Origin: a virus
Virus genome (UHGV): UHGV-0171999
Reading direction: 5' to 3' (one strand)
DNA length: 64,000 nt
Shown: positions 1-64,000 of the stretch, in pieces
How positions within the stretch are numbered: the first letter of the stretch is position 1
How the letters are laid out: the number at the start of each line of letters is the position of its first letter
The notes under the pieces: model-generated
What the model was told of the DNA's origin: nothing
Seen by the model: the letters and a program-made list of their open reading frames with translations, nothing else
Databases searched by the model: none
Program-made: the position numbers and the translations under genes

Positions 1-16
1 CATTTTTCATAAAGTT

Positions 17-46
17 GTTTACAAGCTGAAGTAAAAATGTTATAGT
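17..46 (+). promoter_or_regulatory. T4-type early promoter (-35 GTTTAC, 18-bp spacer, -10 TATAGT)
   Basis: GTTTAC at 17-22 and TATAGT at 41-46 upstream of the first ORF; same architecture recurs more than ten times in the window. Confidence 0.55.
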
Positions 47-76
47 ATAAGTAGTTAACCCGTCCGTGAGAAAAAT

Positions 77-823
77 ATGAAACTGTCTAAAAATCAAATT
101 CGTAAAATTACACGTCGTCTAGAGCATACTCAGGCATCAGCTAAAAGACGTTCTAAAGATTTTAACTTAGACTTCAATTACATTAAGAACATTTTAGATC
201 AGAAAGTTTGCGCTTACTCGGGAGAACCTTTTGATAATCGTATTGAAGGAGAGAAATTATCATTAGAACGTTTTGATAATAACGTTGGATACATTAAAGG
301 GAATGTTATTGCAGTAAAGAAAAAGTATAATACATTTCGTTCTGATTATACTTTAGAAGAGTTGATTGAAAAGCGTGATTTATTTGCTTTGCGAATTGGT
401 CGTTCATCTGCGAAAAAAGTTCATAAACTAAATTTAGATGAAAAGAAATGGGCTAAAATCAAAAAGACTTATAATCAAATTAAAGCTATACAGAAAAAAC
501 GTGAAAACCGAATTGAACACATTTCTCAGCTTTCTAAATCAAAACAAACTTCTGACGTTAAGCTAACGATTATAGCACTTAAAGCTCGTATTGATGGTTC
601 TCGTATAGCAGAAGGCGCTGAAGTTGTTAAATTGAACGTTCTTCTTAAAGGCTCGGATTGGAAAACTGTGAAAAAGTTGTCAGAAGCAGAAATGCAATAT
701 GATATGTGTGATAAAATTATTCAAGGTGTAGAGCGGTATCAAAACTTGTCTTTTATTGATAAACTTAAACTGAAAAGAGGATACCCGCTAAATTGTTCAA
801 TTTTTAAACTTATCCGAGGATAA
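77..823 (+). CDS. srd: early protein, 248 aa, position and size consistent with Srd
   Basis: Sits upstream of the dda.1 position and dda as in T4 gene order; assigned by synteny and length only, no motif check. Confidence 0.45.
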   Translation: MKLSKNQIRKITRRLEHTQASAKRRSKDFNLDFNYIKNILDQKVCAYSGEPFDNRIEGEKLSLERFDNNVGYIKGNVIAVKKKYNTFRSDYTLEELIEKRDLFALRIGRSSAKKVHKLNLDEKKWAKIKKTYNQIKAIQKKRENRIEHISQLSKSKQTSDVKLTIIALKARIDGSRIAEGAEVVKLNVLLKGSDWKTVKKLSEAEMQYDMCDKIIQGVERYQNLSFIDKLKLKRGYPLNCSIFKLIRG

Positions 824-824
824 T

Positions 825-1136
825 ATGTTTTATGTATATGCGATAGTGTATAGAGATAAAGATGGATTTGCGGTGCCTGTTCCTCTTGATGAACATCGCC
901 CTGCTGTATTTTTTGAAAGGGAGATTGCTGATAAAGTATTTACAACTCTTAAAGAGCAGTATCGACTAGCTTTAGGTATGGGAATTCCGAGATTAGTTGA
1001 GACTCCACGCAAGTTTTGGTTTAATAAAATAGAAGTTAAACATGTTAAGCCTGATGTAGACACGCAAAGATTATATCGGCGAATTTTAGATACTGGGCGT
1101 ATTGTTAGTATACCAATTGCAGGGAATTTACGATGA
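825..1136 (+). CDS. hypothetical early protein, 103 aa (dda.1 position)
   Basis: ORF with ATGA stop/start overlap to dda; synteny only. Confidence 0.5.
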   Translation: MFYVYAIVYRDKDGFAVPVPLDEHRPAVFFEREIADKVFTTLKEQYRLALGMGIPRLVETPRKFWFNKIEVKHVKPDVDTQRLYRRILDTGRIVSIPIAGNLR

Positions 1137-2452
1137 CATTTGATGATTTGACAGAAGGCCAGAAAAATGCCTTTAACATCGTTATGAGGGCTATTAAAGA
1201 AAAGAAACATCATGTAACTATTAATGGACCTGCTGGTACTGGTAAGACTACTCTTACTAAGTTCATCATTGAAGCCTTAATATCTACGGGTGAAACTGGC
1301 ATTATTTTAGCAGCTCCTACACATGCAGCTAAAAAGATTCTTTCAAAACTATCAGGGAAAGAAGCGAGTACTATTCACAGTATTCTCAAAATTAACCCAG
1401 TAACATACGAAGAAAACGTTCTTTTTGAACAAAAAGAAGTACCGGATTTAGCTAAATGCAGAGTATTAATCTGCGACGAAGTGTCAATGTATGATAGAAA
1501 GCTATTTAAAATTCTGCTTTCAACTATTCCACCTTGGTGTACTATAATTGGAATAGGCGATAATAAGCAAATTAGACCTGTTGACCCAGGAGAAAACACT
1601 GCTTATATCAGTCCATTCTTTACGCACAAAGATTTTTATCAGTGTGAACTCACCGAAGTTAAACGTAGCAATGCTCCTATTATTGATGTAGCTACTGATG
1701 TTCGCAACGGTAAGTGGATTTATGATAAAGTTGTTGACGGGCATGGAGTACGTGGATTTACTGGTGATACCGCTTTACGCGATTTTATGGTAAATTATTT
1801 TTCAATCGTAAAATCACTAGATGATTTGTTTGAAAATCGTGTAATGGCATTTACGAATAAATCTGTTGATAAGTTAAATAGCATTATTCGTAAAAAGATT
1901 TTTGAAACTGATAAAGATTTTATCGTTGGTGAAATTATTGTAATGCAGGAACCATTAATTAAAACATATAAAATTGATGGAAAGCCTGTGTCAGAAATTA
2001 TTTTTAATAACGGACAATTAGTTCGTATTATAGAAGCAGAGTATACATCAACGTTTGTTAAAGCTCGTGGTGTTTCTGGAGAATATCTAATTCGTCATTG
2101 GGATTTAACAGTAGAAACTTACGGCGATGATGAATATTATCGTGAAAAGATTAAAATAATTTCATCTGATGAAGAGCTGTATAAGTTTAACTTATTTTTA
2201 GGTAAAACGGCAGAAACTTATAAAAATTGGAATAAAGGTGGAAAAGCTCCGTGGAGTGATTTTTGGGATGCTAAATCACAGTTTAGTAAAGTGAAAGCAC
2301 TTCCTGCATCAACATTCCATAAAGCTCAGGGCATGTCTGTAGACCGTGCTTTCATCTATACGCCTTGTATTCATTATGCAGATGCTGAACTAGCTCAGCA
2401 GCTTCTTTATGTTGGTGTCACTCGTGGTCGTTATGATGTGTTTTACGTGTGA
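1133..2452 (+). CDS. dda: Dda DNA helicase (SF1B), 439 aa
   Basis: Walker A GPAGTGKT, Walker B-like LICDEVSM, C-terminal VGVTRGR motif; length and N-terminus match T4 Dda. Confidence 0.97.
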   Translation: MTFDDLTEGQKNAFNIVMRAIKEKKHHVTINGPAGTGKTTLTKFIIEALISTGETGIILAAPTHAAKKILSKLSGKEASTIHSILKINPVTYEENVLFEQKEVPDLAKCRVLICDEVSMYDRKLFKILLSTIPPWCTIIGIGDNKQIRPVDPGENTAYISPFFTHKDFYQCELTEVKRSNAPIIDVATDVRNGKWIYDKVVDGHGVRGFTGDTALRDFMVNYFSIVKSLDDLFENRVMAFTNKSVDKLNSIIRKKIFETDKDFIVGEIIVMQEPLIKTYKIDGKPVSEIIFNNGQLVRIIEAEYTSTFVKARGVSGEYLIRHWDLTVETYGDDEYYREKIKIISSDEELYKFNLFLGKTAETYKNWNKGGKAPWSDFWDAKSQFSKVKALPASTFHKAQGMSVDRAFIYTPCIHYADAELAQQLLYVGVTRGRYDVFYV

Positions 2453-2458
2453 GGATAT

Positions 2459-2719
2459 ATGATTAACATCAATTCAAAATATTTAAATCGTCTAATAGAT
2501 GGTATAAAGAAGCATACTGATAAGCAAGATAACCTCAGTGTTATGGTAACAGGAGCTGAGCTCCTTTATAAGCTTAATCTTATAAGTGATACTATACTAG
2601 CAATTAAACGAATTGAAAAACAATCATATCATAGTAATACAGACACGGTAATTACATTAGATGAAAGTGTCTGTAAATTACTAATTAAATTTAAGGAAGC
2701 TATTCGTGGAAATAACTAA
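2459..2719 (+). CDS. hypothetical early protein, 86 aa
   Basis: ORF in the dda-dexA interval, same strand and tightly packed. Confidence 0.45.
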   Translation: MININSKYLNRLIDGIKKHTDKQDNLSVMVTGAELLYKLNLISDTILAIKRIEKQSYHSNTDTVITLDESVCKLLIKFKEAIRGNN

Positions 2720-2951
2720 AGATCAGTTTTATCTGCTTCAAGATAAAGTGAGCGAAATTTATGAAATAGCTTATAGTAAAAATCGCAAAAACGTGAAAAT
2801 TGAATCAGGCAAGTTAATGCTTCAATTGGAAGAAATTGAACGAGATTTAATTGCGTTAGAATTCTTTTGTGGTGAAGTGAAAACTGTTACAATCAGTGAT
2901 TATGTTTTAGGTGAAATTAGCCATCTTTATAAGGCGGTTATTAATGATTGA
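2706..2951 (+). CDS. hypothetical early protein, 81 aa
   Basis: ORF in the dda-dexA interval. Confidence 0.45.
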   Translation: MEITKDQFYLLQDKVSEIYEIAYSKNRKNVKIESGKLMLQLEEIERDLIALEFFCGEVKTVTISDYVLGEISHLYKAVIND

Positions 2952-3153
2952 ATTAAGTTTGCATCAGTTTAAATCTCTTATGGCAAATGTTAAAGTTGTC
3001 ATTCAAGAAAATTCAGGACCTGATAATGTTACTATTCGCGAAAAAGCTTCAAAGATAGTATACAGTCTTGAAGAGATACAAAAAGATATTGAATCTATGG
3101 CAAATTTATTGATGAGCCCATTAATAAAGTTTATATCCAAGATTATACTGTAG
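2911..3153 (+). CDS. hypothetical early protein, 80 aa
   Basis: ORF in the dda-dexA interval; overlaps the previous ORF, so the true start may be internal. Confidence 0.4.
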   Translation: MKLAIFIRRLLMIELSLHQFKSLMANVKVVIQENSGPDNVTIREKASKIVYSLEEIQKDIESMANLLMSPLIKFISKIIL

Positions 3154-3184
3154 GTCAAATTCGCGATTTAGCGAGGAAAATTTA

Positions 3185-3868
3185 ATGTTTGATTTTATTA
3201 TAGATTTTGAAACAATGGGAAGCGGTGAAAAGGCAGCTGTTATTGATTTGGCTGTTATTGCCTTTGACCCTAATCCAGAAGTAGTTGAATCATTTGATGA
3301 ATTAGTTTCACGCGGCATTAAAATCAAATTTGATTTAAAAAGTCAAAAAGGACATCGTCTTTTTACTAAAAGCACTATCGAATGGTGGAAAAATCAGTCT
3401 CCTGAAGCTCGAAAAAATATTGCACCGTCAGATGAAGATGTAAGCACTATTGATGGTATTGCGAAATTTAATGATTACATCAATGCACATAACATCGATC
3501 CTTGGAAATCTCAAGGCTGGTGTCGTGGAATGTCGTTTGATTTTCCAATTTTAGTTGATCTCATTCGCGATATTCAACGTCTTAATGGCGTTTCTGAGAA
3601 TGAGCTTGACACATTTAAGTTAGAACCATGTAAATTCTGGAATCAGCGTGATATTCGTACCAGAATTGAAGCACTTCTGCTTGTTCGCGATATGACCACG
3701 TGTCCTCTTCCAAAGGGAACTTTAGATGGATTCGTTGCACATGATTCTATTCATGACTGTGCGAAAGACATCCTGATGATGAAGTATGCTTTGCGGTATG
3801 CTATGGGTCTTGAAGATGCTCCGTCAGAGGAAGAGTGCGATCCTCTATCTCTTCCAACAAAACGATAA
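3185..3868 (+). CDS. dexA: exonuclease A (DexA), 227 aa
   Basis: Length, N-terminus MFDFIIDFET and acidic exonuclease motifs match T4 DexA; position after dda. Confidence 0.92.
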   Translation: MFDFIIDFETMGSGEKAAVIDLAVIAFDPNPEVVESFDELVSRGIKIKFDLKSQKGHRLFTKSTIEWWKNQSPEARKNIAPSDEDVSTIDGIAKFNDYINAHNIDPWKSQGWCRGMSFDFPILVDLIRDIQRLNGVSENELDTFKLEPCKFWNQRDIRTRIEALLLVRDMTTCPLPKGTLDGFVAHDSIHDCAKDILMMKYALRYAMGLEDAPSEEECDPLSLPTKR

Positions 3869-3874
3869 AAAGTT

Positions 3875-3906
3875 GTTTACTTCCTCGGTTAGTTGTGGTA
3901 TTATAA
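3875..3906 (+). promoter_or_regulatory. T4-type early promoter
   Basis: GTTTAC at 3875-3880 followed about 18 bp later by TGn TATTAT-like -10; directly after dexA stop. Confidence 0.5.
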
Positions 3907-3931
3907 CACCATAGCTACTGAGGATAATAAA

Positions 3932-4444
3932 ATGAAAATTTATCGTGTTGAATCATCGTTTAGCGCATTAAATGATGATAGTGGTATAGTGAAAATTAGG
4001 CAAGAGTTATGTGTTCAATCAACTCCTTATCGTGGATTTGATTCTATGAAAACTCGAACTTGGCTAAAATTTTGCGGTATTAATTCATCGTCATTTCATC
4101 ATCATAGCGATAATTATGAAAGCCATGAAAGTATTCCTATTCCACATGATGATAAGTTATTAGTTGAAAATGCTAATGATGCTATTAAAACTAAATGGAA
4201 TAAAGATTATTCGCAATTTGAAAATTATATTCCATTGTGGCTTATTGCATTATATCATTTTGCTTTCGCTAGTGAATATGATATGATGAGATGGTTCACC
4301 CGAGAAGAGCGTGAAGACTTAAAAGATCGTGGAATGTACATTGCGATTTATGAAGTTCCTGAAGATGAAGTTATCATTGGCGGGCACCAAGTAATGTTCC
4401 GCAAATCCCATGCTGAACTTATAGATTTTATTGAAATGAGATAA
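3932..4444 (+). CDS. hypothetical early protein, 170 aa
   Basis: ATG at 3932 preceded by GAGGA; the ORF-track start at 3893 lies inside the promoter. Confidence 0.55.
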   Translation: MKIYRVESSFSALNDDSGIVKIRQELCVQSTPYRGFDSMKTRTWLKFCGINSSSFHHHSDNYESHESIPIPHDDKLLVENANDAIKTKWNKDYSQFENYIPLWLIALYHFAFASEYDMMRWFTREEREDLKDRGMYIAIYEVPEDEVIIGGHQVMFRKSHAELIDFIEMR

Positions 4445-4446
4445 TT

Positions 4447-4989
4447 ATGAAATTTAATTATAATCCTGAATACACCCCAAATCCGGTAGCTAAACTGATT
4501 GATTTTGATGCTGTAAGCGCTTATGTATGTCCTGTTAAACCATTAGAAATTAAGGAAACCTTTATGACTGCTCGGACCATCGAAATTGGCAAAACCTACA
4601 AACTGGTTGAAACTGAAATTAAAACTACTGAACTAGATTTGAGTTATAAAGCATTGGTCAATGCTTTTGGTGAAGGCGAGTTTGTGGTTAAAAGTTTTTC
4701 AAAAAGTAATTGGTATGATAAGAATAAAGCTTATGTGATTCGGGCACATCGCTTAGATAATGATGAAGTAATTAAAACTATAGTCTTTGAAGCAGAGCTT
4801 ATCCTCTTCCAAGAATGCGATCCTACTGACCTTTTGACTCGTGCTGTAGCTATTAAGACTCCATTTATTTCGGTCTGTGGTTGGGTAACAGACCAGTGGA
4901 TTGAAGATGGTGTTGAACTTCTGAACGTTGTTCATGCAGGTGATTTTAGCGTAGTACCTCGTAGTGCAGTGGTAGCTATTTTGAATTAA
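4447..4989 (+). CDS. hypothetical early protein, 180 aa, C-terminal region similar to MotB
   Basis: C-terminal TDQWIEDGVELLNVV closely matches MotB TDQWVEDGVKLYNVV. Confidence 0.55.
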   Translation: MKFNYNPEYTPNPVAKLIDFDAVSAYVCPVKPLEIKETFMTARTIEIGKTYKLVETEIKTTELDLSYKALVNAFGEGEFVVKSFSKSNWYDKNKAYVIRAHRLDNDEVIKTIVFEAELILFQECDPTDLLTRAVAIKTPFISVCGWVTDQWIEDGVELLNVVHAGDFSVVPRSAVVAILN

Positions 4990-5065
4990 TAGTTTACAAA
5001 CTCTTGGGACCAGAGTATAATGGTCCTGTGGAGTATAAAATCTTTTTAACAAGTGAGAGATAACT

Positions 5066-5554
5066 ATGATTATTAATATTGGTGAAATTGCTCGTGTATC
5101 TGATAAATCCCGTTCTAAAGCAGCAGGAAAATTGGTCGAAATTGTAAGCATTCAGCTCAAACACGGCGTTAAAGATGAAGATTCTGAAGTAAAAGTGCGT
5201 ATCATTCCTAAAGATGGAAAGTCTAAACCTCAGTTTGGCTATGTTCGTGCGAAATTTCTTGAATCTGCGTTTTTGAAAGCTGTTCCTGCTAAAGGAATTG
5301 AAACGATTGATACTTCGCATGTAGGTGTAGACTTTAAGTGGAAACTCGGTCAGGCTATTAAGTTCATTGCTCCTTGTGAATTTAAATTTATCAAAGATGA
5401 TGGTGTGGCTGTTTATACTCGCGCTATGTGCGCATACATTACCGATCAGTGGGTAGAAGACGGTGTTAAGCTGTATAATGTGGTATTTTTAGGAACATAC
5501 AAAGTCATTCCTGAAAGCTGGATTAAACATTACAGCAAAGCTCTCTATGCATAA
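5066..5554 (+). CDS. motB: MotB, 162 aa
   Basis: Length and position (between dexA and gene 39) match T4 MotB. Confidence 0.8.
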   Translation: MIINIGEIARVSDKSRSKAAGKLVEIVSIQLKHGVKDEDSEVKVRIIPKDGKSKPQFGYVRAKFLESAFLKAVPAKGIETIDTSHVGVDFKWKLGQAIKFIAPCEFKFIKDDGVAVYTRAMCAYITDQWVEDGVKLYNVVFLGTYKVIPESWIKHYSKALYA

Positions 5555-5651
5555 AGTTTAAATTTTTTTCATAAAACTATATACATCAGTAGTTGATTAT
5601 GGTACTATATCAATATCAACTACTGATACAGAAAACAACTTGGAGAATAAA

Positions 5652-5921
5652 ATGGAAAACTTAATTATCATCGAACAATCTTTCAACGATTATGGTATGG
5701 CTTATGGTTATCGTGCGATAATGGAAGATTCTCGTGGATGTGTTATCGATATTGCTGAATGTAAAGATTTACTGCAGCTTTTGAAGATTGTTCGTAAAAA
5801 TTGGGATTGTGAAAACATTAAAGCTCGTGTTGTAACGGAAGAAGAAACTGTTTTTCATGATGTAAAATTCGCCAAAGGTGCTGCTACTCTTCTGAAACGC
5901 ATCGCTCCACTGTTCAATTAA
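5652..5921 (+). CDS. hypothetical early protein, 89 aa
   Basis: ATG at 5652 after GGAGAATAAA; preceded by an early-promoter-like element. Confidence 0.5.
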   Translation: MENLIIIEQSFNDYGMAYGYRAIMEDSRGCVIDIAECKDLLQLLKIVRKNWDCENIKARVVTEEETVFHDVKFAKGAATLLKRIAPLFN

Positions 5922-5934
5922 TGAGGAAATTGTA

Positions 5935-6150
5935 ATGAAACGTAAAATTGTTCAGAACTGCACTAATGACGAATTTGAAGATGTATTATTTGATCCAGAT
6001 TTGGTAGTAGTTCAAAAGGAACATACCGTTAAGTTTACTCACTTAACTTCGGTTTATGTTTATGAAAAGGTTGGTGATAAACAGCCAATTTACGGTGTAT
6101 TTCGCGAAATTACTGAAGACGGTACAACTTACTGGAAGGAAATTTATTAA
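5935..6150 (+). CDS. hypothetical early protein, 71 aa (size and position fit T4 cef, unverified)
   Basis: ORF with SD GAGGAAA; assignment by synteny only. Confidence 0.45.
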
Positions 6151-6569
6151 TGGCTATTAGATTTGAAGTTAATAAATGGTATCAATTTAAAAATAAACAA
6201 GCTCAAAAAAATTTTATTAAAGATCATACTGATAACGGAATCTATGCACGACGTTTAGGTATGCATCCTTTTAAAATTTTAGATGCTGACCATCTTGGTC
6301 GTCCTACTAAAATTATGTCATTTACTGGCACAATTGGATATGCAAAACATGGTGATATCCTTGACGAAAACTTTATTTGGCTCTCTACTAACGAAGCTGA
6401 GTTCTTTGATGAAGTAGAAAATCCATATCAGGCAGCTGAAGAGCAAGAGCAGGAAGAGCAAGAACAAATAGAAGATTTCACAGAATTCCCGGTAATGAAA
6501 GTTACTATTGAAAATAATGAACAGGCATGGTCCTTGTATCAGATGTTGAAAGCACATTTTAAGGAATAA
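6150..6569 (+). CDS. hypothetical early protein, 139 aa, acidic [10 protein letters not shown] tract (position fits goF/comC-alpha, unverified)
   Basis: ATGA overlap with the previous ORF; acidic low-complexity C-terminal region. Confidence 0.45.
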
Positions 6570-6571
6570 TT

Positions 6572-6748
6572 ATGCCAATGTATGATTATAAATGCCAATC
6601 CGAAGATTGTGGGCATGAATATGAAAAAATTAAAAAGATTTCTGAACGAGAAAATGATGTTTGCCCTAAATGTCATCGTTTGTCTACTCGTCGGCCTTCT
6701 GCTCCTAAGCATGTGAATGGTGGTTTTTACGACTTACTTAAAGGGTAA
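6572..6748 (+). CDS. small zinc-ribbon protein, 58 aa
   Basis: Two Cys pairs (CQSEDC and CPKC); SD AAGGAA 7 nt upstream; below the ORF-track size cutoff. Confidence 0.5.
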   Translation: MPMYDYKCQSEDCGHEYEKIKKISERENDVCPKCHRLSTRRPSAPKHVNGGFYDLLKG

Positions 6749-6750
6749 TT

Positions 6751-7122
6751 ATGTTTAAAATCGGTAAGAAATATCGTATTCGCGAAGGTGAAGAACAGAA
6801 ATATCTACTTTCTGCTAGTAATAGGAATAGTTCTATTAATGCTGTAATATTGACTAACGAATTTATCGTTGAAGATATGAAAGGTCATAATGTTACAATG
6901 ATTAGTACAGCATCTGGAAATGATGGAAAAATTCTTCATAGTTGTCAGAGTAATGTTCTAATTTATGATGAAGAATTTGACTTCTTCAAAGAAGTTTCCG
7001 AAGATTTTAATTTTGAATGCACTATCACTATGAAATCTGGTGACCCTCTTTCTTTTACAGTTAAAGATGAAAGAAGTCGCTTGAGAATTATTAGTCTTCT
7101 TCAAGCCATTAAATTTGAGTGA
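6751..7122 (+). CDS. hypothetical early protein, 123 aa
   Basis: ORF immediately after the zinc-ribbon gene. Confidence 0.45.
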   Translation: MFKIGKKYRIREGEEQKYLLSASNRNSSINAVILTNEFIVEDMKGHNVTMISTASGNDGKILHSCQSNVLIYDEEFDFFKEVSEDFNFECTITMKSGDPLSFTVKDERSRLRIISLLQAIKFE

Positions 7123-7387
7123 AATTATGAAATATATTAATCGTTCTATCGCAGCATTAGTATTAGCAGTGTCTTTAGCAGGATGTACTGATGCTGATAA
7201 TGCAACCAAAGTTTTGTCTTCAAGCGGTTTTACTAATATTGAAATCACTGGATACAATTGGTTCGGTTGCTCTGAAAATGATTTCCAACATACTGGATTT
7301 CGTGCTATTGGACCTACCGGGCAGAAAGTAGAAGGAACCGTATGTTCTGGTCTATTCTTCAAGGATTCGACTATCCGTTTTAAATAA
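7115..7387 (+). CDS. putative small lipoprotein, about 86-90 aa
   Basis: Hydrophobic signal IAALVLAVSLAGC with lipobox-like LAGC. Confidence 0.5.
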   Translation: MSEIMKYINRSIAALVLAVSLAGCTDADNATKVLSSSGFTNIEITGYNWFGCSENDFQHTGFRAIGPTGQKVEGTVCSGLFFKDSTIRFK

Positions 7388-7410
7388 AAGGCCTTCGGGC
7401 CTTTAGCTTT
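7387..7410 (+). terminator. GC hairpin with UUCG loop (AAAGGCCTTCGGGCCTTT), terminator or RNA stabiliser
   Basis: Perfect 7-bp stem with TTCG tetraloop directly after a stop codon; identical hairpin at 54450. Confidence 0.5.
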
Positions 7411-7456
7411 ATGATTACCGGAGTATAATATTCCCGAAACCAAACGAGGATAAGTG

Positions 7457-9274
7457 ATGATTAAGAATGAAATTAAAATTCTGAGCGATATTGAACATAT
7501 CAAAAAGCGTAGCGGCATGTATATTGGCTCTTCTGCTAATGAAATGCATGAGCGCTTTCTGTTTGGTAAATGGGAAAGTGTTCAGTATGTACCTGGTCTT
7601 GTTAAGCTTATTGATGAAATTATCGATAACTCAGTAGATGAAGGTATTCGTACTAAGTTTAAATTCGCAAATAAAATTAATGTTACTATTAAAAACAATC
7701 AAGTAACAGTTGAAGATAACGGTCGCGGTATTCCACAAGCGATGGTTAAAACACCTACTGGTGAAGAAATTCCTGGTCCTGTTGCTGCCTGGACTATTCC
7801 AAAAGCAGGCGGTAACTTTGGTGATGACAAAGAACGCGTCACTGGCGGTATGAATGGTGTTGGTTCTAGTTTGACAAATATTTTTTCTGTGATGTTTGTC
7901 GGTGAAACTGGCGATGGTCAAAATAATATTGTAGTTCGTTGTTCAAATGGCATGGAAAATAAATCCTGGGAAGATATTCCTGGAAAATGGAAAGGAACCC
8001 GTGTTACTTTCATTCCCGATTTTATGTCATTTGAAACTAATGAGCTGTCCCAAGTTTATCTTGACATTACACTAGATCGTCTCCAGACACTTGCTGTTGT
8101 TTATCCTGATATTCAATTTACCTTTAATGGTAAAAAGGTTCAGGGCAATTTTAAGAAATATGCACGCCAATATGATGAACATGCTATTGTTCAAGAACAA
8201 GAAAATTGTTCTATTGCAGTTGGTCGTTCACCGGATGGTTTTCGTCAATTAACTTATGTGAATAACATTCACACTAAGAATGGTGGCCATCACATTGACT
8301 GTGTTATGGATGATATTTGTGAAGACCTTATTCCACAAATCAAACGTAAGTTCAAAATTGATGTAACTAAAGCACGTGTTAAAGAATGTTTGACTATCGT
8401 CATGTTTGTTCGTGATATGAAAAACATGCGATTTGATTCTCAAACTAAAGAACGACTTACTTCTCCATTTGGTGAAATCCGTAGTCATATTCAGCTTGAT
8501 GCTAAAAAGATTTCACGTGCTATTCTAAATAATGAAGCTATTTTGATGCCAATTATTGAAGCTGCCTTGGCTCGTAAATTGGCAGCAGAAAAAGCAGCTG
8601 AAACCAAAGCAGCTAAAAAGGCTTCTAAAGCTAAGGTTCATAAACATATTAAAGCGAATCTTTGCGGTAAAGATGCTGACACTACTCTTTTCTTGACTGA
8701 GGGTGATTCTGCTATCGGATATCTTATTGATGTTCGTGATAAAGAACTTCATGGTGGTTATCCATTGCGTGGTAAAGTTCTTAACAGTTGGGGTATGTCT
8801 TATGCTGATATGCTTAAAAACAAAGAACTGTTTGATATTTGCGCAATCACTGGATTAGTTCTTGGTGAAAAGGCTGAAAACTTGAATTATCATAATATTG
8901 CTATTATGACTGATGCTGACCACGATGGTCTAGGAAGCATTTATCCTTCTCTGCTCGGATTTTTCAGTAATTGGCCAGAACTGTTTGAACAAGGAAGAAT
9001 TCGCTTTGTCAAAACTCCTGTAATCATCGCTCAGGTCGGTAAAAAACAAGAATGGTTTTATACAGTCGCTGAATATGAGAGTGCCAAAGATGCTCTACCT
9101 AAACATAGCATCCGTTATATTAAGGGACTTGGCTCTTTGGAAAAATCTGAATATCGTGAGATGATTCAAAATCCAGTATATGATGTTGTTAAACTTCCTG
9201 AGAATTGGAAAGAGCTTTTTGAAATGCTCATGGGAGATAATGCTGACCTTCGTAAAGAATGGATGAGTCAGTAG
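7457..9274 (+). CDS. 39: DNA topoisomerase II large subunit (GyrB-like ATPase plus TOPRIM), single fused gene 39, 605 aa
   Basis: GHKL N-box IDEIIDNSVDEG, GMNGVGSS, TOPRIM TEGDSA; one continuous ORF rather than a 39/60 split. Confidence 0.93.
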   Translation: MIKNEIKILSDIEHIKKRSGMYIGSSANEMHERFLFGKWESVQYVPGLVKLIDEIIDNSVDEGIRTKFKFANKINVTIKNNQVTVEDNGRGIPQAMVKTPTGEEIPGPVAAWTIPKAGGNFGDDKERVTGGMNGVGSSLTNIFSVMFVGETGDGQNNIVVRCSNGMENKSWEDIPGKWKGTRVTFIPDFMSFETNELSQVYLDITLDRLQTLAVVYPDIQFTFNGKKVQGNFKKYARQYDEHAIVQEQENCSIAVGRSPDGFRQLTYVNNIHTKNGGHHIDCVMDDICEDLIPQIKRKFKIDVTKARVKECLTIVMFVRDMKNMRFDSQTKERLTSPFGEIRSHIQLDAKKISRAILNNEAILMPIIEAALARKLAAEKAAETKAAKKASKAKVHKHIKANLCGKDADTTLFLTEGDSAIGYLIDVRDKELHGGYPLRGKVLNSWGMSYADMLKNKELFDICAITGLVLGEKAENLNYHNIAIMTDADHDGLGSIYPSLLGFFSNWPELFEQGRIRFVKTPVIIAQVGKKQEWFYTVAEYESAKDALPKHSIRYIKGLGSLEKSEYREMIQNPVYDVVKLPENWKELFEMLMGDNADLRKEWMSQ

Positions 9275-9303
9275 TTTACTTTACCACAAGGATGTGGTAT
9301 AAT
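9274..9303 (+). promoter_or_regulatory. T4-type early promoter
   Basis: GTTTAC 9274-9279, 18-bp spacer, TGTGGTATAAT extended -10 at 9293-9303. Confidence 0.6.
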
Positions 9304-9328
9304 TAATTGGGCAAATGAGGATATTGAA

Positions 9329-9532
9329 ATGAAATCATATAGAGTAAATTTAGAACTTTTTGATAAAGCAGTTCACCGAGAATATAGAATCATTCAACGC
9401 TTTTTCGATATGGGAGAAGCCGAAGAGTTTAAAAACCGCTTTAAGGATATTAGAGATAAAATCCAATCCGACACCGCAACTAAAGATGAACTACTAGAAG
9501 TTGCTGAAGTTATTAAACGCAATATGAATTAA
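9329..9532 (+). CDS. hypothetical early protein, 67 aa
   Basis: ATG after GAGGATATTGAA; lies between gene 39 and rIIA. Confidence 0.5.
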
Positions 9533-9542
9533 TGAGGAAATT

Positions 9543-11720
9543 ATGATTATCACCACTGAAAAAGAAACAATTCTTGGTAATGGTTCTAAATCAAAAGCAT
9601 TTAGCATCACAGCGTCTCCTAAAGTATTTAAAATTCTGTCATCTGATTTGTATACAAACAAGATTCGCGCAGTAGTCCGTGAATTGATTACTAATATGAT
9701 TGATGCCCATGCTCTCAATGGAAATCCTGAAAAATTTATCATTCAAGTTCCAGGACGATTAGATCCGCGATTTGTTTGCCGAGATTTTGGTCCGGGTATG
9801 AGCGATTTTGATATTCAAGGTGATGATAATTCTCCTGGGTTGTATAATTCATACTTTAGTTCATCTAAAGCCGAATCTAACGATTTCATTGGTGGATTTG
9901 GTTTAGGTTCTAAATCTCCGTTTAGTTATACTGATACATTTAGTATTACTTCATATCATAAAGGTGAAATTCGCGGTTATGTAGCTTACATGGATGGTGA
10001 TGGTCCGCAGATTAAACCTACATTCGTAAAAGAAATGGGTCCAAACGATAAAACTGGTATTGAAATCGTAGTTCCAGTTGAAGAAAAAGACTTTAGAAAC
10101 TTTGCTTATGAAGTTTCTTATATCATGCGACCATTCAAAGATTTGGCTATCATTAATGGTCTTGACCGTGAAATTGATTATTTTCCGGATTTTGATGACT
10201 ATTACGGTGTAAATCCAGAAAGATACTGGCCAGATCGTGGTGGATTGTACGCTATCTATGGTGGTATTGTTTATCCTATTGACGGTGTTATTAGAGACCG
10301 TAACTGGTTAAGTATCCGCAATGAAGTGAATTACATTAAGTTTCCAATGGGTTCACTTGATATTGCTCCATCACGCGAAGCTCTTTCACTAGATGATCGT
10401 ACTCGTAAAAATATTATTGAGCGCGTTAAAGAGCTTAGTGAGAAGGCATTCAATGAAGATGTAAAACGATTTAAAGAATCTACATCTCCTCGTCACACAT
10501 ACCGTGAATTGATGAAGATGGGATATTCTGCTCGAGATTATATGATTAGTAATTCAGTCAAATTCACGACTAAAAATCTGTCATATAAAAAGATGCAAAG
10601 CATGTTTGAACCTGACAGTAAGTTATGCAATGCAGGGGTTGTGTATGAAGTAAATCTTGACCCTCGACTGAAACGCATTAAGCAAAGCCATGAAACTTCA
10701 GCCGTTGCATCAAGCTATCGTCTGTTTGGTATTAATACAACAAAAATTAATATCGTTATTGATAATATTAAAAATCGTGTTAATATTGTCCGTGGATTAG
10801 CACGTGCATTAGATGATAGTGAATTTAATAACACCTTAAATATTCATCATAATGAGCGTCTTCTGTTTATTAATCCAGAAGTAGAATCGCAGATTGATTT
10901 ACTTCCTGATATTATGGCAATGTTTGAAAGTGATGAAGTTAACATTCATTATTTGTCAGAAATTGAAGCTTTAGTTAAAAGCTATATTCCAAAGGTAGTA
11001 AAAAGTAAAGCTCCTCGTCCTAAAACTGCTACAGCATTTAAGTTTGAAATTAAAGACGGTCGCTGGGAAAAAGAGGAACTGTTTACGCTCACATCAGAAG
11101 CAGATGAAATTACTGGTTATGTAGCATACATGCATCGTTCTGATATTTTTTCTATGGATGGTACTACATCACTTTGTCATCCATCTATGAATATTTTGAT
11201 TCGTATGGCTAATCTTATTGGCATTAATGAATTTTATGTTATTCGTCCGCTTTTGCAGAAAAAGGTAAAAGAGCTTGGTCAGTGCCAATGTATTTTTGAA
11301 ACTTTGCGTGATTTATATGTAGATGCTTTTGATGATGTAGATTATGATAAGTACGTAGGTTATTCAAGTTCAGCTAAACGATATATTGATAAAATTATCA
11401 AATATCCTGAACTAGATTTTATGATGAAGTACTTCAGTGTAGATGAAGTTTCCGAAGAATACACACGACTTGCTAATATGGTTAGTTCATTACAGGGTGT
11501 ATATTTCAACGGTGGAAAAGGTACCATCGGTCATGACATCTGGACAGTAACTAATCTTTTTGATGTATTATCAAATAATGCTTCAAAAAACAGTGATAAA
11601 ATGGTTGCTGAGTTTACCAAGAAATTCCGTATTGTTTCCGACTTCATCGGTTATCGCAACTCTTTAAGTGATGATGAAGTTTCCCAAATCGCTAAAACTA
11701 TGAAGGCCCTTGCGGCCTAA
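9543..11720 (+). CDS. rIIA: rIIA membrane-associated protein, 725 aa
   Basis: Length matches T4 rIIA; N-terminal GHKL-like motif ELITNMIDA; followed directly by rIIB. Confidence 0.93.
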
Positions 11721-11731
11721 TAAGGAAAATT

Positions 11732-12670
11732 ATGTACAATATTAAATGCCTGACCAAAAACGAACAAGCTGAAATTGTCAAACTGTATTCAAGTGGTAAT
11801 TATACCCAACAGGAATTGGCTTATTGGAAAGATGTATCGGTTGACACAATCCGTCGTGTTTTGAAAAATGCTGAAGAAGCTAAACGCTCTAAAGTTACTA
11901 TTAGCGGTGATATTACAGTTAAAGTTAATAGCGATGCAGTTATTTCTCCAGTTGCTAAATCTGACATTATTTGGAATGCATCTAAAAAATTCATTTCGAT
12001 TACTGTTGATGGTGTAACTTATAACGCAACTCCTAATACTCATTCAAACTTCCAGGAAATTCTTAATCTGCTTGTTGCAGATAAATTGGAAGAAGCTGCA
12101 CAAAAAATTAATGTTCGTCGCGCTGTTGAAAAATATATTTCCGGTGATGTTCGAATTGAAGGTGGAAGTTTGTTCTATCAAAATATTGAATTGCGGTCTG
12201 GTTTAGTTGATCGTATTCTCGATTCGATGGAAAAAGGCGAAAACTTTGAATTTTATTTTCCGTTCTTGGAAAATCTGTTGGAAAACCCGAGCCAAAAGGC
12301 GGTATCTCGACTCTTTGATTTCTTGGTAGCAAACGATATTGAAATTACGGAAGATGGTTACTTCTATGCTTGGAAAGTAGTTCGTAGCAATTACTTTGAC
12401 TGTCACTCAAATACCTTTGATAACAGTCCTGGTAAAGTAGTTAAAATGCCACGTACTCGTGTGAATGACGATGATACACAAACTTGTTCTCGTGGTCTGC
12501 ATGTGTGTTCTAAATCTTATATTCGTCACTTTGGTAGTTCAACCAGTCGAGTTGTAAAAGTTAAAGTGCATCCACGCGATGTAGTATCAATTCCGATTGA
12601 TTACAACGATGCTAAAATGCGTACCTGCCAATACGAAGTAGTTGAAGACGTTACTGAACAATTTAAATAA
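11732..12670 (+). CDS. rIIB: rIIB protein, 312 aa
   Basis: Length and N-terminus MYNIKCLTKNEQAEI match T4 rIIB; 11 nt after rIIA. Confidence 0.93.
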   Translation: MYNIKCLTKNEQAEIVKLYSSGNYTQQELAYWKDVSVDTIRRVLKNAEEAKRSKVTISGDITVKVNSDAVISPVAKSDIIWNASKKFISITVDGVTYNATPNTHSNFQEILNLLVADKLEEAAQKINVRRAVEKYISGDVRIEGGSLFYQNIELRSGLVDRILDSMEKGENFEFYFPFLENLLENPSQKAVSRLFDFLVANDIEITEDGYFYAWKVVRSNYFDCHSNTFDNSPGKVVKMPRTRVNDDDTQTCSRGLHVCSKSYIRHFGSSTSRVVKVKVHPRDVVSIPIDYNDAKMRTCQYEVVEDVTEQFK

Positions 12671-12698
12671 GGGCTTCGGCCCTTAACTAAGGAAAATT

Positions 12699-12893
12699 AT
12701 GTTAGGTTATCAAGCACGAGTAAAAGAAGAATACGATCAATTAATGCTCAAAATTAATGCACTGAGCAAATTTTTAGAAAGCACAAAGTTTCTAACGATT
12801 AATGAAGTTGAGCAAGAACTGCTGCTTTCACAGTTCATCTCAATGAAATCTTACGCAGATTGTTTAGAGAAAAGAATTGCACAATTCAAATAA
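12699..12893 (+). CDS. hypothetical protein, 64 aa
   Basis: ORF with SD AAGGAAA, flanked by two GC hairpins. Confidence 0.45.
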   Translation: MLGYQARVKEEYDQLMLKINALSKFLESTKFLTINEVEQELLLSQFISMKSYADCLEKRIAQFK

Positions 12894-12897
12894 AGTA

Positions 12898-12917
12898 AAG
12901 GGCTTCGGCCCTTTTGT
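12898..12917 (+). terminator. rho-independent terminator (GGGCTTCGGCCC hairpin plus T-tract)
   Basis: AAGGGCTTCGGCCCTTTTGTTTT directly after the stop codon. Confidence 0.6.
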
Positions 12918-12979
12918 TTTAAGGGAAACTATGATTTATTATATTAACATCAGTGATTCCGACGTAAAAGGAAAGTTTA

Positions 12980-13537
12980 ATGCAGAAAACGAATCCGGGT
13001 TTACAGAGACTATTTCAGATTCCGACATTTACCCTATCGAACAATGACTTGACTAGTGAAATGAAGGTCAAAATTGCTGATACAGCAAGATACTCTTTAA
13101 AACAAAACCCGAACCAGGATAAAGCAGAAGTTATTGAAAGATGTCGTATCGCGGTGTACGCAGAGTTTTTTGTAGCAGATTGGCTAAGCGGGTATGTTAA
13201 CAAAGGCCAAGAGGATGTTAATGACCCGTATACATACGCATGGGATGTATTGGCGCATCCAAGATATTGCGGGCTTCGTGTAGAAGTTAAGACACACCAA
13301 ACTGACTCACGTTGGATTTCGGTAACAACCGGATGCAGCGGAGAGTATCCATACGGTTCTGGAATAAATCTGGGGCCCATTCTGAATCACCAAGTCGCTG
13401 ACTGTATAATTATATTCAACACTAAAGAAATTCATCCAGGTGTCATCCAGTACACTCCGAAGTTCATCGGTGATAGAGAAGACCTTCGTAAGGTTGTAAG
13501 AAAAAGCAACTATAACGGATGGTATCTTTCTATTTAA
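12980..13537 (+). CDS. denB: endonuclease IV (DenB), 185 aa
   Basis: Length and position after rIIB match T4 DenB. Confidence 0.85.
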   Translation: MQKTNPGLQRLFQIPTFTLSNNDLTSEMKVKIADTARYSLKQNPNQDKAEVIERCRIAVYAEFFVADWLSGYVNKGQEDVNDPYTYAWDVLAHPRYCGLRVEVKTHQTDSRWISVTTGCSGEYPYGSGINLGPILNHQVADCIIIFNTKEIHPGVIQYTPKFIGDREDLRKVVRKSNYNGWYLSI

Positions 13538-13555
13538 AAAATTTTTCACAAAACT

Positions 13556-13586
13556 GTTTACATACCACAAGGACTGTGGTACTATA
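13556..13586 (+). promoter_or_regulatory. T4-type early promoter with A/T-rich UP element
   Basis: AAAAAATTTTTCACAAAACTGTTTAC then TGTGGTACTATAC; shares a 27-nt block with the motA promoter at 17422. Confidence 0.6.
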
Positions 13587-13619
13587 CAACTATCAACTGA
13601 TGCGGATTTGGAGAATAAA

Positions 13620-13826
13620 ATGTTTACTACAGCTGAATTAAAACGAGCAAAAGCTAAGAAAGGACAAGGAAAATATAAAGCTGAATTAGTTAAAGAACTT
13701 CAGTTTGCTGAGGCTGAATTGAATTCAATGATTATTCAAAATGCTCCAGAAACTGAAATTGCTCTTAAACGTATTGCGAATAAGTGTCTTCGTGATGCAA
13801 TCGTTGATCTTTTAGCGGATTATTGA
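13620..13826 (+). CDS. hypothetical early protein, 68 aa
   Basis: ATG after GGAGAATAAA. Confidence 0.5.
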   Translation: MFTTAELKRAKAKKGQGKYKAELVKELQFAEAELNSMIIQNAPETEIALKRIANKCLRDAIVDLLADY

Positions 13827-14095
13827 GTAAAATGAAATTTAAATTTTATTACGCTAAACATAAAATAACTGATGAGTTTGTGTCAGTTGAATATTCTAGC
13901 GATGATGAAGGTATGATTTATACTCGCTTAGGATTATCGCATTGGGAGTCTGATACGCCTTATTTTTCAACTCCTGAAGAAATTACACGCTTAGTTAATG
14001 GTCATATGAATGACCACTGGTGTGTAATTCTTTCAGATAGTCTTAAAGCGGCTATTAATAGTAATGAAATGAAAATCGCTGAGATTGAACTATGA
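13823..14095 (+). CDS. hypothetical early protein, 90 aa
   Basis: ATGA overlap with the previous ORF. Confidence 0.5.
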   Translation: MSKMKFKFYYAKHKITDEFVSVEYSSDDEGMIYTRLGLSHWESDTPYFSTPEEITRLVNGHMNDHWCVILSDSLKAAINSNEMKIAEIEL

Positions 14096-14178
14096 GTTCA
14101 TTGTGGTGGTGTTTTATTTGGTTAATTAGTATTCCATTAATTTGTTTAACATTTACTTTTGTGATGAGGTTATTATGA
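14092..14178 (+). CDS. tiny hydrophobic peptide, 28 aa
   Basis: MSSLWWCFIWLISIPLICLTFTFVMRLL; ATGA overlap with upstream ORF; single predicted TM helix. Confidence 0.35.
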   Translation: MSSLWWCFIWLISIPLICLTFTFVMRLL

Positions 14179-14273
14179 AAATTTTGAATTCTGTACTTAT
14201 TGCTTGTGCATGGTGGGTTGCGCAAGTTTCAGCAGTAGTAGTTGGTATTCACATTTATTACGAATATTTTTAA
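14175..14273 (+). CDS. tiny hydrophobic peptide, 32 aa
   Basis: MKILNSVLIACAWWVAQVSAVVVGIHIYYEYF; overlapping start. Confidence 0.35.
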   Translation: MKILNSVLIACAWWVAQVSAVVVGIHIYYEYF

Positions 14274-14280
14274 AAAAGTT

Positions 14281-14310
14281 GTTTACAAGACTGTTCCTCT
14301 GTGGTATTAT
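14281..14310 (+). promoter_or_regulatory. T4-type early promoter
   Basis: GTTTAC 14281-14286, 18-bp spacer, TGGTATTAT. Confidence 0.55.
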
Positions 14311-14338
14311 TACACTATCAACTACGGAGGAACAGAAA

Positions 14339-14452
14339 ATGAAAAAGATTGTTAAAGCTATATGGAATGTAGTTATAATATTAGTAGTTTTGAGTATATT
14401 CCCAATCGTTTTAATGATTGATGTATTAAACGCTTACTTTGGATTTATGTGA
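14339..14452 (+). CDS. small membrane peptide, 37 aa
   Basis: ATG after GGAGGAACAGAAA; hydrophobic core IWNVVIILVVLSIFPIVLMI. Confidence 0.45.
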   Translation: MKKIVKAIWNVVIILVVLSIFPIVLMIDVLNAYFGFM

Positions 14453-14459
14453 GGAAAAT

Positions 14460-14657
14460 ATGAAGCGTAAACGCAGTGCTTTTACATTTATGGAATGGTT
14501 TTTCGATAATATTTTTCCAGCTTTATTCATTTTCATGCTGATTTTTGCCTTGGGTTCAGTTGTGGTTGGAATCTATTTGATGGCAGTTGTCGGAATGGAT
14601 ATTCACCAAAATGGTTTGAAATCTGTGGTTGAAACAATTTGGAATGGCGTAAAATGA
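14460..14657 (+). CDS. small membrane protein, 65 aa
   Basis: ATG after GAGGAAAAT; hydrophobic FPALFIFMLIFALGSVVVGIYLMAVVG. Confidence 0.5.
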   Translation: MKRKRSAFTFMEWFFDNIFPALFIFMLIFALGSVVVGIYLMAVVGMDIHQNGLKSVVETIWNGVK

Positions 14658-14764
14658 TGAATTTGCTGAGCGGTTGGTTTTATATTCTTGTATTTTACAT
14701 TGGCGCAAATATCCCATATTGGATGGGATGGTCAACAACTGCATTTGGATTTTATACCCCCTGA
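14654..14764 (+). CDS. tiny hydrophobic peptide, 36 aa
   Basis: ATGATGA overlap with previous ORF; aromatic-rich hydrophobic sequence. Confidence 0.35.
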   Translation: MMNLLSGWFYILVFYIGANIPYWMGWSTTAFGFYTP

Positions 14765-14772
14765 GGTGAATT

Positions 14773-14988
14773 ATGAAAATTTTTAAAGATGTAAAAGTTG
14801 GCGAAATTTTTTGCTTAGATAATGGTGATCAGTTAATTCGTATTTCACCTCTTAAGAGCACTAGCGAGAAAATGACAGTTAACGCTACTTTAGCAAATAA
14901 CAGTAATGAACGTTTCTGTATTGAAAATGATACTGAAACTTATACCGTAGAAGAGTTCTGGGAATTGAGCGTCGACTGCGACGATTAA
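14773..14988 (+). CDS. hypothetical early protein, 71 aa
   Basis: ATG after GAGGTGAATT. Confidence 0.5.
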   Translation: MKIFKDVKVGEIFCLDNGDQLIRISPLKSTSEKMTVNATLANNSNERFCIENDTETYTVEEFWELSVDCDD

Positions 14989-15048
14989 TTTATCGGCCGT
15001 ATGTATTCATGCGGCCTTGGAGTAGAAAATAATTTAGAGGAAATTAAA

Positions 15049-15504
15049 ATGAAATATATGACTGTTACTGATCTGAATAATGCAGGGGCAACTGTTATTG
15101 GTACAATCAAGGGCGGTGAATGGGTTTTTGGAAATCCGCATAAAGACATTTTGTCTAACCCTGGATTTTACTTTTTAGTGAGTAAATTTGGTGGTCCATT
15201 TGATAGTCCGTGTGTATCTGCGCGATTTTATGTAGGTAATCAGCGCTCTAAGCAAGGGTTCAGTGCAGTTCTAAGTCATATTCGTCAGCGTCGGTCTCAG
15301 CTTGCGCGTACTATTGCAAATAACAATGTTCCATACACGGTATTTTATTTGCCTGCTTCTAAGATGAAACCTCTGACGACTGGATTCGGAAAAGGTCAGT
15401 TAGCTCTGGCGTTTACTCGTAATCATCATTCTGAGTATCAAACACTTGAAGAAATGAACCGTATGTTGGCTGATAATTTTAAATTTGTTTTGCAGGCATA
15501 TTAA
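15049..15504 (+). CDS. ndd: nucleoid disruption protein Ndd, 151 aa
   Basis: ATG at 15049 after GAGGAAATTAAA gives a 151-aa product matching T4 Ndd length. Confidence 0.85.
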
Positions 15505-15584
15505 TGAGCAATTTCCATAACGAACATGTGATGCAGTTCTATCGTAACAATCTTAAAACTAAAGGCGTCTTCGGACGCCAGTGA
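15504..15584 (+). CDS. stp: Stp peptide, 26 aa
   Basis: [26 protein letters not shown], 26 codons, TAATG overlap with ndd stop; matches the T4 Stp peptide as I recall it. Confidence 0.8.
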
Positions 15585-15591
15585 GGAAAAT

Positions 15592-15750
15592 ATGAATATC
15601 GCAAAATTATTAGGAGTTATTTCATTTATTTGTTGGATAGTAGCATGTGTTTTAACTATCTGTATCGATGCTAGCAGTGTGTTTTCACAAGCTTTAGCCC
15701 AGGGTATGTGTGCATATTTAACATTTGTGTTGTTATCTACTAATGATTAA
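15592..15750 (+). CDS. ac: Ac (acriflavine sensitivity) small membrane protein, 52 aa
   Basis: Hydrophobic 52-aa ORF in the position of T4 ac between stp and gene 52. Confidence 0.65.
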   Translation: MNIAKLLGVISFICWIVACVLTICIDASSVFSQALAQGMCAYLTFVLLSTND

Positions 15751-15883
15751 GAAAATCTTGGGCTATTCATTAGCCCTTGCTACTTTATTAGTAGCACTAT
15801 ATTATGGAGTAATGTTCGGATTAATTCAAGTCGTGCTTTTCATTTCTGATGTTATTATGGCACTACATTCACTAGTATGGTAA
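15743..15883 (+). CDS. small membrane peptide, 46 aa
   Basis: Hydrophobic ORF overlapping the ac stop, ending 4 nt before gene 52. Confidence 0.4.
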   Translation: MIKKILGYSLALATLLVALYYGVMFGLIQVVLFISDVIMALHSLVW

Positions 15884-15887
15884 ATTT

Positions 15888-17216
15888 ATGCAACTGAATA
15901 ATCGCGATTTAAAAAGTATCATTGATAATGAAGCATTGGCTTATGCTATGTACACGGTTGAAAATCGTGCTATTCCAAATATGATTGATGGATTTAAGCC
16001 AGTTCAACGATTTGTTATTGCTCGAGCTCTTGATTTGGCACGAGGAAATAAAGATAAGTTTCACAAACTCGCTTCTATTGCAGGTGGTGTAGCGGACCTT
16101 GGATATCATCATGGTGAAAACTCTGCGCAAGACGCAGGCGCTTTGATGGCTAATACTTGGAATAATAACTTTCCTTTGTTAGATGGTCAAGGAAACTTTG
16201 GTTCTCGTACCGTTCAAAAAGCAGCGGCAAGTCGTTATATTTTTGCTCGTGTAAGTAAAAATTTCTATAGCGTATATAAAGATACTGAATATGCTCCGGT
16301 ACATCAAGATAAAGAACACATTCCGCCTGCTTTCTATTTGCCTATTATTCCTACCGTTCTTCTTAATGGTGTTTCCGGTATTGCAACTGGTTATGCAACT
16401 TACATTCTTCCTCATAGTGTTTCTTCTGTCAAGAAAGCTGTATTGCAAGCTCTTCAAGGAAAGAAAGTAACTAAACCGAAGGTAGAATTCCCAGAATTTC
16501 GTGGTGAAGTCGTTGAAATTGATGGACAGTATGAAATTCGTGGAACATATAAGTTTACTTCACGAACTCAAATGCATATCACTGAGATTCCGTATAAGTA
16601 TGATCGTGAAACTTATGTGAGTAAAATCTTAGACCCACTTGAAGATAAAGGCTTCATTACATGGGATGATGCTTGCGGTGAGCACGGTTTTGGATTCAAA
16701 GTTAAATTCCGCAAAGAATATTCTTTGAGCGATAATGAAGAAGAACGTCATGCAAAAATTATGAAAGACTTCGGATTGATTGAGCGTCGTTCTCAGAATA
16801 TTACGGTTATTAATGAGAAAGGAAAGCTACAAGTTTACGATAACGTAGTTGATTTAATTAAAGACTTCGTTGAAGTTCGTAAAACTTATGTCCAAAAACG
16901 AATTGATAACAAAATCAAAGAAACTGAGTCAGCTTTTCGTTTAGCCTTTGCCAAGGCGCATTTCATTAAGAAAGTAATTTCAGGTGAAATTGTTGTACAA
17001 GGTAAAACTCGTAAAGAACTGACTGAAGAACTTTCTAAAATCGATATGTATTCTTCTTATGTTGATAAACTAGTTGGAATGAATATTTTTCATATGACTT
17101 CCGATGAAGCAAAGAAACTTGCTGAAGAAGCTAAAGCTAAAAAAGAAGAAAACGAATATTGGAAAACTACTGATATAGTTACTGAATACACCAAAGATTT
17201 AGAGGAAATCAAATGA
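15888..17216 (+). CDS. 52: DNA topoisomerase II medium subunit (GyrA-like), 442 aa
   Basis: Length matches T4 gp52; GyrA-like N-terminal motifs (PNMIDGFKPVQR). Confidence 0.93.
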   Translation: MQLNNRDLKSIIDNEALAYAMYTVENRAIPNMIDGFKPVQRFVIARALDLARGNKDKFHKLASIAGGVADLGYHHGENSAQDAGALMANTWNNNFPLLDGQGNFGSRTVQKAAASRYIFARVSKNFYSVYKDTEYAPVHQDKEHIPPAFYLPIIPTVLLNGVSGIATGYATYILPHSVSSVKKAVLQALQGKKVTKPKVEFPEFRGEVVEIDGQYEIRGTYKFTSRTQMHITEIPYKYDRETYVSKILDPLEDKGFITWDDACGEHGFGFKVKFRKEYSLSDNEEERHAKIMKDFGLIERRSQNITVINEKGKLQVYDNVVDLIKDFVEVRKTYVQKRIDNKIKETESAFRLAFAKAHFIKKVISGEIVVQGKTRKELTEELSKIDMYSSYVDKLVGMNIFHMTSDEAKKLAEEAKAKKEENEYWKTTDIVTEYTKDLEEIK

Positions 17217-17362
17217 GTCCATTCATTGGTATTACAAGCGCTGCATTAGTATCTGGTGGCATTTTACTGGCGGGTTTAGGTGTTGTTCCAGCCGTAGCAG
17301 GAGGTCTTCTTGCGTTCGGCATTCAACGTGTTATCATGACAGTTATCACAGTCATGCAGTAA
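17213..17362 (+). CDS. small hydrophobic protein, 49 aa
   Basis: ATGA overlap with gene 52; Gly/Ala-rich hydrophobic sequence; followed by a terminator. Confidence 0.4.
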   Translation: MSPFIGITSAALVSGGILLAGLGVVPAVAGGLLAFGIQRVIMTVITVMQ

Positions 17363-17366
17363 TTTT

Positions 17367-17396
17367 GGGGAGAGCCTCGGCTCTCCCCTTTTTTAT
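17367..17396 (+). terminator. rho-independent terminator
   Basis: GGGGAGAGCCTCGGCTCTCCCC hairpin followed by TTTTTTATTTT. Confidence 0.75.
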
Positions 17397-17421
17397 TTTA
17401 AAATTTTTTTTTCACAAAACG

Positions 17422-17451
17422 GTTTACAACCAAAGCATACTGTGGTACTAT
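17422..17451 (+). promoter_or_regulatory. T4-type early promoter upstream of motA
   Basis: GTTTAC 17422-17427, 18-bp spacer, TGTGGTACTAT; upstream A/T tract. Confidence 0.6.
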
Positions 17452-17492
17452 ACAACTATCAACTGCTGATACAGAATTACGGAGATTAGAAA

Positions 17493-18128
17493 ATGTCTAA
17501 AGTAACTTACATCATCAAAGCTTCTAACGATGTTCTGAATGAAAAAACTGCTGCGATTTTAATTACCATTGCTAAGAAAGATTTCATTACAGCTGCAGAA
17601 GTTCGTGAGGTGCATTCAGATTTAGGTAACGCAGTAGTTAATAGTAATATTGGGGTATTGATTAAAAAAGGCCTGGTGGAGAAATCTGGTGATGGATTAA
17701 TCATTACTGGTGAAGCTCAGGATATTATTTCAAACGCAGCAACTTTATACGCGCAGGAAAATGCTCCTGAACTGCTGAAAAAACGAGCAACTCGTAAAGC
17801 TCGCGAAATTACTTCTGATATGGAAGAAGATAAAGACTTCATGTTAAAACTTTTAGATGAAAATGGATTTGTTCTTAAAAAAGTTGAAACTTATCGTAGT
17901 AACTATCTCGCTATTTTAGAAAAACGCACTCACGGAATTCGCAATTTTGAAATTAACAACAACGGAAATATGCGAATTTTTGGATACAAAATGATGGAAC
18001 ATCATATTCAGAAATTTACTGACATTGGTATGTCATGCAAAATCGCTAAAAATGGTAATGTGTATCTTGACATTAAACGCTCGGCAGAAAACATTGAAGC
18101 TGTAATCACCGTAGCATCTGAACTGTGA
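17493..18128 (+). CDS. motA: MotA middle-transcription activator, 211 aa
   Basis: Length matches T4 MotA; located between gene 52 and asiA. Confidence 0.9.
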   Translation: MSKVTYIIKASNDVLNEKTAAILITIAKKDFITAAEVREVHSDLGNAVVNSNIGVLIKKGLVEKSGDGLIITGEAQDIISNAATLYAQENAPELLKKRATRKAREITSDMEEDKDFMLKLLDENGFVLKKVETYRSNYLAILEKRTHGIRNFEINNNGNMRIFGYKMMEHHIQKFTDIGMSCKIAKNGNVYLDIKRSAENIEAVITVASEL

Positions 18129-18138
18129 GGAATAAATA

Positions 18139-18468
18139 ATGAACAAGTTAGAAATTATCAATGAACTTCGTCGTTGTGCAGAACCCACTCAAGAGGGGTG
18201 GGACATCTGGTACCATGGAGCTTATCTTGGAACTATCGTAAAGATTAAGACTGGTAAATACATGATTATTCGTGAAAGTAAAGATGCTCCAGTAGGTATT
18301 CGCAATAATTTCATGGCAGCGATAAGCTCCTTTACAGATGCAGCTTACGAAATTTACCTTGCTGATTATAAAGAATTCCAGGAATCTCAACCGGTTATTC
18401 GCTCAATTGGTGTTAACAAAGCTCAACAGAAAACTTTGTGGCAACGTATTAAAGGATGGTTTAAATGA
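18139..18468 (+). CDS. hypothetical early protein, 109 aa
   Basis: ATG after GAGGAATAAATA. Confidence 0.5.
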
Positions 18469-18926
18469 ATCCATTTATTAATCGTTTAAAAATGCTGAAT
18501 GTTCCTTTATCTCGTGAAACTCCAGAAAGTCTTGCTGAAAAATTTAAAGCACATGGTTATAAATGCACAGAAGAAGATATTCTGAAAGAAGTTCCTGAAA
18601 TCTGTTGGCAGACTGCGTATTGGGACGAAAACCAAAAGTATCAACGACGAATTGTTTGCGCAGCCAACCGTTTTAAATTAAAGGATGGACGAACTCTTGT
18701 TATTCCAGGTGCTCGTCATTATTCTAAAGATATGGCCGAAGTTTTAGATGTAGTTAAACCTCAATTAGTTACTCAACAAGTTTGTGATGATGACCAAGGG
18801 TTTATTGACCAATATAGTAATTATTGGACACGTGAAGAAGCAATGATTATTGCAACTTACGCTGGACAAGTACGTATTGAACGCGGCGGTAGTGAAAAAG
18901 AACTTTACTCTGAGGACCTTTACTAA
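18465..18926 (+). CDS. hypothetical early protein, 153 aa
   Basis: ATGA overlap with previous ORF; no motif recognised. Confidence 0.5.
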
Positions 18927-19222
18927 TGAATATTAAAAAGTTTCAAATTGATGGAATTATGAATCAAATCCAGGCACTGGAATATGCCAATAAAATGATG
19001 TCAACTAATTGGGGAATTTATGCCAATGAACCGGGATTTAAGTTCTGCAATATGGAATTCACTAAAAAGCTCGTAGGAAAAGATTATGTATGTCCATTTA
19101 GTTCCCCAATAAATGGAATGCTAAAGCCTGCTTTACGCGATCTTTATATTGCGATGAACGAAGAGATGATAAAAGAGCTAAAACGTCAACTGAAGGTGAT
19201 TCAATTTGGCCAGGGAAATTAA
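18926..19222 (+). CDS. hypothetical early protein, 98 aa
   Basis: TAATG overlap with previous ORF. Confidence 0.5.
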   Translation: MNIKKFQIDGIMNQIQALEYANKMMSTNWGIYANEPGFKFCNMEFTKKLVGKDYVCPFSSPINGMLKPALRDLYIAMNEEMIKELKRQLKVIQFGQGN

Positions 19223-19424
19223 TTCAAAATCCGATTATTTCAATTCTCTCAATGATAAAGATAAAAATCTAATACGGCATTTTATTGTTGAGATGGGATA
19301 TACTGACACACGTGATTTAAGAGAACATATATTTGAATGTGGCGTAGCTAAAAAGTTTTCATTCACATGCAAATGTTTAAGAGAGGTAATTCAGCACTAT
19401 GAACAATTTAGTCGCAAAACATAA
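19206..19424 (+). CDS. hypothetical early protein, 72 aa
   Basis: ORF overlapping previous stop; Cys-containing; start uncertain. Confidence 0.35.
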   Translation: MAREINSKSDYFNSLNDKDKNLIRHFIVEMGYTDTRDLREHIFECGVAKKFSFTCKCLREVIQHYEQFSRKT

Positions 19425-19507
19425 TTTTAATAAAGCTTCTGTTCATAAAGATAAGAAGAAAGCGTTCAAAGAATCTAATCGCAAACAGAAACATAAGGGG
19501 AAGGTCT

Positions 19508-19786
19508 ATGATTATTGATTCTCAATCTGTGGTTCAATATACAATCAAAATTGATATTCTAGAAAAGCTATATAAGTTTCTACCAAATTTATACCACTCA
19601 ATTGTCGATGAATTAGTTGAAGAACTACATCTTGAAAATAATGATTTCTTAATTGGAACTTATAAAGACCTCTCAAAAGCAGGATATTTTTACGTAATTC
19701 CAGCTCCAGGAAAAAGTATTGATGATGTATTAAAAACTATAATGATTTATGTCCATGATTACGAAATTGAAGATTATTTCGAATGA
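19508..19786 (+). CDS. arn: anti-restriction nuclease Arn, 92 aa
   Basis: Length 92 aa, acidic composition, position next to asiA as in T4. Confidence 0.75.
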   Translation: MIIDSQSVVQYTIKIDILEKLYKFLPNLYHSIVDELVEELHLENNDFLIGTYKDLSKAGYFYVIPAPGKSIDDVLKTIMIYVHDYEIEDYFE

Positions 19787-19935
19787 GTCATAATCTTGAA
19801 ATGGTAATCGAGCATAATGTAGCTCAGGAACGTGAGTCGTTCAAGGAATTCGTAGAAAAAATTTTTGAAGAAAATAACACAGACCAGTTTACAAATCAAG
19901 CGTCCGATGATATTATAACAAAGTCAACTAATTGA
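19783..19935 (+). CDS. hypothetical acidic peptide, 50 aa
   Basis: ATGA overlap with arn stop; ends 12 nt before asiA. Confidence 0.4.
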   Translation: MSHNLEMVIEHNVAQERESFKEFVEKIFEENNTDQFTNQASDDIITKSTN

Positions 19936-19947
19936 GTGGTATAGTTA

Positions 19948-20220
19948 ATGAATAAAAATATTGATACAGTTCGTGAAATTATTACTGTTGCGTCTATTTT
20001 GATTAAATTTTCCAGAGAAGATATTGTTGAGAATCGTGCTAATTTTATTGCATTTCTGAATGAGATTGGAGTAACGCATGAAGGTAGAAAGTTAAATCAG
20101 AATTCATTCCGTAAAATTGTTTCTGAATTAACTCAAGAAGATAAGAAAACCCTCATCGACGAATTCAACGAGGGTTTTGAGGGTGTATATCGATATCTAG
20201 AGATGTATACAAACAAATAA
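19948..20220 (+). CDS. asiA: anti-sigma-70 factor AsiA, 90 aa
   Basis: Length and N-terminus MNKNIDTVREIITVASILIKF match T4 AsiA. Confidence 0.95.
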   Translation: MNKNIDTVREIITVASILIKFSREDIVENRANFIAFLNEIGVTHEGRKLNQNSFRKIVSELTQEDKKTLIDEFNEGFEGVYRYLEMYTNK

Positions 20221-20877
20221 TTATTTAGCCCTTCCTAATATTCTGGCCGCCTGAGAACATATTGATTCAAGGCGGTCATTACTTATATGATCATTTCTAT
20301 ACCAGTACATGGTTATTGTTCCAGCATAGATATTATCCAAATTAAAATATGGACAACTGTACATGTAATTTATTTCGGGAGTAGGCTTTTTGGTTGGTAA
20401 AAAAGCAAATTTTGAGTCGGAATAATAATGACGTCCATTTAAATGAACTGCATATTCATCCATAGTTTTATCAACAGGATATCCTCCAAGTGATTTTTCA
20501 CTTATTGTTGAAGGTAATTTTCCTTCATATGCTATAATATCAACAAAATAGTTTAAGTTTTTAGGGCGGAAAGAATACACCGCACTAAAGTCTGCCTCAG
20601 ATGATATATGAACTATCTGGAGTTGTTCCAGGGCGACAGATTCAAAGCGTGCATTTCTTTCCTTTTCAATAATTTCACTGTATGTTTCATACTTTGATTG
20701 CTTATAGTACTCAAAGAAACTATCTCCCCTATACCAAACAATCGCCATTATAAACAAAAGAATTACGACAGCTACCCGGGAAGCAAGAACCTTCCCGGTA
20801 GCGTTATCTTTGAACAAGCGATCTAGAACACCAAACAGAATATCAGAGGGCGAAAATGATATTCTAGGTGCTGCCAT
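20221..20877 (-). CDS. t: holin T, 218 aa
   Basis: Length, single TM segment VAVVILLFIMAIVWY and large periplasmic domain match T4 holin; directly follows gene 38. Confidence 0.93.
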   Translation of the reverse strand: MAAPRISFSPSDILFGVLDRLFKDNATGKVLASRVAVVILLFIMAIVWYRGDSFFEYYKQSKYETYSEIIEKERNARFESVALEQLQIVHISSEADFSAVYSFRPKNLNYFVDIIAYEGKLPSTISEKSLGGYPVDKTMDEYAVHLNGRHYYSDSKFAFLPTKKPTPEINYMYSCPYFNLDNIYAGTITMYWYRNDHISNDRLESICSQAARILGRAK

Positions 20878-20894
20878 AGACCCTCCTTTTAAGA

Positions 20895-20902
20895 TATTTA
20901 TA
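20895..20902 (-). promoter_or_regulatory. T4 late promoter TATAAATA
   Basis: TATAAATA on the - strand 18 nt upstream of the t start codon, overlapping the gene 38 stop. Confidence 0.6.
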
Positions 20903-21449
20903 CGTAATGCTTGAATAGACGCTTATACCAAGGCTTCTGTTCTTTTTCAGGCCATGCAGGAAATTCACCACCTAAATGTTCATGTTTTTCTAAAAGAGCA
21001 AAGAACCGTTTAAGATTTCGGTGATAGAATTTTTCTTTTTTATTCGCGACAGAAGCTTCAATCATATTATTTAAAACTTGGAACTCTCTATATAATTCTT
21101 CAATTTTTCTATTACGAATTAAAACACATTTATATGTTTCGTCTTCTTTCCAGCCATCATCTGTCCATATATCAAACTCGCCAGGTTTATCGAAAGTTAT
21201 ACCGACCGGGCTTCCTATGTCAGTTATTAAGATTTCTTCTTTATTAAAAGTCCAAGCCCGTTTACCGCGATGGTCTTCTTCATAAATCCAATCCTGAGTG
21301 CGTTCATCAAATACAATTGCGTATCCTTCTTTAGGATCCAAAGGTTTTTTATTTGTTGAATGAGCAGGAAGACCAAGACCTTTAATCGGTTTGTAATTTT
21401 CTTCTTTGTAAAATTCTTTCGTGTCAAAATAATAATGATAGATTTTCAT
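20898..21449 (-). CDS. 38: tail fibre assembly chaperone gp38 (T4-type), 183 aa
   Basis: 183-aa protein lacking the Gly-rich adhesin segments of T2-type gp38; downstream of gene 37. Confidence 0.88.
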   Translation of the reverse strand: MKIYHYYFDTKEFYKEENYKPIKGLGLPAHSTNKKPLDPKEGYAIVFDERTQDWIYEEDHRGKRAWTFNKEEILITDIGSPVGITFDKPGEFDIWTDDGWKEDETYKCVLIRNRKIEELYREFQVLNNMIEASVANKKEKFYHRNLKRFFALLEKHEHLGGEFPAWPEKEQKPWYKRLFKHYV

Positions 21450-21455
21450 ATTAGA

Positions 21456-21471
21456 AGGGGCCGAAGCCCCT
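21456..21471 (-). terminator. GC hairpin between genes 37 and 38
   Basis: AGGGGCCGAAGCCCCT palindromic hairpin in the 26-bp intergenic gap. Confidence 0.4.
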
Positions 21472-21475
21472 CTCC

Positions 21476-24400
21476 TTATGCTAAACGAACGATATAGTTA
21501 AAAGCAATGTTTTTAACTGTGTTTTCTGTATTACCTGTACTATTTACAGTAATCGTATGGCCATGAGCAGCAATAGAAAACGTGTGAGTATGTGAACCTA
21601 TAGCCACTGTATGGTTATGTGTACCGATATCAGTATAGTGACTATGTTCTGGAGCGACTGATGTAGTACCTGACCACGTGTGTGAGTGTAAACCATCCTC
21701 GTTCGTCCATGCCGTTGCTGACTGACCGGAATTGGATGCTGCAAATCTACCGGACTGAACGTTAGAGTTGTTACCAAGTGAAGCAGTGTGTGCGTGCCTA
21801 CCGTCAGTACTCGTTGTACCGGATACTGTATGAATATGTGCACCAGCGGTGTTAGTATGTTTACGGCCTAGATCTGTTGTACTAACAGTTTTAGTCCCTA
21901 AATCAGTAGCGCTTGTAGTACCAGACAAAGCAGTAGTGGATGCTGAAGCAATATGGGTATGGGACTTAATACCATCAGCTTCAGCACTCAACACTGTGCG
22001 ACCGCTCGGTTTACCCTTAATAGTCTGCCCTCGCATATCAGGAATAACGCCACTAGGATACGCAGCAGCTAGCTTTGGATATGCAGACTTATCAAAGGTC
22101 TGGCCTTCCATTAAAGCAAATCCATCTGGAATTGAATCTCTCGGCCATGGAATCGGAGCACCGACAGGATAAGGTATCTGAGCATCTGAATACATCTTAT
22201 ACACTTGTCCAAGTATATGGTCCGCAGGTAATTCTTCTACTGGTGATTGAGATGCACCATTAAGACCGATTATCGAAATATTACTAGTGTTATCCGTAGT
22301 ATCATATTCGACTATAAGTTTGTTTGAAAAAGTACCTGAGTATAGATAAATATCGTAGTCGTCACCAGAAGTATTAACTGTTGCTATATTAGTAAATCCG
22401 CTGCTTGTACGACCCCATAAGGTGGCATTAATAGCTTTAGGGCTATTATTACCAGTCCTAAGAACTATTTCAGTAATTGTGGCCTGTTCAGGTGTATTAG
22501 CATTATACCCATTTCCACCGATAATTTTGAAACTTGCAGTAGATGTAGATTGTGGCATTGTTACAGTAGCGAATTTGTACCAGTACTGGCCTACTACTTT
22601 ACTAGCACCAGTCCAAGTGCCAACATTAACTTTGCGGTTTAATGTTGTATTCAGGTTAGAAAAATTGTCAGAACCACCGGTGATATTACCGTCAGTTCCT
22701 AGTTTGACATTTCCAACTTTAAGAGGTTTAGTGATTGATACTAAATTATTGCTTATAACAAGACCATGTCCATTATATTGACTATAAAGCGATAAATCAT
22801 TTCCAGCGCCACCAAGACCAACATACCAAGATCTAGTTCCATCTCTAGAACCCAGTAAATAATTAGCAGAAGATGAAGGAGAATCTAGAGTAAGCACTGC
22901 ATTAGGTGAATTAATAGTTACTGGACATATCATTTTAATAGTTTTAAGACTATTACTTACTTGTAATAATCCTGTACCAGATCCAGAATCTCCTAAATGA
23001 ACATCATGCGACATTTTAACTGTGCCGGTGTTCAGTTCTATTATCAATGGTCTAAGATTACTTATACCGCCCGATTCTCCGGCACCTTTAGGAGTCGGGA
23101 TAATATAAAAATTACTTTCTGAGCGACGGAAAATAGCACCGTATTCAGCATTCCAAATTCTTAATGCATCTGCTGTTCCACCAATTTTTACTTGGCCTGT
23201 AATGGAAGAACCACCTTGGACAAACAAACCGTTAGACATGGTAACATTGCCACCAAAAGAACCTGTACCAGAGGCACTTATATTTCCAAGCCCGACAATA
23301 TGTCCAGTTTCTACAGTACCATTAAATTTAAAATTAATAGGACCTACTGTTTGACCTGACGCAGGATTAGTACGTTGAGCGTAGAAATAATAACCTTGTC
23401 CGTCAGCTACTTCAAAAACTGTTTCACGATTACGATCGCCAGATGCGTTAAATGAATTACCCCACGCTTTAACAGTTACATAGCTTTTATTCTGACCAGC
23501 ACGAGTACCGCCTTCCCAAAGTATTTGTTTAGTACCATCAATACCTGAAGCTGCTTTAAAAATTAGAGAAGCGTTAGTTCCATCACTATTAAAATATAAT
23601 CCATTGTTAAGCTTTAATGTTTGAACAGAAGCGACGGTACCATCAGCACGCAAACTTAATGTATTTGAACCAGTTTTAATATCTAAAATACCCGGCTCAA
23701 CAATTAAACCTTCAGCCATTCCGACAGCCATACGACCCGTGCCACGGAAATAGTGATACATTTTAGAATTGCTGCTATAACCAATATGAGTCTGACCATC
23801 GCCGTTATTATTACCATCAATATCTGTGCGTGCAGTAAACATTGCTTGGTTGTTATTTGGGAAATCCCAAGTAGAACCGGAATCTCGACTATAACCAACC
23901 ATCAATTTTTTAGTACTATTAATACCATTATTCAAAATGGTAGCGGTTGAAATACCATTAGCCATTAGGTCAATAACGCCAGTACGAACCCATTTAAGTC
24001 CAGAAGCATTATCGCCAAGAGCTAAATACCTATCTCCCATTACCCCGGTATTTCCATAATCGCTTGACGGGTATCCTTCAGTCACAGTACCAATGGCCAA
24101 GCTATTGCGGATAATCATTCTACCGTCATTACGAATACCGTATAGTTTAAATAACGGTGTATTACCAGTCCACCAAGAAACTTCATCAGCTAGCCCAGTC
24201 TGAGCTGTACAAATTTCATGGTAAATAGTTCCACCTGATTTAGCGCGAACTTTACGAAGATAGTTTACTCCGTTAGTTTCACCGGTTCCAGGATAAACAT
24301 AGTTGACTAAAGATTGAGAATCATATTGTCCAAAGGCTTTAGAATCATGATTAATTAAATTAACACTAATAGTTGGTGTACTAATAGAAGTTAAAGCAGT

Positions 24401-24922
24401 TAATTTGCGTGCCTGGAAGATACCACCATCAGTAGAAATGAAATGAAATTCTGAATTTTGAGCTCCCGCAGCGGTTCCTTGGCGAACACGCATTGTAATT
24501 ACGCCTTCATTTTCAGACTGCGGTTTTGAATATAAAACGCCACGTTCTGAGCCATTTGTATTTTCAAACCAAAGATGGGCATTTGCAGTATCATTTATTG
24601 CTCTTGTATAAAATGAACCGGATATTGATCTGAATACTGTAGCAGAAACAATATTACTTGCCGTAATAAAGCCACTTGTAGAAAAATTTCCAAAGTTGTT
24701 TATTGGTCCATTGACGCGTAAAGTTCCATCAATAGTTACATTTCCATCAATTTGACCGCCTTTAGCAATACCTAGATCAATGATATTTCCTGAATCATCT
24801 TTAGTAAAAATTGTTCTATCTTTTAAGTTTATAGCCAATTCACCTTCGGCTAATACTGAAGCAGCAGGACGTGCACCTGCGGTTTTGCTTCTTTTAAATT
24901 GTATTTGTTTTAAAGTAGCCAT
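21476..24922 (-). CDS. 37: long tail fibre distal subunit gp37, 1148 aa
   Basis: Conserved N-terminus [21 protein letters not shown]; C-terminal HxH repeats (HTHT, HNHT, HGHT); longer than the 1026 aa I recall for T4. Confidence 0.92.
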
Positions 24923-24930
24923 AAGTCCTC

Positions 24931-25596
24931 TTAATAATAGCCGAAATCTTGAACAGAATCCTTAATTACGATTTGGTCAAATCGCGGAACGTGAGAAGGT
25001 TGAGATGCAGGATTCTGTGAGAAAAAGTTTGGTGCGGTTAAGTTTCCAATCATAGTGTCACCAGATCGTAACACTCTAGAGTTTGCATTTGCCGTAACAG
25101 TATTTATTGCTCCATCAACATAGTCCTTTCTAGTAAGGTCATTCACTGCTATAGGAGCAGCCGCATCACTTCTTACTTGACCAGCCGCCGACACAACACC
25201 CTTTGTGCTAATATCACCATTACGTGTGTTAATTACCACAGTTCGGGCTGCTGAACCCTGTGATGATTTAAAACCAATACCATACCATGAAACAATATCA
25301 ATATTTGCTGTAGCAAAAGTAGCTGCATCGCCATTACCTGGATAAATACCACACGGGTTTGTATTGTTTACAGCATATGGTACTTGAACACCAGCATTAA
25401 ATGTTACCTTTGACGCAAAAGTACCACCATTAGCTTTAGAAACGAAATCGTTATCAACAGCTTGTGGTTTATTGTATTCTGAATATATTTTAAATGATTT
25501 ATAGAGTACATCGTCACCGGCCGGATTCAATGGAAAATTTCCTTGATGCCAAATGACAGAGCCTCCGGTTGTTGAACCTACTTTTAAATCAGCCAT
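24931..25596 (-). CDS. 36: long tail fibre distal connector gp36, 221 aa
   Basis: Length and position between genes 35 and 37. Confidence 0.9.
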
Positions 25597-25619
25597 TGTA
25601 TGCCCCTTTATTTTAATAG

Positions 25620-25627
25620 TATTTATA
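25620..25627 (-). promoter_or_regulatory. T4 late promoter TATAAATA upstream of gene 36
   Basis: TATAAATA on the - strand 24 nt upstream of the gene 36 start; preceded by a hairpin at 25635-25654. Confidence 0.6.
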
Positions 25628-25658
25628 AAGAAAAAGGGAACCCGAAGGCTCCCTCAAT

Positions 25659-26774
25659 TTATACTTCTCTAAATTCTTGCCCAAACACTTTACCAGTTTT
25701 AGACGATGCTTGCGTAGGAAGTACCATTATATCCGGAGGTGAAGCAGATTCACAGATATAATTAACTCGAATACCGTTGACGCCAAATTCAGCAGGTTTT
25801 GAAATACCTCCATTTCTTGACACTTCAGAAAAACTTAAATTTCTCATGCCACCTTGACCGGCCTGTGCAGTTCTCTGTGCGTATATCGTAAATCCGACAG
25901 CGTTTTCTGGAACAACTACATAATCTTCCTTTAATTCCCAAGACCCAGCTTGTCCGGTAAACTCAGCTTGTGTTGAAGAAATATATCCATTCGATGCATT
26001 ATAAAAACGGATAGATATATTTGTAGTTCCAAGCGCAAGTAAATCAGCATCAGCATATAACTGAGCTTTAAGATAAAGAACATCACCAGGAATTAAATTA
26101 TAATCAGAGAGTTTACTTATAGCAGCTGAAGTTGGTAGACGTGCAATTTCGTTATTAGTTCCACCGACTGCTGACATAAATTGCTCAACGCTTTCGTATG
26201 TTCTTTTAGGAAATCCCGTAGCTCCAACGTCTTCTAAACTGTCAAATACAACATCTAAAATAGTTTGATAATCATCTGTGCTTTTTCTATTACTTAGTTT
26301 AACATGCTCTAATGCAATAGCTCTTTTAGAAGAAGTGTAAAAAGCAGCATACGATACGTCGAATCTTGACAATATAGAATCAGATGGAAAAGCAGACGTT
26401 CCTGCGGTTCTCAACCAAGATACTACTTCAGGAGGAAAATTAACCTTTCCGCTAGTTAATATAGCAACAAGTCTATTATTTGCCAAAGAATTCATGAAAC
26501 TAACAAAAGCAGCTGATGTAGTATCATTTGAAGTCGAAAAAGCATATGACTTACTATCAACTAATGCTCCGGTGGAAGGGTCAAAAACTCTTAGATGAAG
26601 TCCTGCGCTAAATGTTTGACTTCCAACAGGATTATCCTGAAATTTAACGTATGGTCCTGCCGTAGAAAGCGGGCAAGAACCCGCTATACTTATTTTATAT
26701 CTTACTGAATTACTTTCCGATAAAAATGGCGTTTGGACATATCCTTGTCCAAACTCTGCCATAAATTTTTCCAT
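25659..26774 (-). CDS. 35: long tail fibre hinge protein gp35, 371 aa
   Basis: Length and position between genes 34 and 36. Confidence 0.9.
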   Translation of the reverse strand: MEKFMAEFGQGYVQTPFLSESNSVRYKISIAGSCPLSTAGPYVKFQDNPVGSQTFSAGLHLRVFDPSTGALVDSKSYAFSTSNDTTSAAFVSFMNSLANNRLVAILTSGKVNFPPEVVSWLRTAGTSAFPSDSILSRFDVSYAAFYTSSKRAIALEHVKLSNRKSTDDYQTILDVVFDSLEDVGATGFPKRTYESVEQFMSAVGGTNNEIARLPTSAAISKLSDYNLIPGDVLYLKAQLYADADLLALGTTNISIRFYNASNGYISSTQAEFTGQAGSWELKEDYVVVPENAVGFTIYAQRTAQAGQGGMRNLSFSEVSRNGGISKPAEFGVNGIRVNYICESASPPDIMVLPTQASSKTGKVFGQEFREV

Positions 26775-26782
26775 AATACCTC

Positions 26783-29700
26783 TTATTCAACCCATTCAAA
26801 TTTAACCGTTTTATTCACTGGGTCAGGAATAATGCGAACATTACCAATTCGTAAGAAATCACGAATAGTAAGATTTCCCATTGTAGCATTATCAGATGGT
26901 AAAGCACCGATATCAGATGGTTGTGGAGGGTTACCTCCATCAAATACCTGAACAAAACTTGACCAAGAATTTTTGGTTTTCTGCCATGTACGTGTCCAGC
27001 GAGTGGTACGTGCTTCTGGGGTCGTTGGATAAGTAATCCAATCTTGGTAAAGCGAATCAAGTGTGTTACCAAACTGAGTCAATGTACCAGGAGATTTAAC
27101 TTCTTCACCACGTTCTAAGTACGGAAGTCCAGTCACTTCATTAGTTTTTTCAACCATTTTAAAATAACCTGGGAACTGGTTATAAGTAGCTGAATCATTA
27201 ATGTCAATTGACCAGAATCCTACAGTATCAGATGTTGGCGCACGGGTATATAAATCAGATGTTTTAGTACCTTGAGAACGAATTCTCGAGTTAACTGTTA
27301 AACCACCTGAATTTATAGTAGCACCTTTGGCAATGATTAAGCTTTCACCAATCGTTACTTGACCAGATGCATTATTAATAGCTAAAGGACGTAATCCATT
27401 AAATCCACCAGTCTGATCACCCGATGCAGTAAGCATAAAATAGGTGTTAGCAGCATCATTGCGAATAAAGAATCCATAATCGCCATTTATTGCTCTGAAA
27501 GCATTTGCAGACTTGCTGATGAATTCACCATTGGCTGTAACTGAACTACCAAATGTTGCAACGCCGTTCGCATTCAAAGAACCCGAAGCATTAACATTTA
27601 TTGGCATTACAGTACCATTGATACTAAACGTTATATTCCCAGCTTTATTGCGTTGAGAATAAAAGTGATTAGACGTTTCATCACCAACTTCAAATACAGT
27701 AGAACGTGTTGTATCTGAACCGCCACCAAACTGATTTCCCCAAACTCTGATAGTCATCGTCTGTACTGGGTTAGTTCCAGTCTGAGGTCCTTTCTCAAAA
27801 ATCAGACGAGTTGCCGTTCCAGTATTAGAAATAGTTAATGTGCTGTTTGCCGAAACTGAACCACCAAATGTAGCAGTACTAGATGATACAAGAGGGGCAC
27901 TCAGATTCGTTTGTTGGGTTAAGGTTAGTGAACCATTAACTGTCTGTGCAATATCCCTACGAATGAACTGGGATGAATCTAGACCATCCAATAAATTTGT
28001 ATCAGCAGCTTTTGCTTTTAACGGCAAATAATTTGCTAATACACGGTTTAATTCATATGGTGATACTGCATAGCTATTTTTCTCGTATAACTCTAAGTTC
28101 TGTGTAGAACCAACTGTATCATTACCGACGAATGTAATTGAACCAGATGAAGTTTTAACAAAACCTCTTATCGCCGTAGTAGCAGCCCATGTTGGTTCAG
28201 ACTGGACAATCCATTTTAAATTTTTTGGAGATATAGCAGTATTTGCTGACGTTCCAGCCACAGTTTCAGACTGAGTTGCAACTTTAATAACACCTTCTTG
28301 CGATTCGGTAGATTTAGTACCTAAAAGCTTTTTAGGAGTTATTAAAACATTATCTAATGTTCCTGCAGCAGCTTCAACTTGTGTAGCTACACGAAGTGTA
28401 CCACGCTGTGTCTCATTTGCTTCAAGAATATTAAGGGTATAATGGTCCCAGAGAGTTCCTGATTCAACTAATCCAGATAGAGCAACAACAGAAGTACGAT
28501 CAGTACTATTAAATCTAGTTTTAATTTTTAATGGTGTAGAGATACGAGTATCGTCGACGCCTGCGTCGAATTCAACTTGCGTAGCAATTTCAGCTATACC
28601 ACTTAAACTTTCAGTTGCTCTACGGTCATTTAAAGTTTTAGGAGTGACTGCACGAGTATAATCAGTTCCTGTATTAACTTCACTTTGCGTAGCAATTTCA
28701 ATTAAACCAATTCTTCCATCAGTTGATGTCTTTTTATGTAACGTTTCTGGCGTTACAACCGCATTTGCCCATCCTTCTTGGCTTTGTCCAGCAATTACTT
28801 CGCTTTCAACTGCTAAAATTACTGCACCTTGTTGCGTTGGAGTAGCTTTATACTGATCCAGTGCTTTAGGCGAAACAACTAAATTATTAGTGTTTTTATT
28901 ATAAACGTTTGTACCATTTAATTCACGGCTAGAAGCTGGAGTAGCACCTGCAGTAGATACAAAAGTTACAATACCAGATAATGATTCAGAACCCTGACGA
29001 GCTTGAAGCTTTTTAGGAGTGATGATTGTAGTATCATCAGTACCTGCATTAGTTTCCTGTTGCGTAGCAATTTCAGCAACACCTCTACGAGTTTCTGTAG
29101 CAGTTCTTTCATTCAGCTTTTTAGGAGTGATGATAATATCATCAGCAAAAGAGAATGTGGTGTTCTGATTCACTTGAGCAGTAGTTGCTATTCTTGCGAT
29201 ACCTCTACGAGTTTCTGTAGCAGTACGATTAGCTAATGTTTCTGGTGTAATTGCTAATTCTTTTTGCGGAGAATTTTCTAAATCAGCATTTGCTTGAGCT
29301 TGTGTAGCTAAAGCAATTACACCTAATCTTGCTCTAGTAGAATCATTTAAAGAATCAACTCTTTCTACGGTTGGAACGTTTTGCTGTACAACCCAATATT
29401 TTCCATCAGAATCTTCAATATAAGCAAGCTTTAAAACTGGTACATAATTAGTTTCACCATTAAAAACTAATTCTTGGACTGTAACCCATTCAGCTTCAGG
29501 TGGATATTCTGAACGTTTTGGGAATTGCAGCAATTGAACTGAAGAAGCAATTTTATCTTCACCGGCAGCTTTGATTTTAACTGTTTGTCCTTTTCTCATG
29601 TAATTCATGGAAATTTTAACAGTATCACCAACAGAAATATTAGTTGGAAGCTGAAGTTCAATCGTTTGAGTTGTTCCATTATTTGCACCAAATACCATAA

Positions 29701-30652
29701 CTTCTTCATTTGGACGAATGTTTGAATTAGTCGTTATGATACGTAAACGTGCTTTACTGTCCCCGTCAAACAATCTCCACAATTTTTCATTATCATCATA
29801 CATCAAGAAACCGTCAATTGATGTACGGCCTTCAATAGAATGAGTTCCATCTTCTTGTATTGAAGTAGTTTCATCGTATGTAGTAACAATTGTATGATAA
29901 AGTGGATTTAATTTGTCCAAATCGACGAAATTAATAATATCGCCGTGATTGGCAAATCTCGGAAGTTTAATATTAATCGGTGCAGCAGAAGTAAATCTAC
30001 GTACGATAAAATCATTAGATTGCGCTTGATAAGTATTTGCTGGTGTTACAACTACAGCTTCTCTACTATAATCAGCAACATACATTTGCCACAGACGATT
30101 ACTAAAAATTAAAACTAACTGTGACTTTGGATGAGTCATTAGTACTGAACGTACTTGCTGACCTCTGAAGTTTACAATACTTTGCACTGGAGCTACAATT
30201 AAAACTTGGTTAACTCCAGGTTTTCCTCCAATGTCTTGGAGAACGATAGTATCACCGTCAATTGGAGTAGATGGTAAAGTAAATGTAATATCATTACCAG
30301 CTGCAGTGTTAACCGAAATAGCTTCACCGGATTTTAATTGATATGAACCAGATGAGACTGTAATCCAGTTAGCATCGGTACGTAATGCTCTCCAGCGTCC
30401 GCTATTAAAAGCTCCTGCCGGTTTTGGAATATCATTTATAGCAGCCCAAAAGCGGTTATCATAAATGATTACAAAATCTTTTAAATATCCACGAGTTGGA
30501 TCATATTGCTGAACTGTGTTTTCTTGAATTAGGTAATCAACGTTAACACCGTCAGTTCCTACGGTACGATCAGCTAAAGCTACGTTGATTATTTTATCGC
30601 CACCTGCGTCCAGACCATCTTCTGCTCTGAACTTTCTTTTAATCTCGGCCAT
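26783..30652 (-). CDS. 34: long tail fibre proximal subunit gp34, 1289 aa
   Basis: Length matches T4 gp34; internal repeated ATQ-containing fibrous motifs. Confidence 0.95.
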   Translation of the reverse strand: MAEIKRKFRAEDGLDAGGDKIINVALADRTVGTDGVNVDYLIQENTVQQYDPTRGYLKDFVIIYDNRFWAAINDIPKPAGAFNSGRWRALRTDANWITVSSGSYQLKSGEAISVNTAAGNDITFTLPSTPIDGDTIVLQDIGGKPGVNQVLIVAPVQSIVNFRGQQVRSVLMTHPKSQLVLIFSNRLWQMYVADYSREAVVVTPANTYQAQSNDFIVRRFTSAAPINIKLPRFANHGDIINFVDLDKLNPLYHTIVTTYDETTSIQEDGTHSIEGRTSIDGFLMYDDNEKLWRLFDGDSKARLRIITTNSNIRPNEEVMVFGANNGTTQTIELQLPTNISVGDTVKISMNYMRKGQTVKIKAAGEDKIASSVQLLQFPKRSEYPPEAEWVTVQELVFNGETNYVPVLKLAYIEDSDGKYWVVQQNVPTVERVDSLNDSTRARLGVIALATQAQANADLENSPQKELAITPETLANRTATETRRGIARIATTAQVNQNTTFSFADDIIITPKKLNERTATETRRGVAEIATQQETNAGTDDTTIITPKKLQARQGSESLSGIVTFVSTAGATPASSRELNGTNVYNKNTNNLVVSPKALDQYKATPTQQGAVILAVESEVIAGQSQEGWANAVVTPETLHKKTSTDGRIGLIEIATQSEVNTGTDYTRAVTPKTLNDRRATESLSGIAEIATQVEFDAGVDDTRISTPLKIKTRFNSTDRTSVVALSGLVESGTLWDHYTLNILEANETQRGTLRVATQVEAAAGTLDNVLITPKKLLGTKSTESQEGVIKVATQSETVAGTSANTAISPKNLKWIVQSEPTWAATTAIRGFVKTSSGSITFVGNDTVGSTQNLELYEKNSYAVSPYELNRVLANYLPLKAKAADTNLLDGLDSSQFIRRDIAQTVNGSLTLTQQTNLSAPLVSSSTATFGGSVSANSTLTISNTGTATRLIFEKGPQTGTNPVQTMTIRVWGNQFGGGSDTTRSTVFEVGDETSNHFYSQRNKAGNITFSINGTVMPINVNASGSLNANGVATFGSSVTANGEFISKSANAFRAINGDYGFFIRNDAANTYFMLTASGDQTGGFNGLRPLAINNASGQVTIGESLIIAKGATINSGGLTVNSRIRSQGTKTSDLYTRAPTSDTVGFWSIDINDSATYNQFPGYFKMVEKTNEVTGLPYLERGEEVKSPGTLTQFGNTLDSLYQDWITYPTTPEARTTRWTRTWQKTKNSWSSFVQVFDGGNPPQPSDIGALPSDNATMGNLTIRDFLRIGNVRIIPDPVNKTVKFEWVE
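29081..29224 (-). repeat. in-frame coding direct repeat inside gene 34
   Basis: 24-nt string ACCTCTACGAGTTTCTGTAGCAGT occurs at 29081-29104 and 29201-29224, exactly 120 bp apart. Confidence 0.8.
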
Positions 30653-30686
30653 TCTCCCGGGCTCCTATTGTGTTTTCAATAATAAG

Positions 30687-30694
30687 TATTTATA
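30687..30694 (-). promoter_or_regulatory. T4 late promoter TATAAATA upstream of gene 34
   Basis: TATAAATA on the - strand about 35 nt upstream of the gene 34 start. Confidence 0.65.
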
Positions 30695-30756
30695 CTTGTT
30701 TACTTTAAGATTCGGATGGTATATAATAGAAATCTCACTAATTGAACGAGGTTCAT

Positions 30757-31674
30757 ATGGATTTAGAAATGATGCTGGATGAAGATTACAAAGAAGGAAT
30801 CTGCTTAATTGACTTTAGTCAAATTGCGCTTTCAACTGCTTTGGTAAACTTCCCAGATAAAGAAAAAATTAATTTATCAATGGTTCGTCATTTGATATTG
30901 AACTCAATTAAGTTTAATGTCAAAAAAGCAAAAACTCTTGGATACACTAAAATTGTATTGTGTATTGATAACGCGAAATCTGGATACTGGCGTCGTGATT
31001 TCGCTTATTATTATAAGAAAAACCGTGGAAAAGCGCGAGAAGAATCTACTTGGGACTGGGAAGGTTATTTTGAATCCAGTCATAAAGTTATAGATGAATT
31101 GAAAGCTTATATGCCATACATCGTTATGGATATTGATAAGTATGAAGCAGATGACCATATTGCTGTTCTTGTTAAAAAGTTCTCTTTAGAAGGACACAAG
31201 ATTTTAATCATTTCATCGGATGGTGACTTTACTCAACTTCACAAATACCCAAATGTTAAGCAATGGTCACCGATGCACAAGAAATGGGTTAAAATTAAAA
31301 GCGGTTCTGCTGAAATTGACTGTATGACTAAAATCCTTAAAGGTGACAAAAAGGATAACGTTGCTTCAGTTAAAGTACGATCTGACTTTTGGTTTACCAG
31401 AGTTGAAGGTGAACGAACTCCTTCAATGAAAACCTCTATTGTTGAAGCTATTGCTAATGACCGTGAGCAAGCTAAGGTGCTTCTCACTGAATCTGAATAT
31501 AATCGATATAAAGAAAATTTAGTTCTAATTGATTTTGATTATATTCCTGATAATATTGCTTCAAACATTGTGAATTACTATAATTCATATAAATTACCAC
31601 CGCGTGGCAAAATTTATTCATATTTTGTAAAAGCGGGTCTTTCTAAATTAACTAATAGCATTAATGAATTTTGA
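30757..31674 (+). CDS. rnh: RNase H (5'-3' exonuclease, FEN family), 305 aa
   Basis: ATG at 30757 after GAGG gives 305 aa starting MDLEMMLDEDYKEG as in T4 RNase H. Confidence 0.93.
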   Translation: MDLEMMLDEDYKEGICLIDFSQIALSTALVNFPDKEKINLSMVRHLILNSIKFNVKKAKTLGYTKIVLCIDNAKSGYWRRDFAYYYKKNRGKAREESTWDWEGYFESSHKVIDELKAYMPYIVMDIDKYEADDHIAVLVKKFSLEGHKILIISSDGDFTQLHKYPNVKQWSPMHKKWVKIKSGSAEIDCMTKILKGDKKDNVASVKVRSDFWFTRVEGERTPSMKTSIVEAIANDREQAKVLLTESEYNRYKENLVLIDFDYIPDNIASNIVNYYNSYKLPPRGKIYSYFVKAGLSKLTNSINEF

Positions 31675-31682
31675 GGTGAATA

Positions 31683-31952
31683 ATGGCTAAAAAAGAAATG
31701 GTTGAATTTGATGAAGCTATCCATGGCGAAGACTTGGCTAAATTTATTAAAGAAGCGTCTGATCATAAACTGAAAATTTCCGGTTATAATGAATTGATTA
31801 AAGATATTCGAATTCGTGCCAAAGATGAACTTGGCGTTGATGGTAAGATGTTTAATCGTCTATTAGCTTTGTATCATAAAGATAACCGTGATGTGTTTGA
31901 AGCTGAAACTGAAGAGGTAGTTGAACTTTATGACACAGTTTTCTCTAAATGA
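31683..31952 (+). CDS. dsbA: dsDNA-binding protein DsbA, 89 aa
   Basis: Length and position between rnh and gene 33. Confidence 0.85.
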   Translation: MAKKEMVEFDEAIHGEDLAKFIKEASDHKLKISGYNELIKDIRIRAKDELGVDGKMFNRLLALYHKDNRDVFEAETEEVVELYDTVFSK

Positions 31953-32268
31953 TATTCGTCCGGTCGATGAGACCGGTCTTTCAGAAAAAGAACTTTCAAT
32001 TAAGAAAGAAAAGGATGAAATAGCAAAGCTTCTTGACCGCCAAGAAAATGGATTTATTATTGAAAAAATGGTAGAAGAGTTTGGAATGAGTTATCTTGAA
32101 GCTACGACAGCATTCTTGGAAGAAAATTCTATTCCTGAAACTCAATTTGCTAAATTTATTCCTTCGGGTATAATTGAAAAAATTCAGTCAGAAGCTATTG
32201 ACGAAAATCTTTTACGTCCTTCTGTTGTTCGTTGTGAAAAAACTAATACATTAGATTTTCTACTATGA
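31930..32268 (+). CDS. 33: late transcription co-activator gp33, 112 aa
   Basis: ATG at 31930 gives 112 aa, the T4 gp33 length; precedes gene 59. Confidence 0.88.
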   Translation: MTQFSLNDIRPVDETGLSEKELSIKKEKDEIAKLLDRQENGFIIEKMVEEFGMSYLEATTAFLEENSIPETQFAKFIPSGIIEKIQSEAIDENLLRPSVVRCEKTNTLDFLL

Positions 32269-32918
32269 TTAAACTCCGCATGCCTGCTGGTGGTGAAAGA
32301 TACATTGATGGTAAATCAGTTTATAAATTATACTTAATGATAAAACAACATATGAATGGAAAGTATGATGTAATTAAGTATAATTGGTGCATGCGGGTGT
32401 CTGATGCCGCTTATCAAAAGCGAAGGGATAAGTATTTTTTCCAGAAGTTATCAGAAAAATATAAATTAAAGGAACTTGCTTTAATCTTTATAAGCAATTT
32501 GGTTGCTAACCAAGATGCTTGGATTGGTGACATCTCTGACGCTGATGCACTTGTGTTTTATCGTGAATATATCGGACGCTTAAAGCAAATTAAATTTAAG
32601 TTTGAAGAAGATATTCGCAACATTTATTATTTTAGTAAAAAAGTTGAAGTTTCTGCTTTTAAAGAAATCTTTGAGTATAATCCAAAAGTTCAATCAAGTT
32701 ATATTTTTAAACTACTTCAATCGAATATAATTTCGTTTGAGACGTTTATCTTGCTTGATTCATTTTTAAATATAATCGATAAACATGATGAACAGACTGA
32801 TAATTTAGTCTGGAATAATTATTCTATAAAGTTAAAGGCTTATAGAAAAATTTTAAATATTGATTCACAGAAAGCCAAAAGTGTTTTTATTGAAACTGTG
32901 AAATCTTGTAAGTATTAA
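32265..32918 (+). CDS. 59: helicase loader gp59, 217 aa
   Basis: Length and position immediately upstream of gene 32. Confidence 0.92.
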   Translation: MIKLRMPAGGERYIDGKSVYKLYLMIKQHMNGKYDVIKYNWCMRVSDAAYQKRRDKYFFQKLSEKYKLKELALIFISNLVANQDAWIGDISDADALVFYREYIGRLKQIKFKFEEDIRNIYYFSKKVEVSAFKEIFEYNPKVQSSYIFKLLQSNIISFETFILLDSFLNIIDKHDEQTDNLVWNNYSIKLKAYRKILNIDSQKAKSVFIETVKSCKY

Positions 32919-32926
32919 TTGCTTAT

Positions 32927-32934
32927 TATAAATA
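32927..32934 (+). promoter_or_regulatory. T4 late promoter TATAAATA upstream of gene 32
   Basis: TATAAATA at 32927-32934 in the 59-32 intergenic region. Confidence 0.6.
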
Positions 32935-32949
32935 GATTATAATTATCTC

Positions 32950-33016
32950 ACTGACCAGCTATGAGGTCATACATCGTCATAGCACCAACTGTTAATTAAA
33001 TTAAAAGGAAATAAAA
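32950..33016 (+). promoter_or_regulatory. gene 32 autoregulatory translational operator (H-type pseudoknot plus A/U-rich site)
   Basis: TGACC-AGCTATGA-GGTCA-TACATCG-TCATAGC forms two interleaved stems, followed by unstructured AT-rich leader to the start codon. Confidence 0.8.
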
Positions 33017-33925
33017 ATGTTTAAACGTAAATCTACTGCTGAACTCGCTGCACAAATGGCTAAACTGGCTGGAAATAAAGGTGGTTTTTCTTCTGAAGAT
33101 AAAGGCGAGTGGAAACTGAAACTCGACAATGCGGGTAACGGTCAAGCAGTAATTCGTTTTCTTCCGTCTAAAAATGATGAACAAGCACCGTTCGCAATTC
33201 TTGTAAATCACGGTTTCAAGAAAAACGGTAAATGGTATATCGAAAATTGTTCATCTACCCACGGTGATTACGATTCTTGCCCAGTATGTCAGTACATCAA
33301 TAAAAATGATTTGTACAACACTGACAATAAAGAGTACGGTCTTGTTAAACGTAAAACTTCTTACTGGGCTAACATTCTTGTAGTAAAAGACCCAGCTGCT
33401 CCAGAAAATGAAGGTAAAGTATTTAAATACCGTTTCGGTAAGAAAATCTGGGATAAAATCAACGCGATGATTGCAGTTGATGTTGAAATGGGTGAAACTC
33501 CGGTTGATGTAACTTGTCCGTGGGAAGGTGCTAACTTTGTACTGAAAGTTAAACAAGTTTCTGGTTTTAGTAACTACGACGAATCTAAATTCCTGAATCA
33601 ATCTGCGATTCCAAACATTGATGATGAATCTTTCCAGAAAGAACTGTTCGAACAAATGGTTGACCTTTCTGAAATGACTTCTAAAGATAAATTCAAATCG
33701 TTTGAAGAACTGAGCACTAAGTTCAGTCAAGTTATGGGAACTGCTGCTATGGGTGGTGCCGCAGCGACTGCTGCTAAGAAAGCCGATAAAGTTGCTGATG
33801 ACTTGGATGCATTCAATGTTGATGACTTCAAAACAAAAACTGAAGATGATTTTATGAGCTCAAGCTCTGGCAGTTCATCTAGTGCTGATGACACGGACCT
33901 GGATGACCTTTTGAATGATCTTTAA
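33017..33925 (+). CDS. 32: ssDNA-binding protein gp32, 302 aa
   Basis: Zn-binding Cys/His cluster (C..H...C..C), acidic Ser/Asp-rich C-terminal tail. Confidence 0.95.
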
Positions 33926-33946
33926 TAGATTATATTACTAATTAAT

Positions 33947-33972
33947 TGGGGACCCTAGAGGTCCCCTTTTTT
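33947..33972 (+). terminator. rho-independent terminator after gene 32
   Basis: GGGGACCCTAGAGGTCCCC hairpin followed by TTTTTTATTT. Confidence 0.75.
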
Positions 33973-33996
33973 ATTTCAAAATTTTTTCACAAAGTT

Positions 33997-34026
33997 GTTT
34001 ACATCCCTGTTCTTCTATGGTATTAT
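33997..34026 (+). promoter_or_regulatory. T4-type early promoter
   Basis: GTTTAC 33997-34002, 18-bp spacer, TGGTATTAT. Confidence 0.6.
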
Positions 34027-34069
34027 ATAACTATTGGCAATACTGCTGATGATTAAAGAGGAAAATAAT

Positions 34070-34300
34070 ATGGCTAAAGTTGATATTGACATCGTTGATT
34101 TTGAATATATTGAAGAAATTATTCGTAATCGTTATCCTGAACTTAGTATCACAAGTATTCACGATGATCCCAATTATTGCAATTTTTCTATTGTCATTGA
34201 AGGTCCTCTTGAAGACCTCACCCGCTTTATGGCTAATGAATATTGTGATGGCATGGATTCTGAAGACGCAGAATTTTACATGGGACTGATTGAACAGTAA
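34070..34300 (+). CDS. hypothetical acidic protein, 76 aa
   Basis: ATG at 34070 after GAGGAAAATAAT; ORF-track start at 34034 lies in the leader. Confidence 0.5.
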
Positions 34301-34344
34301 TTATCAAGGGGCTATCAAGCCCCTATTAAAATGAGGAAAACGCA

Positions 34345-34725
34345 ATGTATACTGGTCGAAAGTATGAACTTGTTCCAAGACTTATTGATACATTTATTAA
34401 TTATAGCCCACGTTCTAATTCATCAATAGTTAAAGCTATTCGAGATAATGGCGGATGGTTTGAAGTTAAAGAAGTTTCCGTCGCTAATGGATATAAAGCA
34501 GTAAAACATATTGAATGTGCTAATGGAAAGCATTTTTACCTCAAAGATAGACTTTTAGAAATTTGCGAAGATGAATTTCATTGTTTCCGCGAGTATAAAG
34601 AACCGACTTCTGAAGAAGATGAAGTCGAAGACAAGGTTTCTGGCGTAACAAAAATTCACTGCATTGTTGACGAAAACAATGTAGATGAAATCATTGAACT
34701 TTTGCGAAAAACTTTCAAAAAGTAG
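34345..34725 (+). CDS. hypothetical protein, 126 aa
   Basis: ATG after GAGGAAAACGCA. Confidence 0.5.
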   Translation: MYTGRKYELVPRLIDTFINYSPRSNSSIVKAIRDNGGWFEVKEVSVANGYKAVKHIECANGKHFYLKDRLLEICEDEFHCFREYKEPTSEEDEVEDKVSGVTKIHCIVDENNVDEIIELLRKTFKK

Positions 34726-34754
34726 TTTACAGAAGGGTAGTAGTGTGATACTAT
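34725..34754 (+). promoter_or_regulatory. T4-type early promoter
   Basis: GTTTAC 34725-34730, 18-bp spacer, TACTAT -10. Confidence 0.5.
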
Positions 34755-34779
34755 TACCCTATCAACTAAGGAGAATAAA

Positions 34780-35022
34780 ATGAGATTACAACGTCAGAGC
34801 ATTAAAGATTCAGAAGTTAAAGGTAAATGGTATTTTAATATCATCGGTAAAGATTCTGAACTTGTTGAAAAAGCTGAACGTCTTTTGCGTGATATGGGAT
34901 GGGAAGATGAATGCGATGGATGCCCTCTTTATGAGGATGGAGAAAGCGCAGGATTCTGGATTTATCATTCTGACGTCGATCAGTTTAAAGCTGATTGGAA
35001 AATTGTGAAAAAGTCTGTTTAA
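34780..35022 (+). CDS. hypothetical protein, 80 aa
   Basis: ATG after AGGAGAATAAA. Confidence 0.5.
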   Translation: MRLQRQSIKDSEVKGKWYFNIIGKDSELVEKAERLLRDMGWEDECDGCPLYEDGESAGFWIYHSDVDQFKADWKIVKKSV

Positions 35023-35032
35023 GGAAAATAAT

Positions 35033-35862
<830 letters not shown>

Positions 35863-35882
35863 AATAACACGTGGCGGAAAAT

Positions 35883-36230
35883 ATGAATTTTAATTATTAC
35901 CCTATTCTATTAGAAAAAGACGCGAAACAACCAAAATGGCAGGGTCCTCAGTTTATTAAAGGCGTCTATCAATTAGTAGTTCCTAAAGACAAGATTTATA
36001 GCAGTTGTTTCACTGAATCCGCTTGTAGTATTTTTGGTAATAGTTCTCCGTATTGGAATTTTGATATAAAACTAGATAGAAATATCGATATTTGGTTGAA
36101 AGCTATGGATATTGGTAATATCACGTTTGATGAGAATAATTATCATATTATTGGTCGATTTTCTAAGCGCGGTAAAGAATTATATTTCACGCCTGAAATC
36201 GAAAGAAAATTTGATGCTAAACCGTATTGA
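35883..36230 (+). CDS. hypothetical protein, 115 aa, inserted between frd and td
   Basis: Continuous ORF with ATG at 35883 filling a ~410-bp gap where T4 frd and td overlap; no recognisable motif. Confidence 0.5.
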   Translation: MNFNYYPILLEKDAKQPKWQGPQFIKGVYQLVVPKDKIYSSCFTESACSIFGNSSPYWNFDIKLDRNIDIWLKAMDIGNITFDENNYHIIGRFSKRGKELYFTPEIERKFDAKPY

Positions 36231-36274
36231 TTATTAGCTTCATAAAATGTATTATAATTTATATAAGGTACTAA

Positions 36275-37135
36275 ATGAAACAATACCAAGATTTAATTAA
36301 AGACATTTTTGAAAATGGTTATGAAACCGATGACCGAACAGGCACAGGAACAATTGCTTTGTTCGGTACTAAATTACGCTGGGATTTAACTAAAGGTTTT
36401 CCTGCAGTAACAACTAAGAAGCTCGCCTGGAATGCATGCATTGCTGAGCTTCTATGGTTTATTTCCGGTTCTACCAATGTTAATGATTTACGTCTTCGCA
36501 CTCATGGTAGTCTTATTCAAGGTAAAACTATTTGGGACGATAACTATGAAAACCAGGCTAAAGACCTAGGATATCATAGTGGTGAACTTGGTCCTATATA
36601 CGGTAAACAATGGCGTGATTTCGGTGGTGTGGATCAATTAGTTGAAACTATTGATCGTATTAAAAAATTACCAACTGATCGACGTCAAATCGTTTCAGCA
36701 TGGAATCCAGCTGAAATCAATCAAATGGCATTACCGCCCTGTCATATGTTCTATCAGTTTAATGTGCGTAATGGTTATCTTGATTTACAATGGTACCAAA
36801 GAAGTGTAGATGTTTTCTTGGGCTTGCCATTCAACATTGCCTCGTACGCTGCCTTGACGCATATTGTGGCTAAGATGTGTAATCTTATTCCCGGAGATTT
36901 GATATTTTCTGGTGGTAATACTCATATCTATATGAATCACGTAGAACAATGTAAAGAAATTTTGCGTCGTGAACCTATGGATTTATGCGAATTACAATTA
37001 AAATTTCCAGATGAATTTGATGAATGGAACACAGAATCGCAGGTATTTTGGTTGAGTCAATTCGCAAAGCCGCATAATTTTGTTCTTAACAACTACGTAT
37101 CTCACCCGCCAATTAAAGGAAAAATGGCGGTGTAA
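36275..37135 (+). CDS. td: thymidylate synthase, 286 aa, uninterrupted
   Basis: Active-site region ALPPCH, 286-aa continuous ORF; no intron. Confidence 0.95.
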
Positions 37136-37143
37136 TTTTATTA

Positions 37144-37419
37144 TTGCGAGGATATATGATTTTACGATTTAAAGATACTTCTGGTGTAGTTCTTTTTACA
37201 CTTCCTAATCCAAGTGAGTTAGAAGTTCCAGGACCAGAACAGCCTATTACCATTTATGGTAAAAAATACTATACTCATAAAATGACTCGTGAGTATTTTG
37301 ATAATAAAATTTCTACAGTTAAAACTTCTTCAGATTGTTATTATGATATTACTGTTTTAACGGAAAAACAATATGACGAATTATCGCCGCGTGGGCCGTC
37401 TATGCCAGGTAGTGAATAA
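37144..37419 (+). CDS. hypothetical protein, 91 aa
   Basis: ORF between td and nrdA. Confidence 0.45.
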
Positions 37420-37699
37420 ATATAAATCCGACTTTGATGTTAATATTCACCGTGGTACATTTTGGGGGAATTACGTCGGTAAAGATGCTGGCAGCCGGGA
37501 GGCTGCCATTGAATTATTCAAAAAAGATTTTATACGTCGAATTAAATCCGGAGAAATAACTAAAGCACATTTAGAGCCTTTACGTGGAATGAGGCTAGGA
37601 TGCACATGTAAACCAAAGCCGTGTCATGGTGATATAATAGCTCATATAGTTAACCGATTGTTTAAAGACGATTTTCAAGTTGAGGACTTATGCAATTAA
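37373..37699 (+). CDS. hypothetical protein, 108 aa
   Basis: ORF overlapping neighbours; Cys/His cluster [11 protein letters not shown]; start uncertain. Confidence 0.4.
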
Positions 37700-39954
37700 T
37701 TAATGTTATCAAAAGTAGTGGTGTTTCTCAGAGCTTTGACCCGCAAAAAATTATTAAAGTTTTATCTTGGGCAGCTGAAGGAACATCTGTAGATCCTTAT
37801 GAATTATATGAAAATATTAAATCATATCTCCGTGATGGAATGACCACTGATGACATTCAAACCATTGTAATTAAGGCTGCTGCGAATTCTATTTCAGTTG
37901 AAGAGCCTGATTACCAATATGTAGCTGCACGCTGTTTAATGTTTGCTCTTCGTAAGCATGTTTACGGGCAGTATGAACCACGTTCATTTATTGACCATAT
38001 TTCTTACTGTGTAAATGAAGGTAAATATGACCCTGAATTGTTGTCAAAATATTCTGCTGAAGAAATTACATTTTTAGAATCAAAAATTAAGCACGAGCGG
38101 GATATGGAATTTACTTATTCCGGGGCGATGCAATTAAAAGAAAAATATCTCGTTAAAGATAAAACCACTGGTCAAATTTATGAAACTCCGCAGTTTGCAT
38201 TTATGACTATTGGAATGGCATTGCATCAAGATGAACCTGTTGATAGACTAAAACACGTTATTCGTTTTTATGAAGCGGTATCTACTCGACAGATTTCATT
38301 GCCAACTCCTATTATGGCTGGATGTCGTACTCCAACTCGGCAATTTAGTTCATGCGTTGTTATTGAAGCAGGTGATTCGCTGAAGTCTATCAATAAGGCT
38401 TCTGCTTCAATTGTTGAATATATCTCCAAACGAGCTGGAATCGGCATTAACGTTGGTATGATTCGTGCCGAAGGTTCTAAGATTGGCACAGGTGAAGTGC
38501 GTCATACTGGTGTTATTCCTTTTTGGAAACATTTTCAGACTGCTGTTAAATCATGCTCACAGGGTGGAATTCGTGGCGGCGCTGCTACTGCTTATTATCC
38601 TATTTGGCATTTGGAAGTTGAAAATCTTCTCGTTTTGAAAAATAACAAAGGTGTAGAAGAAAACCGTATTCGTCATATGGATTATGGCGTTCAACTGAAT
38701 GACCTAATGATGGAACGATTCGGAAAGAATGATTACATTACTTTGTTCAGTCCGCATGAAATGGGTGGCGAACTTTATTATTCTTATTTTAAAGACCAAG
38801 ACCGATTCCGTGAATTGTACGAAGCCGCAGAAAAAGACCCTAATATTCGTAAAAAGCGTATTAAAGCCCGTGAACTGTTTGAATTGCTCATGACTGAACG
38901 CTCAGGAACAGCAAGGATTTATGTGCAGTTCATTGATAATACGAATAACTATACTCCGTTTATTCGTGAAAAGGCACCTATTCGTCAAAGTAACTTGTGC
39001 TGTGAAATTGCTATTCCAACAAATGACGTGAATAGTCCTGATGCTGAAATTGGATTGTGTACGTTATCTGCATTTGTGTTAGATAACTTCGATTGGCAAG
39101 ATCAAGATAAAATCAACGAATTAGCAGAAGTTCAAGTTCGTGCTCTTGATAATCTTTTGGATTACCAAGGATATCCAGTTCCTGAAGCAGAAAAAGCTAA
39201 AAAGCGTCGAAATCTTGGTGTAGGTGTTACTAACTATGCAGCTTGGCTAGCAAGTAACTTTGCTTCTTATGAAGATGCTAACGATTTAACACATGAACTA
39301 TTTGAGAGATTACAGTATGGACTCATCAAAGCATCCATTAAGCTCGCCAAAGAAAAAGGACCTTGCGAATATTATTCAGACACTCGTTGGTCTCGAGGCG
39401 AATTACCTATCGACTGGTACAATAAAAAGATTGACCAAATCGCAGCTCCAAAATACGTTTGTGACTGGTCGTCGCTGCGGGAAGACCTTAAGCTCTTTGG
39501 CATCCGTAATAGCACATTATCAGCACTTATGCCATGTGAGTCATCTTCCCAAGTTTCTAACAGTACAAACGGTATCGAGCCTCCACGTGGACCAGTCTCT
39601 GTTAAAGAATCAAAAGAGGGCTCCTTTAATCAAGTCGTGCCCAATATTGAGCATAACATAGACCTATATGATTATACATGGAAATTAGCTAAGAAAGGTA
39701 ATAAACCTTATCTTACGCAGGTAGCTATTATGTTGAAATGGGTATGTCAATCAGCTTCAGCGAATACATATTATGACCCGCAGATTTTTCCAAAAGGAAA
39801 GGTTCCAATGTCAGTAATGATTGATGACATGTTATACGGATGGTATTATGGCATTAAAAATTTCTATTATCATAATACCCGTGATGGTTCTGGTACTGAT
39901 GATTATGAAATAGAAACTCCAAAAGCTGAAGATTGCGCAGCGTGTAAATTGTAA
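37690..39954 (+). CDS. nrdA: aerobic ribonucleotide reductase large subunit, 754 aa
   Basis: Length matches T4 NrdA; class I RNR motifs including C-terminal redox Cys pair (CAAC). Confidence 0.95.
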   Translation: MQLINVIKSSGVSQSFDPQKIIKVLSWAAEGTSVDPYELYENIKSYLRDGMTTDDIQTIVIKAAANSISVEEPDYQYVAARCLMFALRKHVYGQYEPRSFIDHISYCVNEGKYDPELLSKYSAEEITFLESKIKHERDMEFTYSGAMQLKEKYLVKDKTTGQIYETPQFAFMTIGMALHQDEPVDRLKHVIRFYEAVSTRQISLPTPIMAGCRTPTRQFSSCVVIEAGDSLKSINKASASIVEYISKRAGIGINVGMIRAEGSKIGTGEVRHTGVIPFWKHFQTAVKSCSQGGIRGGAATAYYPIWHLEVENLLVLKNNKGVEENRIRHMDYGVQLNDLMMERFGKNDYITLFSPHEMGGELYYSYFKDQDRFRELYEAAEKDPNIRKKRIKARELFELLMTERSGTARIYVQFIDNTNNYTPFIREKAPIRQSNLCCEIAIPTNDVNSPDAEIGLCTLSAFVLDNFDWQDQDKINELAEVQVRALDNLLDYQGYPVPEAEKAKKRRNLGVGVTNYAAWLASNFASYEDANDLTHELFERLQYGLIKASIKLAKEKGPCEYYSDTRWSRGELPIDWYNKKIDQIAAPKYVCDWSSLREDLKLFGIRNSTLSALMPCESSSQVSNSTNGIEPPRGPVSVKESKEGSFNQVVPNIEHNIDLYDYTWKLAKKGNKPYLTQVAIMLKWVCQSASANTYYDPQIFPKGKVPMSVMIDDMLYGWYYGIKNFYYHNTRDGSGTDDYEIETPKAEDCAACKL

Positions 39955-40595
39955 TGAATTATCAAAAAATCTATAACGACCTAATTTCCCGAGCTCAGGC
40001 TCGGGAATCTTTATCAGAATATAAAGAGACACATCATATAATCCCTAAATGTATGGGAGGTTCTGATGATAAAGAAAATTTAGTTGAATTAACAGGTAGA
40101 GAGCATTTTATAGCTCATTGGCTTTTATGCAAAATATATGACACGCCAGGATTAAAGAAAGCTTTTGGTTTAATGTGCTTGACTGGTAAAAATCGCTCAT
40201 ATAAAATTTCTTCTCAACTATACGAATTAGGTAGACGACGTTTATCTGAAGCTGCCATAGGACGTGAAGTTTCTATAGAAACCAGAGAAAAGATAAGTAG
40301 AGCTCTTAAAGGAAGGAAATTTACCAAAGAGCATTTAGCTCGCATGAGAAAACCTAAAACCGAAGAAGCTAAAAAGAATATAGCTGCTGCTAAAGTCGGC
40401 GTGCTTAATCCGATGTATGGTACAATCTCTCCGACAAGAGATGTTCCTCATACTAAAGAAACTCGTGATTTGATTTCTTTGAGAACTAAGCAAGGTACAG
40501 AGTATCCGCCTTGTCCGCATTGTGGCAAGAAAGTTAATAAAGGCAATGCTTTAAGATGGCATTATGATAAATGTAAATTTAAGGATTCTAAATGA
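39954..40595 (+). CDS. HNH homing endonuclease (MobE-like), 213 aa
   Basis: HNH motif HHIIPKCMGGSDDKENLVELTGREHFIAH, then repeated basic helix motifs (NUMOD-like) and C-terminal CPHC; overlaps nrdA stop and nrdB start. Confidence 0.7.
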   Translation: MNYQKIYNDLISRAQARESLSEYKETHHIIPKCMGGSDDKENLVELTGREHFIAHWLLCKIYDTPGLKKAFGLMCLTGKNRSYKISSQLYELGRRRLSEAAIGREVSIETREKISRALKGRKFTKEHLARMRKPKTEEAKKNIAAAKVGVLNPMYGTISPTRDVPHTKETRDLISLRTKQGTEYPPCPHCGKKVNKGNALRWHYDKCKFKDSK

Positions 40596-41770
40596 GTACA
40601 GTTTTTAATACATCCCCTGTTAATATTTTAACTGAGCCGATGTTTTTTGGTTCTGGATTGGGTTTAGCTCGATATGATATTCAACGACATAGAGTATTTG
40701 AAGAACTTATTGAGAAATCTTTATCATTTTTCTGGCGTCCTGAAGAAGTAAACTTAATGATGGATGCTGCGCAATTTAACAAGCTTCCTCAGTATCAGCA
40801 AGATATTTTTACTAATAACCTGAAGTATCAATCACTTTTGGATAGCATTCAGGGTCGTGCACCGTCTGCTGTACTTATGTCATTAATTTCAGACCCAAGC
40901 CTTGATACATGGGTTGCTACGTGGACTTTTAGTGAAACTATTCACAGCCGTTCATATACACATATCATGCGAAATCTTTATACTGATCCATCGAAGGTAT
41001 TTGATGAAATTGTATTAGATGAAGCTATTATGAAACGTGCTGAATCCATTGGACGTTATTATGATGATGTTCTGATTAAAACCCGTGAATGGGAAAATGC
41101 TAAAGAATTTGTAGAACTAGCTAAAGAATCTCCTGATGCTGATTTTCGTTTAAATCGAGCTATTAAACAAGAAGCCGAAGCTAAACGTGCTTTAATGAAA
41201 TCTCTTTACCTCTGCTTGCATGTAATCAACGCATTGGAAGCTATTCGTTTTTATGTATCTTTCGCATGTACCTTTAACTTCCATAAGAACATGGAAATCA
41301 TGGAAGGTAATGCCAAGATTATGAAGTTCATTGCTCGTGATGAACAGCTTCACCTTAAAGGCACTCAATATATTATTCGTCAACTTCAACTTGGCACTGA
41401 TGGTGATGAATGGGTTAAAATTGCTCAAGAGTGTGAACAAGAAGCAGTTGATATTTTCATGGAAGTTAACCGTCAAGAAAAAGACTGGGCAGTTCATTTA
41501 TTTAAAGATGGTGATGTTCCTGGATTAAATACAAATAGCATGTGGAGCTTTATTGATTACTTAACTGTATCTCGTATGAAGCAGTGCGGTCTTCCGTGCC
41601 CAATTACCGATGCTCCGGTTAAACATCCGTATCCTTGGATTCGTGAATATCTTAATTCTGATAATGTTCAATCCGCGCCACAAGAAGTAGAACTGTCATC
41701 TTACCTTGTTGCACAGATTGATAATGATGTTGATGATAAAGTTATGATGAGTTTTAAAAAATATTTTTAA
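40592..41770 (+). CDS. nrdB: aerobic ribonucleotide reductase small subunit, 392 aa, uninterrupted
   Basis: Diiron/tyrosyl-radical R2 fold signatures; continuous ORF, no intron. Confidence 0.93.
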   Translation: MSTVFNTSPVNILTEPMFFGSGLGLARYDIQRHRVFEELIEKSLSFFWRPEEVNLMMDAAQFNKLPQYQQDIFTNNLKYQSLLDSIQGRAPSAVLMSLISDPSLDTWVATWTFSETIHSRSYTHIMRNLYTDPSKVFDEIVLDEAIMKRAESIGRYYDDVLIKTREWENAKEFVELAKESPDADFRLNRAIKQEAEAKRALMKSLYLCLHVINALEAIRFYVSFACTFNFHKNMEIMEGNAKIMKFIARDEQLHLKGTQYIIRQLQLGTDGDEWVKIAQECEQEAVDIFMEVNRQEKDWAVHLFKDGDVPGLNTNSMWSFIDYLTVSRMKQCGLPCPITDAPVKHPYPWIREYLNSDNVQSAPQEVELSSYLVAQIDNDVDDKVMMSFKKYF

Positions 41771-41775
41771 GGAGT

Positions 41776-41792
41776 GGGCCGCAAGGCCCGTT
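41776..41792 (+). terminator. GC hairpin with GNRA loop plus U-rich tail
   Basis: GGGCCGCAAGGCCC followed by GTTTTATT between nrdB stop and denA start. Confidence 0.45.
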
Positions 41793-41797
41793 TTATT

Positions 41798-43385
<1,588 letters not shown>

Positions 43386-43388
43386 GCT

Positions 43389-43418
43389 GTTTACAAGTCC
43401 CTCGTGTTGTGTTATAGT
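43389..43418 (+). promoter_or_regulatory. T4-type early promoter upstream of alc
   Basis: GTTTAC 43389-43394, 18-bp spacer, TATAGT 43413-43418. Confidence 0.6.
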
Positions 43419-43442
43419 AGACTTACTGACATAACATGAGGA
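43389..43442 (+). repeat. 54-bp promoter/leader cassette, copy A
   Basis: 53 of 54 nt identical to 58658-58711, including -35, spacer, -10, leader hairpin and SD. Confidence 0.9.
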
Positions 43443-43449
43443 CTTTATG

Positions 43450-43953
43450 ATGGATTTACAGCTTATTACTACTGAGATGGTCGTTGAAGCATACGGTGAT
43501 ACTACAGATGGGATTTCTGTATTTAAAGGAAATCGTCGAGTTGGATATATCACCGATCTTAAGAAAGATTTAGCTAAGCAAGTCAAGCGGAAAACGACCA
43601 TTAAAGAATATCGAAATCGTCGTCTTGAGCAAGCCCGTGATATGCTTCCTGATGCGGTTGAAGAGATGAAAGTCTTTTTAGAAAATCAACTCGCTAAGTA
43701 TGAGTGCGAAGTATTCATTAATCAGACTCAACCTAATGTTCATATCAATAACTGTAAATGCTATATCATCGTTAATCCTTTGACGGGAAAACATCGTCTT
43801 GGAATTAGTAATCCAAATCGTAGCGCGTCGGATATAGCAGAAGATGTTGAGGCATGCTTTAAAATTTCTAAATCTCCGGCTGAACATCATATTTTAATTA
43901 ACGGTCTTTCTCAAGACGATATTATAGAGGTTATTAAAACTTTATGCAATTAA
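43450..43953 (+). CDS. alc: Alc (blocks host transcription on cytosine DNA), 167 aa
   Basis: Second ATG at 43450 has better SD spacing and gives the T4 Alc length of 167 aa; position after rnlA. Confidence 0.85.
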   Translation: MDLQLITTEMVVEAYGDTTDGISVFKGNRRVGYITDLKKDLAKQVKRKTTIKEYRNRRLEQARDMLPDAVEEMKVFLENQLAKYECEVFINQTQPNVHINNCKCYIIVNPLTGKHRLGISNPNRSASDIAEDVEACFKISKSPAEHHILINGLSQDDIIEVIKTLCN

Positions 43954-44297
43954 GTAATACGACAGCAGGCTTGCTATTAATTGTAATTGCATTAGGCGGA
44001 ACTTCTTTAATTTTAAAAAATAAAATTGAAAGATTAGAAACGTCTGTTGTAGAAATTACAAAAACGGCCAATGAAAACGCTTTAGCATTAGATAATTTGC
44101 GAATTCAGTATAATTATATTGATGCGATGAATAATAAAAATCGTGAGGCAATTGCTGCTATTGAGCGTGAAAATGAAAAACTGCGCAAAGACGCAAAGAA
44201 GGCGGATGTGGTGGCTCATAAGCCAGGATTGGTTGAAAAACAAATCAACAACTCCTTCAACAAGTTCGCAGAAGACATCCAGGACCTTTCTAAATGA
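43944..44297 (+). CDS. hypothetical membrane-anchored coiled-coil protein, 117 aa
   Basis: N-terminal TM segment GLLLIVIALGG followed by coiled-coil-like region. Confidence 0.5.
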   Translation: MQLSNTTAGLLLIVIALGGTSLILKNKIERLETSVVEITKTANENALALDNLRIQYNYIDAMNNKNREAIAAIERENEKLRKDAKKADVVAHKPGLVEKQINNSFNKFAEDIQDLSK

Positions 44298-44593
44298 TTA
44301 AACTATCAGCAGTAATATTATCTATTGGTCTTCTAGTTGGTTGTTCGACAAAGCCTCTAGAAGTAAAGAAAGAAACAGTTCATCCTAATTGGCCAGTACA
44401 AATAAAGTCATACGATGAAGCTAAACTTTCTTGGCAAGTTAAAGTTATTGATGGTAAAGCTTGGGTTGGTATGCCATTTGAAGATTCCCAGGAATTTCGC
44501 ATTTGGCTTAATGATGTAAAACGATATGTACATGATCAGAAAACTATGATATGTTATTATCGTCAAGAGCTAAAAGAGGATAAATGTAAATGA
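44294..44593 (+). CDS. putative lipoprotein, 99 aa
   Basis: Signal peptide with lipobox LLVGCS. Confidence 0.55.
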   Translation: MIKLSAVILSIGLLVGCSTKPLEVKKETVHPNWPVQIKSYDEAKLSWQVKVIDGKAWVGMPFEDSQEFRIWLNDVKRYVHDQKTMICYYRQELKEDKCK

Positions 44594-44817
44594 TTTCATG
44601 GCATCAATTTGAACATCTCAAAGGATTGATTTATGAATCCGAGATGGCTGCAATGATTTATGGACGCCAGATTCAACGATTAGAATCTTTACCTCCAACT
44701 AATGATGTTTTATTAGCTCAATCTCGGGCTAATCTTAAAAATGAATACCAAAATAAGTGGGGTAAAGCATCTAAAGACCTGCATGATTATATTCAATCAT
44801 TGGTTGAGAAAAAATAA
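44590..44817 (+). CDS. hypothetical protein, 75 aa
   Basis: ATGA overlap with previous ORF. Confidence 0.45.
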   Translation: MISWHQFEHLKGLIYESEMAAMIYGRQIQRLESLPPTNDVLLAQSRANLKNEYQNKWGKASKDLHDYIQSLVEKK

Positions 44818-45995
<1,178 letters not shown>

Positions 45996-46042
45996 CGTCG
46001 TATTGGTGTTGAATGTTGGCAAGTTGCTTCGGGAGACTTTTA

Positions 46043-46240
46043 ATGGCGTGGCATCATGAAACTTGGTCTATTGTTATTGTAAATAGTGGTTTAGTTGGTA
46101 CTAGTAATGGGCAATTTTGTGTATTCACTAGTGAAATCAGAGCTTGGGAGGAATGCCTTAAATTAAGAGAAAAGAATCCTGATATTGAACTAACAGTAAA
46201 GAAAACTAAACTACCTTTACCATGGAAAACTTATGAATAA
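46043..46240 (+). CDS. hypothetical protein, 65 aa
   Basis: ATG at 46043 overlapping the extended pseT frame stop (TAATG). Confidence 0.45.
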   Translation: MAWHHETWSIVIVNSGLVGTSNGQFCVFTSEIRAWEECLKLREKNPDIELTVKKTKLPLPWKTYE

Positions 46241-46433
46241 CATAGAAAAGATTTATCGACTTTGTGATAAAATTGAAAAAGAAAAGAAATATCTATTTTG
46301 TTTATGGCCTATTGTTAATGGAAGAGTAGGCTTAGATGTTCTTGATTATGAAACAGAAGACAAAGTAGATGGCTCAATTTTTGATAATGCTTTAGATGTT
46401 ATTGATTGGCTTGAAGAAAATTATGTGAGGTAA
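46233..46433 (+). CDS. hypothetical protein, 66 aa
   Basis: ORF in the pseT-cd interval. Confidence 0.45.
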   Translation: MNNIEKIYRLCDKIEKEKKYLFCLWPIVNGRVGLDVLDYETEDKVDGSIFDNALDVIDWLEENYVR

Positions 46434-46435
46434 AT

Positions 46436-46711
46436 ATGTTTCCGACTTATTCTAAAATCGTAGAAGTAGTGTTTAGCCAAATTATCGCTAATAACATGTT
46501 TGAAAAGCTTGATAATGCAGCTGAACTTCGAATCCACGCTCAAGTGACTCATGTATTGAACGCTTTGCTTCCAGACCAGGTTGATTCTATCGCCATCACG
46601 CTGTATCCAGGCTCCGCGCATATCATTGTCGTATTCGGTCTTGATGCTGAGCTAGTCATCAAAGGCGATATTCGCTTTGAATCACAGACATCAGAATTCA
46701 AAGCAATTTAA
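46436..46711 (+). CDS. hypothetical protein, 91 aa
   Basis: ORF in the pseT-cd interval. Confidence 0.45.
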   Translation: MFPTYSKIVEVVFSQIIANNMFEKLDNAAELRIHAQVTHVLNALLPDQVDSIAITLYPGSAHIIVVFGLDAELVIKGDIRFESQTSEFKAI

Positions 46712-46713
46712 TA

Positions 46714-46743
46714 GTTTACTTTACGGTAGAGTTGTGATATTAT
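46714..46743 (+). promoter_or_regulatory. T4-type early promoter
   Basis: GTTTAC 46714-46719, 18-bp spacer, TATTAT. Confidence 0.55.
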
Positions 46744-46772
46744 GGCTCTACCAAACAAATGAGGAAATTGAA

Positions 46773-47009
46773 ATGCTAAGTGAAAAACCAATTACTGTTA
46801 AAGAATTCCAAGAAAAAGTTAAACTATTTGCGCAGGAATTAGTAAATAAGGTTTCTGAACGATTTCCAGAAACATCGGTTCGTGTTATTACCGAAACTCC
46901 TCGTTCAGTATTAGTAATTGTGAATCCAGGTGATGGTGATCAAATAACACATCTTAAACTGGATTTTGATGGATTAGTTGAAGCACAAAGGGTGTATGGC
47001 GTACTATGA
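46773..47009 (+). CDS. hypothetical protein, 78 aa
   Basis: ATG at 46773 after GAGGAAATTGAA; ORF-track start at 46677 runs through the promoter. Confidence 0.5.
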   Translation: MLSEKPITVKEFQEKVKLFAQELVNKVSERFPETSVRVITETPRSVLVIVNPGDGDQITHLKLDFDGLVEAQRVYGVL

Positions 47010-47344
47010 TGAATTTAACTGATATAATTGATAATTGTCTTGAAAATGATACTGGCGATCATAGAGCGCTTGATTCTGAAACAGCACAGTTCATTAGAAT
47101 AACTTTAATGAATGATACTCTAGTGAATAGTATTCATCCTTCTGTGTATGATGCTATTATTGTGACGAAGTATCCGGTTGAGCTTCACAAAAAGATGGTT
47201 GGCGCAATTTTTATTGATAAGAAAAACCGCTTTAAAGATGGGCAGAATATAATTAGTTCTGTTATTAAAAGTATAACTAAACTTCGTCACGAAATTTATC
47301 GTGTTGAAACTGCTAAATCTGCTTATCTGGTGATTATGAAATGA
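47006..47344 (+). CDS. hypothetical protein, 112 aa
   Basis: ATGA overlaps on both sides. Confidence 0.5.
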   Translation: MMNLTDIIDNCLENDTGDHRALDSETAQFIRITLMNDTLVNSIHPSVYDAIIVTKYPVELHKKMVGAIFIDKKNRFKDGQNIISSVIKSITKLRHEIYRVETAKSAYLVIMK

Positions 47345-47922
47345 AAGCGAGTACAGTACTTCAAATTGCATATTTAGTATCACAAGAATCAAAATGTTGC
47401 TCCTGGAAGGTAGGAGCGGTAATTGAAAAGAATGGACGTATTATTTCTACCGGATATAATGGTTCACCTGCCGGGGGTGTGAATTGCTGCGATTATGCTG
47501 CTGAGCAAGGTTGGTTGCTGAATAAGCCTAAACATACTATCATTCAAGGTCATAAGCCTGAATGCGTATCATTTGGTTCAACTGATCGTTTTGTTTTGGC
47601 GAAAGAACACCGCAGTGCTCATTCTGAATGGTCGTCTAAAAATGAAATTCATGCTGAACTAAATGCAATTTTGTTTGCTGCACGAAATGGTTCTTCAATT
47701 GAAGGTGCTACTATGTATGTAACACTTTCTCCTTGCCCAGATTGTGCAAAAGCAATAGCTCAATCTGGAATTAAAAAGCTGGTTTATTGCGAAACATACG
47801 ATAAAAATAAACCTGGCTGGGATGATATTCTGCGAAATGCGGGTATTGAAGTGTTTAATGTTCCTAAGAAAAACTTGAATAAGTTAAATTGGGAAAATAT
47901 CAACGAATTCTGTGGTGAATAA
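47341..47922 (+). CDS. cd: dCMP deaminase, 193 aa
   Basis: Zn-binding deaminase motifs HAELNA and PCPDC; length matches T4 Cd. Confidence 0.93.
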   Translation: MKASTVLQIAYLVSQESKCCSWKVGAVIEKNGRIISTGYNGSPAGGVNCCDYAAEQGWLLNKPKHTIIQGHKPECVSFGSTDRFVLAKEHRSAHSEWSSKNEIHAELNAILFAARNGSSIEGATMYVTLSPCPDCAKAIAQSGIKKLVYCETYDKNKPGWDDILRNAGIEVFNVPKKNLNKLNWENINEFCGE

Positions 47923-48158
47923 TGAAATTTCGTTTGGTACAGCTCACAGCAATTAGTTCTTATTCTAACGAGAACATTTCATTTGCTGTAGAGTATAAGA
48001 AATATTTTTTCTCTAAATGGAAACAGTATTATAAGTCAGAATGGGTTTGTATTGATAAGCCGTATAGTTGGAAATCTGATTTAGAAAAATGCCAAAAATT
48101 ACTTTCCACTCTTAAAGAACGTGGAACAACCCATATTAAAACTGTAATAGGTAAATAA
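47922..48158 (+). CDS. hypothetical protein, 78 aa
   Basis: ORF between cd and gene 31. Confidence 0.45.
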   Translation: MKFRLVQLTAISSYSNENISFAVEYKKYFFSKWKQYYKSEWVCIDKPYSWKSDLEKCQKLLSTLKERGTTHIKTVIGK

Positions 48159-48467
48159 ATGAAACTGACGACTGAACAAAAAGTAGCAATTCGTGAAATT
48201 TTGAAAACTAAATTGTCCATGGGTATTTCAAATGTAGTTTTTGAAAAGTCTGATGGTACTATTCGTACTATGAAAGGCACTCGTGATGCAGACTTTATGC
48301 CAACCATGCAAACTGGTAAATTGACTGAATCTGCTCGGAAAGAATCTACTGATATGATTCCGGTATTTGATGTTGAGCTTGGTGCATGGCGAGGTTTTTC
48401 TATTGACAAATTGATTTCCGTTAATGGTATGAAAGTTGAGCACTTGCTTCAATTTATTGGTAAATAA
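48159..48467 (+). CDS. hypothetical protein, 102 aa
   Basis: ORF between cd and gene 31. Confidence 0.45.
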   Translation: MKLTTEQKVAIREILKTKLSMGISNVVFEKSDGTIRTMKGTRDADFMPTMQTGKLTESARKESTDMIPVFDVELGAWRGFSIDKLISVNGMKVEHLLQFIGK

Positions 48468-48500
48468 ATGCTTTAAGAATTATTTGTTATTATTAATTCA
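48453..48500 (+). promoter_or_regulatory. candidate MotA-dependent middle promoter for gene 31
   Basis: MotA-box-like TTGCTTCA (48453-48460) and ATGCTTTA (48468-48475) with AT-rich -10 candidates downstream. Confidence 0.35.
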
Positions 48501-48523
48501 TCTGTTAACAAAAAGGAAAAACG

Positions 48524-48859
48524 ATGTCTGAAGTACAACAGCTACCAATTCGTGCTGTCGGTGAATATGTGATTTTAGTTTCTGAACCTGCACAAGCTGG
48601 TGATGAAGAAGTTACAGAATCAGGACTTATTATCGGTAAACGTGTTCAAGGTGAAGTTCCTGAACTGTGTGTAATTCACTCTGTTGGTCCTGATGTTCCT
48701 GAAGGTTTCTGTGAAGTTGGTGATTTGACTTCTCTTCCAGTTGGTCAAATTCGAAACGTTCCACATCCTTTTGTAGCTCTGGGTCTTAAGCAGCCAAAAG
48801 AAATTAAACAAAAATTTGTTACCTGTCACTATAAAGCTATTCCGTGTCTTTATAAGTGA
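48524..48859 (+). CDS. 31: co-chaperonin gp31 (GroES-like), 111 aa
   Basis: Length and N-terminus [18 protein letters not shown] match T4 gp31. Confidence 0.9.
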
Positions 48860-48867
48860 TATAAATA
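48860..48867 (+). promoter_or_regulatory. T4 late promoter TATAAATA upstream of rIII
   Basis: TATAAATA immediately after the gene 31 stop. Confidence 0.5.
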
Positions 48868-48985
48868 ATAATATGAATTGAGTTTCAATTCTATGTGGTA
48901 GTCTACAACTGAGAGATCTGTCGAAAGAAGATGAAATTCAGAAGAACGTGACTACCGAGTTTTAATCTCTAACGAGAATTTTTAA

Positions 48986-49234
48986 ATGATTAAACAATTA
49001 CAACACGCTCTTGAACTGCAACGAAACGCATGGAATAATGGTCACGAAAACTATGGCGCATCTATTGATGTTGAAGCCGAAGCTCTTGAAATCCTGCGTT
49101 ATTTCAAACATCTGAATCCTGCTCAAACTGCATTAGCTGCTGAGCTTCAGGAAAAAGATGAACTTAAATATGCTAAGCCTCTGGCTTCTGCCGCACGAAA
49201 AGCAGTTCGTCACTTTGTGGTAACACTGAAGTAA
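48986..49234 (+). CDS. rIII: lysis inhibition accessory protein rIII, 82 aa
   Basis: Length and position after gene 31 match T4 rIII. Confidence 0.85.
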   Translation: MIKQLQHALELQRNAWNNGHENYGASIDVEAEALEILRYFKHLNPAQTALAAELQEKDELKYAKPLASAARKAVRHFVVTLK

Positions 49235-49428
49235 TTTATTGGAGAGTCACTGCCTTAGTGTGAAGTTAAAACGAGGAGCCGTCGAACTTTGTTTTACGGT
49301 GTACCTCTTGAATGTTGACGAGGTTTATGGTTATCCTGTCGGTAAATATTCAAAACCTAAGTACCCCTTGAGGGCTTTCGCAGGCAATGCCAATAAGTCC
49401 TGCATTTTCATTTAAAAGAGAATTTATA

Positions 49429-49605
49429 ATGGCAAAACAAGCTAAAGCAAAGAAAGCAGTTGAAAAGAAAGTTGGTGATTCTAAACGCGCTGGTTACAAG
49501 CGTGGGTCGAACTCTCGTATCAATCAAACTGTTGAGAAGATCATGCGCCGAGCACGTGCGGTTCTTCGAGATGATGCTTCTCGTTTTGGTAAGCAGAAAG
49601 CATAA
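49429..49605 (+). CDS. small basic protein, 58 aa
   Basis: ATG at 49429 after AAAGAGAA; Lys/Arg-rich; followed by a terminator. Confidence 0.45.
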   Translation: MAKQAKAKKAVEKKVGDSKRAGYKRGSNSRINQTVEKIMRRARAVLRDDASRFGKQKA

Positions 49606-49609
49606 GTTG

Positions 49610-49637
49610 AGGACTCCTTCGGGAGTCCTTTTTTTAT
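49610..49637 (+). terminator. rho-independent terminator
   Basis: AGGACTCCTTCGGGAGTCCT hairpin followed by TTTTTTTATTTT. Confidence 0.75.
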
Positions 49638-49659
49638 TTTCCAAAGATTGCACAAAGTT

Positions 49660-49689
49660 GTTTACAGTATGGTTCCTTTGTGATAGTAT
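49660..49689 (+). promoter_or_regulatory. T4-type early promoter
   Basis: GTTTAC 49660-49665, 18-bp spacer, TAGTAT. Confidence 0.55.
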
Positions 49690-49716
49690 TATCTTACACA
49701 AACAAAGGAGAATAAA

Positions 49717-50085
49717 ATGAAAATCAATCTTAACTCATACATCAAAGGTAAAGATCACGACGGCTATAAAGCTATCGAAACTAAAGAACTTCAGTGGCAC
49801 TTATACAAAGAACAATTTGAATTTGTAGGTTGCATGACTCCTGAAGGTCCTTCTGATGATTTCTCTTGGAAAATAATGTTAACTAACTTTTTTACTGGAG
49901 ATACATACGAATTAAAAACTTTGATTCTTGGTAAAATTCGCTGTGAGACTTATGAAGATAAAGAAACTGGTTACTCTGAAGATGTTACGTGGTATCAAAA
50001 TGGTCGTATTACCGCTGACCTCTTGATTGAAAAAATGAAAGCCAAAGGTGAATTAAATTTAGATAATTGGATTAAAGTTGCATAA
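49717..50085 (+). CDS. hypothetical protein, 122 aa
   Basis: ATG after AGGAGAATAAA; first gene of the rIII-to-ligase small-ORF block. Confidence 0.5.
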   Translation: MKINLNSYIKGKDHDGYKAIETKELQWHLYKEQFEFVGCMTPEGPSDDFSWKIMLTNFFTGDTYELKTLILGKIRCETYEDKETGYSEDVTWYQNGRITADLLIEKMKAKGELNLDNWIKVA

Positions 50086-50089
50086 AATA

Positions 50090-50119
50090 GTTTACTTTGG
50101 TACAGGATATGATATTATA
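50090..50119 (+). promoter_or_regulatory. T4-type early promoter
   Basis: GTTTAC 50090-50095, 18-bp spacer, TATTAT. Confidence 0.55.
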
Positions 50120-50155
50120 TACCTGTACCGCAATTAAACATCTCGGAGAATAAAA

Positions 50156-50521
50156 ATGAACTACATCAACTTTGAACGTAAATATGTTTCTAATGGTATT
50201 GCAGGTTCTATTGATACTATCTGCCTTTGGAAACATCAAAATGGATCAGTATGCGAAATTGAACAGTATATGACTCCTAACTACGTTTATATGCGATTTG
50301 AAAATGGCATCACGGTTTCAATCACAATGGAAGGTTCCAACTTCAAAATCGCTCTGGATGATGATTTTCGTCAACGTGATTTAGGGACTCATCCTTGCTG
50401 GAATGGCGTTAATCGCAAGCTTTTAGTTAAAACTTGGATTCGTCATATTCTGAGTAACAGAGCTAAACCTGAGCATCTTGAAGCGATCTTTGATGTAGTT
50501 CTTAATGAATTTGATATTTAA
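50156..50521 (+). CDS. hypothetical protein, 121 aa
   Basis: ATG after GGAGAATAAAA. Confidence 0.5.
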   Translation: MNYINFERKYVSNGIAGSIDTICLWKHQNGSVCEIEQYMTPNYVYMRFENGITVSITMEGSNFKIALDDDFRQRDLGTHPCWNGVNRKLLVKTWIRHILSNRAKPEHLEAIFDVVLNEFDI

Positions 50522-50562
50522 AATAAAATTAGGGGCTTCGGCCCCTTACTGAGGAAAATACT

Positions 50563-50850
50563 ATGTTTATGACTACTTATTTTGATACTCGTAAAAACTT
50601 CTGCGAAGTGGTTTTCTCTAAGGCGCCTAAAGACCTTCCTGCTCATTTGCAACCTACTAGCGAATCGATTAAAAACTACGTTAATGTAGTATGTCCTTTA
50701 GAGTTCCGTACTGTAAATGGGCGCGATACTTTAGCTATCACTAAACTCAATCGTGAAATTGACATTGATCCTTCAATTGCGCGTGAAATTAACATTTCTG
50801 ATATTGGCGGCGGTAATGTTAAATCGCACGGTTTTCAGATGAGGTTCTAA
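50563..50850 (+). CDS. hypothetical protein, 95 aa
   Basis: ATG after GAGGAAAATACT; preceded by GGGGCTTCGGCCCC hairpin at 50532-50545. Confidence 0.5.
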   Translation: MFMTTYFDTRKNFCEVVFSKAPKDLPAHLQPTSESIKNYVNVVCPLEFRTVNGRDTLAITKLNREIDIDPSIAREINISDIGGGNVKSHGFQMRF

Positions 50851-51047
50851 TGAAATTCTTTTTAGGTCAAACTGTTGAATTAAAGGGAGTTGGTATACCT
50901 GGATTAATTTCTAAGGTTCTACCTCCATTTAAATGGAGTGGTATTCAAATAAAAGAGGCTTATATTGTTTCCTGGGTAGATGGAAATGAAGACCTTCGTA
51001 TGGGTGATGAATTATCTCCTATTTACGGATTAAAGGAATTAGTATGA
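50850..51047 (+). CDS. hypothetical protein, 65 aa
   Basis: TAATG overlap with previous ORF. Confidence 0.45.
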   Translation: MKFFLGQTVELKGVGIPGLISKVLPPFKWSGIQIKEAYIVSWVDGNEDLRMGDELSPIYGLKELV

Positions 51048-51250
51048 ATATAATTAATAAGATTTTTGGAATTCAGTACATTAAGGTCACATATAAAGTA
51101 ACAGATAAAAATCCATATACTGATGAACATGAAGAACCGAAAGTTGAGTCTATTATATTAGAAAAGGACCCTAACTGGCCAGTTGAATTTCGTCTTCCTT
51201 GCTATGGTCATTGGGCTGATGTTGAAATTATAAGTATTGAAAATGTCTGA
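51044..51250 (+). CDS. hypothetical protein, 68 aa
   Basis: ATGA overlap. Confidence 0.45.
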   Translation: MNIINKIFGIQYIKVTYKVTDKNPYTDEHEEPKVESIILEKDPNWPVEFRLPCYGHWADVEIISIENV

Positions 51251-51701
51251 GCTAGAGATAAGAAGCAATTTTAAATGGCCATCATGTGCATTAAGTAATT
51301 TCGCCCAATGGCCTTTCGTTATGGATGGCATTCAATTTGGAGGTCTCGAAGGATTCCTTCAAGGATGTAAGGTGAAAAATGTTGAACAGCAAAGACGTAT
51401 ATTTGGGTTATCCGGGCTTGCCGCCCAACAAGCTGGACGAGCTTATGCTAGAGCTCAGGACCGTGGGACCCTCTTCTGGCTCGGAGTTCCGTTTTCAAGA
51501 TACTCCCCAGCATGGAAAGAATTATACACAAATGCATATTTTGAAGCAGCGTTCCAAAACAGGGGCTTTCGCGATGCATTACAAGCCTCGAAAGGAAAAG
51601 TTTTGAAGCACAGCATGGCTAGTGGTCTAACAAAAGATGATACAATACTAACCGAAGCTGAATTTATTGATGTGTTAAACCTATTAAGAGACTCTCTATG
51701 A
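51237..51701 (+). CDS. NADAR/YbiA-like (DUF1768) protein, 154 aa (T4 30.3 position)
   Basis: Motifs LSNF, PF.MDG..F...E.F.Q..K and AGRAYA resemble the NADAR/YbiA family. Confidence 0.6.
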   Translation: MKMSELEIRSNFKWPSCALSNFAQWPFVMDGIQFGGLEGFLQGCKVKNVEQQRRIFGLSGLAAQQAGRAYARAQDRGTLFWLGVPFSRYSPAWKELYTNAYFEAAFQNRGFRDALQASKGKVLKHSMASGLTKDDTILTEAEFIDVLNLLRDSL

Positions 51702-52537
51702 AGCCTACTATTTTAACTGATATTGATGGAGTATGTTTAAGCTGGCAATCAGGTCTTCCTTATTTTGCTCAGAAATATAATCTTCCGTTAGAACATATTT
51801 TAAAAATGATCCAAGATGAGAAATTTATTTCTCCAGGTAAACTATTTAAATGCGATGAAGAACTTGGTGTCAAGTTAATTGAAAAATACAATCGATCAGA
51901 TTTTATTCGTTACTTGTCTCCATATAAAGATGCCCTGTGTGTAATTAACAAACTAAAAGAAGATTATAATTTTGTAGCTGTTACAGCATTGGGTGATTCT
52001 ATTGACGCTCTGTTGAATCGTCAATTTAATTTGAATGCTCTTTTTCCTGGTGCCTTCTCAGAAGTAATGATGTGTGGTCATGATTCTTCAAAAGAAGAGT
52101 TGTTTAAAAAGGCAAAAGAGAAATATAACGTAATTTGTTATATTGACGATCTCGCTCACCACTGCGATCATGCGAGTGAAATATTAAATGTTCCTGTTTA
52201 TTGGATGGCTCGAGGAGAGCGTGACAATATTCCAAAAACCGCTCAGCGAGTTTATACATGGAATGATGTAGAAAATAAGCTTTTTTCACCAAAGGAAAAT
52301 AAAGAAAGTTTTGATAGTGAAAAAGCTATAAAAGATTTAATTGAGAAGATGATTAAAAATGATTCTTTTCGTTGGAACACTACCTGGAGAACTCCTGGAT
52401 TTAATCCTTATAATCATCTATATCATCCATATCAGACACATCCGTTTCAGACATGGAACTATATTAAACCTGGTGGAATAGAGTATTTGTATAATAGACC
52501 TACTTGTGGTGATAATATTTTCCAAGGAGCATTCTAA
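51698..52537 (+). CDS. HAD-superfamily phosphatase-like protein, 279 aa (T4 30.2 position)
   Basis: N-terminal DIDGV motif typical of HAD motif I; ATGA overlap with neighbours. Confidence 0.6.
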   Translation: MKPTILTDIDGVCLSWQSGLPYFAQKYNLPLEHILKMIQDEKFISPGKLFKCDEELGVKLIEKYNRSDFIRYLSPYKDALCVINKLKEDYNFVAVTALGDSIDALLNRQFNLNALFPGAFSEVMMCGHDSSKEELFKKAKEKYNVICYIDDLAHHCDHASEILNVPVYWMARGERDNIPKTAQRVYTWNDVENKLFSPKENKESFDSEKAIKDLIEKMIKNDSFRWNTTWRTPGFNPYNHLYHPYQTHPFQTWNYIKPGGIEYLYNRPTCGDNIFQGAF

Positions 52538-52806
52538 TGTTTGTCGTTCACACTATTTATGAAAATGAAGGTAATACTACACGTGATTACGGTCACGTAA
52601 ATCAATTTTTTAGATGCAATCCAGAATTCCGAGCTCAAAAAGACGAACGAATTTTTAAAAAATGTGTAGAGCAAGGTTTCATTTACGTCAAGCACTGGAT
52701 GCAAGGAAATAAAGTTAGAACTACATATCATAAGTCTTTGCCTGAGCTTAATGATGAATTGATTTATAATAGAGCTGTAAATCAAACTCTGAAGGATGAA
52801 CAATGA
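52537..52806 (+). CDS. hypothetical protein, 89 aa
   Basis: Overlapping ORF directly upstream of DNA ligase. Confidence 0.45.
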   Translation: MFVVHTIYENEGNTTRDYGHVNQFFRCNPEFRAQKDERIFKKCVEQGFIYVKHWMQGNKVRTTYHKSLPELNDELIYNRAVNQTLKDEQ

Positions 52807-54266
52807 TTCTTAAAATTCTGAATGAAATAGCATCTATTGGACCAACTAAGCAGAAGCAAGCAATTCTGGAAAAGAATAAAGATAATGAATTGCTTAAACG
52901 AGTGTATCGTCTGACTTATTCTCGCGGGTTACAGTATTATATCAAGAAATGGCCTAAACCTGGTATTGCTACCCAGAGTTTTGGAATGCTGACTATTACC
53001 GATATGCTTGACTTCATTGAATTCACGTTAGCTACTCGGAAATTAACTGGCAATGCAGCAATTGAGGAATTGACTGGATATATCACCGATGGTAAAAAGG
53101 ATGATGTTGAAGTTTTGCGTCGAGTGATGATGCGAGACCTTGAATGCGGTGCTTCAGTATCTATTGCAAACAAAGTTTGGCCAGGTTTAATTCCTGAACA
53201 ACCTCAAATGCTGGCAAGTTCTTATGATGAAAAAGGCATTAATAAGAATATCAAGTTTCCAGCCTTTGCGCAGTTAAAAGCAGATGGAGCTCGTTGTTTT
53301 GCTGAAGTTCGAGGTGATGAATTAGATGATGTTCGTCTTTTATCACGAGCTGGCAATGAATATCTAGGATTAGATCTTCTTAAGGAAGAATTAATCAAAA
53401 TGACTGCTGAAGCCCGCCAGATTCATCCAGAAGGTGTGTTAATTGATGGCGAATTGGTATACCATGAGCAAGTTAAAAAGGAACCAGAAGGCCTAGATTT
53501 TCTTTTTGATGCTTATCCTGAAATTAGTAAAGCCAAAGAATTCGCCGAAGTAGCGGAATCTCGTACTACTTCTAATGGAATTGCCAATAAATCTTTAAAG
53601 GGAACTATTTCAGAAAAAGAAGCTCAATGCATGAAGTTTCAGGTCTGGGATTATGTCCCGTTAGTAGAAATATACGGTCTTCCGACGTTTCGTTTAAAAT
53701 ATGATGTACGTTTTTCTAAACTAGAACAAATGACATCAGGATATGATAAAGTAATTTTAATTGAAAACCAGGTAGTAAATAACCTAGATGAAGCTAAGGT
53801 AATTTATAAAAAGTATATTGACCAAGGTCTTGAAGGTATTATTCTCAAAAATACCGATGGATTATGGGAAAATGCTCGTTCAAAAAATCTTTATAAATTT
53901 AAAGAAGTAATTGATGTTGATTTAAAAATTGTAGGAATTTATCCTCACCGTAAAGACCCTACTAAAGCAGGTGGATTTATTCTTGAATCAGAGTGTGGAA
54001 AAATTAAAGTAAATGCCGGTTCAGGTTTAAAAGATAAAGCTGGTGTAAAATCACATGAACTTGACCGTACTCGCATTATGGAAAACCAAAATTATTATAT
54101 TGGAAAAATTCTAGAGTGCGAATGCAATGGTTGGTTAAAATCTGATGGCCGCACTGATTACGTTAAATTATTTCTTCCAATTGCGATTCGTTTACGTGAA
54201 GATAAAACTAAAGCTAATACATTCGAGGATGTATTTGGTGATTTTCATGAGGTAACTGGTCTATGA
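52803..54266 (+). CDS. 30: ATP-dependent DNA ligase, 487 aa
   Basis: Adenylation motif KADGAR; length matches T4 gp30. Confidence 0.95.
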   Translation: MILKILNEIASIGPTKQKQAILEKNKDNELLKRVYRLTYSRGLQYYIKKWPKPGIATQSFGMLTITDMLDFIEFTLATRKLTGNAAIEELTGYITDGKKDDVEVLRRVMMRDLECGASVSIANKVWPGLIPEQPQMLASSYDEKGINKNIKFPAFAQLKADGARCFAEVRGDELDDVRLLSRAGNEYLGLDLLKEELIKMTAEARQIHPEGVLIDGELVYHEQVKKEPEGLDFLFDAYPEISKAKEFAEVAESRTTSNGIANKSLKGTISEKEAQCMKFQVWDYVPLVEIYGLPTFRLKYDVRFSKLEQMTSGYDKVILIENQVVNNLDEAKVIYKKYIDQGLEGIILKNTDGLWENARSKNLYKFKEVIDVDLKIVGIYPHRKDPTKAGGFILESECGKIKVNAGSGLKDKAGVKSHELDRTRIMENQNYYIGKILECECNGWLKSDGRTDYVKLFLPIAIRLREDKTKANTFEDVFGDFHEVTGL

Positions 54267-54451
54267 AAGCTTACTTAGAAACAATTGTCGTGGCTCAAAA
54301 AGAAGGTGGAGATGTTTCTACTTCTGTATCGCAAATCGTTCTCGAATTTGTAGATGCATATGCTTATAATAAATTCACAGAAACATTTGATGCCTATGAA
54401 AAAGGACCAAAGTTTGAAATATACCGCACTCTCTTACCAATAGATTATTAA
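54263..54451 (+). CDS. hypothetical acidic protein, 62 aa
   Basis: ATGA overlap with ligase stop; followed by a hairpin. Confidence 0.45.
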   Translation: MKAYLETIVVAQKEGGDVSTSVSQIVLEFVDAYAYNKFTETFDAYEKGPKFEIYRTLLPIDY

Positions 54452-54467
54452 AGGCCTTCGGGCCTTT
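54450..54467 (+). terminator. GC hairpin with UUCG loop (AAAGGCCTTCGGGCCTTT)
   Basis: Identical hairpin sequence to 7387-7404; sits between early block and the late promoter. Confidence 0.5.
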
Positions 54468-54472
54468 AATTT

Positions 54473-54480
54473 TATAAATA
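54473..54480 (+). promoter_or_regulatory. T4 late promoter TATAAATA upstream of the Alt-family genes
   Basis: TATAAATA 24 nt upstream of the first Alt-like start codon. Confidence 0.6.
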
Positions 54481-54503
54481 GAATAAACACTAGAGAGGAT
54501 ATG

Positions 54504-56597
54504 ATGGAACTCATTACAGAATTATTTGACGAAGATACTACTCTTCCGATTACAAACTTAAATCCAAAGAAGAAAATACCGCAAATTTTTTCAGTTCATG
54601 TTGATGACGCAATTGAACAACCAGGCTTTCGTTTATGTACCTATACATCTGGAGGTGATACTAATCGCGATTTAAAGATGGGCGATAAAATGATGCATAT
54701 TGTTCCTTTTACATTAACTGCTAAAGGCTCAATTGCTAAATTAAAAGGTCTCGGTCCAAGCCCAATTAATTACATCAATTCAGTTTTTACTGTTGCAATG
54801 CAAACAATGCGTCAATATAAAATTGATGCCTGTATGCTTCGTATTCTTAAGTCTAAAACTGCTGGCCAAGCTCGTCAAATTCAAGTTATTGCTGATAGAC
54901 TTATCCGTAGTCGTTCAGGCGGCAGATACGTCCTTCTTAAGGAACTCTGGGACTATGATAAAAAGTATGCATATATTCTTATACATCGCAAAAATGTATC
55001 ACTAGAAGACATTCCAGGAGTTCCAGAAATTAGTACCGAGCTCTTTACTAAAGTTGAATCGAAAGTCGGTGATGTTTATATCAATAAAGATACCGGAGCT
55101 CAAGTAACTAAAAATGAGGCAATTGCAGCATCTATTGCGCAAGAAAATGATAAACGTTCTGACCAAGCTGTAATCGTTAAAGTTAAAATTTCCCGTAGAG
55201 CAATTGCACAAAGTCAATCGTTAGAATCTTCTAGATTTGAAAGTGAATTATTCCAGAAGTATGAATCTACCGCAGCTAATTTCAATAAACCTGCTACCGC
55301 TCCTTTAATTCCCGAAGCAGAAGAAATGAAGCTTGGAATTAATTCATTAGCTTCTAAAACTAAGGCAGCAAAAATCATTGCCGAAGGAACTGCAGATGAA
55401 CTTCACTATGATTATAAATTCTTTTCAAAAAGTGAGGTTAATGAAGTTTCTGAAAAAATTAAAGATGTAATTCTTAATGCGATTAAAAATGAACCGACTA
55501 CTTCAATAAAATGTTTAGAGAAATACGCAGCAGCTGTTAATCAACTCTTTGAAGAATATAAAGATAATTGGCTTGATAAACATAATAAAACACGTAAAGG
55601 ACAGCCAGATGAAGTCTGGGAAGAAATAACTAAAAATTCCTGGAACGCAGCAAAAACTAAATTCATCAAAAGAATGATTTACAGCTTTTCTGGAATTGGT
55701 GCAGGTCCAATGATTGATATTACTATTGCCCGCGATGGTTCTAAATATACTCCATCACAAAAGCGCGGCATTAGAGAGTATTGTGGTTCAGGATATACTG
55801 ACATCAATAATCTTCTTTTAGGACGCTACAATCCAGAACGATATGATGTAATGAGTGAAAAAGAAATTGAATCTGCTATAAATAACTTAGATTCAGCTTT
55901 TGAAAATGGTGACCGTATACCAGAAGGCATTACAGTTTATCGTGCTCAAAGCATGACTGCTCCTATATACGAAGCACTAGTTAAAAATAAAGTGTTCTAT
56001 TTCAGAAATTTTGTATCTACTTCTTTAACTCCTATCATTTTTGGACGTTTTGGAATTACACATGCTGGTATTGGTCTTTTAGAACCAGAAGCTCGTAATG
56101 AATTAACAGTTGATAAAAATGAAGAAGGAATAACTATTAATCCAAGCGAAATAAGAGCGTATAAAGAAAATCCTGAATACGTTAAAGTTCAAATAGGATG
56201 GGCAATTGATGGAGCTCATAAAGTTAATGTTGTATATCCAGGAAGTCTCGGAATAGCAACAGAAGCTGAAGTAATTCTACCACGCGGATTGATGGTCAAA
56301 GTCAATAAAATAACTGATGCTTCTAATAATGATGGAACAACATCTAATAATACAAAACTCATTCAAGCTGAAGTTATGACTACGGAAGAACTCACCGAAT
56401 CAGTCATTTATGACGGTGACCGTCTAATGGAAACTGGTGAAGTAGTTGCAATGACAGGTGATATTGAAATAGAAGACAGAGTTGACTTTGCATCATTTGT
56501 TTCATCAAATGTTAAACAAAAAGTAGAATCATCTCTTGGAATTATTGCATCTTGCATAGATATTACAAACATTCCTTACAAGTTCGTTCAAGGATAA
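54504..56597 (+). CDS. Alt-family ADP-ribosyltransferase paralog, 697 aa
   Basis: N-terminal ~230 aa highly similar to the downstream copy; C-terminal ART-like motifs (YRAQ, FVSTSL, EAEVILPRG). Confidence 0.8.
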   Translation: MELITELFDEDTTLPITNLNPKKKIPQIFSVHVDDAIEQPGFRLCTYTSGGDTNRDLKMGDKMMHIVPFTLTAKGSIAKLKGLGPSPINYINSVFTVAMQTMRQYKIDACMLRILKSKTAGQARQIQVIADRLIRSRSGGRYVLLKELWDYDKKYAYILIHRKNVSLEDIPGVPEISTELFTKVESKVGDVYINKDTGAQVTKNEAIAASIAQENDKRSDQAVIVKVKISRRAIAQSQSLESSRFESELFQKYESTAANFNKPATAPLIPEAEEMKLGINSLASKTKAAKIIAEGTADELHYDYKFFSKSEVNEVSEKIKDVILNAIKNEPTTSIKCLEKYAAAVNQLFEEYKDNWLDKHNKTRKGQPDEVWEEITKNSWNAAKTKFIKRMIYSFSGIGAGPMIDITIARDGSKYTPSQKRGIREYCGSGYTDINNLLLGRYNPERYDVMSEKEIESAINNLDSAFENGDRIPEGITVYRAQSMTAPIYEALVKNKVFYFRNFVSTSLTPIIFGRFGITHAGIGLLEPEARNELTVDKNEEGITINPSEIRAYKENPEYVKVQIGWAIDGAHKVNVVYPGSLGIATEAEVILPRGLMVKVNKITDASNNDGTTSNNTKLIQAEVMTTEELTESVIYDGDRLMETGEVVAMTGDIEIEDRVDFASFVSSNVKQKVESSLGIIASCIDITNIPYKFVQG

Positions 56598-56600
56598 ATC

Positions 56601-58658
56601 ATGGAACTTATTACAGAATTATTTGACGGCGCTTCGGCGCCGGTTGTTAACTTAAATCCGAAGCATAAAATACCTCAAATTTTTGCTATTCAAGCAGGCG
56701 AAGAAAGTGTGCTTCCTGGATTTAGATTTTGTACATACACCTCCGGTGGTGATACAAATAAAAACGTTAAACCAGGCGATAAAATGATGCATATCGTAAT
56801 GATAGGTGTCAACGAAAAATTATCATTAGTCAAACTTAAAAACTTGGGTGGAAATCCAATTGGTGTCATTAATGCGGTTTTTGATACTGCTCTTCAAACA
56901 ATGAAACAGTATAAAATTGACGCATGCCTATTCCGCGTACTAAAAAGTAAAACAAATGGCGCAGCTCGTCAAATGCAAGTTATTGCTGACCGTTTAGTAC
57001 GTACTAAAGGAGCAGGTCGATATGTTCTTTTAAAGGAAATCTGGGACTATGATAAAAAGTATGCATATATTATGGTTTACCGTAAAAATGCTAATTTAGA
57101 AGACATTCCAGGTGTACCTCCTATTTCAACAGAGCTATTCACAAAAGTTGAATCAAAGGTCGGTGATGTTTATGTAGACGTTAAAACAGGTAATGCTGTT
57201 CCTAAAGCTGTCGCAGTTGCTGCTTCTATTGCTTTGGAAAATGATAAACGTACTGATCAAGCGGTTATTCAGAAAACTAAAATCAGTCGTCGATTAGCAG
57301 CACAAGCTCAATATTCTACTGTCGATGCTTCGCTCCAGGGTGATAGCTTCGCTGCCAAGAAATATCAAGAGTTTGAATCTAAAGTTCCGGTATATAAAGC
57401 AGAAGGACCAATGAACTCTGGTGTTATTCAGATTGGTTCCAACTTCAGCAAAGGAGCTATCGGTGGTATGAGAAGTGCTTCTCGTTTTAAATCTAACGAT
57501 TATGAACTAGAAAGCTTCCGAAATCATATTGCATTGGCCCATGCGCGTTTACGTGACCCATCTATCAAGCTGCAGAGCGATATAACATATCAAGGTTCTC
57601 AAGAATATTTAAAGAATAAAGAATTCTTTGATTATAAAACTGATAAAATTTTAAGCGATCTTGCTGACATTAATATTTCTAATAGCTTTGATGTTATTAA
57701 GAAAATTGTCAATGATTTAGTTAAAGGTTCTAAAGCCACGCCAGATGAAAAGGTAGCTATTGTTCAATTTGTCATGAATGGCATTTATAAATTGATTAAT
57801 GAGTCTGCTTCTCAAGCGTATGAATATGCAAGTACTGAAGTACCCCCAAAAGGATTAACTCAGGCTGAGTCCGATGTAATTGAAGATTATTGTGCAGATT
57901 CATATGTTGAAATGAACTCGTTCCTTTTGGGTAAACCAGATTCTACCCGTGAAGAATACATGGAACGAGCTATTAAACACATCGAGACAATGGATTCTGC
58001 CTTTGCCAAAGGATCAGTTCTTCCTCCAGGAACTACACTTTACCGTGGGCAAGAAGTTACCTTTAAAACTTTACGTCATAATATTGAAAATAAAATGTTC
58101 TATTTCAAGAACTTCGTATCCACATCGCTTAAACCAAATATCTTCGGTGAGTATGGTAAAAACTATATGGCTCTAGATGATTCCGGAACAGTATTTTCTG
58201 GTGAAGGAGAAGGTTCAGTTGATGCTGAAGATTTAATGCATATGGGTAGTCATTCTGCATATGCTAATGAAGATGCTGAAACTAGCGTAGGTATGGTAAT
58301 AAAAGGAGCTGAGCGAATTAAAGTTATCGTTCCAGGTCATTTATCAGGATTTCCATCAGAAGCTGAAGTTATTTTACCACGTGGAATTTTGCTGAAGATT
58401 AATAAAGTGAGCACGTATATGATGAAAGAAACTGCTTATAACAAGTATTTAATCGAAGGCACAATCGTTCCTCCTTCTGAACAATTAGAAGAATCGGTAT
58501 ATGATGGTGATCATCTAATGGAAACTGGTGAAGTTCGTCCAATGGCTGGATTTAATCAATTCCTTGTAGAAGAATCAAAAGAAGAGGAAAACGAAGTTTC
58601 TCAAATCTTGGCTTCTTTGGTTAACATCAACGGAATGTCTAAAAAGTTCAAGATGTAG
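56601..58658 (+). CDS. alt: Alt ADP-ribosyltransferase (virion-packaged), 685 aa
   Basis: Alt-family N-terminus MELITELFD; ART motifs LYRGQ, FVSTSL, EAEVILPRG; adjacent to gene 54 as in T4. Confidence 0.8.
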   Translation: MELITELFDGASAPVVNLNPKHKIPQIFAIQAGEESVLPGFRFCTYTSGGDTNKNVKPGDKMMHIVMIGVNEKLSLVKLKNLGGNPIGVINAVFDTALQTMKQYKIDACLFRVLKSKTNGAARQMQVIADRLVRTKGAGRYVLLKEIWDYDKKYAYIMVYRKNANLEDIPGVPPISTELFTKVESKVGDVYVDVKTGNAVPKAVAVAASIALENDKRTDQAVIQKTKISRRLAAQAQYSTVDASLQGDSFAAKKYQEFESKVPVYKAEGPMNSGVIQIGSNFSKGAIGGMRSASRFKSNDYELESFRNHIALAHARLRDPSIKLQSDITYQGSQEYLKNKEFFDYKTDKILSDLADINISNSFDVIKKIVNDLVKGSKATPDEKVAIVQFVMNGIYKLINESASQAYEYASTEVPPKGLTQAESDVIEDYCADSYVEMNSFLLGKPDSTREEYMERAIKHIETMDSAFAKGSVLPPGTTLYRGQEVTFKTLRHNIENKMFYFKNFVSTSLKPNIFGEYGKNYMALDDSGTVFSGEGEGSVDAEDLMHMGSHSAYANEDAETSVGMVIKGAERIKVIVPGHLSGFPSEAEVILPRGILLKINKVSTYMMKETAYNKYLIEGTIVPPSEQLEESVYDGDHLMETGEVRPMAGFNQFLVEESKEEENEVSQILASLVNINGMSKKFKM

Positions 58659-58687
58659 TTTACAAGTCTCTCGTGTTGTGTTATAGT
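58658..58687 (+). promoter_or_regulatory. T4-type early promoter
   Basis: GTTTAC 58658-58663 overlapping alt stop, 18-bp spacer, TATAGT 58682-58687. Confidence 0.6.
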
Positions 58688-58711
58688 AGACTTACTGACA
58701 TAACATGAGGA
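58658..58711 (+). repeat. 54-bp promoter/leader cassette, copy B
   Basis: 53 of 54 nt identical to 43389-43442. Confidence 0.9.
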
Positions 58712-58718
58712 ACACAAA

Positions 58719-59009
58719 ATGAAATCTTCTTTGCGCTTTTTAGGTCAAGAACTTGTAGTTGAAGGCGTTATTCCTGTTGATAACGCTTTTAATGAAGCAG
58801 TTTATGATGAATTCATTAAAATTTTCGGAACCGATAAAAAGTTTGGAATTTTTCCTTCTGAAAATTTTTCAAAGCCAGAACAGACTGAAAGTATTTTCCA
58901 AGGTGTAGTAACAGGTAAATTTGAGTCAGAAGCTCCGGTAAAAATTGAAGTTTATATTGAAGACAGTTTAGTTGCTTCAGTTGCTGCTTTTATTTCATTC
59001 CGTAAATAA
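58719..59009 (+). CDS. hypothetical protein, 96 aa
   Basis: ATG after GAGGAACACAAA; convergent with gene 54. Confidence 0.5.
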   Translation: MKSSLRFLGQELVVEGVIPVDNAFNEAVYDEFIKIFGTDKKFGIFPSENFSKPEQTESIFQGVVTGKFESEAPVKIEVYIEDSLVASVAAFISFRK

Positions 59010-59015
59010 AAATAT

Positions 59016-59033
59016 GGGGACCTTTCGGTCCCC
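59016..59033. terminator. bidirectional GC hairpin between convergent genes
   Basis: GGGGACCTTTCGGTCCCC between the 96-aa ORF (+) and gene 54 (-). Confidence 0.55.
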
Positions 59034-59037
59034 ATTG

Positions 59038-60003
59038 TTATATTGCTCCTAATATTTTACTTTGCGAGTTGACAATTCCCGTCATAGTATTAATGTTTGA
59101 AATGCTTCCTGCAGTTCCTCCTAATCTACTAAGTCGTGAAAGCGAATTAGATAATCCAGTAACACCTCCACTATTTCCGAGAACGCTTTGAATGCCATTT
59201 ATAGCAGCAGATTCAAGCCACTCAAGCGCAGCTTGTCTATCAACTGACCCAGCCTGCATGACTCTATACGCAAAAGTAACATCAAATGTAGTTATTTGGT
59301 TATCTCCATCGTATGATAACTCAGGAGCGCTCACTGACACTGGAATGCATCCGGTGAACATCACCGCAGTATGAGGTAATCCATTACGAGCATGAAGATT
59401 AACCTGAATATCTGCCTCGACATCTTGTGGCAAAGCACGCAATCCAGTTACTGGGTCTTGAACAGAGTTAACCCAGTCTTGCATTGCACGATAGTTACAA
59501 GCTTCTGAATCCATTCTAAATGAAATAACCAAAGGGTCTAATTCTCTCCCAGTTATACGAATATTAGGAGAATTATAGTTCCAGTCAGTTTCATAGGATA
59601 ATCTATTCTCTGGCATTTTTACAGAATATATCATCAATCCAGATGAGTTATATGCCATGTTAAAGAAGTCAATTAAATATGTACCAACTGTAAATGAGCC
59701 CAATAAACTTTGAACTGTACGTTGACTCATGGCACCAATAAGATATTTACTAACTCCTGATTTTCTTATCAGTTTTTGTGTGCCAGCAGTAATTAGCGTG
59801 GTAATTCCCTGATTAATATCGCCTTGAGTCAATCCTAACCAATCTGAATTTAGGCCCAAGTTATTATAAGAAAAGTTGCTAATTGAACTTATCAACGAAG
59901 AGCTTTTAGTTGATGGAGTTGTGGCAAAAACGCAGCTAAACATATTATTACGTTGGAAATCTGCGTTTATTGCTTGATTATTAAATTCCTCTAAAGAATA
60001 CAT
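59038..60003 (-). CDS. 54: baseplate tail-tube initiator gp54, 321 aa
   Basis: Length and order 54-48-29-28-27 match the T4 baseplate module. Confidence 0.88.
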   Translation of the reverse strand: MYSLEEFNNQAINADFQRNNMFSCVFATTPSTKSSSLISSISNFSYNNLGLNSDWLGLTQGDINQGITTLITAGTQKLIRKSGVSKYLIGAMSQRTVQSLLGSFTVGTYLIDFFNMAYNSSGLMIYSVKMPENRLSYETDWNYNSPNIRITGRELDPLVISFRMDSEACNYRAMQDWVNSVQDPVTGLRALPQDVEADIQVNLHARNGLPHTAVMFTGCIPVSVSAPELSYDGDNQITTFDVTFAYRVMQAGSVDRQAALEWLESAAINGIQSVLGNSGGVTGLSNSLSRLSRLGGTAGSISNINTMTGIVNSQSKILGAI

Positions 60004-61097
60004 TAAAAAGTCCCCGCATATAAAGAAGCACGGTTTAACGTGATAATTTCTCTCATAGTAATCTCAAGAGTAAATGTACTAGGGAGGTTTGGAGCAATAG
60101 CTAATCCGTTAAAGTTACCATTAGGTGTTTTATCAAATCTGATGCTCTGTATTTGGCATGGACCAAATATTTCAGTTTTTCCATCAAACTTAGATGTTGC
60201 ACCAAAGTTTTTCACCATCCAAATTGTCGGGTTTGAAACTACTAGAACGTTAGTTAAACTCGATGTCATTTTCTCAAATAGTGTTTTATTTTTAGCTGCG
60301 TCTTCCGGAGATAAAGGTTCAATTAACGTAGAACGATACCAATCATCCAAATACCCCTTTATTTCAGCAGCATATTGAGATTTGCCCGTTTTACCATAAG
60401 AAAAATAGTTAAAATATTGATAGATATTGATAATAGCCATCAAATCTTCTGTTGAGCGTGGAGTCAAATCCCATGTAAACACTTTAGTTCTATTCTCAGC
60501 ACCACCATACATACTTCTGGCTGTCGTATAAATCTGTTCATTATTATCAGCCATTATACCCTGTGTTATACTTTCCAGTGCCCCAAATACTGCAGTTGAA
60601 GCAATATTACTTAACACGCCAGTAGCAGTACCTCCGCCTCTGCTGATAAGACTTTCTTGAACATCGTTAAATCTATGTGATGATGTATCAACATCAGATT
60701 TAGATCTCGGTAAAAGAATGTTTGCGACAGGAGCTTTACTTATTGTTCCTGAATTATTGTTTGATATTAATCCATTTGATAGTTTTGATACTGTACTACT
60801 AATAGTGTTTCTAGCTGTACTTAAAATACTCGAAGATGAAGAAGAGTAGTTAGATCTCATCGATCTAAGACTTCCAGAATCCCTAGATGACATATTGTAT
60901 GCAGTAAATAATAATCCATTCTTATATAGATCTGTTACCTGGAAGTCCCCTGTAGTGTCATTACCACTAGCACGCCCAGTTGGAAACTGGGCAGTGTATG
61001 TTTTAGTTGCTACTTCTGATTTAGTACTCTGTCCGGCTGAAATTTTCTCACCGGACTTTTTAATTAAATCAGCAGTTATTTCTTTAACAATTGCCAT
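60003..61097 (-). CDS. 48: baseplate tail-tube junction protein gp48, 364 aa
   Basis: Length matches T4 gp48; between genes 54 and 29. Confidence 0.88.
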   Translation of the reverse strand: MAIVKEITADLIKKSGEKISAGQSTKSEVATKTYTAQFPTGRASGNDTTGDFQVTDLYKNGLLFTAYNMSSRDSGSLRSMRSNYSSSSSSILSTARNTISSTVSKLSNGLISNNNSGTISKAPVANILLPRSKSDVDTSSHRFNDVQESLISRGGGTATGVLSNIASTAVFGALESITQGIMADNNEQIYTTARSMYGGAENRTKVFTWDLTPRSTEDLMAIINIYQYFNYFSYGKTGKSQYAAEIKGYLDDWYRSTLIEPLSPEDAAKNKTLFEKMTSSLTNVLVVSNPTIWMVKNFGATSKFDGKTEIFGPCQIQSIRFDKTPNGNFNGLAIAPNLPSTFTLEITMREIITLNRASLYAGTF

Positions 61098-61105
61098 ATT
61101 ATTCC

Positions 61106-62878
61106 TTAATTAACTCCAGTCGCATCAAATACACCAGGAGCAGTCGTGCTCGTTACGGGTGTCATATTATGAACGACAGTATTTTTCTTAACAACATTAT
61201 TAGTATTATTGATCGAAGGAGATGCTTGTTGAACAGGAGCTTGCTGTGCTTTATTCTTTTCTATTACCTGGACTTGTTTTGCTTCTGGCGATTTAGCAGA
61301 AGTTTGAGGTTTGGCATTAGGCTGATTTTTCTTGAGCTCTTGATAAGTAGCATCAATTTTAGAAAATCTAGCAGCAAGTTCTTTTTTAACTGCCGGTGAA
61401 TTATTTAAATCCGGGTCATCCATTCGTTTTTTAAGGTCTTCATAGGCAGCTTCAACTGATTTAACTGTTGAGTCTTTACTCATATCAGCTGAATCAGCAT
61501 ATTTTTCAAAACGAATCATCGCGGCACGGGCTTCATTAGCCTTCATTAAAGCATTTTTTCTTTCTTCTGGTGAAAGTTGCTTTAATTTTTCTTCTTCTGC
61601 TGCACGTTCTTCGTCGGTAGTTAGTGCTTCTTTATTATCAACGCCACGAATCCAGTTAGATGCACGAGTTTTCCAATTAGCAATTTTATCTAATCCTTTT
61701 GCTATCGGACCAAGGTCTCCGTTCATTCGTTTATCTTGATAATTTGCAACTTTTTCCTGGTCTTCTTTATTGAGAGATGCTCCAGTAGAATTTTGGAAAT
61801 TTTCTAGTGCTCTTCCTTCTACTTCATCAGCAGTATCCTTCATGCCAGGAATGACTCGAAGAATTGCAGCAGATAATTTAGCCATTCCAAGCTGAATAAG
61901 TTCTCCTAAATTATAAAGAACCTTTCCAAGCCCTTCTACAATAGCTACCGTCAAACCGCCCCAATCTCCCTCTTCCCAGAATTTTTTAATTTCATCAATA
62001 GAACTAAAGATGCTCTGTAATAAAGGACCCCATGTTCCGGTTTCGCTAGAGAATTTAGTAAAGTTTGAACTAAACAAATCCCAAGCCTGCGAAAATTTAT
62101 TTGACCAATATTTGAAATGAACCATCAACAGATCTATTCCGACAACAACAGCCAATATCATTGCAGTCATTTTAGCAGCTTCAATAGCAGCACTGACAGT
62201 ATACTTAAATAGCATGCTTGATATTTTATCAGTAATTGAAATAGATTTCTTAAATCCGAAATCAACAGTCTCTGTTAATTTATCTAAAGCTTGAGATAAT
62301 TTTAAGTTAAATGCGTCCTTTTTCTGTTTTTCTTCTGGCGATTCTTGTTTAGGTTCAACTGGCTGAGGAGTAGGGAAAAAATCAGCATCAGGATCATTAT
62401 TAACTGCTTCAGGAGCCGGTAATAAAGGACCCACAGATTCAGCTGTATCGTCCTCAACAACTTTAACAGGAATAGCGCTTTCAACCGTGGCTAAACTAGT
62501 TCCTGTTTGTTGAATTCCGGCTGTTTGGATTTTTTGCTCGAGTAAACTTGTTAATTTATCTAATTTGCTCCCGAGCGATTCACCGATTTCTTTATTAATA
62601 TTATTGCCAATTTCAACAGTTTCAGCAATTAACTCAGAACCAGCAGTAGTATCACTCACTGCGCTTTCTACGTTGTCAATTGCTCCAATTATTTCATTCG
62701 ATTTTTCTTCAACAGTTTGAGCAATTAATTCAGAAGCAGCTTGAGCATCATCCAATTTCGTAGATATATCGTTAAGTCCAGATAAAGTGTTGGAAGCGGA
62801 TTTAGCCGCTTCCTGTGTTGGTTTATTATCTGAAATAACTTTTCTACGCATCGTTTGCATTTCTTGTGGCTTTTTCAT
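61106..62878 (-). CDS. 29: baseplate hub subunit / tail length determinator gp29, 590 aa
   Basis: Length matches T4 gp29; extended helical Ala/Glu/Lys-rich region. Confidence 0.88.
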   Translation of the reverse strand: MKKPQEMQTMRRKVISDNKPTQEAAKSASNTLSGLNDISTKLDDAQAASELIAQTVEEKSNEIIGAIDNVESAVSDTTAGSELIAETVEIGNNINKEIGESLGSKLDKLTSLLEQKIQTAGIQQTGTSLATVESAIPVKVVEDDTAESVGPLLPAPEAVNNDPDADFFPTPQPVEPKQESPEEKQKKDAFNLKLSQALDKLTETVDFGFKKSISITDKISSMLFKYTVSAAIEAAKMTAMILAVVVGIDLLMVHFKYWSNKFSQAWDLFSSNFTKFSSETGTWGPLLQSIFSSIDEIKKFWEEGDWGGLTVAIVEGLGKVLYNLGELIQLGMAKLSAAILRVIPGMKDTADEVEGRALENFQNSTGASLNKEDQEKVANYQDKRMNGDLGPIAKGLDKIANWKTRASNWIRGVDNKEALTTDEERAAEEEKLKQLSPEERKNALMKANEARAAMIRFEKYADSADMSKDSTVKSVEAAYEDLKKRMDDPDLNNSPAVKKELAARFSKIDATYQELKKNQPNAKPQTSAKSPEAKQVQVIEKNKAQQAPVQQASPSINNTNNVVKKNTVVHNMTPVTSTTAPGVFDATGVN

Positions 62879-63408
62879 TCAAATAATCCAATAATATTGC
62901 CAATTCCGGTTATTGGACCATTAGGGCCAGGAATTGCTAAAGTTGTAAAAATATCATTTGCCCATTTTAAAACGAATGCTGGCATCTCAAGAAAATTAAT
63001 TTCTTTAACTTCATCATTGACCTTAAGCAAGCATTTGGATAACATATCGCTCACCGTTAAAAATTGTTCAAATTTTCCAGGAGGTCTAAAATAAAATGTA
63101 TTTCCTTGGTATTGAAATTCTAATCTTTGGCATACATAAACATCATTAATGTCATAAGTATAACCATCTATTTCTTTACGAGATTTAATCTTTCCATTAA
63201 ATTCCAATAAATGAATGGAAACGAAATCAACTTCTGCCGGTGATAAATTCGGACAAATAGAATCAATAAGAAGTTTTAAATTTTCATCAGGACCTTTAAC
63301 ATCTTTTAAAATGTTATAATGTTTAAGACCCATTTTAGGAATAGAAACTTCTTTATTGCTTATTGGAAGAACTACTTTCTTCAGTGGTAGTATCAGATTT
63401 AAATTCAT
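62875..63408 (-). CDS. 28: baseplate hub distal subunit gp28, 177 aa
   Basis: Length matches T4 gp28; ORF overlaps the gene 27 3' end, so the true start may be internal. Confidence 0.8.
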
Positions 63409-64000
63409 TTTTAACCTTAACTGGGTCTATTGTTTCCAGTTTCGTTGCATTAGTGAACATATATAGATGTGTTACTGAATTATTATTGGATAATTCATGG
63501 ATAACTTCATCAACGTAAAATTCTGTTTTAAATTGGTTTTTACTATCATTAAAAATAATTTTAACGCCAGGAGTCAAGTTAAAATTACCGACAGTAGAAC
63601 ATTTAGCATAGCCGTCATATTGCGCCATAGTTTGAAGACGAATAGCTTCTTCATATCCGTTCCTATAAGTCATTTCAGAATAAGCACCTGACCTTGACAC
63701 TACAATAGAGTTTTCGCCCTTTCCTGTAGTAATCATTGGCAATGAAGAATCTAAAAATGAATGCGCATAGATAGTAGCATTTTTCATTGGGTCACGTTTG
63801 TGAGGATTCGATTTAGTCAACCAAACGAAATCATATGCTAATGGATATTTTAATTCTTGGATGAATTGACCTATTAAAGATGGCTCACCGACAATCATTG
63901 GATATGGTTCTTGATTTATCATCATATCATAGTCCATCATGTTAACTCCCATGATGTCTTGCCACACAAATACAAATTTGTCACTTCCTACAGCTAGAGC
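63353..64000 (-). CDS. 27: baseplate hub subunit gp27, C-terminal part (5' end outside window)
   Basis: Frame stays open to the window edge with no stop; position upstream of gene 28. Confidence 0.8.

Follow-up and report, generated by a model that had tools for sequence, protein, structure and literature searches.

A probable recombinant T4-type gene 37 with a needle tip divergent from that of phage T4

The gene of interest, gene 37, lies in a 64,000-nucleotide stretch of viral DNA (UHGV virus genome UHGV-0171999; hereafter, the window). It very probably encodes a Tequatrovirus gp37 of the T4 type that (i) is recombinant, consisting of a shaft like that of T2-type phages and a distal cassette like that of phage BCH953P2, and (ii) would recognize, by way of its needle tip, a receptor or receptor variant unlike that of T4. 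The phage is known from a metagenome scaffold alone (PASO19-1_SAMN09781698_METAG-scaffold_6), and our reading rests on its sequence; at this level, the identity and architecture of the gene, its mosaic structure, the positions of its insertions and deletions, and the divergence of its tip are established.

Gene 37 is an open reading frame on the minus strand with an ATG start codon, encoding 1148 amino acids (aa) and a stop. The protein matches PHROG 1699, 'long tail fiber protein distal subunit' (E=3e-250), three Pfam families (Collar, gp37_trimer and Gp34_trimer), and the T4 needle structure PDB 2xgf (E=2e-78). The open reading frame map and Pfam matches place gp36, gp35 and gp34 upstream, while gene 38 and then holin t (Pfam Phage_holin_T, E=2e-117) follow, such that the locus reproduces the T4 order 34-35-36-37-38-t. 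The protein can be aligned with T4 gp37 from residue 1. An earlier note on this DNA had described the N-terminus as conserved, and the first 180 nt of the gene bear this out: they are 96–100% identical to those of Phaginator, BCH953P2 and F26 (three of the four relatives compared), and 80–97% identical to those of the fourth, CJY920. The gene is genuine and intact, and the Tequatrovirus backbone around it shares ~96% identity with known isolates. The gene, its parts and its downstream neighbour are as follows.

21476..24922, minus strand: gene 37, long tail fibre distal subunit (open reading frame, PHROG 1699, Pfam, PDB 2xgf)
22727..24922, minus strand: shaft, aa 1–732, similar to that of the T2-type phages Phaginator and Sf22
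23213..23392, minus strand: divergent shaft patch, aa 511–570, a poor match to every relative compared
22637..22726, minus strand: conserved linker GNITGGS..NLN, aa 733–762 (30 aa), with a recombination breakpoint at its 5' edge
22199..22636, minus strand: extra module, aa 763–908 (146 aa), predicted to be all beta, without counterpart in T4, F26 or SP18
21965..22177, minus strand: collar domain D10, first part, aa 916–986 (Pfam PF07484 Collar, E=5e-11)
21788..21964, minus strand: needle stem, descending strand, aa 987–1045, with three HxH motifs and the 9-aa insertion TALSGTTSA (21908–21934)
21707..21787, minus strand: needle tip subdomain, aa 1046–1072 (27 aa), the predicted receptor-contacting surface
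21530..21706, minus strand: needle stem, ascending strand, aa 1073–1131, with five HxH motifs and the 9-aa insertion PEHSHYTDI (21626–21652)
21479..21529, minus strand: collar domain D10, closing strand, aa 1132–1148, identical to T4 residues 1010–1026 at 17 of 17 positions
20898..21449, minus strand: gene 38, T4-type tail fibre assembly chaperone, 183 aa (identity to T4 gp38, PHROG 105)

T4 gp37 (NP_049863; needle PDB 2XGF) resembles the protein in gene order, N-terminus, collar domain D10 and the plan of its HxH needle. The two differ in length, and here both figures in the earlier note are correct: 1148 aa in the window, and 1026 aa in the T4 protein derived from NC_000866. Alignment to T4 gp37, a check that the note itself had proposed, resolves the excess of 122 aa into four kinds of difference: (i) a single block of 146 aa between the linker and the collar domain, (ii) 18 aa in the needle stem, as two insertions of 9 aa each, (iii) a lone additional residue, and (iv) the absence from this protein of 43 aa, in segments that lie at T4 residues 662–727. 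T4 lacks both the 146-aa module and the two stem insertions, and carries seven HxH motifs rather than eight; conversely, its pyramid-like domain is 43 aa longer. The roughly 120 extra residues that had been reported are real and no annotation artefact, but they are not a single inserted or duplicated segment (+146, +9, +9, +1, −43). An internal duplication was rejected as their origin, a BLASTP search of the protein against itself returning the identity match only. The gene is longer than that of T4 because it has the module and one further 9-residue step per stem strand, an excess partly offset by the smaller pyramid-like domain.

The shaft is 90% identical in amino acid sequence to that of Phaginator gp37 and, in windows of 90 nt, 82–100% identical in nucleotide sequence. 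The one exception is the divergent patch (gene nt 1531–1710), where identity to Phaginator and F26 falls to 33–62%, against 83–100% on both sides. Two regions have structural counterparts: aa ~440–641, within the shaft, resemble the C-terminal domain of gp34 (matches to PDB 5nxf/4uxe), and aa 675–751, mostly in the shaft and running on into the linker, resemble the pyramid domain of T7 gp17 (PDB 4a0t; BLASTP over aa 676–751, 39% identity, E=1e-12). The latter similarity includes a common end motif, TDGNI(T/Q)G: the linker motif aligns to T4 residues 786–803 and to 'TDGNIQG' of T7 gp17.

Comparison with named phages revealed that gene 37 changes its affinity at this linker. At gene nt ~2192–2200, informative sites cease to follow Phaginator and follow BCH953P2 instead. 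Upstream (nt 1 to ~2195) the gene is similar to T2-type phages (Phaginator, Sf22); downstream, and on through genes 38 and t, it is 93.6% identical to Tequatrovirus BCH953P2 over 2739 nt. BLASTN similarity to BCH953P2, TH58, CJY920 and SP18 has one shared starting point, gene nt 2188. From the linker to the end of the protein, BCH953P2/P4 and TH58 are close (module 67–77% aa identity, stem 97–100%, tip 85–89%), whereas their shafts are shorter and unrelated (29–31% identity over aa 1–732), giving total gp37 lengths of 1013 and 1023 aa. In Phaginator, Sf22 and UFV13, all of the T2 type, the situation is reversed: linker and a diverged module are shared along with the shaft, but the module is followed by a T2-type C-terminus devoid of HxH motifs, and then by a 263-aa gp38 adhesin. 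The plan of shaft, linker, module, collar and HxH needle is that of TH54, AV117, moha, TH57, vB_EQ1, ESCO10 and CJY920, long T4-type relatives among which gp37 measures 1206 aa (TH54), ~1159 aa (AV117) and 1078 aa (CJY920). These observations are consistent with a natural recombinant, in which a T2-type-phage shaft (aa 1–732) would have been joined at the GNITGGS..NLN linker to a BCH953P2-like cassette; the cassette would comprise the linker, the 146-aa beta-rich module, the collar, the eight-HxH needle and gene 38.

[quoted passage not shown] Identity to T4 differs sharply between subdomains. Collar domain D10 is strongly conserved (87–100%; its first part is 87% identical to T4 residues 811–881), and the C-terminal 17 aa are invariant across all T4-type sequences compared. 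The stem is 60–68% identical, and the tip 11%. The needle carries eight HxH motifs (at residues 988, 1029, 1043, 1079, 1093, 1102, 1111 and 1120), among them the HSHT, HNHT, HTHT and HGHT noted earlier (1079, 1102, 1111 and 1120, respectively). Their spacing parallels that of the seven in T4, plus one 9-residue step, and the eighth motif derives from the PEHSHYTDI insertion. Eight-HxH needles are also found in BCH953P2, TH58 and SP18; TH54 likewise has eight such motifs, and CJY920 six. The T4 needle holds seven irons (PMC6957217). By homology to 2xgf and analogy with that work, the protein in the window would form a trimer, folded with the help of gp38 and gp57A, in which triplets of HxH motifs hold metal ions along the needle axis at eight sites; the needle is probably longer than that of T4.

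Along its whole length, the product of gene 38 is 93.4% identical to T4 gp38, and it is 95.6% identical to gp38 of BCH953P2/P4; it matches PHROG 105, 'tail fiber assembly' (E=8e-43), and falls into one 90%-identity cluster with T4 TFA_BPT4. The earlier assignment of this 183-aa protein to the chaperone type, as opposed to the T2 adhesin type, is therefore upheld. Open reading frames of 181 or 183 aa likewise follow gene 37 in BCH953P2, TH58, CJY920 and TH54 (the four loci read), and AV117 has a chaperone-type gp38 (PMC10844046). Under this assignment gp38 would serve only as a folding chaperone, and the C-terminal needle of gp37 would contact the receptor.

The region of the needle that would make this contact is strongly divergent from T4. 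The determinants of T4 for LPS and OmpC have been mapped experimentally to the needle tip, residues 932–959 (PMC6957217). Only 3 of these 28 residues are identical in the window and, of the nine critical non-histidine residues (I933, W936, N937, G938, G940, G942, G943, S947 and Y949), N937 is the only one kept. By contrast, the tip is 89% identical to that of BCH953P2, from whose tip loop it differs by the three substitutions S1057A, S1068T and A1071T, and 85% identical to those of TH58 and SP18; the tips of TH54 and CJY920 are only 19–26% identical. The earlier note had held that the shaft sets receptor specificity, a premise that the mapped T4 determinants do not support. Its prediction of a host range unlike that of T4 remains plausible, via the tip and not for the reason given: with 11% identity and one of nine critical residues retained, a different host range is likely. 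The extra length being genuine, and the receptor-binding residues far from identical to those of T4, neither of the observations that the note had named as fatal to its proposal was made. Since the sequence of the tip loop is unrelated to that of T4, the phage is expected to use another receptor than T4, or another variant of it. By analogy with T4, the 27-residue loop would have as its target a porin of the outer membrane, the LPS core, or both. Experiments have shown that AV117 and AV118, each with a long T4-type gp37, depend on OmpC (PMC10844046). No receptor is documented for the tips of BCH953P2/P4, TH58 and SP18 in the literature searched on BCH953 and Gaprivervirus, or in the supplements of a 2026 receptor-screen preprint.

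Far from being new, the 146-aa block is a module that many phages share, including some with quite different tips. It is 66–79% identical in CJY920, BCH953P2/P4, TH54, AV117, moha, TH58 and others, ~55% identical in the gp37s of T2 and K3, and 52% identical in its diverged Phaginator copy. T4-type gp37s that carry it range from 1013 to 1206 aa, and each has a T4-type tip. The core of the module extends to the fibres of ST64B, SJ46, vB_YpM_5, wV8, SSU5, RB49 and Acinetobacter phages; in P1-, Mu-, Felix O1- and SSU5-like fibres, which have other tips and Tfa-type assembly proteins, it is 39–56% identical. An AF2 model, for which a shallow alignment of 15 sequences served as input, is all beta and of low confidence (pLDDT 55.5, pTM 0.60), and its Foldseek matches in the PDB are weak; the best is a WceF tailspike-like protein (TM ~0.5, rmsd 7–10 Å). 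A profile search of PDB sequences gave no match to the module even at E<=10, no Pfam domain was found in aa 763–908, and matches in PHROGs were to tail fibre or unknown-function families only. Two protein searches of large databases yielded no more than 3 and 12 proteins, all short and partial, which served as rows of the alignment. The idea that the module, coming after the T7-like pyramid, is akin to the tip domain of T7 gp17 was rejected at the sequence level (hhalign against the gp17 C-terminus, probability 0.1%).

Could the 1148-aa gene be an assembly chimera of two T4-like phages in one metagenome, the assembler having switched inside the linker from a Phaginator-like T2-type fibre to a BCH953P2-like T4-type fibre, such that this exact gene exists in no real phage? 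The sequence does come from a metagenome scaffold, the change of parent type is sharp and coincides with a motif that all gp37s share, and 1148 aa is about the length expected of such a fusion; moreover, in the phage collection no isolate spans the junction at an identity above 86%. Nevertheless, we consider a chimera very unlikely. An identical protein is encoded on 3–4 contigs (20–200 kb) that stem from two assembly sources independent of each other, ENA and Logan; the open reading frame is in frame and intact; and around the breakpoint a great many sites distinguish the two nearest references, with no long shared k-mer evident. The same kind of joint is also seen in isolates: F26, JM10 and JM17 combine a Phaginator-like shaft with a T4-type tip, while BCH953P2, TH58 and CJY920 each carry the same cassette on different shafts from the same junction nucleotide. 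The origin of the shaft raises a separate question, namely whether the fibre is of the T2/T6 type, with gp38 as the adhesin and gp37 as its mere presenter; the N-terminal two thirds of gp37 are, after all, closest to T2-type gp37s (Phaginator, Sf22, UFV13, K3). This reading has next to no chance of being correct and is already refuted by gp38 and the gp37 C-terminus: the downstream gene encodes 183 aa with 93% identity to the T4 chaperone, the T2/T6-type adhesin of ~260 aa, marked by glycine-rich motifs and hypervariable segments (263 aa in Phaginator), is not what is encoded there, and the C-terminal 242 aa of gp37 are a collar and HxH needle homologous to 2xgf, unalignable with the C-terminal part of Phaginator gp37, which has no HxH motif at all.

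A natural recombinant of the T4 type being preferred, there is still the question of whether the module itself determines host range—for instance as a lateral knob binding a glycan or protein—in which case the length difference would alter specificity. Its core does sit in the variable, host-range-determining C-terminal fibre parts of phages with invertible segments (SJ46, beside Pin; the Mu-like vB_YpM_5, beside Hin), its predicted fold is all beta, and its internal aa ~811–870 are more divergent than their flanks. Against this, the module lies upstream of T2/K3-type fibre ends that work with a gp38 adhesin, of T4-type needles with differing tips, and of P1, Mu, Felix O1 and SSU5 fibre ends; the presence of the same module before unrelated distal tips is more readily expected of a structural adaptor than of an element that sets specificity. 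Furthermore, all mapped T4 determinants are in the tip (PMC6957217), the SP18 tip is 85% identical although SP18 has no module, and fold comparison linked the module to no lectin or other binding domain with confidence. We regard a determinant role for the module as improbable; it probably acts as a structural spacer or adaptor. Equally doubtful is the broader proposal that the module-bearing, eight-HxH fibres (the gene in the window, BCH953P2/P4 and TH58, with SP18 as a member without the module) form a distinct receptor-specificity class, directed neither at OmpC nor at T4-type LPS glucose, in which the module would provide a second, lateral site and make the fibre bivalent.

Gene 37 in the window is a new allele of a well-known and highly mosaic gene. 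It leaves the understanding of such fibres unchanged, since the mosaicism of gp37, its variable number of histidine motifs and the determination of specificity by the tip were already established. It contributes one more allele to the known T4-type fibre tips, and a clear case of cassette exchange at the GNITGG linker, where a shaft otherwise known from T2-adhesin fibres is combined with a T4-type needle and chaperone. Both are of use in genome-based prediction of receptor and host range, and in the choice of junctions for fibre engineering.

Gene 37 stands in a late-gene block that retains the T4 order (gp34, gp35, gp36, gp37, a 183-aa ORF, holin t), in a phage whose backbone shares ~96% identity with isolates of Tequatrovirus. 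The 64 kb window yielded no tRNA genes.

Genes of the long tail fibre block
Gene 37: window 21476..24922, minus strand; ATG start, 1148 aa
gp34: 1289 aa
gp35: 371 aa
gp36: 221 aa; Pfam Phage_T4_gp36
gp38: window 20898-21449; 183 aa, with 93.4% full-length identity to T4 gp38
Holin t: after the 183-aa ORF; Pfam Phage_holin_T, E=2e-117

The 1148-aa protein belongs to the PHROGs family 'long tail fiber protein distal subunit' (E=3e-250); T4 gp37 has 1026 aa (NC_000866). gp38 shares a 90%-identity cluster with the T4 assembly protein TFA_BPT4, and the motifs HSHT, HNHT, HTHT and HGHT lie at gp37 residues 1079, 1102, 1111 and 1120. Every element of what the earlier note had observed (a gp37 longer than T4's, its histidine-rich array, and a 183-aa gp38 of the T4 chaperone type) is therefore correct. 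gp38 has no match in the local Pfam copy, while the source contig's precomputed annotation gives PF28596 (Caudo_TAP_N); this discrepancy reflects differing library versions and has no biological meaning.

The gene is a mosaic. In a sliding-window comparison, nt 1-~2250 are 82-100% identical to Phaginator (a T2-type phage with a gp38 adhesin), bar one divergent patch, and identity falls to ~50% thereafter. BCH953P2, a Tequatrovirus isolate with a T4-type tip, shows the reverse: unrelated across most of the shaft, it reaches 73-99% past nt ~2250, except at nt 2521-2610 (61%). Informative sites flip sharply from Phaginator-like to BCH953P2-like at nt ~2192-2200, at the edge of a conserved linker. 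The BCH953P2-like stretch (93.6% over 2739 nt) runs on through gene 38 and t, and gp38 also has its best match in BCH953P2/P4 (95.6%), which argues that linker, module (described below), collar, needle and chaperone behave as one cassette.

Junction segment
Linker: window 22637-22726; gene nt 2197-2286; aa 733-762

BLASTN alignments to BCH953P2, TH58, CJY920 and SP18 all start at nt 2188 (window 22735), immediately upstream of the linker, whose edge looks like a recurrent cassette boundary. Its counterpart in T4 gp37 is at T4 786-803, and in T7 gp17 the motif ('TDGNIQG') closes the pyramid domain (39% identity over 76 aa, E=1e-12). Such exchanges happen in cultured phages too: in the isolates F26, JM10 and JM17, a Phaginator-like shaft is followed by a T4-type tip and chaperone, and the module is missing. 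In the 1990s, Tétart, Krisch and coworkers reportedly described recombination at motifs conserved in genes 37 and 38. Within the otherwise Phaginator/F26-like shaft, aa 511-570 (window 23213-23392, ~180 nt) show 33-62% nt identity to Phaginator and F26, and form a small separate mosaic piece.

A junction at a conserved segment could also be produced by chimeric assembly, and no isolate in the phage collection spans it at high identity. Megablast found no record in that collection spanning 80% of gene 37, and the phage genome collection of August 2025 lacks the gene at >99% identity. Clustering of ~15 billion proteins at 90% leaves the exact protein as a singleton. Against a chimera, the exact protein occurs on 3-4 contigs in ENA and Logan, from independent assemblies, the reading frame is intact, and such junctions have many natural precedents; a chimera is therefore judged unlikely. 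The longest contig is a metagenome scaffold, and the phage appears to be uncultured.

Scaffold matching the window
ENA ERZ28629209; PASO19-1_SAMN09781698_METAG-scaffold_6; 167,058 nt

Alignment to T4 gp37 (BLASTP and MAFFT pairwise) pairs aa 1-761 with T4 1-802 (55% identity) and aa 907-1148 with T4 802-1026 (60%); the stretch between aa 761 and 907 has no T4 counterpart.

Length differences from T4 gp37
146-aa insertion (the module): aa 763-908, after T4 residue 803
9-aa needle insertion TALSGTTSA: aa 997-1005
9-aa needle insertion PEHSHYTDI: aa 1091-1099
Single-residue insertion: one
T4 residues missing here: 43 aa, chiefly three blocks of 11, 15 and 14 aa at T4 662-727

These sum to +165 - 43 = +122. 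The earlier note's placement of the extra length in the central or distal shaft was thus roughly right, but the difference is composite and two insertions lie in the needle stem; the duplication it had considered as a source finds no support, self-comparison revealing no internal duplication. Other T4-type-tip phages have gp37s of 1009 (SP18), 1013 (BCH953P2), 1023 (TH58 and F26), 1078 (CJY920), ~1159-1185 (AV117, moha, vB_EQ1, ESCO10, TH57) and 1206 aa (TH54), so 1148 aa falls within the known range. A gp38 ORF of 181 or 183 aa was confirmed in all seven such phages whose loci were read.

The module is not present in T4, F26 or SP18 gp37. It recurs at 66-79% identity in CJY920, BCH953P2/P4, TH54, NIC06P2, AV117, moha, TH57, GRNsp7, vB_EQ1, ESCO10, TH58 and F2, and at ~55% in T2 and K3 gp37. 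Its core (~100 residues) is found in fibres of Salmonella phage ST64B, Felixounavirus wV8, SSU5, RB49 and Acinetobacter T4-like phages, and in those of P1-like SJ46 (beside the Pin invertase) and Mu-like Yersinia phage vB_YpM_5 (beside Hin). The latter two homologues sit in invertible host-range segments, where they open the invertase-adjacent fibre genes (SJ46 locus, 1279-2604; vB_YpM_5 locus, 1486-2361). The module has no Pfam family and, by profile search, no PDB relative; its AF2 model, from a shallow alignment, is entirely beta at low confidence (pLDDT 55.5), with weak Foldseek matches. The module stands upstream of many tips that are unrelated to one another, and SP18 has a close relative of the present tip but no module; we therefore infer a portable domain with a structural role, as spacer or adaptor, and not a specificity element. 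Its middle (aa ~811-870, window ~22400-22500) is 59-74% identical in nt to BCH953P2 and CJY920, against 88-92% in the flanks, with mixed informative sites, suggesting either more rapid divergence or a third source of sequence.

In T4, the collar (D10) comprises residues 811-881 and 1010-1026, the stem (D11) 882-931 and 960-1009, and the tip 932-959; the needle holds seven irons (PMC6957217).

Corresponding domains here
Collar: aa 916-986 and 1132-1148; 87% and 100% identical to T4
Stem: aa 987-1045 and 1073-1131; 60% and 68% identical
Tip: aa 1046-1072; 3/28 residues identical

Each strand of the stem carries one of the 9-aa insertions; being matched, they preserve the strand register. The ascending-strand insertion brings an HxH motif, giving eight in the needle (988, 1029, 1043, 1079, 1093, 1102, 1111, 1120) against T4's seven (883, 915, 929, 966, 980, 989, 998). 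The needle would thus be one step longer than T4's, with a predicted eighth metal site. The same eight-motif needle is present in BCH953P2, TH58 and SP18; among other relatives, TH54 has eight motifs and CJY920 six, and the number is therefore a known variable.

The earlier note had the architecture right, but had assigned specificity to the shaft. That assignment does not hold: the T4 residues found critical by alanine and combinatorial scanning (I933, W936, N937, G938, G940, G942, G943, S947, Y949, plus histidines) map to the needle tip (PMC6957217). Among the nine non-histidine residues, the alignment shows N937 alone to be kept. The closest tips are those of BCH953P2/P4, which differ by three substitutions (89% identity across the tip subdomain), followed by TH58 and SP18 (both 85%); a literature search found no published receptor for these phages. 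AV117 and AV118, which have other long T4-type gp37s, are OmpC-dependent by experiment (PMC10844046), and AV117 also carries the module. A porin and/or LPS receptor is therefore a reasonable expectation. Gene 37, a well-known fibre gene of highly mosaic make-up, is represented here by a new allele, and a host range different from that of T4, as the earlier note proposed, is plausible, but owing to the divergent tip and not to the shaft.

Follow-up and report, generated by a model that had tools for sequence, protein, structure and literature searches.

The open reading frame (ORF) that occupies the interval between the dihydrofolate reductase gene frd and the thymidylate synthase gene td in the window (the whole stretch of viral DNA analyzed here, 64,000 nucleotides long) is very probably td.1, a genuine and long-established small Tevenvirinae gene that lives between frd and td. 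An earlier note on this DNA had presented it as an extra ORF inserted at the frd–td junction; it is instead an already known, widespread and annotated T-even gene, td.1, found at the same locus in its relatives. The T2H td.1 gene (AY262132.2, ABI48932.1) shares with the ORF in the window both its position between frd and td and its length of 115 amino acids, and the substitutions that separate the two are exclusively synonymous, with no material difference between them. The T2H record names the product 'hypothetical protein', and the gene is designated RB32ORF229c in RB14, RB32 and RB51, and Shfl2p237 in Shfl2. We note that AY262132.2 appears in PMC2790892 solely as a sequence source.

At the protein level, Td.1 from the window is 100% identical to its counterparts in T2, RB14, AR1 and PP01, among others, with 97–99% identity at the DNA level. 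Full-length matches to the 412-bp interval, at 80–99% identity, are present in 363 phage records, for the most part those of Tequatrovirus phages that infect Escherichia, Shigella, Yersinia, Salmonella and Citrobacter; an exact copy of the protein occurs on 341 public contigs, always as a 'hypothetical protein'. Residues 4–111 of Td.1 match positions 2–125 of the 126 in the phrog_1928 profile (E = 8.4e-36); PHROG 1928 has no functional annotation, and the window protein and the tandem paralogues described below match the same profile. No match to Td.1 was obtained in Pfam, NCBIfam or PADLOC (for PADLOC at E-values of up to 1), and a search of the literature on td.1, RB32ORF229c and phrog_1928 did not find a functional study. 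As a separate matter of annotation, some public records give td.1 product names that are unsupported ('putative homing endonuclease', 'putative glucose-1-phosphate adenylyltransferase' and 'putative dihydrofolate reductase'), and the names are inconsistent in MZ501089.1, MZ501046.1, NC_054937.1, OR125554.1, MW749001.1 and others.

All three genes of the locus lie on the + strand. The gene frd (35278–35862, 194 amino acids in the ORF list, stop codon TGA at 35860–35862) encodes a protein with 96% amino acid identity to Frd of phage Shf125875, and its counterparts in T2H and Shfl2 bear the annotation frd, while td (36275–37135, 286 amino acids) is uninterrupted and hence intronless. The 412-nt gap between them carries a single long ORF, likewise on the + strand, which is td.1 (35883–36230, 115 amino acids, stop codon at 36228–36230, PHROG 1928); the end of frd at 35862, the start of td at 36275 and the extent of the 115-residue ORF had all been given in these terms before, and the ORF list confirms them. 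Taken mechanically as the longest frame, the td.1 ORF would begin at a GTG codon at 35871 and encode 119 amino acids; judged from the sequence, however, the ATG at 35883 is the better start, because it is preceded by a Shine–Dalgarno-like GGCGGA (35873–35878, + strand, 4 nt upstream of the ATG) and because the homologues start with MNFNYYP. The duplex of this GGCGGA with the 3′ end of 16S rRNA has a calculated free energy of −4.8 kcal mol–1, compared to +0.4 kcal mol–1 for the GTG at 35871, −4.0 kcal mol–1 for td and −3.5 kcal mol–1 for nrdA.1; among the 20-mers of the window, it ranks within approximately the top 10%. The same GGCGGA is conserved in KarlGJung and Shf125875, and the minus strand opposite td.1 holds nothing beyond ORFs of 42–48 amino acids. 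Upstream of frd, we also observe an 81-amino acid ORF (35033–35278, + strand) between frd.1 (DUF5417, 34780–35022) and frd, which matches PHROG 3183 and no Pfam family; it is 'RB32 orf231c-like', and is missing from T4, which has a 71-bp spacer there.

The AT-rich spacer between td.1 and td (36231–36274, + strand) contains promoter-like hexamers and the Shine–Dalgarno sequence of td (AAGG at 36265–36268). Sigma-70-like hexamers are found at 36227–36232 (TTGATT), 36250–36255 (TATTAT) and 36253–36258 (TATAAT), and a MotA-box-like AGCTTCA at 36236–36242; however, promoter and terminator scans of the locus returned sites no more frequently than in shuffled sequence. The gap between AGCTTCA and TATAAT is 10 nt, which is below the usual MotA-box consensus distance, and with the MotA-box-like element only 10 nt from the TATAAT we do not claim a middle promoter in this spacer. 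We note that an AT-rich segment of about 31 nt that includes both TATAAT and AGCTTCA (36234–36264) is shared by the window and KarlGJung but missing from Shf125875 and SF, the td.1–td junctions of which are similar in other respects, and may be a small indel bearing a candidate promoter. Neither an RNA family (Rfam, at the gathering threshold) nor a tRNA gene was found in scans of the whole 64-kb window. From frd to td, the terminator scan of the + strand was no better than for shuffled sequence, and since no terminator-like site on this strand separates td.1 from frd and td, td.1 is probably carried on the same early/middle transcripts as the nucleotide-precursor genes frd–td–nrdA.2–nrdA.1–nrdA–nrdB.

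That td.1 is a real protein-coding gene, rather than a chance ORF in a noncoding spacer or a spacer that is itself regulatory (a promoter or an RNA element for td), follows from several lines of evidence. The lack of Pfam and NCBIfam matches and the promoter-like hexamers in the downstream spacer could both be read in favor of a noncoding interval. Against this, the ratio of synonymous to nonsynonymous differences in td.1 is 10/0 with respect to T2H, 5/0 to Shfl2, 13/1 to KarlGJung and 26/12 to the Mosigvirus phage Shf125875, and on these counts td.1 is under strong purifying selection. A HMMER search of 1.84 billion representative proteins returned 20 related clusters, all of them stand-alone proteins of 95–119 amino acids, once two longer matches (P0021 and P0023) had been discarded as spurious, eukaryote-like repeat proteins; a broadened profile that included the paralogues likewise retrieved solely stand-alone small phage proteins, of 95–148 amino acids, and no domain fusions. 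Across 33 family sequences, down to 26% identity, Q16, W19, G27, G91, K95 and G97 are invariant and Y29, N79, F93 and F102 nearly so, with two conserved motifs, an N-terminal LLExDxxQxKW and a C-terminal GN(I/V)...IGRFxKxGxxxxF, that are both found in the window protein. Together with the Shine–Dalgarno sequence in front of td.1, the absence of an Rfam match and the confident fold that is predicted once a deep alignment is provided, these observations effectively refute the noncoding alternative, to which we assign next to no probability.

The fold in question was predicted by AlphaFold2 from the 33-sequence alignment with a pLDDT of 91.3 and a pTM of 0.84, superseding an earlier run on a 4-sequence alignment that had reached a pLDDT of 61.5. 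The model comprises strands at residues 6–12 and 27–34 and short strands at 48–50 and 62–64, followed by a helix (68–76), a strand (80–82) and a hairpin (86–96 and 99–104). A significant match to this model among solved structures was not found, and the matches in BFVD are to uncharacterized T4-like phage proteins only; TagH, the best PDB-sequence profile match (E = 0.015), we judged to be noise. The profile and fold searches recommended in the earlier note thus delivered the PHROG 1928 match and a confident AlphaFold2 model, with no significant structural match. The weak fold matches are mostly to OB-fold nucleic-acid binders (HIN, Teb1, Cdc13, Rrp40/S1, RecO, RPA and SSB), and the modeled Td.1 would resemble OB-fold domains such as those of SSB/RPA, S1, HIN and Teb1/Cdc13 in the order of its elements (strands, one helix and a C-terminal hairpin), as well as in being a small, beta-rich and mildly basic domain with conserved aromatic and basic residues. 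We take the OB-like barrel suggested by the model as a lead, not as a result. The family alignment contains no conserved Asp, Glu, His, Cys or Ser, and the family is mildly basic, with a median pI of 8.6. Because no such residue is conserved, because the proteins are mildly basic, and because they are never fused to another domain, the sequences argue for Td.1 being a binding protein rather than an enzyme, and against its being a nuclease.

The distribution of the family points to a long residence of td.1 at this locus. A tblastn search with Td.1 returned 581 phage records, 218 of which, from other genera, fall below 60% identity, and in every case inspected the homologue lies between frd and td. 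Homologues at 26–47% identity hold this slot in at least eight other Tevenvirinae genera; td.1-family slot genes are found in Jiaodavirus, Marfavirus, Moonvirus, Gelderlandvirus, Roskildevirus and Mosigvirus, among others, which does not fit the earlier proposal of a new insertion. In many genera frd, the slot gene and td overlap, and td.1 is often found beside a tandem paralogue and a gene for a 68-amino acid protein. In Mineola (Jiaodavirus), for example, the slot holds a 105-amino acid homologue that overlaps both neighbors; in Cronus (Roskildevirus), a 144-amino acid paralogue followed by a 103-amino acid homologue; and in Moon (Moonvirus) and STML-198 (Gelderlandvirus), a homologue and a 115-amino acid paralogue. 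The fullest arrangement is seen in PWKp18 (Marfavirus) and in the metagenomic contig L014, where the order is frd, td.1 (63% identical to the window in L014), a 113–117-amino acid paralogue, a 68/69-amino acid gene, and td; in a further metagenomic contig, L015, a td.1 homologue is also situated between frd and td.

The tandem paralogues (113–144 amino acids; L010:1787–2134, L011:1809–2156, L012:1790–2143, L014:4332–4673 and L009:1059–1493) match PHROG 1928 (E = 8e-33 and 4e-16) and keep the invariant W, G and G..K.G residues of td.1, with an insertion of about 20 amino acids; we note that the inserted stretch carries the motif ALVxxGxxPTIxQFKRxPxxY. The 68-amino acid gene belongs to a different family, PHROG 9550, with approximately 80% amino acid identity across Tequatrovirus, Marfavirus and metagenomic phage (68/69-amino acid gene in fFiEco06 at L006:1348–1554, in PWKp18 at L012:2148–2354, and at L014:4670–4879), and is in this respect better conserved than Frd (approximately 45–48%). 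In the outgroups, identity to the window proteins is 44–48% for Frd, 69–80% for Td and 31–36% for Td.1 (63% for Td.1 of L014), and the identity of td.1 across genera is graded, from 94% through 63–66% and 43–47% to approximately 31–36%. As far as can be judged from these comparisons, the pattern of Frd, Td and Td.1 identities is that expected for a faster-evolving resident gene.

Within Tequatrovirus, the junction exists in more than one state. Our census is based on approximately 513 records with a Tequatrovirus-type frd 3′ end, and uses the span obtained with a 301-nt T4 junction probe. The td.1 state accounts for 363 records (approximately 70%; span of about 717); the state with the 68-amino acid gene alone, in which this gene is ATGA/TAATG-coupled to frd and td (as in fFiEco06 and YUEEL01), for approximately 137 records at ≥95% identity (approximately 26%; span of 507); and the T4-type fused state for 32 records, as counted with a 44-nt probe (approximately 6%; span of 301), about half of which are T4 isolates or duplicates. 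The frd–td slot in Tequatrovirus thus has three alleles: td.1, the 68-amino acid gene, and empty as in T4. On these numbers, and contrary to the earlier claim, the junction is not 'normally fused' in this genus; the description fits T4 alone. In Mosigvirus (RB69-like phages), by comparison, the fused junction is found in approximately 143 of 152 records, and we saw two exceptions, SF and Shf125875. In SF, frd is of the RB69 type, matching RB69 at 193 of 200 nt, and is ATGA-coupled to a td.1 with 94% amino acid and 90% nucleotide identity to the window, followed by a td with 83% identity at its 5′ end. In Shf125875 (L007, a Shigella phage), the frd–td.1 block is Tequatrovirus-like, with Td.1 at 94% amino acid identity to the window; its Td has 86% amino acid identity to the window, and the downstream genes are annotated as RB69-like. 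The sequence of Shf125875 suggests an intergenus recombination breakpoint near the td.1/td boundary.

In T4 itself, frd and td overlap by the 4 nt of an ATGA, as the earlier note had correctly stated, and the window is 416 bp longer than T4 at this point. On either side of this extra DNA, in frd and in td, the window matches T4 at 95–97% identity, with no foreign tract. The T4 and RB69 junctions have the same flanking genes and the same junction motif as the window, in which the frd stop keeps the AAATGAA context. Unlike in T4 and RB69, however, frd and td are parted in the window by 416 bp carrying td.1, and td has its own Shine–Dalgarno sequence and an AT-rich spacer, so that direct translational coupling from frd to td is absent. 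Both ends of the 416-bp indel are bounded by the 8-nt direct repeat AAATGAAA, the copies of which lie 416 nt apart, that is, by the size of the indel. Copy 1, at the end of frd (35857–35870, + strand), has AAATGAAA at 35857–35864 and reads AAATGAAAtAAcAC when extended; copy 2 (36273–36286, + strand), which spans the td start codon, has AAATGAAA at 36273–36280 and the extended form AAATGAAACAATAC. The extended copies agree at 12 of 14 positions. Within copy 1, the window contains a ghost start, ATG-AAA-TAA (35859–35867), where the next gene begins in ATGA-coupled relatives. In SF, which has the AAATGAAA-type microhomology too, the td.1 ATG lies within the frd ATGA (…TATAAATGAATTTTAAT…), exactly at the position of this ghost start, which makes the AAATGAA context an inherent part of each coupled start in the slot. 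In the window, the distance from the frd stop to the td.1 ATG exceeds that in SF by 24 nt, and these additional nucleotides supply td.1 with its own Shine–Dalgarno sequence and leave the two-codon ghost ORF ATG-AAA-TAA. We considered whether the ghost ATGAAA might be a duplicated td start, which would favor insertion, and dropped this idea, as the ATGA-coupled td.1 start of SF matches equally well.

These arrangements are consistent with an ancestral slot that would have held up to three genes, td.1, the 113–117-amino acid tandem paralogue and the 68-amino acid gene, and of which different lineages would have retained different subsets: td.1 in T2-like phages and the window, the 68-amino acid gene only in another group of Tequatrovirus, and no slot gene in T4 and most RB69-like phages. 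Recombination between the short repeat at the end of frd and that at the start of td would remove the slot to leave the fused junction TATAAATGAAACAATAC, and could do so cleanly because every gene of the slot begins within an AAATGA(A) stop/start context. In T4, deletions of this kind, between short direct repeats, are a familiar class of rearrangement. T4 and RB69 share the fused junction TATAAATGAAACAATAC without a difference over 20 nt, in spite of their diverged flanks, which would fit recurrent, independent deletion. Any allele could in addition be passed between coinfecting phages by homologous recombination within the conserved sequences of frd and td, for which Shf125875 provides a likely example. 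The T4 td gene is split by an intron carrying I-TevI, and the fused allele could be cotransferred when the intron homes from a T4-type donor: td.1 is located approximately 0.6 kb from the I-TevI site, and PMC2790892 reports tracts that reach 2 kb. Loss of td.1 does not strictly follow the td intron with I-TevI, since KarlGJung combines the intron with td.1, and fFiEco06 the intron with the 68-amino acid gene. Since td.1-family genes hold the slot across other genera, it is most likely that T4 reached its present frd–td state by deletion, as did most RB69-like phages; the comparison of this junction across T4-like genomes that the earlier note had called for, to date an insertion, thereby points to an occupied slot in at least eight genera and to a loss in T4. 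Taken by itself, however, the repeat-flanked indel reads alike as an insertion or a deletion, and its polarity within Tequatrovirus and Mosigvirus is not proven by the sequences.

A competing history is that td.1 was inserted fairly recently, as cargo, into a junction that was ancestrally fused in the T4/RB69 group, with a T4-like phage of more distant kinship as the source and illegitimate or microhomology-mediated recombination as the route. We consider such a history improbable. It would account for a fused junction that is identical in T4 and RB69 and dominant in Mosigvirus, where td.1 could have been reacquired by recombination into a fused ancestor, and for an indel with an 8-nt direct repeat at either end (matching at 12 of 14 positions in its extended form). 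The 63% identity of the L014 td.1 to the window, though Frd is only 48% identical, and the Tequatrovirus-like frd–td.1 block of the Mosigvirus phage Shf125875, in which the slot appears movable by recombination, point the same way. However, at least eight genera have a td.1-family gene in this very slot, with divergence that is graded between them; the window flanks match T4 without a foreign tract; the frd to which the td.1 of SF is ATGA-coupled is native and of the RB69 type; the AAATGAA repeat comes with the coupled start contexts themselves and would not be a target-site duplication; and the fused state is a 6% minority in Tequatrovirus. A mobile origin of another kind, with td.1 as a degenerate or novel free-standing homing endonuclease, is far less probable still, even though the label 'putative homing endonuclease' is attached to it in two BASEL-collection phages, KarlGJung and AdolfPortmann, and though its presence is variable beside td, a known homing target. 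As with the free-standing homing cassettes of T-even phages (mobE, segG and similar genes; reviewed in PMC2988022), td.1 is a variable small gene between conserved nucleotide-metabolism genes; unlike them, it carries neither a nuclease domain nor a nuclease motif, reaches only half their size, and is conserved in position across genera where such cassettes are sporadic. The 33 family members give no HNH, GIY-YIG, LAGLIDADG or NUMOD matches (Pfam, E-values of up to 1), their alignment lacks a conserved acidic, His or Cys residue, and no nuclease came up in the fold search. With 115 amino acids, Td.1 is about half as long as the free-standing endonucleases that are annotated close by, and td.1 is present with or without the td intron and I-TevI.

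A true HNH/NUMOD3 ORF of the window is located elsewhere, at 39954–40595. This 213-amino acid ORF (+ strand; Pfam HNH, E = 3e-5, and NUMOD3, E = 1e-8) lies between nrdA (37690–39954) and an intronless nrdB (40592–41770), overlapping both, at the position of mobE in T4; T2H has no gene there. From its sequence it looks like a free-standing homing endonuclease, and would be the real mobile-element candidate of this neighborhood. We also note that td (36275–37135) and nrdB (40592–41770) are uninterrupted in the window, and that their T4 counterparts are split by I-TevI/I-TevIII group I introns.

As for what Td.1 does, we put forward, tentatively, a small, beta-rich, noncatalytic protein, possibly OB-like, that would be coexpressed with the thymidylate/dNTP genes and may bind nucleic acid or a partner in thymidylate/dNTP synthesis. 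The main rival to this guess at a nucleotide-metabolism function, which we rate as slightly less probable, is that Td.1 is a host-takeover or counter-defense protein unrelated to nucleotide metabolism, acting, for example, to inhibit a host enzyme or a defense system, and retained or lost according to the hosts that a lineage meets. Many small T-even early genes are of the host-takeover or counter-defense type, and a small, nonenzymatic early-region protein, with presence/absence and allele-replacement polymorphism among close phages, would be in keeping with this; td.1 is, moreover, dispensable under laboratory conditions, because T4 lacks it. On the other hand, no likeness to a characterized inhibitor was found in the profile and structure searches, a fixed, translationally coupled position between frd and td over long evolution would be unusual for fast-turnover cargo, and the family is restricted to T4-like phages, with specific residues conserved. 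The mobile-element or host-interaction role proposed in the earlier note thus draws no backing from nuclease motifs, from a match in a defense library (PADLOC), or from a flanking mobility gene, all of which are absent. Of the accessory cargo gene at a normally fused junction that was envisaged there, what stands is that td.1 is a real gene, variably present in relatives; a fused norm and a new insertion are not borne out, and neither is a mobile or host-directed role. A more adventurous proposal, which we regard as a long shot, is that the Td.1 family (PHROG 1928, with its tandem paralogues) represents an unrecognized or very divergent OB-like fold, acting as an accessory or regulator of dihydrofolate reductase–thymidylate synthase or of the dNTP complex, or shielding the pathway against host defenses that target nucleotides. 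If this were true, natural td.1 knockouts for a direct test would be at hand in T4, in the majority of RB69-like phages and in those that carry the 68-amino acid allele.

Taken together, the apparent insertion arises from the use of T4 as the sole reference, when T4 is the exception at frd–td within Tequatrovirus. As td.1 is already annotated in hundreds of genomes, the discovery value of the ORF is small. The three-allele frd–td slot would derive from an older multigene slot, probably eroded by deletion between stop/start repeats. Td.1 is a conserved orphan in a nucleotide-precursor operon, and its confidently predicted but unmatched fold and the availability of natural knockouts would make it a cheap functional target.

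Follow-up and report, generated by a model that had tools for sequence, protein, structure and literature searches.

Among the homing endonucleases described at the junction of nrdA and nrdB, MobE of phage T4 has been functionally characterised (Wilson & Edgell 2009, PMC2790892). Specifically, T4 MobE nicks nrdB of phage T2 at nt 122-126 and drives marker exclusion around nrdB; this nicking was seen in vivo only, and the authors left an indirect role possible (PMC2790892). A T4 mutant with a deletion of aa 33-62 is inactive, nrdA and mobE are co-transcribed in T4, and termination at a terminator inside T4 mobE was mapped experimentally (PMC2790892). The overlap with nrdA and the nrdB promoter elements have also been mapped in this phage (PMC2790892, PMC2988022). 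T4 additionally carries two introns with endonucleases of their own: the td intron encodes I-TevI and the nrdB intron a defective I-TevIII. We note that the old T4 reference divides the gene into a 141-aa mobE and nrdB.1. A reading of this split as a natural truncation plus a C-terminal remnant was rejected, as the reference holds two single-base insertions; resequenced T4 genomes are without these two bases (three-frame translation and comparison). The old split is an unsuitable template for the MobE family.

Three further systems share the locus. T6 encodes a 213-aa MobE (AXN58263.1; also LZ7 mobE, DQ178119), and the RB3/RB7-type MobE has 243 aa. In phage U5 this junction is occupied by hef, an unrelated free-standing homing endonuclease gene of 1635 nt whose product is reported to target nrdB (PMC2988022). 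I-HmuI of Bacillus phage SPO1 likewise combines an HNH catalytic domain with an extended modular DNA-binding region, nicks one strand and co-converts flanking markers (PMC2790892), but it is intron-encoded whereas MobE is free-standing.

Layout of the locus and its intron-free neighbours

We analysed a 64,000-nt stretch of a viral genome (UHGV-0171999), hereafter the window, which contains the following genes and junctions.

36275-37135, + strand: td, intron-free, 286 aa; single ORF with a full-length Pfam match
Between 36823 and 36824, + strand: equivalent of the T4 td intron insertion site, from the alignment to T4
37690-39954, + strand: nrdA (Pfam match); promoters driving mobE are expected upstream of it
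39952-39957, + strand: TAATGA, the nrdA stop overlapping the mobE start; a translational-coupling arrangement read directly from the sequence
39954-40595, + strand: mobE, T6-type allele, 213 aa; free-standing HNH homing endonuclease
40592-41770, + strand: nrdB, intron-free, 392 aa; single ORF with a full-length Pfam match
41267-41268, + strand: empty equivalent of the T4 nrdB intron insertion site; its flanks match T2 at 69/70 bases

The 213-aa HNH ORF overlaps both of its neighbours, as first annotated. Its ATG has one base in common with the TAA of nrdA (tgTAATGaat) and its TGA overlaps the nrdB ATG by 4 nt (aaATGAgt); the UAAUGA arrangement has been described in T4 too (PMC2988022). The product is 98% identical to T6 MobE (209/213 residues), with which it shares the locus, the length and both overlaps. 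Identity to the 232-aa T4-type MobE is 70% overall and unevenly distributed: when compared with the resequenced T4 protein, 52/57 N-terminal and 82/83 C-terminal positions are identical, against 30/92 central ones. This corresponds to a replaced stretch of ~75-92 aa, within a T4 protein that has one extra NUMOD3-type repeat. The 213-aa protein also matched PHROG 655 ("homing endonuclease", E=2e-66). An identical protein (100%) occurs on public contigs and assemblies with unchanged gene order, and 363 homologues were recovered at E<=1e-5, so the ORF is far beyond chance. Judged by its sequence, it is mobE and should be named so; a subset of T-even phages (Tequatrovirus) have this free-standing gene for an HNH homing endonuclease at the junction. 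The suggestion that it sits in the position of T4 mobE is thereby borne out, and the gene reads as a promoterless insert at the nrdA-nrdB junction.

Both nrdB and td were proposed to be continuous next to this endonuclease, and alignments to T4 agreed. BLAST placed nt 1-674 and 677-1179 of our nrdB on T4 nt 1-662 and 1263-1765, skipping a 598-nt intron, and nt 1-548 and 553-703 of our td on T4 nt 1-548 and 1570-1720, skipping a 1017-nt intron. The exon junctions of both genes read through without interruption at the T4 insertion points, and neither holds a spliced-out segment. A scan of the window for group I introns with Rfam gave no match; this negative is uninformative because the T4 control locus, in which two introns are known, likewise yielded nothing at the gathering threshold, and the absence of introns therefore rests on the alignments. 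With nrdA, nrdB and td continuous and no intron sequence aligned, the arrangement is not of the I-TevI or I-TevIII type, and the HNH ORF directly adjoins an intron-free nrdB, as had been claimed. By calling the endonuclease "retained", the initial annotation also implied that introns had been lost. This part did not hold: no polarity was shown, and most relatives are without the introns. The forms of nrdB and td seen here are simply the common alleles of both genes.

As regards the suggestion that the phage may be an intron recipient, the empty nrdB site agrees with T2 at 69/70 flanking bases. The td allele is 79% identical to T4 td, and 13/50 bases differ from the T4 exons in the I-TevI homing region. 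We considered whether this divergence reflects selection for resistance, which was unsupported, as 26% mismatches are close to the gene-wide divergence of 21%. T6 differs from the present phage in having a td intron with I-TevI. Its nrdB is likewise intron-free, but the middle region departs from that of the window by an indel of 12 nt and a segment of variable sequence.

The whole layout, with mobE present and introns absent, was found in ~10 distinct sequenced phages. The mobE allele and the intron-free nrdB/td layout are already known and nothing new. For T4, mobE was described in 2009 along with how it is regulated, what it targets in nrdB and how it contributes to marker exclusion. Database entries for the T6-type allele next to an intron-free nrdB go back to the sequencing of the T6 nrd region. 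As a discovery the locus is of little consequence, and its practical use lies in annotation.

Domain architecture of the MobE protein

The protein runs from an N-terminal HNH core through helices and three NUMOD3 repeats to a CCHC motif.

40020-40118, + strand: HNH catalytic core, aa 23-55 (Y23, E25, H27, H28, N42, E50, H51, H55), from the family alignment
40266-40496, + strand: three NUMOD3-like repeats (SIETREKIS, TEEAKKNIA, TKETRDLIS), presumed DNA-binding; Pfam NUMOD3
40512-40574, + strand: C-terminal CCHC motif (C187-x2-C190-x12-H203-x3-C207), a presumed zinc knuckle

The HNH motif (ETHHIIPKCMGGSDDKENLVELTGREHFIAH) scored 24.3 bits against Pfam PF01844 (gathering cut-off 21.4). The match to Pfam NUMOD3 (PF07460) reached 35.3 bits (cut-off 20.4). 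In a family alignment of 32 sequences, with homologues down to 39% identity, all eight listed residues of the core are invariant, including the HNH residues H27/H28, N42 and H51. All four residues of the CCHC motif are invariant too, in a region 82/83 identical to T4. The residues that the inactive T4 mutant lacks (aa 33-62) are 25/30 identical in our protein. Both the HNH and CCHC motifs are intact.

An AlphaFold model (mean pLDDT 84.5) showed a beta-beta-alpha core, in which strands 25-28 and 43-46 lead into helix 48-61 (pLDDT above 90), and predicted helices 108-118, 137-146 and 168-182 in the NUMOD3 region. The model matches T4 MobB, MobC and other phage HNH homing endonucleases, with E-values down to 1e-14. 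With regard to the families proposed for comparison, the mobE match was clear (98% to T6), but searches of solved structures by sequence and Foldseek recovered neither I-HmuI nor another HNH structure at a significant level. Using phmmer, PDB sequences returned marginal generic HNH matches alone (a group II intron maturase and McrA).

Putative nick site, probable donor role and mosaic relatives

40118-40345, + strand: central cassette separating T6-type from T4-type mobE; identity to T4 DNA collapses here and both flanks are near-identical
40705-40723, + strand: polymorphic block, nrdB nt 114-132, around the nick-site homologue; putative self-immunity allele GAG AAA TCT TTA
40727-40747, + strand: codons of the conserved FFWRPEE block, which has been proposed as the half of the MobE target that is bound (PMC2790892)

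The homologue of the T2 nick site (nt 122-126) lies at 40713-40717. Across nrdB nt 114-132, the window is identical to T6 and differs from T2 at 11/19 bases, reading GAG AAA TCT TTA where T2 has GAA AAG CAG TTG. The FFWRPEE block is conserved in 38/38 nrdB sequences compared. It is very likely that this T6-type mobE homes in the manner of T4 MobE into nrdB of relatives without mobE, that its own nrdB is spared, and that the intron-free genes beside it are simply common alleles. In a mixed infection with such a relative (e.g., T2), and by extension from the T4 experiments, MobE would recognise the FFWRPEE-coding block in the other phage's nrdB and nick the non-coding strand ~10-15 nt upstream of it, at nt 122-126. 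Recombinational repair from the present genome would then carry mobE, along with nearby nrdA and nrdB markers, over to the other phage, and the outcome would be non-Mendelian inheritance and marker exclusion. The resident nrdB would be spared because its nick-site sequence differs.

This modifies the proposal that nrdB of this phage is a candidate marker-exclusion locus. The T4 precedent (PMC2790892) supports exclusion around nrdB, but the nicked site would be that in nrdB of the co-infecting mobE-less phage. Considering the 11/19 differences from T2 around the homologous position in its own nrdB, the present phage would probably act as donor when two phages infect together, and its genome would probably not be the one that is cut. 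In practice, MobE-mediated exclusion involving this phage is best read with it as a likely donor rather than a target.

An active enzyme with another target is unlikely but deserves more weight than the other alternatives: the swap of the central module could have shifted the target or nick away from nt 122-126, to elsewhere in nrdB or to nrdA. All functional data come from T4 MobE, and with only 30/92 central positions identical to that protein and an extra NUMOD3-type repeat in T4, the T6-type nick position or specificity could therefore differ. The linked nrdB alleles differ as well (GAG CGG CAG ATC in T4, GAG AAA TCT TTA in the window); T4 nrdB, with its different nick-site allele (CGG CAG ATC AGT), also holds the defective I-TevIII intron. 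Moreover, RB3/RB7-type MobE has in common with ours its first ~188 nt alone (HNH module and terminator, ~91% identical), its C-terminal two thirds being unrelated and without the CCHC tail, and it adjoins an nrdB that is T2-like at nt 96-150 with an intact I-TevIII intron. Module swaps can therefore accompany different targets. Set against this, near-identity to T4 extends over the HNH module and the C-terminal 83 aa, the proposed binding half-site is invariant, and the linked polymorphism and the natural breakpoint fall together at one nrdB position.

The population survey was done in the INPHARED phage collection because IMG/VR held neither the nick-site allele nor a T6-type MobE: an exact search there for the allele found nothing, and a MobE protein search gave distant Mob relatives and one RB3-type copy only. 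In INPHARED, the T6-type central cassette was present in 36 phage records (>=96.9% identity), and 35 of these were also among the 51 records matching the window's 80-nt nick-site segment at >=95%. The allele was rejected as a strict marker of mobE carriage, given that the mobE-less phages RB14, EPIMRB01 and SHFML-11 carry it; it also occurs in the hef phage U5, whose nrdB shares the window's KSL allele at the nick site. RB14, EPIMRB01 and SHFML-11 are mosaic: they resemble T2 through the nrdA 3' end and nrdB nt 1-81 and T6 from nrdB nt 96 onward, with a natural recombination breakpoint 30-40 nt from the nick site.

A tentative and rather doubtful possibility is that T6-type and T4-type MobE are specificity variants generated by module swapping, each paired with an nrdB immunity allele, and that the RB14-type mosaics are footprints of abortive homing. 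If true, the target in RB14, EPIMRB01 and SHFML-11 was converted to the resistant allele without gain of the endonuclease gene, and resistance spreads independently of the selfish element. The swapped module would be the central linker/NUMOD3 region, and the alleles at nrdB codons 42-44 are KSL and RQI.

Predicted regulatory elements within mobE

39986-40015, + strand: intrinsic terminator hairpin at the mobE 5' end, with a 9-bp stem, 4-nt loop and UCUUUAUC tail, from a terminator scan
40402-40426, + strand: match to a MotA box and -10 element (TGCTTAA-N13-TACAAT), a candidate nrdB middle promoter inside mobE

The weak intrinsic terminator lies ~30 nt inside the mobE reading frame. Its hairpin (39986-40007) has a fold energy of -20.4 kcal/mol (z=-4.9), and its stem has the same sequence in T4. 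The MotA-box pattern occurs 12 times in the window, ~2-fold over the 6.3 matches expected and weak by itself; the sequence at 40402-40426 is conserved in T4. The nrdB ribosome-binding site sits in the 3' part of mobE, close to the candidate promoter; the corresponding 3' end of T4 mobE carries the nrdB promoter and ribosome-binding site. The TAATGA overlap, the hairpin and the promoter match all lie within T4-conserved sequence, and coupling and internal terminator are shared with T4. By analogy with that phage, nrdA and mobE are inferred to be co-transcribed here.

Such embedded elements could also preserve mobE as a domesticated or decaying cassette, kept for the nrdB promoter, ribosome-binding site and terminator although its nuclease has ceased to drive homing. 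Loss of mobE is noted to be selected against because the nrdB promoter lies within it (PMC2790892), and in some phages a short piece of the mobE 3' end remains upstream of nrdB (L031). We nevertheless consider this very improbable, considering that the reading frame is unbroken and none of the invariant catalytic and CCHC residues is missing, and that conservation of 97-100% across dozens of phages, along with full-length homologues as distant as 39% identity, is consistent with selection acting on the protein. An origin of the ORF as part or remnant of a group I intron, or of the Hef/Seg family, can be dismissed: a shared genomic hotspot (U5 hef at the same junction) is all that speaks for it, and it is already refuted by the alignments, with nrdA and nrdB complete and overlapping mobE by 1 and 4 nt, no intron-like sequence aligned, and a protein that is HNH rather than GIY-YIG and 98% identical to T6 MobE, as opposed to the 1635-nt hef.

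Identity and anatomy of the HNH gene

The window is a segment of a T-even phage (Tequatrovirus), and the 2.8 kb around the 213-aa ORF share 95–97% identity with Escherichia phages JEP6, a48, slur02/04, T6 and many others. Genes are ordered frd, a small ORF, td, nrdA.2, nrdA.1, nrdA, the 213-aa ORF, nrdB, denA and rnlA. The main features are:

39954-40595, + strand: mobE, 213 aa (ORF reading)
39986-40007: predicted terminator hairpin, 9-bp stem, 4-nt loop and UCUUUAUC tail (-20.4 kcal/mol, z=-4.9)
40402-40426: MotA-box/-10 match, TGCTTAA-N13-TACAAT, in the conserved 3' part of mobE
40705-40723: block homologous to the mapped T4 MobE nick-site region, nrdB nt 114-132, A CTT ATT GAG AAA TCT TTA
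MobE residues 107-115, 136-144 and 167-175: three NUMOD3-like repeats

At the 5' end of the ORF, the start codon overlaps the nrdA TAA by one base (TAATGA); at the 3' end, the TGA stop and the nrdB ATG overlap (ATGA). The ORF carries the HNH motif ETHHIIPKCMGGSDDKENLVELTGREHFIAH and scored above the Pfam cut-offs for HNH (24.3 bits; cut-off 21.4) and NUMOD3 (35.3 bits; cut-off 20.4). Judged by sequence identity, the ORF is mobE: 209/213 residues are identical to annotated T6 MobE, and public metagenome-assembled contigs encode a 100% identical protein flanked by the same genes. These results bear out the initial annotation, which had described an HNH ORF overlapping the nrdA stop and nrdB start in the position of mobE. 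No second mob-type HNH gene was found in the 64-kb window.

Across 32 aligned homologues (identity down to 39%), Y23, E25, H27, H28, I29, P31, G36, N42, L46, E50, H51 and H55 were invariant, as were C187, C190, H203 and C207, which together form a CCHC motif. A loss of the HNH catalytic residues was thus not seen (H27, H28, N42 and H51 are all invariant). The AlphaFold model (mean pLDDT 84.5) shows strands 25-28 and 43-46, then helix 48-61 and a string of helices; the strands and first helix are predicted to form the expected beta-beta-alpha nuclease core. In searches against predicted structures, the model matched HNH homing endonucleases of phages, T4 MobB and MobC among them (E down to 1e-14). 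Solved structures gave no significant match, and the proposed likeness to I-HmuI was therefore not confirmed structurally.

The hairpin stem is identical to that of T4, in which transcript 3' ends were mapped at the hairpin and 30-50% termination was measured (Wilson and Edgell, PMC2790892). Through the UAAUGA overlap, translation of MobE is proposed to be coupled to that of nrdA (PMC2988022). The MotA-box/-10 match agrees with the nrdB middle promoter located in the 3' region of mobE (PMC2790892); alone it is weak evidence, as the pattern gave 12 matches versus 6.3 expected.

Two neighbouring genes are noted. An ORF of ~115-119 aa (35871-36230; PHROG 1928; RB32ORF229c in the T6 annotation) lies between frd and td; T4 lacks it, and there frd overlaps td directly. 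For denA (41774-42208), which encodes GIY-YIG endonuclease II, the mechanical ORF list starts at GTG 41774 (144 aa), whereas in homologues and in public gene calls the start codon is ATG 41798 (136 aa).

Alleles of the mobE locus and the T4 reference

The window protein shares 63% identity over 119 aa with the 141-aa mobE of T4 NC_000866, and its C-terminus is 99% identical to T4 nrdB.1 (83 aa). In that reference the two genes follow each other (NC_000866.4 6717-7417, minus strand), and three-frame translation places NUMOD3-type repeats in three successive frames. Compared with the reference, every resequenced T4 genome has two single-base deletions, at mobE nt ~351 and ~438, where the reference holds an extra A and an extra C, respectively. 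Without these bases the resequenced genomes encode a single 232-aa MobE, annotated as such in MZ375356 (positions 301-999), and a T4-type protein of this length is also present in the protein collection (P0042). We rejected a natural split of T4 mobE because no resequenced T4 genome shares the two extra bases; the split is apparently an old sequencing error that was taken over from the 1980s entries X04140 and J03968. The UniProt entry for nrdB.1 is still an uncharacterised 9.4-kDa protein.

Compared with the true 232-aa T4 MobE, the window protein is identical at 52/57 positions of the HNH module and 82/83 of the C-terminal 83 aa, with only 30/92 in between. In the DNA, both flanks are almost the same as in T4 and a cassette at ~40118-40345 is replaced; the locus therefore carries interchangeable alleles. 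The T6-type cassette was found in 36 records and the T4-type in 21. The RB3/RB7-type MobE (243 aa; 1501-2232 in RB7, 4782-5513 in record L008) differs further: what it has in common with the window gene is limited to the first ~188 nt, which cover the HNH module and the terminator, and its C-terminal region is unrelated. Phages with this type keep T2-like sequence at the nrdB nick site (nt 96-150), which suggests that the RB3-type allele has a different target.

Intron-free td and nrdB

In agreement with the initial annotation, td (36275-37135) and nrdB are single ORFs of 286 and 392 aa, respectively. Alignment with the intron-containing T4 genes skipped the 598-nt nrdB and 1017-nt td introns cleanly, with both sides aligned and straight read-through at the junctions. 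An Rfam scan of the T4 locus at gathering threshold misses both of these well-known group I introns, presumably on account of the endonuclease ORF in each, and Rfam negatives therefore cannot exclude such introns.

The arrangement and its mechanism are already known, and the finding itself is not novel: T6, part of a 2009 comparison, has mobE with an intron-free nrdB (PMC2790892). Uninterrupted alignments over a mobE-plus, intron-free td-to-nrdB region were obtained for KAW1E185, vB_Eco_CP, slur02/04/11/13, FL08, AdolfPortmann, Ge15 and FelixPlatter. In close relatives the same mobE occurs with an RB3-type nrdB intron (SHFML-26, HY03, vB_ECOLIGBLB0003) or a td intron (T6, Lutter, G2540 and others), so every combination is in circulation. 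Most often the introns are absent: among 34 IMG/VR loci, one has the nrdB intron and two the td intron, and of ~900 phage collection records with the region, ~118 match the T4 nrdB intron and ~197 the td intron. The earlier description of the endonuclease as "retained" thus has no demonstrated polarity behind it.

The flanks of the empty nrdB insertion site match T2 at 69/70 bases, and no sequence feature speaks against homing by I-TevIII in its intact form, which RB3 has. With a carrier-type allele at the nick site, this nrdB is an unlikely recipient for trans-homing of the T4 intron driven by MobE. The window td is only 79% identical to T4 and T2 at the nucleotide level (88% to T6 exons), whereas relatives share ~95% identity with the adjoining nrdA and nrdB, a case of local mosaicism. 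In the 50-bp I-TevI homing region of this td, 13 bases are mismatched to T4, about the level of divergence of the whole gene, and the CNNNG cleavage motif is kept as CAAAG; I-TevI tolerates sequence variation. In nrdB, a hypervariable segment (41090-41190; nrdB nt ~500-600) has low identity to T4 and T6, and T2 has yet another sequence there; its 12-nt length difference accounts for 392 aa versus 388 aa in T4 and T6.

The MobE nick site and mosaic nrdB genes

By homology with T4, MobE would nick nrdB just upstream of the conserved FFWRPEE codons, and repair from the carrier genome would copy mobE and flanking markers (PMC2790892). The FFWRPEE codons are the same in the window and T2, yet at nrdB nt 114-132 the window differs from T2 (T TTA ACC GAA AAG CAG TTG) at 11/19 bases, including Gln43-to-Ser. 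T6 has the window allele, whereas T4 has a third (CGG CAG ATC AGT). Nearly all T6-type cassette records (35/36) fall among the 51 that match the 80-nt nick-site segment at at least 95%. This is in line with the published view that a polymorphic target protects the carrier, and the window phage is probably a donor, not a substrate, in MobE exclusion. The initial annotation was essentially right in its identification; the proposed exclusion and recipient roles need correcting in their direction.

Three phages without mobE (RB14, EPIMRB01 and SHFML-11) resemble T2 in the nrdA 3' end and in nt 1-81 of nrdB, but the window and T6 from nrdB nt 96 onward. This puts the recombination breakpoint (nrdB nt 81-96; locus positions ~1500-1515) 30-40 nt upstream of where the nick was mapped. 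Such a pattern would be expected if a T6-type donor had served to repair a cut T2-like genome and the conversion tract had stopped short of mobE. These genes may be footprints of target conversion without gain of the endonuclease gene, and may descend from one event. EPIMRB01 and SHFML-11 lack mobE and yet have AAA at codon 42; the rule drawn in 2009, by which every mobE-less phage has AAG at this codon (PMC2790892), therefore no longer holds. In a T4-like IMG/VR contig (L031) with a 171-nt nrdA-nrdB spacer, an 18-aa stretch directly upstream of nrdB (5948-6001) has 89% identity with the MobE C-terminus; loss of mobE may have left it behind, or it may be the shared promoter/RBS segment.

Follow-up and report, generated by a model that had tools for sequence, protein, structure and literature searches.

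The repeated cassette and its setting

The window analysed here is a 64,000-nucleotide stretch of the UHGV virus genome UHGV-0171999. It belongs to a Tequatrovirus (T4-like), with 97–98% identity to many T4-like coliphages, and its + strand corresponds to the minus (early) strand of T4. Two nearly identical 54-base cassettes lie on this strand (Table 1). The first sits between the stop of rnlA (43385) and the start of alc (43447), and the ORF 3' of it was identified as alc through the PHROG family 'inhibitor of host transcription' (E = 3e-81). The second copy overlaps by one base, its first, the stop codon that ends a second alt paralog; this paralog is full-length in the window and has decayed into alt.-1 and alt.-2 in T4. 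The 96-aa ORF 3' of this copy is T4 alt.-3.

The 54-mer string matched the window exactly at the alc site (0 mismatches), and the alt.-3 copy is the same at 53 of the 54 positions. The sole difference is at cassette position 12, where C is replaced by T (58669 in the second copy). The copies are in direct orientation, 15,269 bases apart, and their identity has abrupt edges, running from the G of GTTTAC to the A of GAGGA between flanks that are unrelated. No such match is expected by chance (100 shuffles of the sequence). A self-comparison of the window, which an earlier sequence-only reading had suggested in the form of a dot-plot, recovered the same pair. As a background, the window's 12 + strand early promoter cassettes were aligned at their -35 elements. 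The remaining 65 pairs had 25.1±5.0 of 54 positions in common, with a maximum of 38. We can therefore confirm what that reading had claimed, a near-identical promoter/leader cassette present twice, 15.3 kb apart, and the match of 53 positions is better than the background similarity among early promoters.

Table 1. Features of the two cassettes and their surroundings in the window
Feature	Position	Strand	Remark
Cassette copy 1 (alc)	43389..43442	+	10/12 hexamer matches, TG present
Copy 1 -35 GTTTAC	43389-43394	+	promoter scan
Copy 1 TG	43410-43411	+	extended -10
Copy 1 -10 TATAGT	43413-43418	+	predicted start near 43425
Copy 1 Shine-Dalgarno GAGGA	43438-43442	+	sequence
Copy 1 hairpin	43395..43445	+	-24.4 kcal/mol, z -3.84
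Copy 1 hairpin 5' arm	43395-43413	+	spacer + first base of -10
Copy 1 inner helix	43416-43419 with 43424-43427	+	predicted fold
Copy 1 hairpin 3' arm	43428-43445	+	leader + Shine-Dalgarno
alc (inhibitor of host transcription)	43447..43953	+	gene served by copy 1
rnlA (RNA ligase 1)	42225..43385	+	gene upstream of alc
Cassette copy 2 (alt.-3)	58658..58711	+	10/12 hexamer matches, TG present
Copy 2 -35	58658-58663	+	promoter scan
Copy 2 -10	58682-58687	+	predicted start near 58694
Copy 2 Shine-Dalgarno	58707-58711	+	sequence
Copy 2 hairpin	58666..58713	+	-20.5 kcal/mol, z -3.30
Copy 2 hairpin 5' arm	58666-58682	+	predicted fold
Copy 2 inner helix	58685-58688 with 58693-58696	+	predicted fold
Copy 2 hairpin 3' arm	58697-58713	+	predicted fold
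alt.-3 homologue, 96 aa, function unknown	58719..59009	+	gene served by copy 2
Second alt paralog ('alt.-2', ADP-ribosyltransferase)	56601..58658	+	stop codon overlaps copy 2
Bidirectional terminator-like hairpin closing alt.-3 unit	59014..59035	.	terminator scan
Analogous early promoter, non-homologous to alc cassette	3875..3931	+	-24.3 kcal/mol, z -5.4

Promoter and hairpin in each copy

Both copies carry TTTACA, a spacer of 17 bases, and TATAGT with the TG of an extended -10 (TGnTATAGT), and in a promoter scan they were the best-scoring promoter-like sites on the + strand between 41 and 60 kb. Their layout is the same as that of the window's 10 other early promoters. The description of the cassette as a promoter and leader thus holds, and each copy is a predicted T4-type early (sigma-70-type) promoter. 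An A/T run lies ~20–45 bases upstream of the -35 of copy 1, within the rnlA coding sequence. Copy 2 has only AAAAAG in this region, ~15–20 bases ahead of its -35.

The inverted repeat noticed in the sequence-only reading does pair across the Shine-Dalgarno in predicted folds, and it is longer than first described, with 12–14 pairs and an inner helix of 4 pairs. Cassette positions 14–25 pair with 40–51 and positions 28–31 with 36–39, and copy 1 has six further outer pairs. The hairpin was kept when it was folded in a 131-nt context. Its 5' arm consists of the promoter spacer and the first base of the -10, and its 3' arm of the leader and the Shine-Dalgarno GAGG. It is this placement of the 5' arm in untranscribed spacer, missed in the sequence-only reading, that gives the repeat a plausible function. 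Judged from the position of the -10, a start ~7 bases past it would lie in the loop, so the promoter's own transcript would be made without the 5' arm. RNA beginning at 43422 (copy 1) or 58691 (copy 2) is predicted to be near-unstructured, at -3.2 kcal/mol (z -0.6) and -2.2 kcal/mol (z +0.6), respectively. The computed probability that the Shine-Dalgarno is unpaired was 0.00 in read-through RNA vs 0.44 in the own transcript for alc, and 0.09 vs 0.40 for alt.-3.

A terminator scan found no site at 43389–43460 or 58658–58720, and the tails 3' of the stems read ACUUUAUGAUG and ACACAAAAUG. With no U tract after the stem of copy 2 and no terminator call at either site, we rejected an intrinsic terminator as the identity of the hairpin. 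A target for RegB was likewise rejected, as the Tequatrovirus Shine-Dalgarno, GAGGA, is without GGAG. A search of Rfam 15 gave no family at gathering score, and the only matches were chance-level ones to miRNA precursors (~19 bits vs thresholds of 95–200). The scan also found no terminator between rnlA and alc, nor between alt.-2 and alt.-3, and read-through RNA is therefore expected across both cassettes.

Strong complementarity between spacer and leader is confined to three of the 12 early promoter junctions of the window. The spacer-to-leader duplex has -21.7 kcal/mol in the alc copy, -18.3 kcal/mol in the alt.-3 copy, and -17.4 kcal/mol in an unrelated promoter at 3875–3931; the remaining nine junctions range from -2 to -11 kcal/mol. 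The promoter at 3875 precedes the ORF at 3932–4441, lies at a gene-replacement junction, and has its own 17-pair hairpin over the Shine-Dalgarno. The other early promoters of the window either have a stem-loop within the spacer (CCACAAGG..GTGG), have one that spans the -10 and keeps clear of the Shine-Dalgarno, or have none. Given several stem-loops off the Shine-Dalgarno, a more general role of promoter-associated hairpins could be the primary one.

The alc hairpin across lineages

We compared the regions upstream of alc in 13 Tevenvirinae-type lineages. In 10 of the 13, alc has an early promoter with a spacer that can pair with the region of the Shine-Dalgarno (Table 2), and a second Dhakavirus, IME341, has the same arrangement. 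That the arms differ between genera while their complementarity is kept can be seen directly in the sequences. The duplexes formed by cognate spacers and leaders have a mean of -17.1 kcal/mol vs -9.6 kcal/mol for non-cognate ones, and the cognate pair ranks first in 9–10 of 11 cases. A protein operator was rejected as the identity of the repeat, its arms varying freely among genera yet remaining complementary.

Table 2. Arms of the predicted alc hairpin in ten lineages
Lineage	5' arm	3' arm
Tequatrovirus	CCUCGUGUUGUGU	ACAUAACAUGAGG
Dhakavirus VR5	UCUCCUCAUG	CAUGAGGAGA
Karamvirus CC31	UCUCCAUUUG	CAAAUGGAGA
Marfavirus EK29	CCUAGUUUGUU	AACAAACGAGG
HMGUkp2	CCUCGUUUGUU	AACAAACGAGG
Gelderlandvirus NP4	UCUCCGUUUAGUU	AACUAAACGGAGA
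Jiaodavirus JD18	AUCCUCGUCAG	CUGAUGAGGAU
Roskildevirus Cronus	UCUCCUCAG	CUGAGGAGA
Bragavirus SdyM006	AACCUCUCAUUUU	AAAAUGAGAGGUU
Winklervirus Gravdalen	UCCUCAUUUCGUU	AACGAAAUGAGGA

RNAalifold found no structure in a plain MAFFT alignment of 11 alc upstream regions; such an alignment fails because the arms sit at different offsets. We therefore anchored the alignment on the 4-base core CCUC/GAGG (or CUCC/GGAG), which means that the four core pairs are paired by construction. In the anchored alignment 79.5% of the cells pair, vs 60.6±2.5% in shuffles, and changes on both sides occur in 13 of 16 pairs. The covariation score is 0.499 vs 0.178±0.034 in shuffles (0/500 reach 0.499), and it falls to 0.06–0.10 in slid registers. 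Nine loop-side pairs are independent tests and bear most of the covariation. At pair 12–27, for example, GC is found in 4 sequences, UA in 4, AU in 1, and CG in 1. This covariation across about ten genera marks the promoter-embedded hairpin at alc as a selected RNA structure, and as far as comparative sequence can tell, the device is native to alc and has been kept there across many Tevenvirinae genera.

Three of the lineages lack it. In Mosigvirus (RB69, PhAPEC2), alc is without an anti-Shine-Dalgarno arm and has only a stem-loop inside the spacer. In Tegunavirus TG1, an 11-pair hairpin spans the -10 of alc and ends 5 bases short of the Shine-Dalgarno. Gaprivervirus VR20 has a different ORF upstream of alc and no promoter there. 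Since alc in these three is without the anti-Shine-Dalgarno design, the device is dispensable. Within Tequatrovirus, the variants T19C, G16T, and G40T break stem pairs; six of seven stem transitions are compatible with pairing, an excess that is not significant with so few.

The main rival to a role in translation is that the stem-loop acts chiefly on the upstream RNA, as a transcriptional attenuator, a terminator, or a stabiliser of its 3' end, and that the overlap with the Shine-Dalgarno is incidental. The promoter-early stem-loop (PeSL) cassettes of T4-type phages give this reading its precedent (Arbiol et al. 2010, PMC2839356; Comeau et al. 2014, PMC4122927). They too combine an early promoter with a stem-loop, the loop often overlapping the -10, and one PeSL loop reduced reporter expression as much as a strong terminator. 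Hairpins that cross the -10 and stop short of the Shine-Dalgarno, as in other promoters of the window and at alc of TG1, also agree with it. Yet copy 2 and most genera have no U run following the 3' arm, and the terminator scan was empty at both sites. In 10 of 13 lineages, moreover, the alc hairpin pairs an anti-Shine-Dalgarno (CCUC or CUCC) in its 5' arm with the Shine-Dalgarno in its 3' arm, a feature unneeded for termination, and the genes downstream of alc (pseT.3 onward) are without a nearby promoter of their own and need read-through. We regard an attenuator or stabiliser as unlikely, if still the strongest competitor.

Another way for the hairpin to act on read-through RNA would be as a processing site, cut for instance by RNase III before alc or alt.-3, with a change in the stability or translation of the product. 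In Tequatrovirus the outer, main, and inner helices together come to ~20 pairs, which favours this reading. The stem has only 9–13 pairs in other genera, however, which is short for RNase III, and processing leaves unexplained why the 5' arm should lie upstream of the promoter's start site. We find it improbable.

Age and homogenisation of the two copies

The 54-mer was found in 500 phage records at 999 places, about two per Tequatrovirus genome and with T4 and T6 included, so the second copy is as old as the genus. The two-copy state is not a recent duplication, and the cassette is ancient. Scans of IMG/VR with Alc and Alt.-3 returned only 5–6 loci each, and a metagenome scan anchored on the -35 and flanks returned 5; for this reason, the population sample was drawn from GenBank phage records. 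We collected both copies from 14 Tequatrovirus genomes and added extra singles, giving 21 alc and 16 alt.-3 copies. The 14 genomes were picked partly for their divergence from the query and are not a random sample.

Fifteen of the 54 cassette sites are variable, with 12 haplotypes per locus. Among the 14 genomes that have the cassette at both loci, alc varies at 11 sites, and alt.-3 varies at 10 of these too (hypergeometric P = 4e-7), for the most part with identical alleles; in the collected copies, no difference is fixed between the loci. The mean number of differences is 2.36 for paralogs of one genome vs 3.13 for paralogs between genomes (permutation p = 0.0015). They are about as close as orthologs, for which the mean is 2.35 at alc and 3.47 at alt.-3. 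Individual variants tell the same story: T19C is private to one genome, UGKSEcP2, where it is present in both copies, and position 33 is A in both copies of the window and T in both copies of T4. The likeness of the two loci reflects modular exchange, and the polymorphisms common to both indicate what appears to be continuing gene conversion between the copies. Where the sequence-only reading had offered 'recent duplication or modular exchange', exchange between the loci is what remains; the word 'recent' does not.

Strong purifying selection on each copy, for example on a site for a common regulator, could also keep the copies alike with no exchange at all. Both genes are early in RNA and protein in T4, and the alc and alt.-3 leaders resemble each other in other genera too, as this explanation would have it. 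But the cassettes are too polymorphic to sit easily with strong constraint, and selection alone does not predict that the same variants should occur at both loci and be associated within genomes. The freedom of the arms to differ between genera while staying complementary also argues for RNA pairing, not a protein operator. Selection without exchange is thus quite improbable.

The sequence-only reading had gone further, proposing that the repeats are a recombination substrate through which the 15-kb segment between them could be deleted or inverted. An identity of 54 bases is about the minimum for recombination in T4, given as about 50 bp or fewer (Singer 1982, as cited in PMC2839356), and in RB49 and phi1 promoter cassettes recombine with one another to produce deletions and mini-circles (PMC2839356). 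Both copies are nevertheless present throughout the genus. Inversion is impossible because the repeats are direct, and crossing over between them can lead to deletion or duplication but never to inversion. The interval contains the genes for DNA ligase (30) and a co-chaperonin (31), both essential, so that a deletion would be lethal, and gene order is unchanged in 14 of 14 genomes examined in detail. A duplication of 15 kb would exceed the T4 headful. The view of a recent duplication that now actively yields deletions or inversions is largely refuted, and we hold it to be highly improbable. Only non-crossover outcomes of recombination should persist, and short-patch gene conversion between the 54-base direct repeats would be what keeps the copies alike.

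Origin of the alt.-3 copy

Seven non-Tequatrovirus lineages (RB69, VR5, CC31, EK29, Melville, VR25, and EcS1) were compared upstream of alt.-3. In all seven, an early promoter follows the alt stop codon at once and leads into alt.-3. These promoters are ordinary, with a stem-loop inside the spacer, and none of the seven has an anti-Shine-Dalgarno arm at this locus. Their spacer-leader duplexes have -3.4 to -8.2 kcal/mol vs -18 to -21 kcal/mol in Tequatrovirus. The alt.-3 region of RB69 has only its ends in common with the Tequatrovirus cassette, GTTTACAAG at one and AACATGAGGAA at the other.

Because the alt.-3 promoter is ordinary in seven other genera, the simplest history is that alt.-3 received its copy from alc in the ancestor of Tequatrovirus. 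A short conversion patch, held at its ends by the -35 (GTTTACAAG) and the leader end (AACATGAGGA) that both loci have in common, would have put the alc version in place of the interior of the alt.-3 promoter. Both the direction and the mechanism of this copying are what we infer from the comparison. In VR5, the alc and alt.-3 leaders are identical over 30 bases and the promoters are different; partial exchange between the two loci has therefore probably happened more than once.

A proposed translational gate

The reading that we prefer joins the hairpin to the position of the promoter inside it. A polymerase that enters alc from rnlA, or alt.-3 from the late alt genes, would transcribe both arms, and the read-through RNA would fold into a hairpin of 12–20 pairs that buries the ribosome-binding site. 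Initiation at the cassette's own promoter, inside the loop, would give an RNA without the 5' arm, in which the ribosome site is free. Translation of the gene would thereby be tied to initiation at its own early promoter, and synthesis would be limited to the early period despite later read-through RNA over the gene. Probably only RNA started at the cassette promoter is translated. This gate design, together with a history of gene conversion, offers the best explanation of the data and is one that we think reasonably probable; the gate itself, including a block to ribosomes in vivo, is a prediction from the folds and their conservation.

Expression classes are available for the T4 genes. T4 alc and alt.-3 are early in both RNA and protein. 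Their upstream neighbours are classed otherwise: for rnlA the RNA is early and the protein late, the RNA of alt.-1 and alt.-2 is middle, and alt is a late gene (PMC9697503). These classes fit each gene having its own early promoter, and they are no test of the gate. A paper on DksA and T4 RNA-seq makes no mention of alc or alt.-3.

More tentatively, and with somewhat greater doubt than for the gate at these two loci, the Tevenvirinae may have a class of 'self-gating' early promoters whose spacer carries the anti-Shine-Dalgarno. Such a promoter would be portable by short-patch conversion, as from alc to alt.-3, and the hairpin at 3875 would represent an independent origin at a third gene of the window.

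If the gate operates as proposed, the translatability of an mRNA would be set by which promoter made it. The synthesis of proteins such as Alc would be shut off when early promoters are silenced, despite continued read-through transcription, and T4-type phages would have an RNA-only way to end immediate-early protein synthesis, Alc included. Meanwhile, the long transcripts needed by downstream genes would be neither degraded nor terminated. The homogenised pair also shows, as a clean natural case, how a regulatory element of 54 bases can evolve in concert within a viral genome. As T4 itself carries the same two cassettes, the claims of a gate and of concerted evolution are both directly testable there.

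Comparison with known systems

The closest structural relatives are the PeSL cassettes, which consist of a strong sigma-70-like early promoter, a stable stem-loop (overlapping the -10 in one subclass), a Shine-Dalgarno, and a start codon (PMC2839356, PMC4122927). The alc/alt.-3 cassette is likewise an early promoter and stem-loop module ending in a Shine-Dalgarno and ATG, and it fits the subclass 'stem-loop overlapping the -10 box'. PeSL copies within one genome can recombine, as in RB49 and phi1 above, and the gene-replacement junction at which the 3875 cassette lies is also a setting typical of PeSLs. The differences lie in the stem and in its suggested use. In the alc/alt.-3 cassette, the stem is made of the promoter spacer (5' arm) and the very Shine-Dalgarno (3' arm), whereas the PeSLs of PST and T4 are described with a stem just upstream of the promoter. 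The two PeSL papers propose termination, without mention of translation or ribosomes (PMC2839356, PMC4122927). PeSL copies lie on either side of variable ORFs in hyperplastic regions and mark indel or replacement junctions. The alc and alt.-3 copies differ in being 15.3 kb apart with conserved synteny (14 genomes), homogenised, and without association with indels. If the gate is correct, it would add a translational role for a subset of PeSL stem-loops, which so far have been read only as terminators or recombination sites.

The gate shares its logic with a system outside phages. In IS10, read-through RNA from outside the element reportedly pairs a segment upstream of the element's own start with the ribosome-binding site, and only RNA from the element's own promoter is said to be translated. 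The logic proposed for the alc/alt.-3 cassette is the same as this 'protection from external promoters' of IS10/Tn10, also called fold-back inhibition (Davis, Simons, and Kleckner 1985, cited in PMC13181058). The two systems have no homology, the one concerning a transposase gene in a mobile element and the other a phage early gene, and IS10 is without a second copy kept alike by conversion.

Within T4, hairpins that mask a ribosome site and have a promoter nested in them are established for e, soc, 49, and I-TevI (PMC3014915, section 29); alc and alt.-3 are not mentioned in that review. In these known cases, the inner promoter makes a shorter RNA without the 5' arm, and this RNA is translated. 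The predictions for alc and alt.-3 are alike in that the Shine-Dalgarno is paired in the long RNA and the 5' arm lies upstream of the inner start, and the alc structure has been kept in evolution, as its covariation shows. The difference is one of timing. In the four known cases the inner promoter is late (or middle) and expression is thereby delayed, whereas in alc and alt.-3 it is an early sigma-70 promoter, which would confine expression to the early period. For alt.-3, the read-through RNA would be late, alt being a late gene. If so, the alc/alt.-3 cassette would work the opposite way round from the classic case of lysozyme (e), in which the nested promoter is the late one.

A third spacer-paired promoter

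In a third early promoter of the window (3875-3931 in the table below), the spacer forms base pairs with the Shine-Dalgarno sequence of the same unit. This promoter shows no homology to the alc cassette, the early promoter and leader duplicated upstream of alc and alt.-3. The ORF that it precedes encodes 170 aa (phrog_1106) and is located after dexA. T4 and several other Tequatroviruses match window positions 3860-4441 over the first 74-104 bases only; these phages retain the cassette, while the 170-aa ORF downstream has been swapped out. Because the cassette was kept as the gene behind it was replaced, it is, judging from these alignments, a gene-replacement junction.

Most other early promoters in the window also carry a stem-loop, either within the spacer or across the -10 element. 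Promoter-associated hairpins seem to be a general feature.

Promoter hairpins, terminator-like hairpins, and alt genes in the window
Feature	Position	Remarks
Early promoter, spacer pairing with own Shine-Dalgarno	3875-3931	Before ORF 3932-4441; fold -24.3 kcal/mol, z -5.4
Promoter stem-loop within spacer	9274; 13556	CCACAAGGNNGTGG
Promoter stem-loop across -10	34725; 46714; 50090	Stops short of Shine-Dalgarno
Terminator-like hairpin, three copies	7384-7417; 12894-12927; 54447-54480	AAAGGCCTTCGGGCCTTT; G+C-rich, T-rich tail
Bidirectional terminator-like hairpin	59014-59035	Between alt.-3 and convergent gene 54
Full-length alt (ADP-ribosyltransferase) paralogs, tandem	54501-56597; 56601-58658	~70% DNA identity

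alc and alt.-3 leaders in other genera

Dhakavirus VR5 carries an identical 30-base leader (ACCTTACACAAACATGAGGAGAACATTATG) upstream of both alc and alt.-3, although the promoter spacers of the two genes differ. This combination suggests that the same two loci also underwent a partial exchange, as a separate event, in a genus other than Tequatrovirus. Upstream of alc in Tegunavirus TG1, a perfect 11-pair hairpin lies over the -10 element and its 3' end falls 5 bases short of the Shine-Dalgarno, a variant in which the ribosome site is not obviously masked. The alc gene of Gaprivervirus VR20 has neither an early promoter nor a hairpin ahead of it, and is preceded by an additional ORF annotated as Alc-like. 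At alt.-3 of Kagamiyamavirus EcS1, a small anti-Shine-Dalgarno hairpin (CCUCA...UGAGG) lies entirely inside the transcribed leader, and would affect every transcript regardless of its promoter of origin.

Surroundings of the alt genes

One of the three AAAGGCCTTCGGGCCTTT hairpins sits immediately ahead of the first alt gene. Both alt paralogs are full-length in the window; the second has decayed in T4 to alt.-1 and alt.-2.
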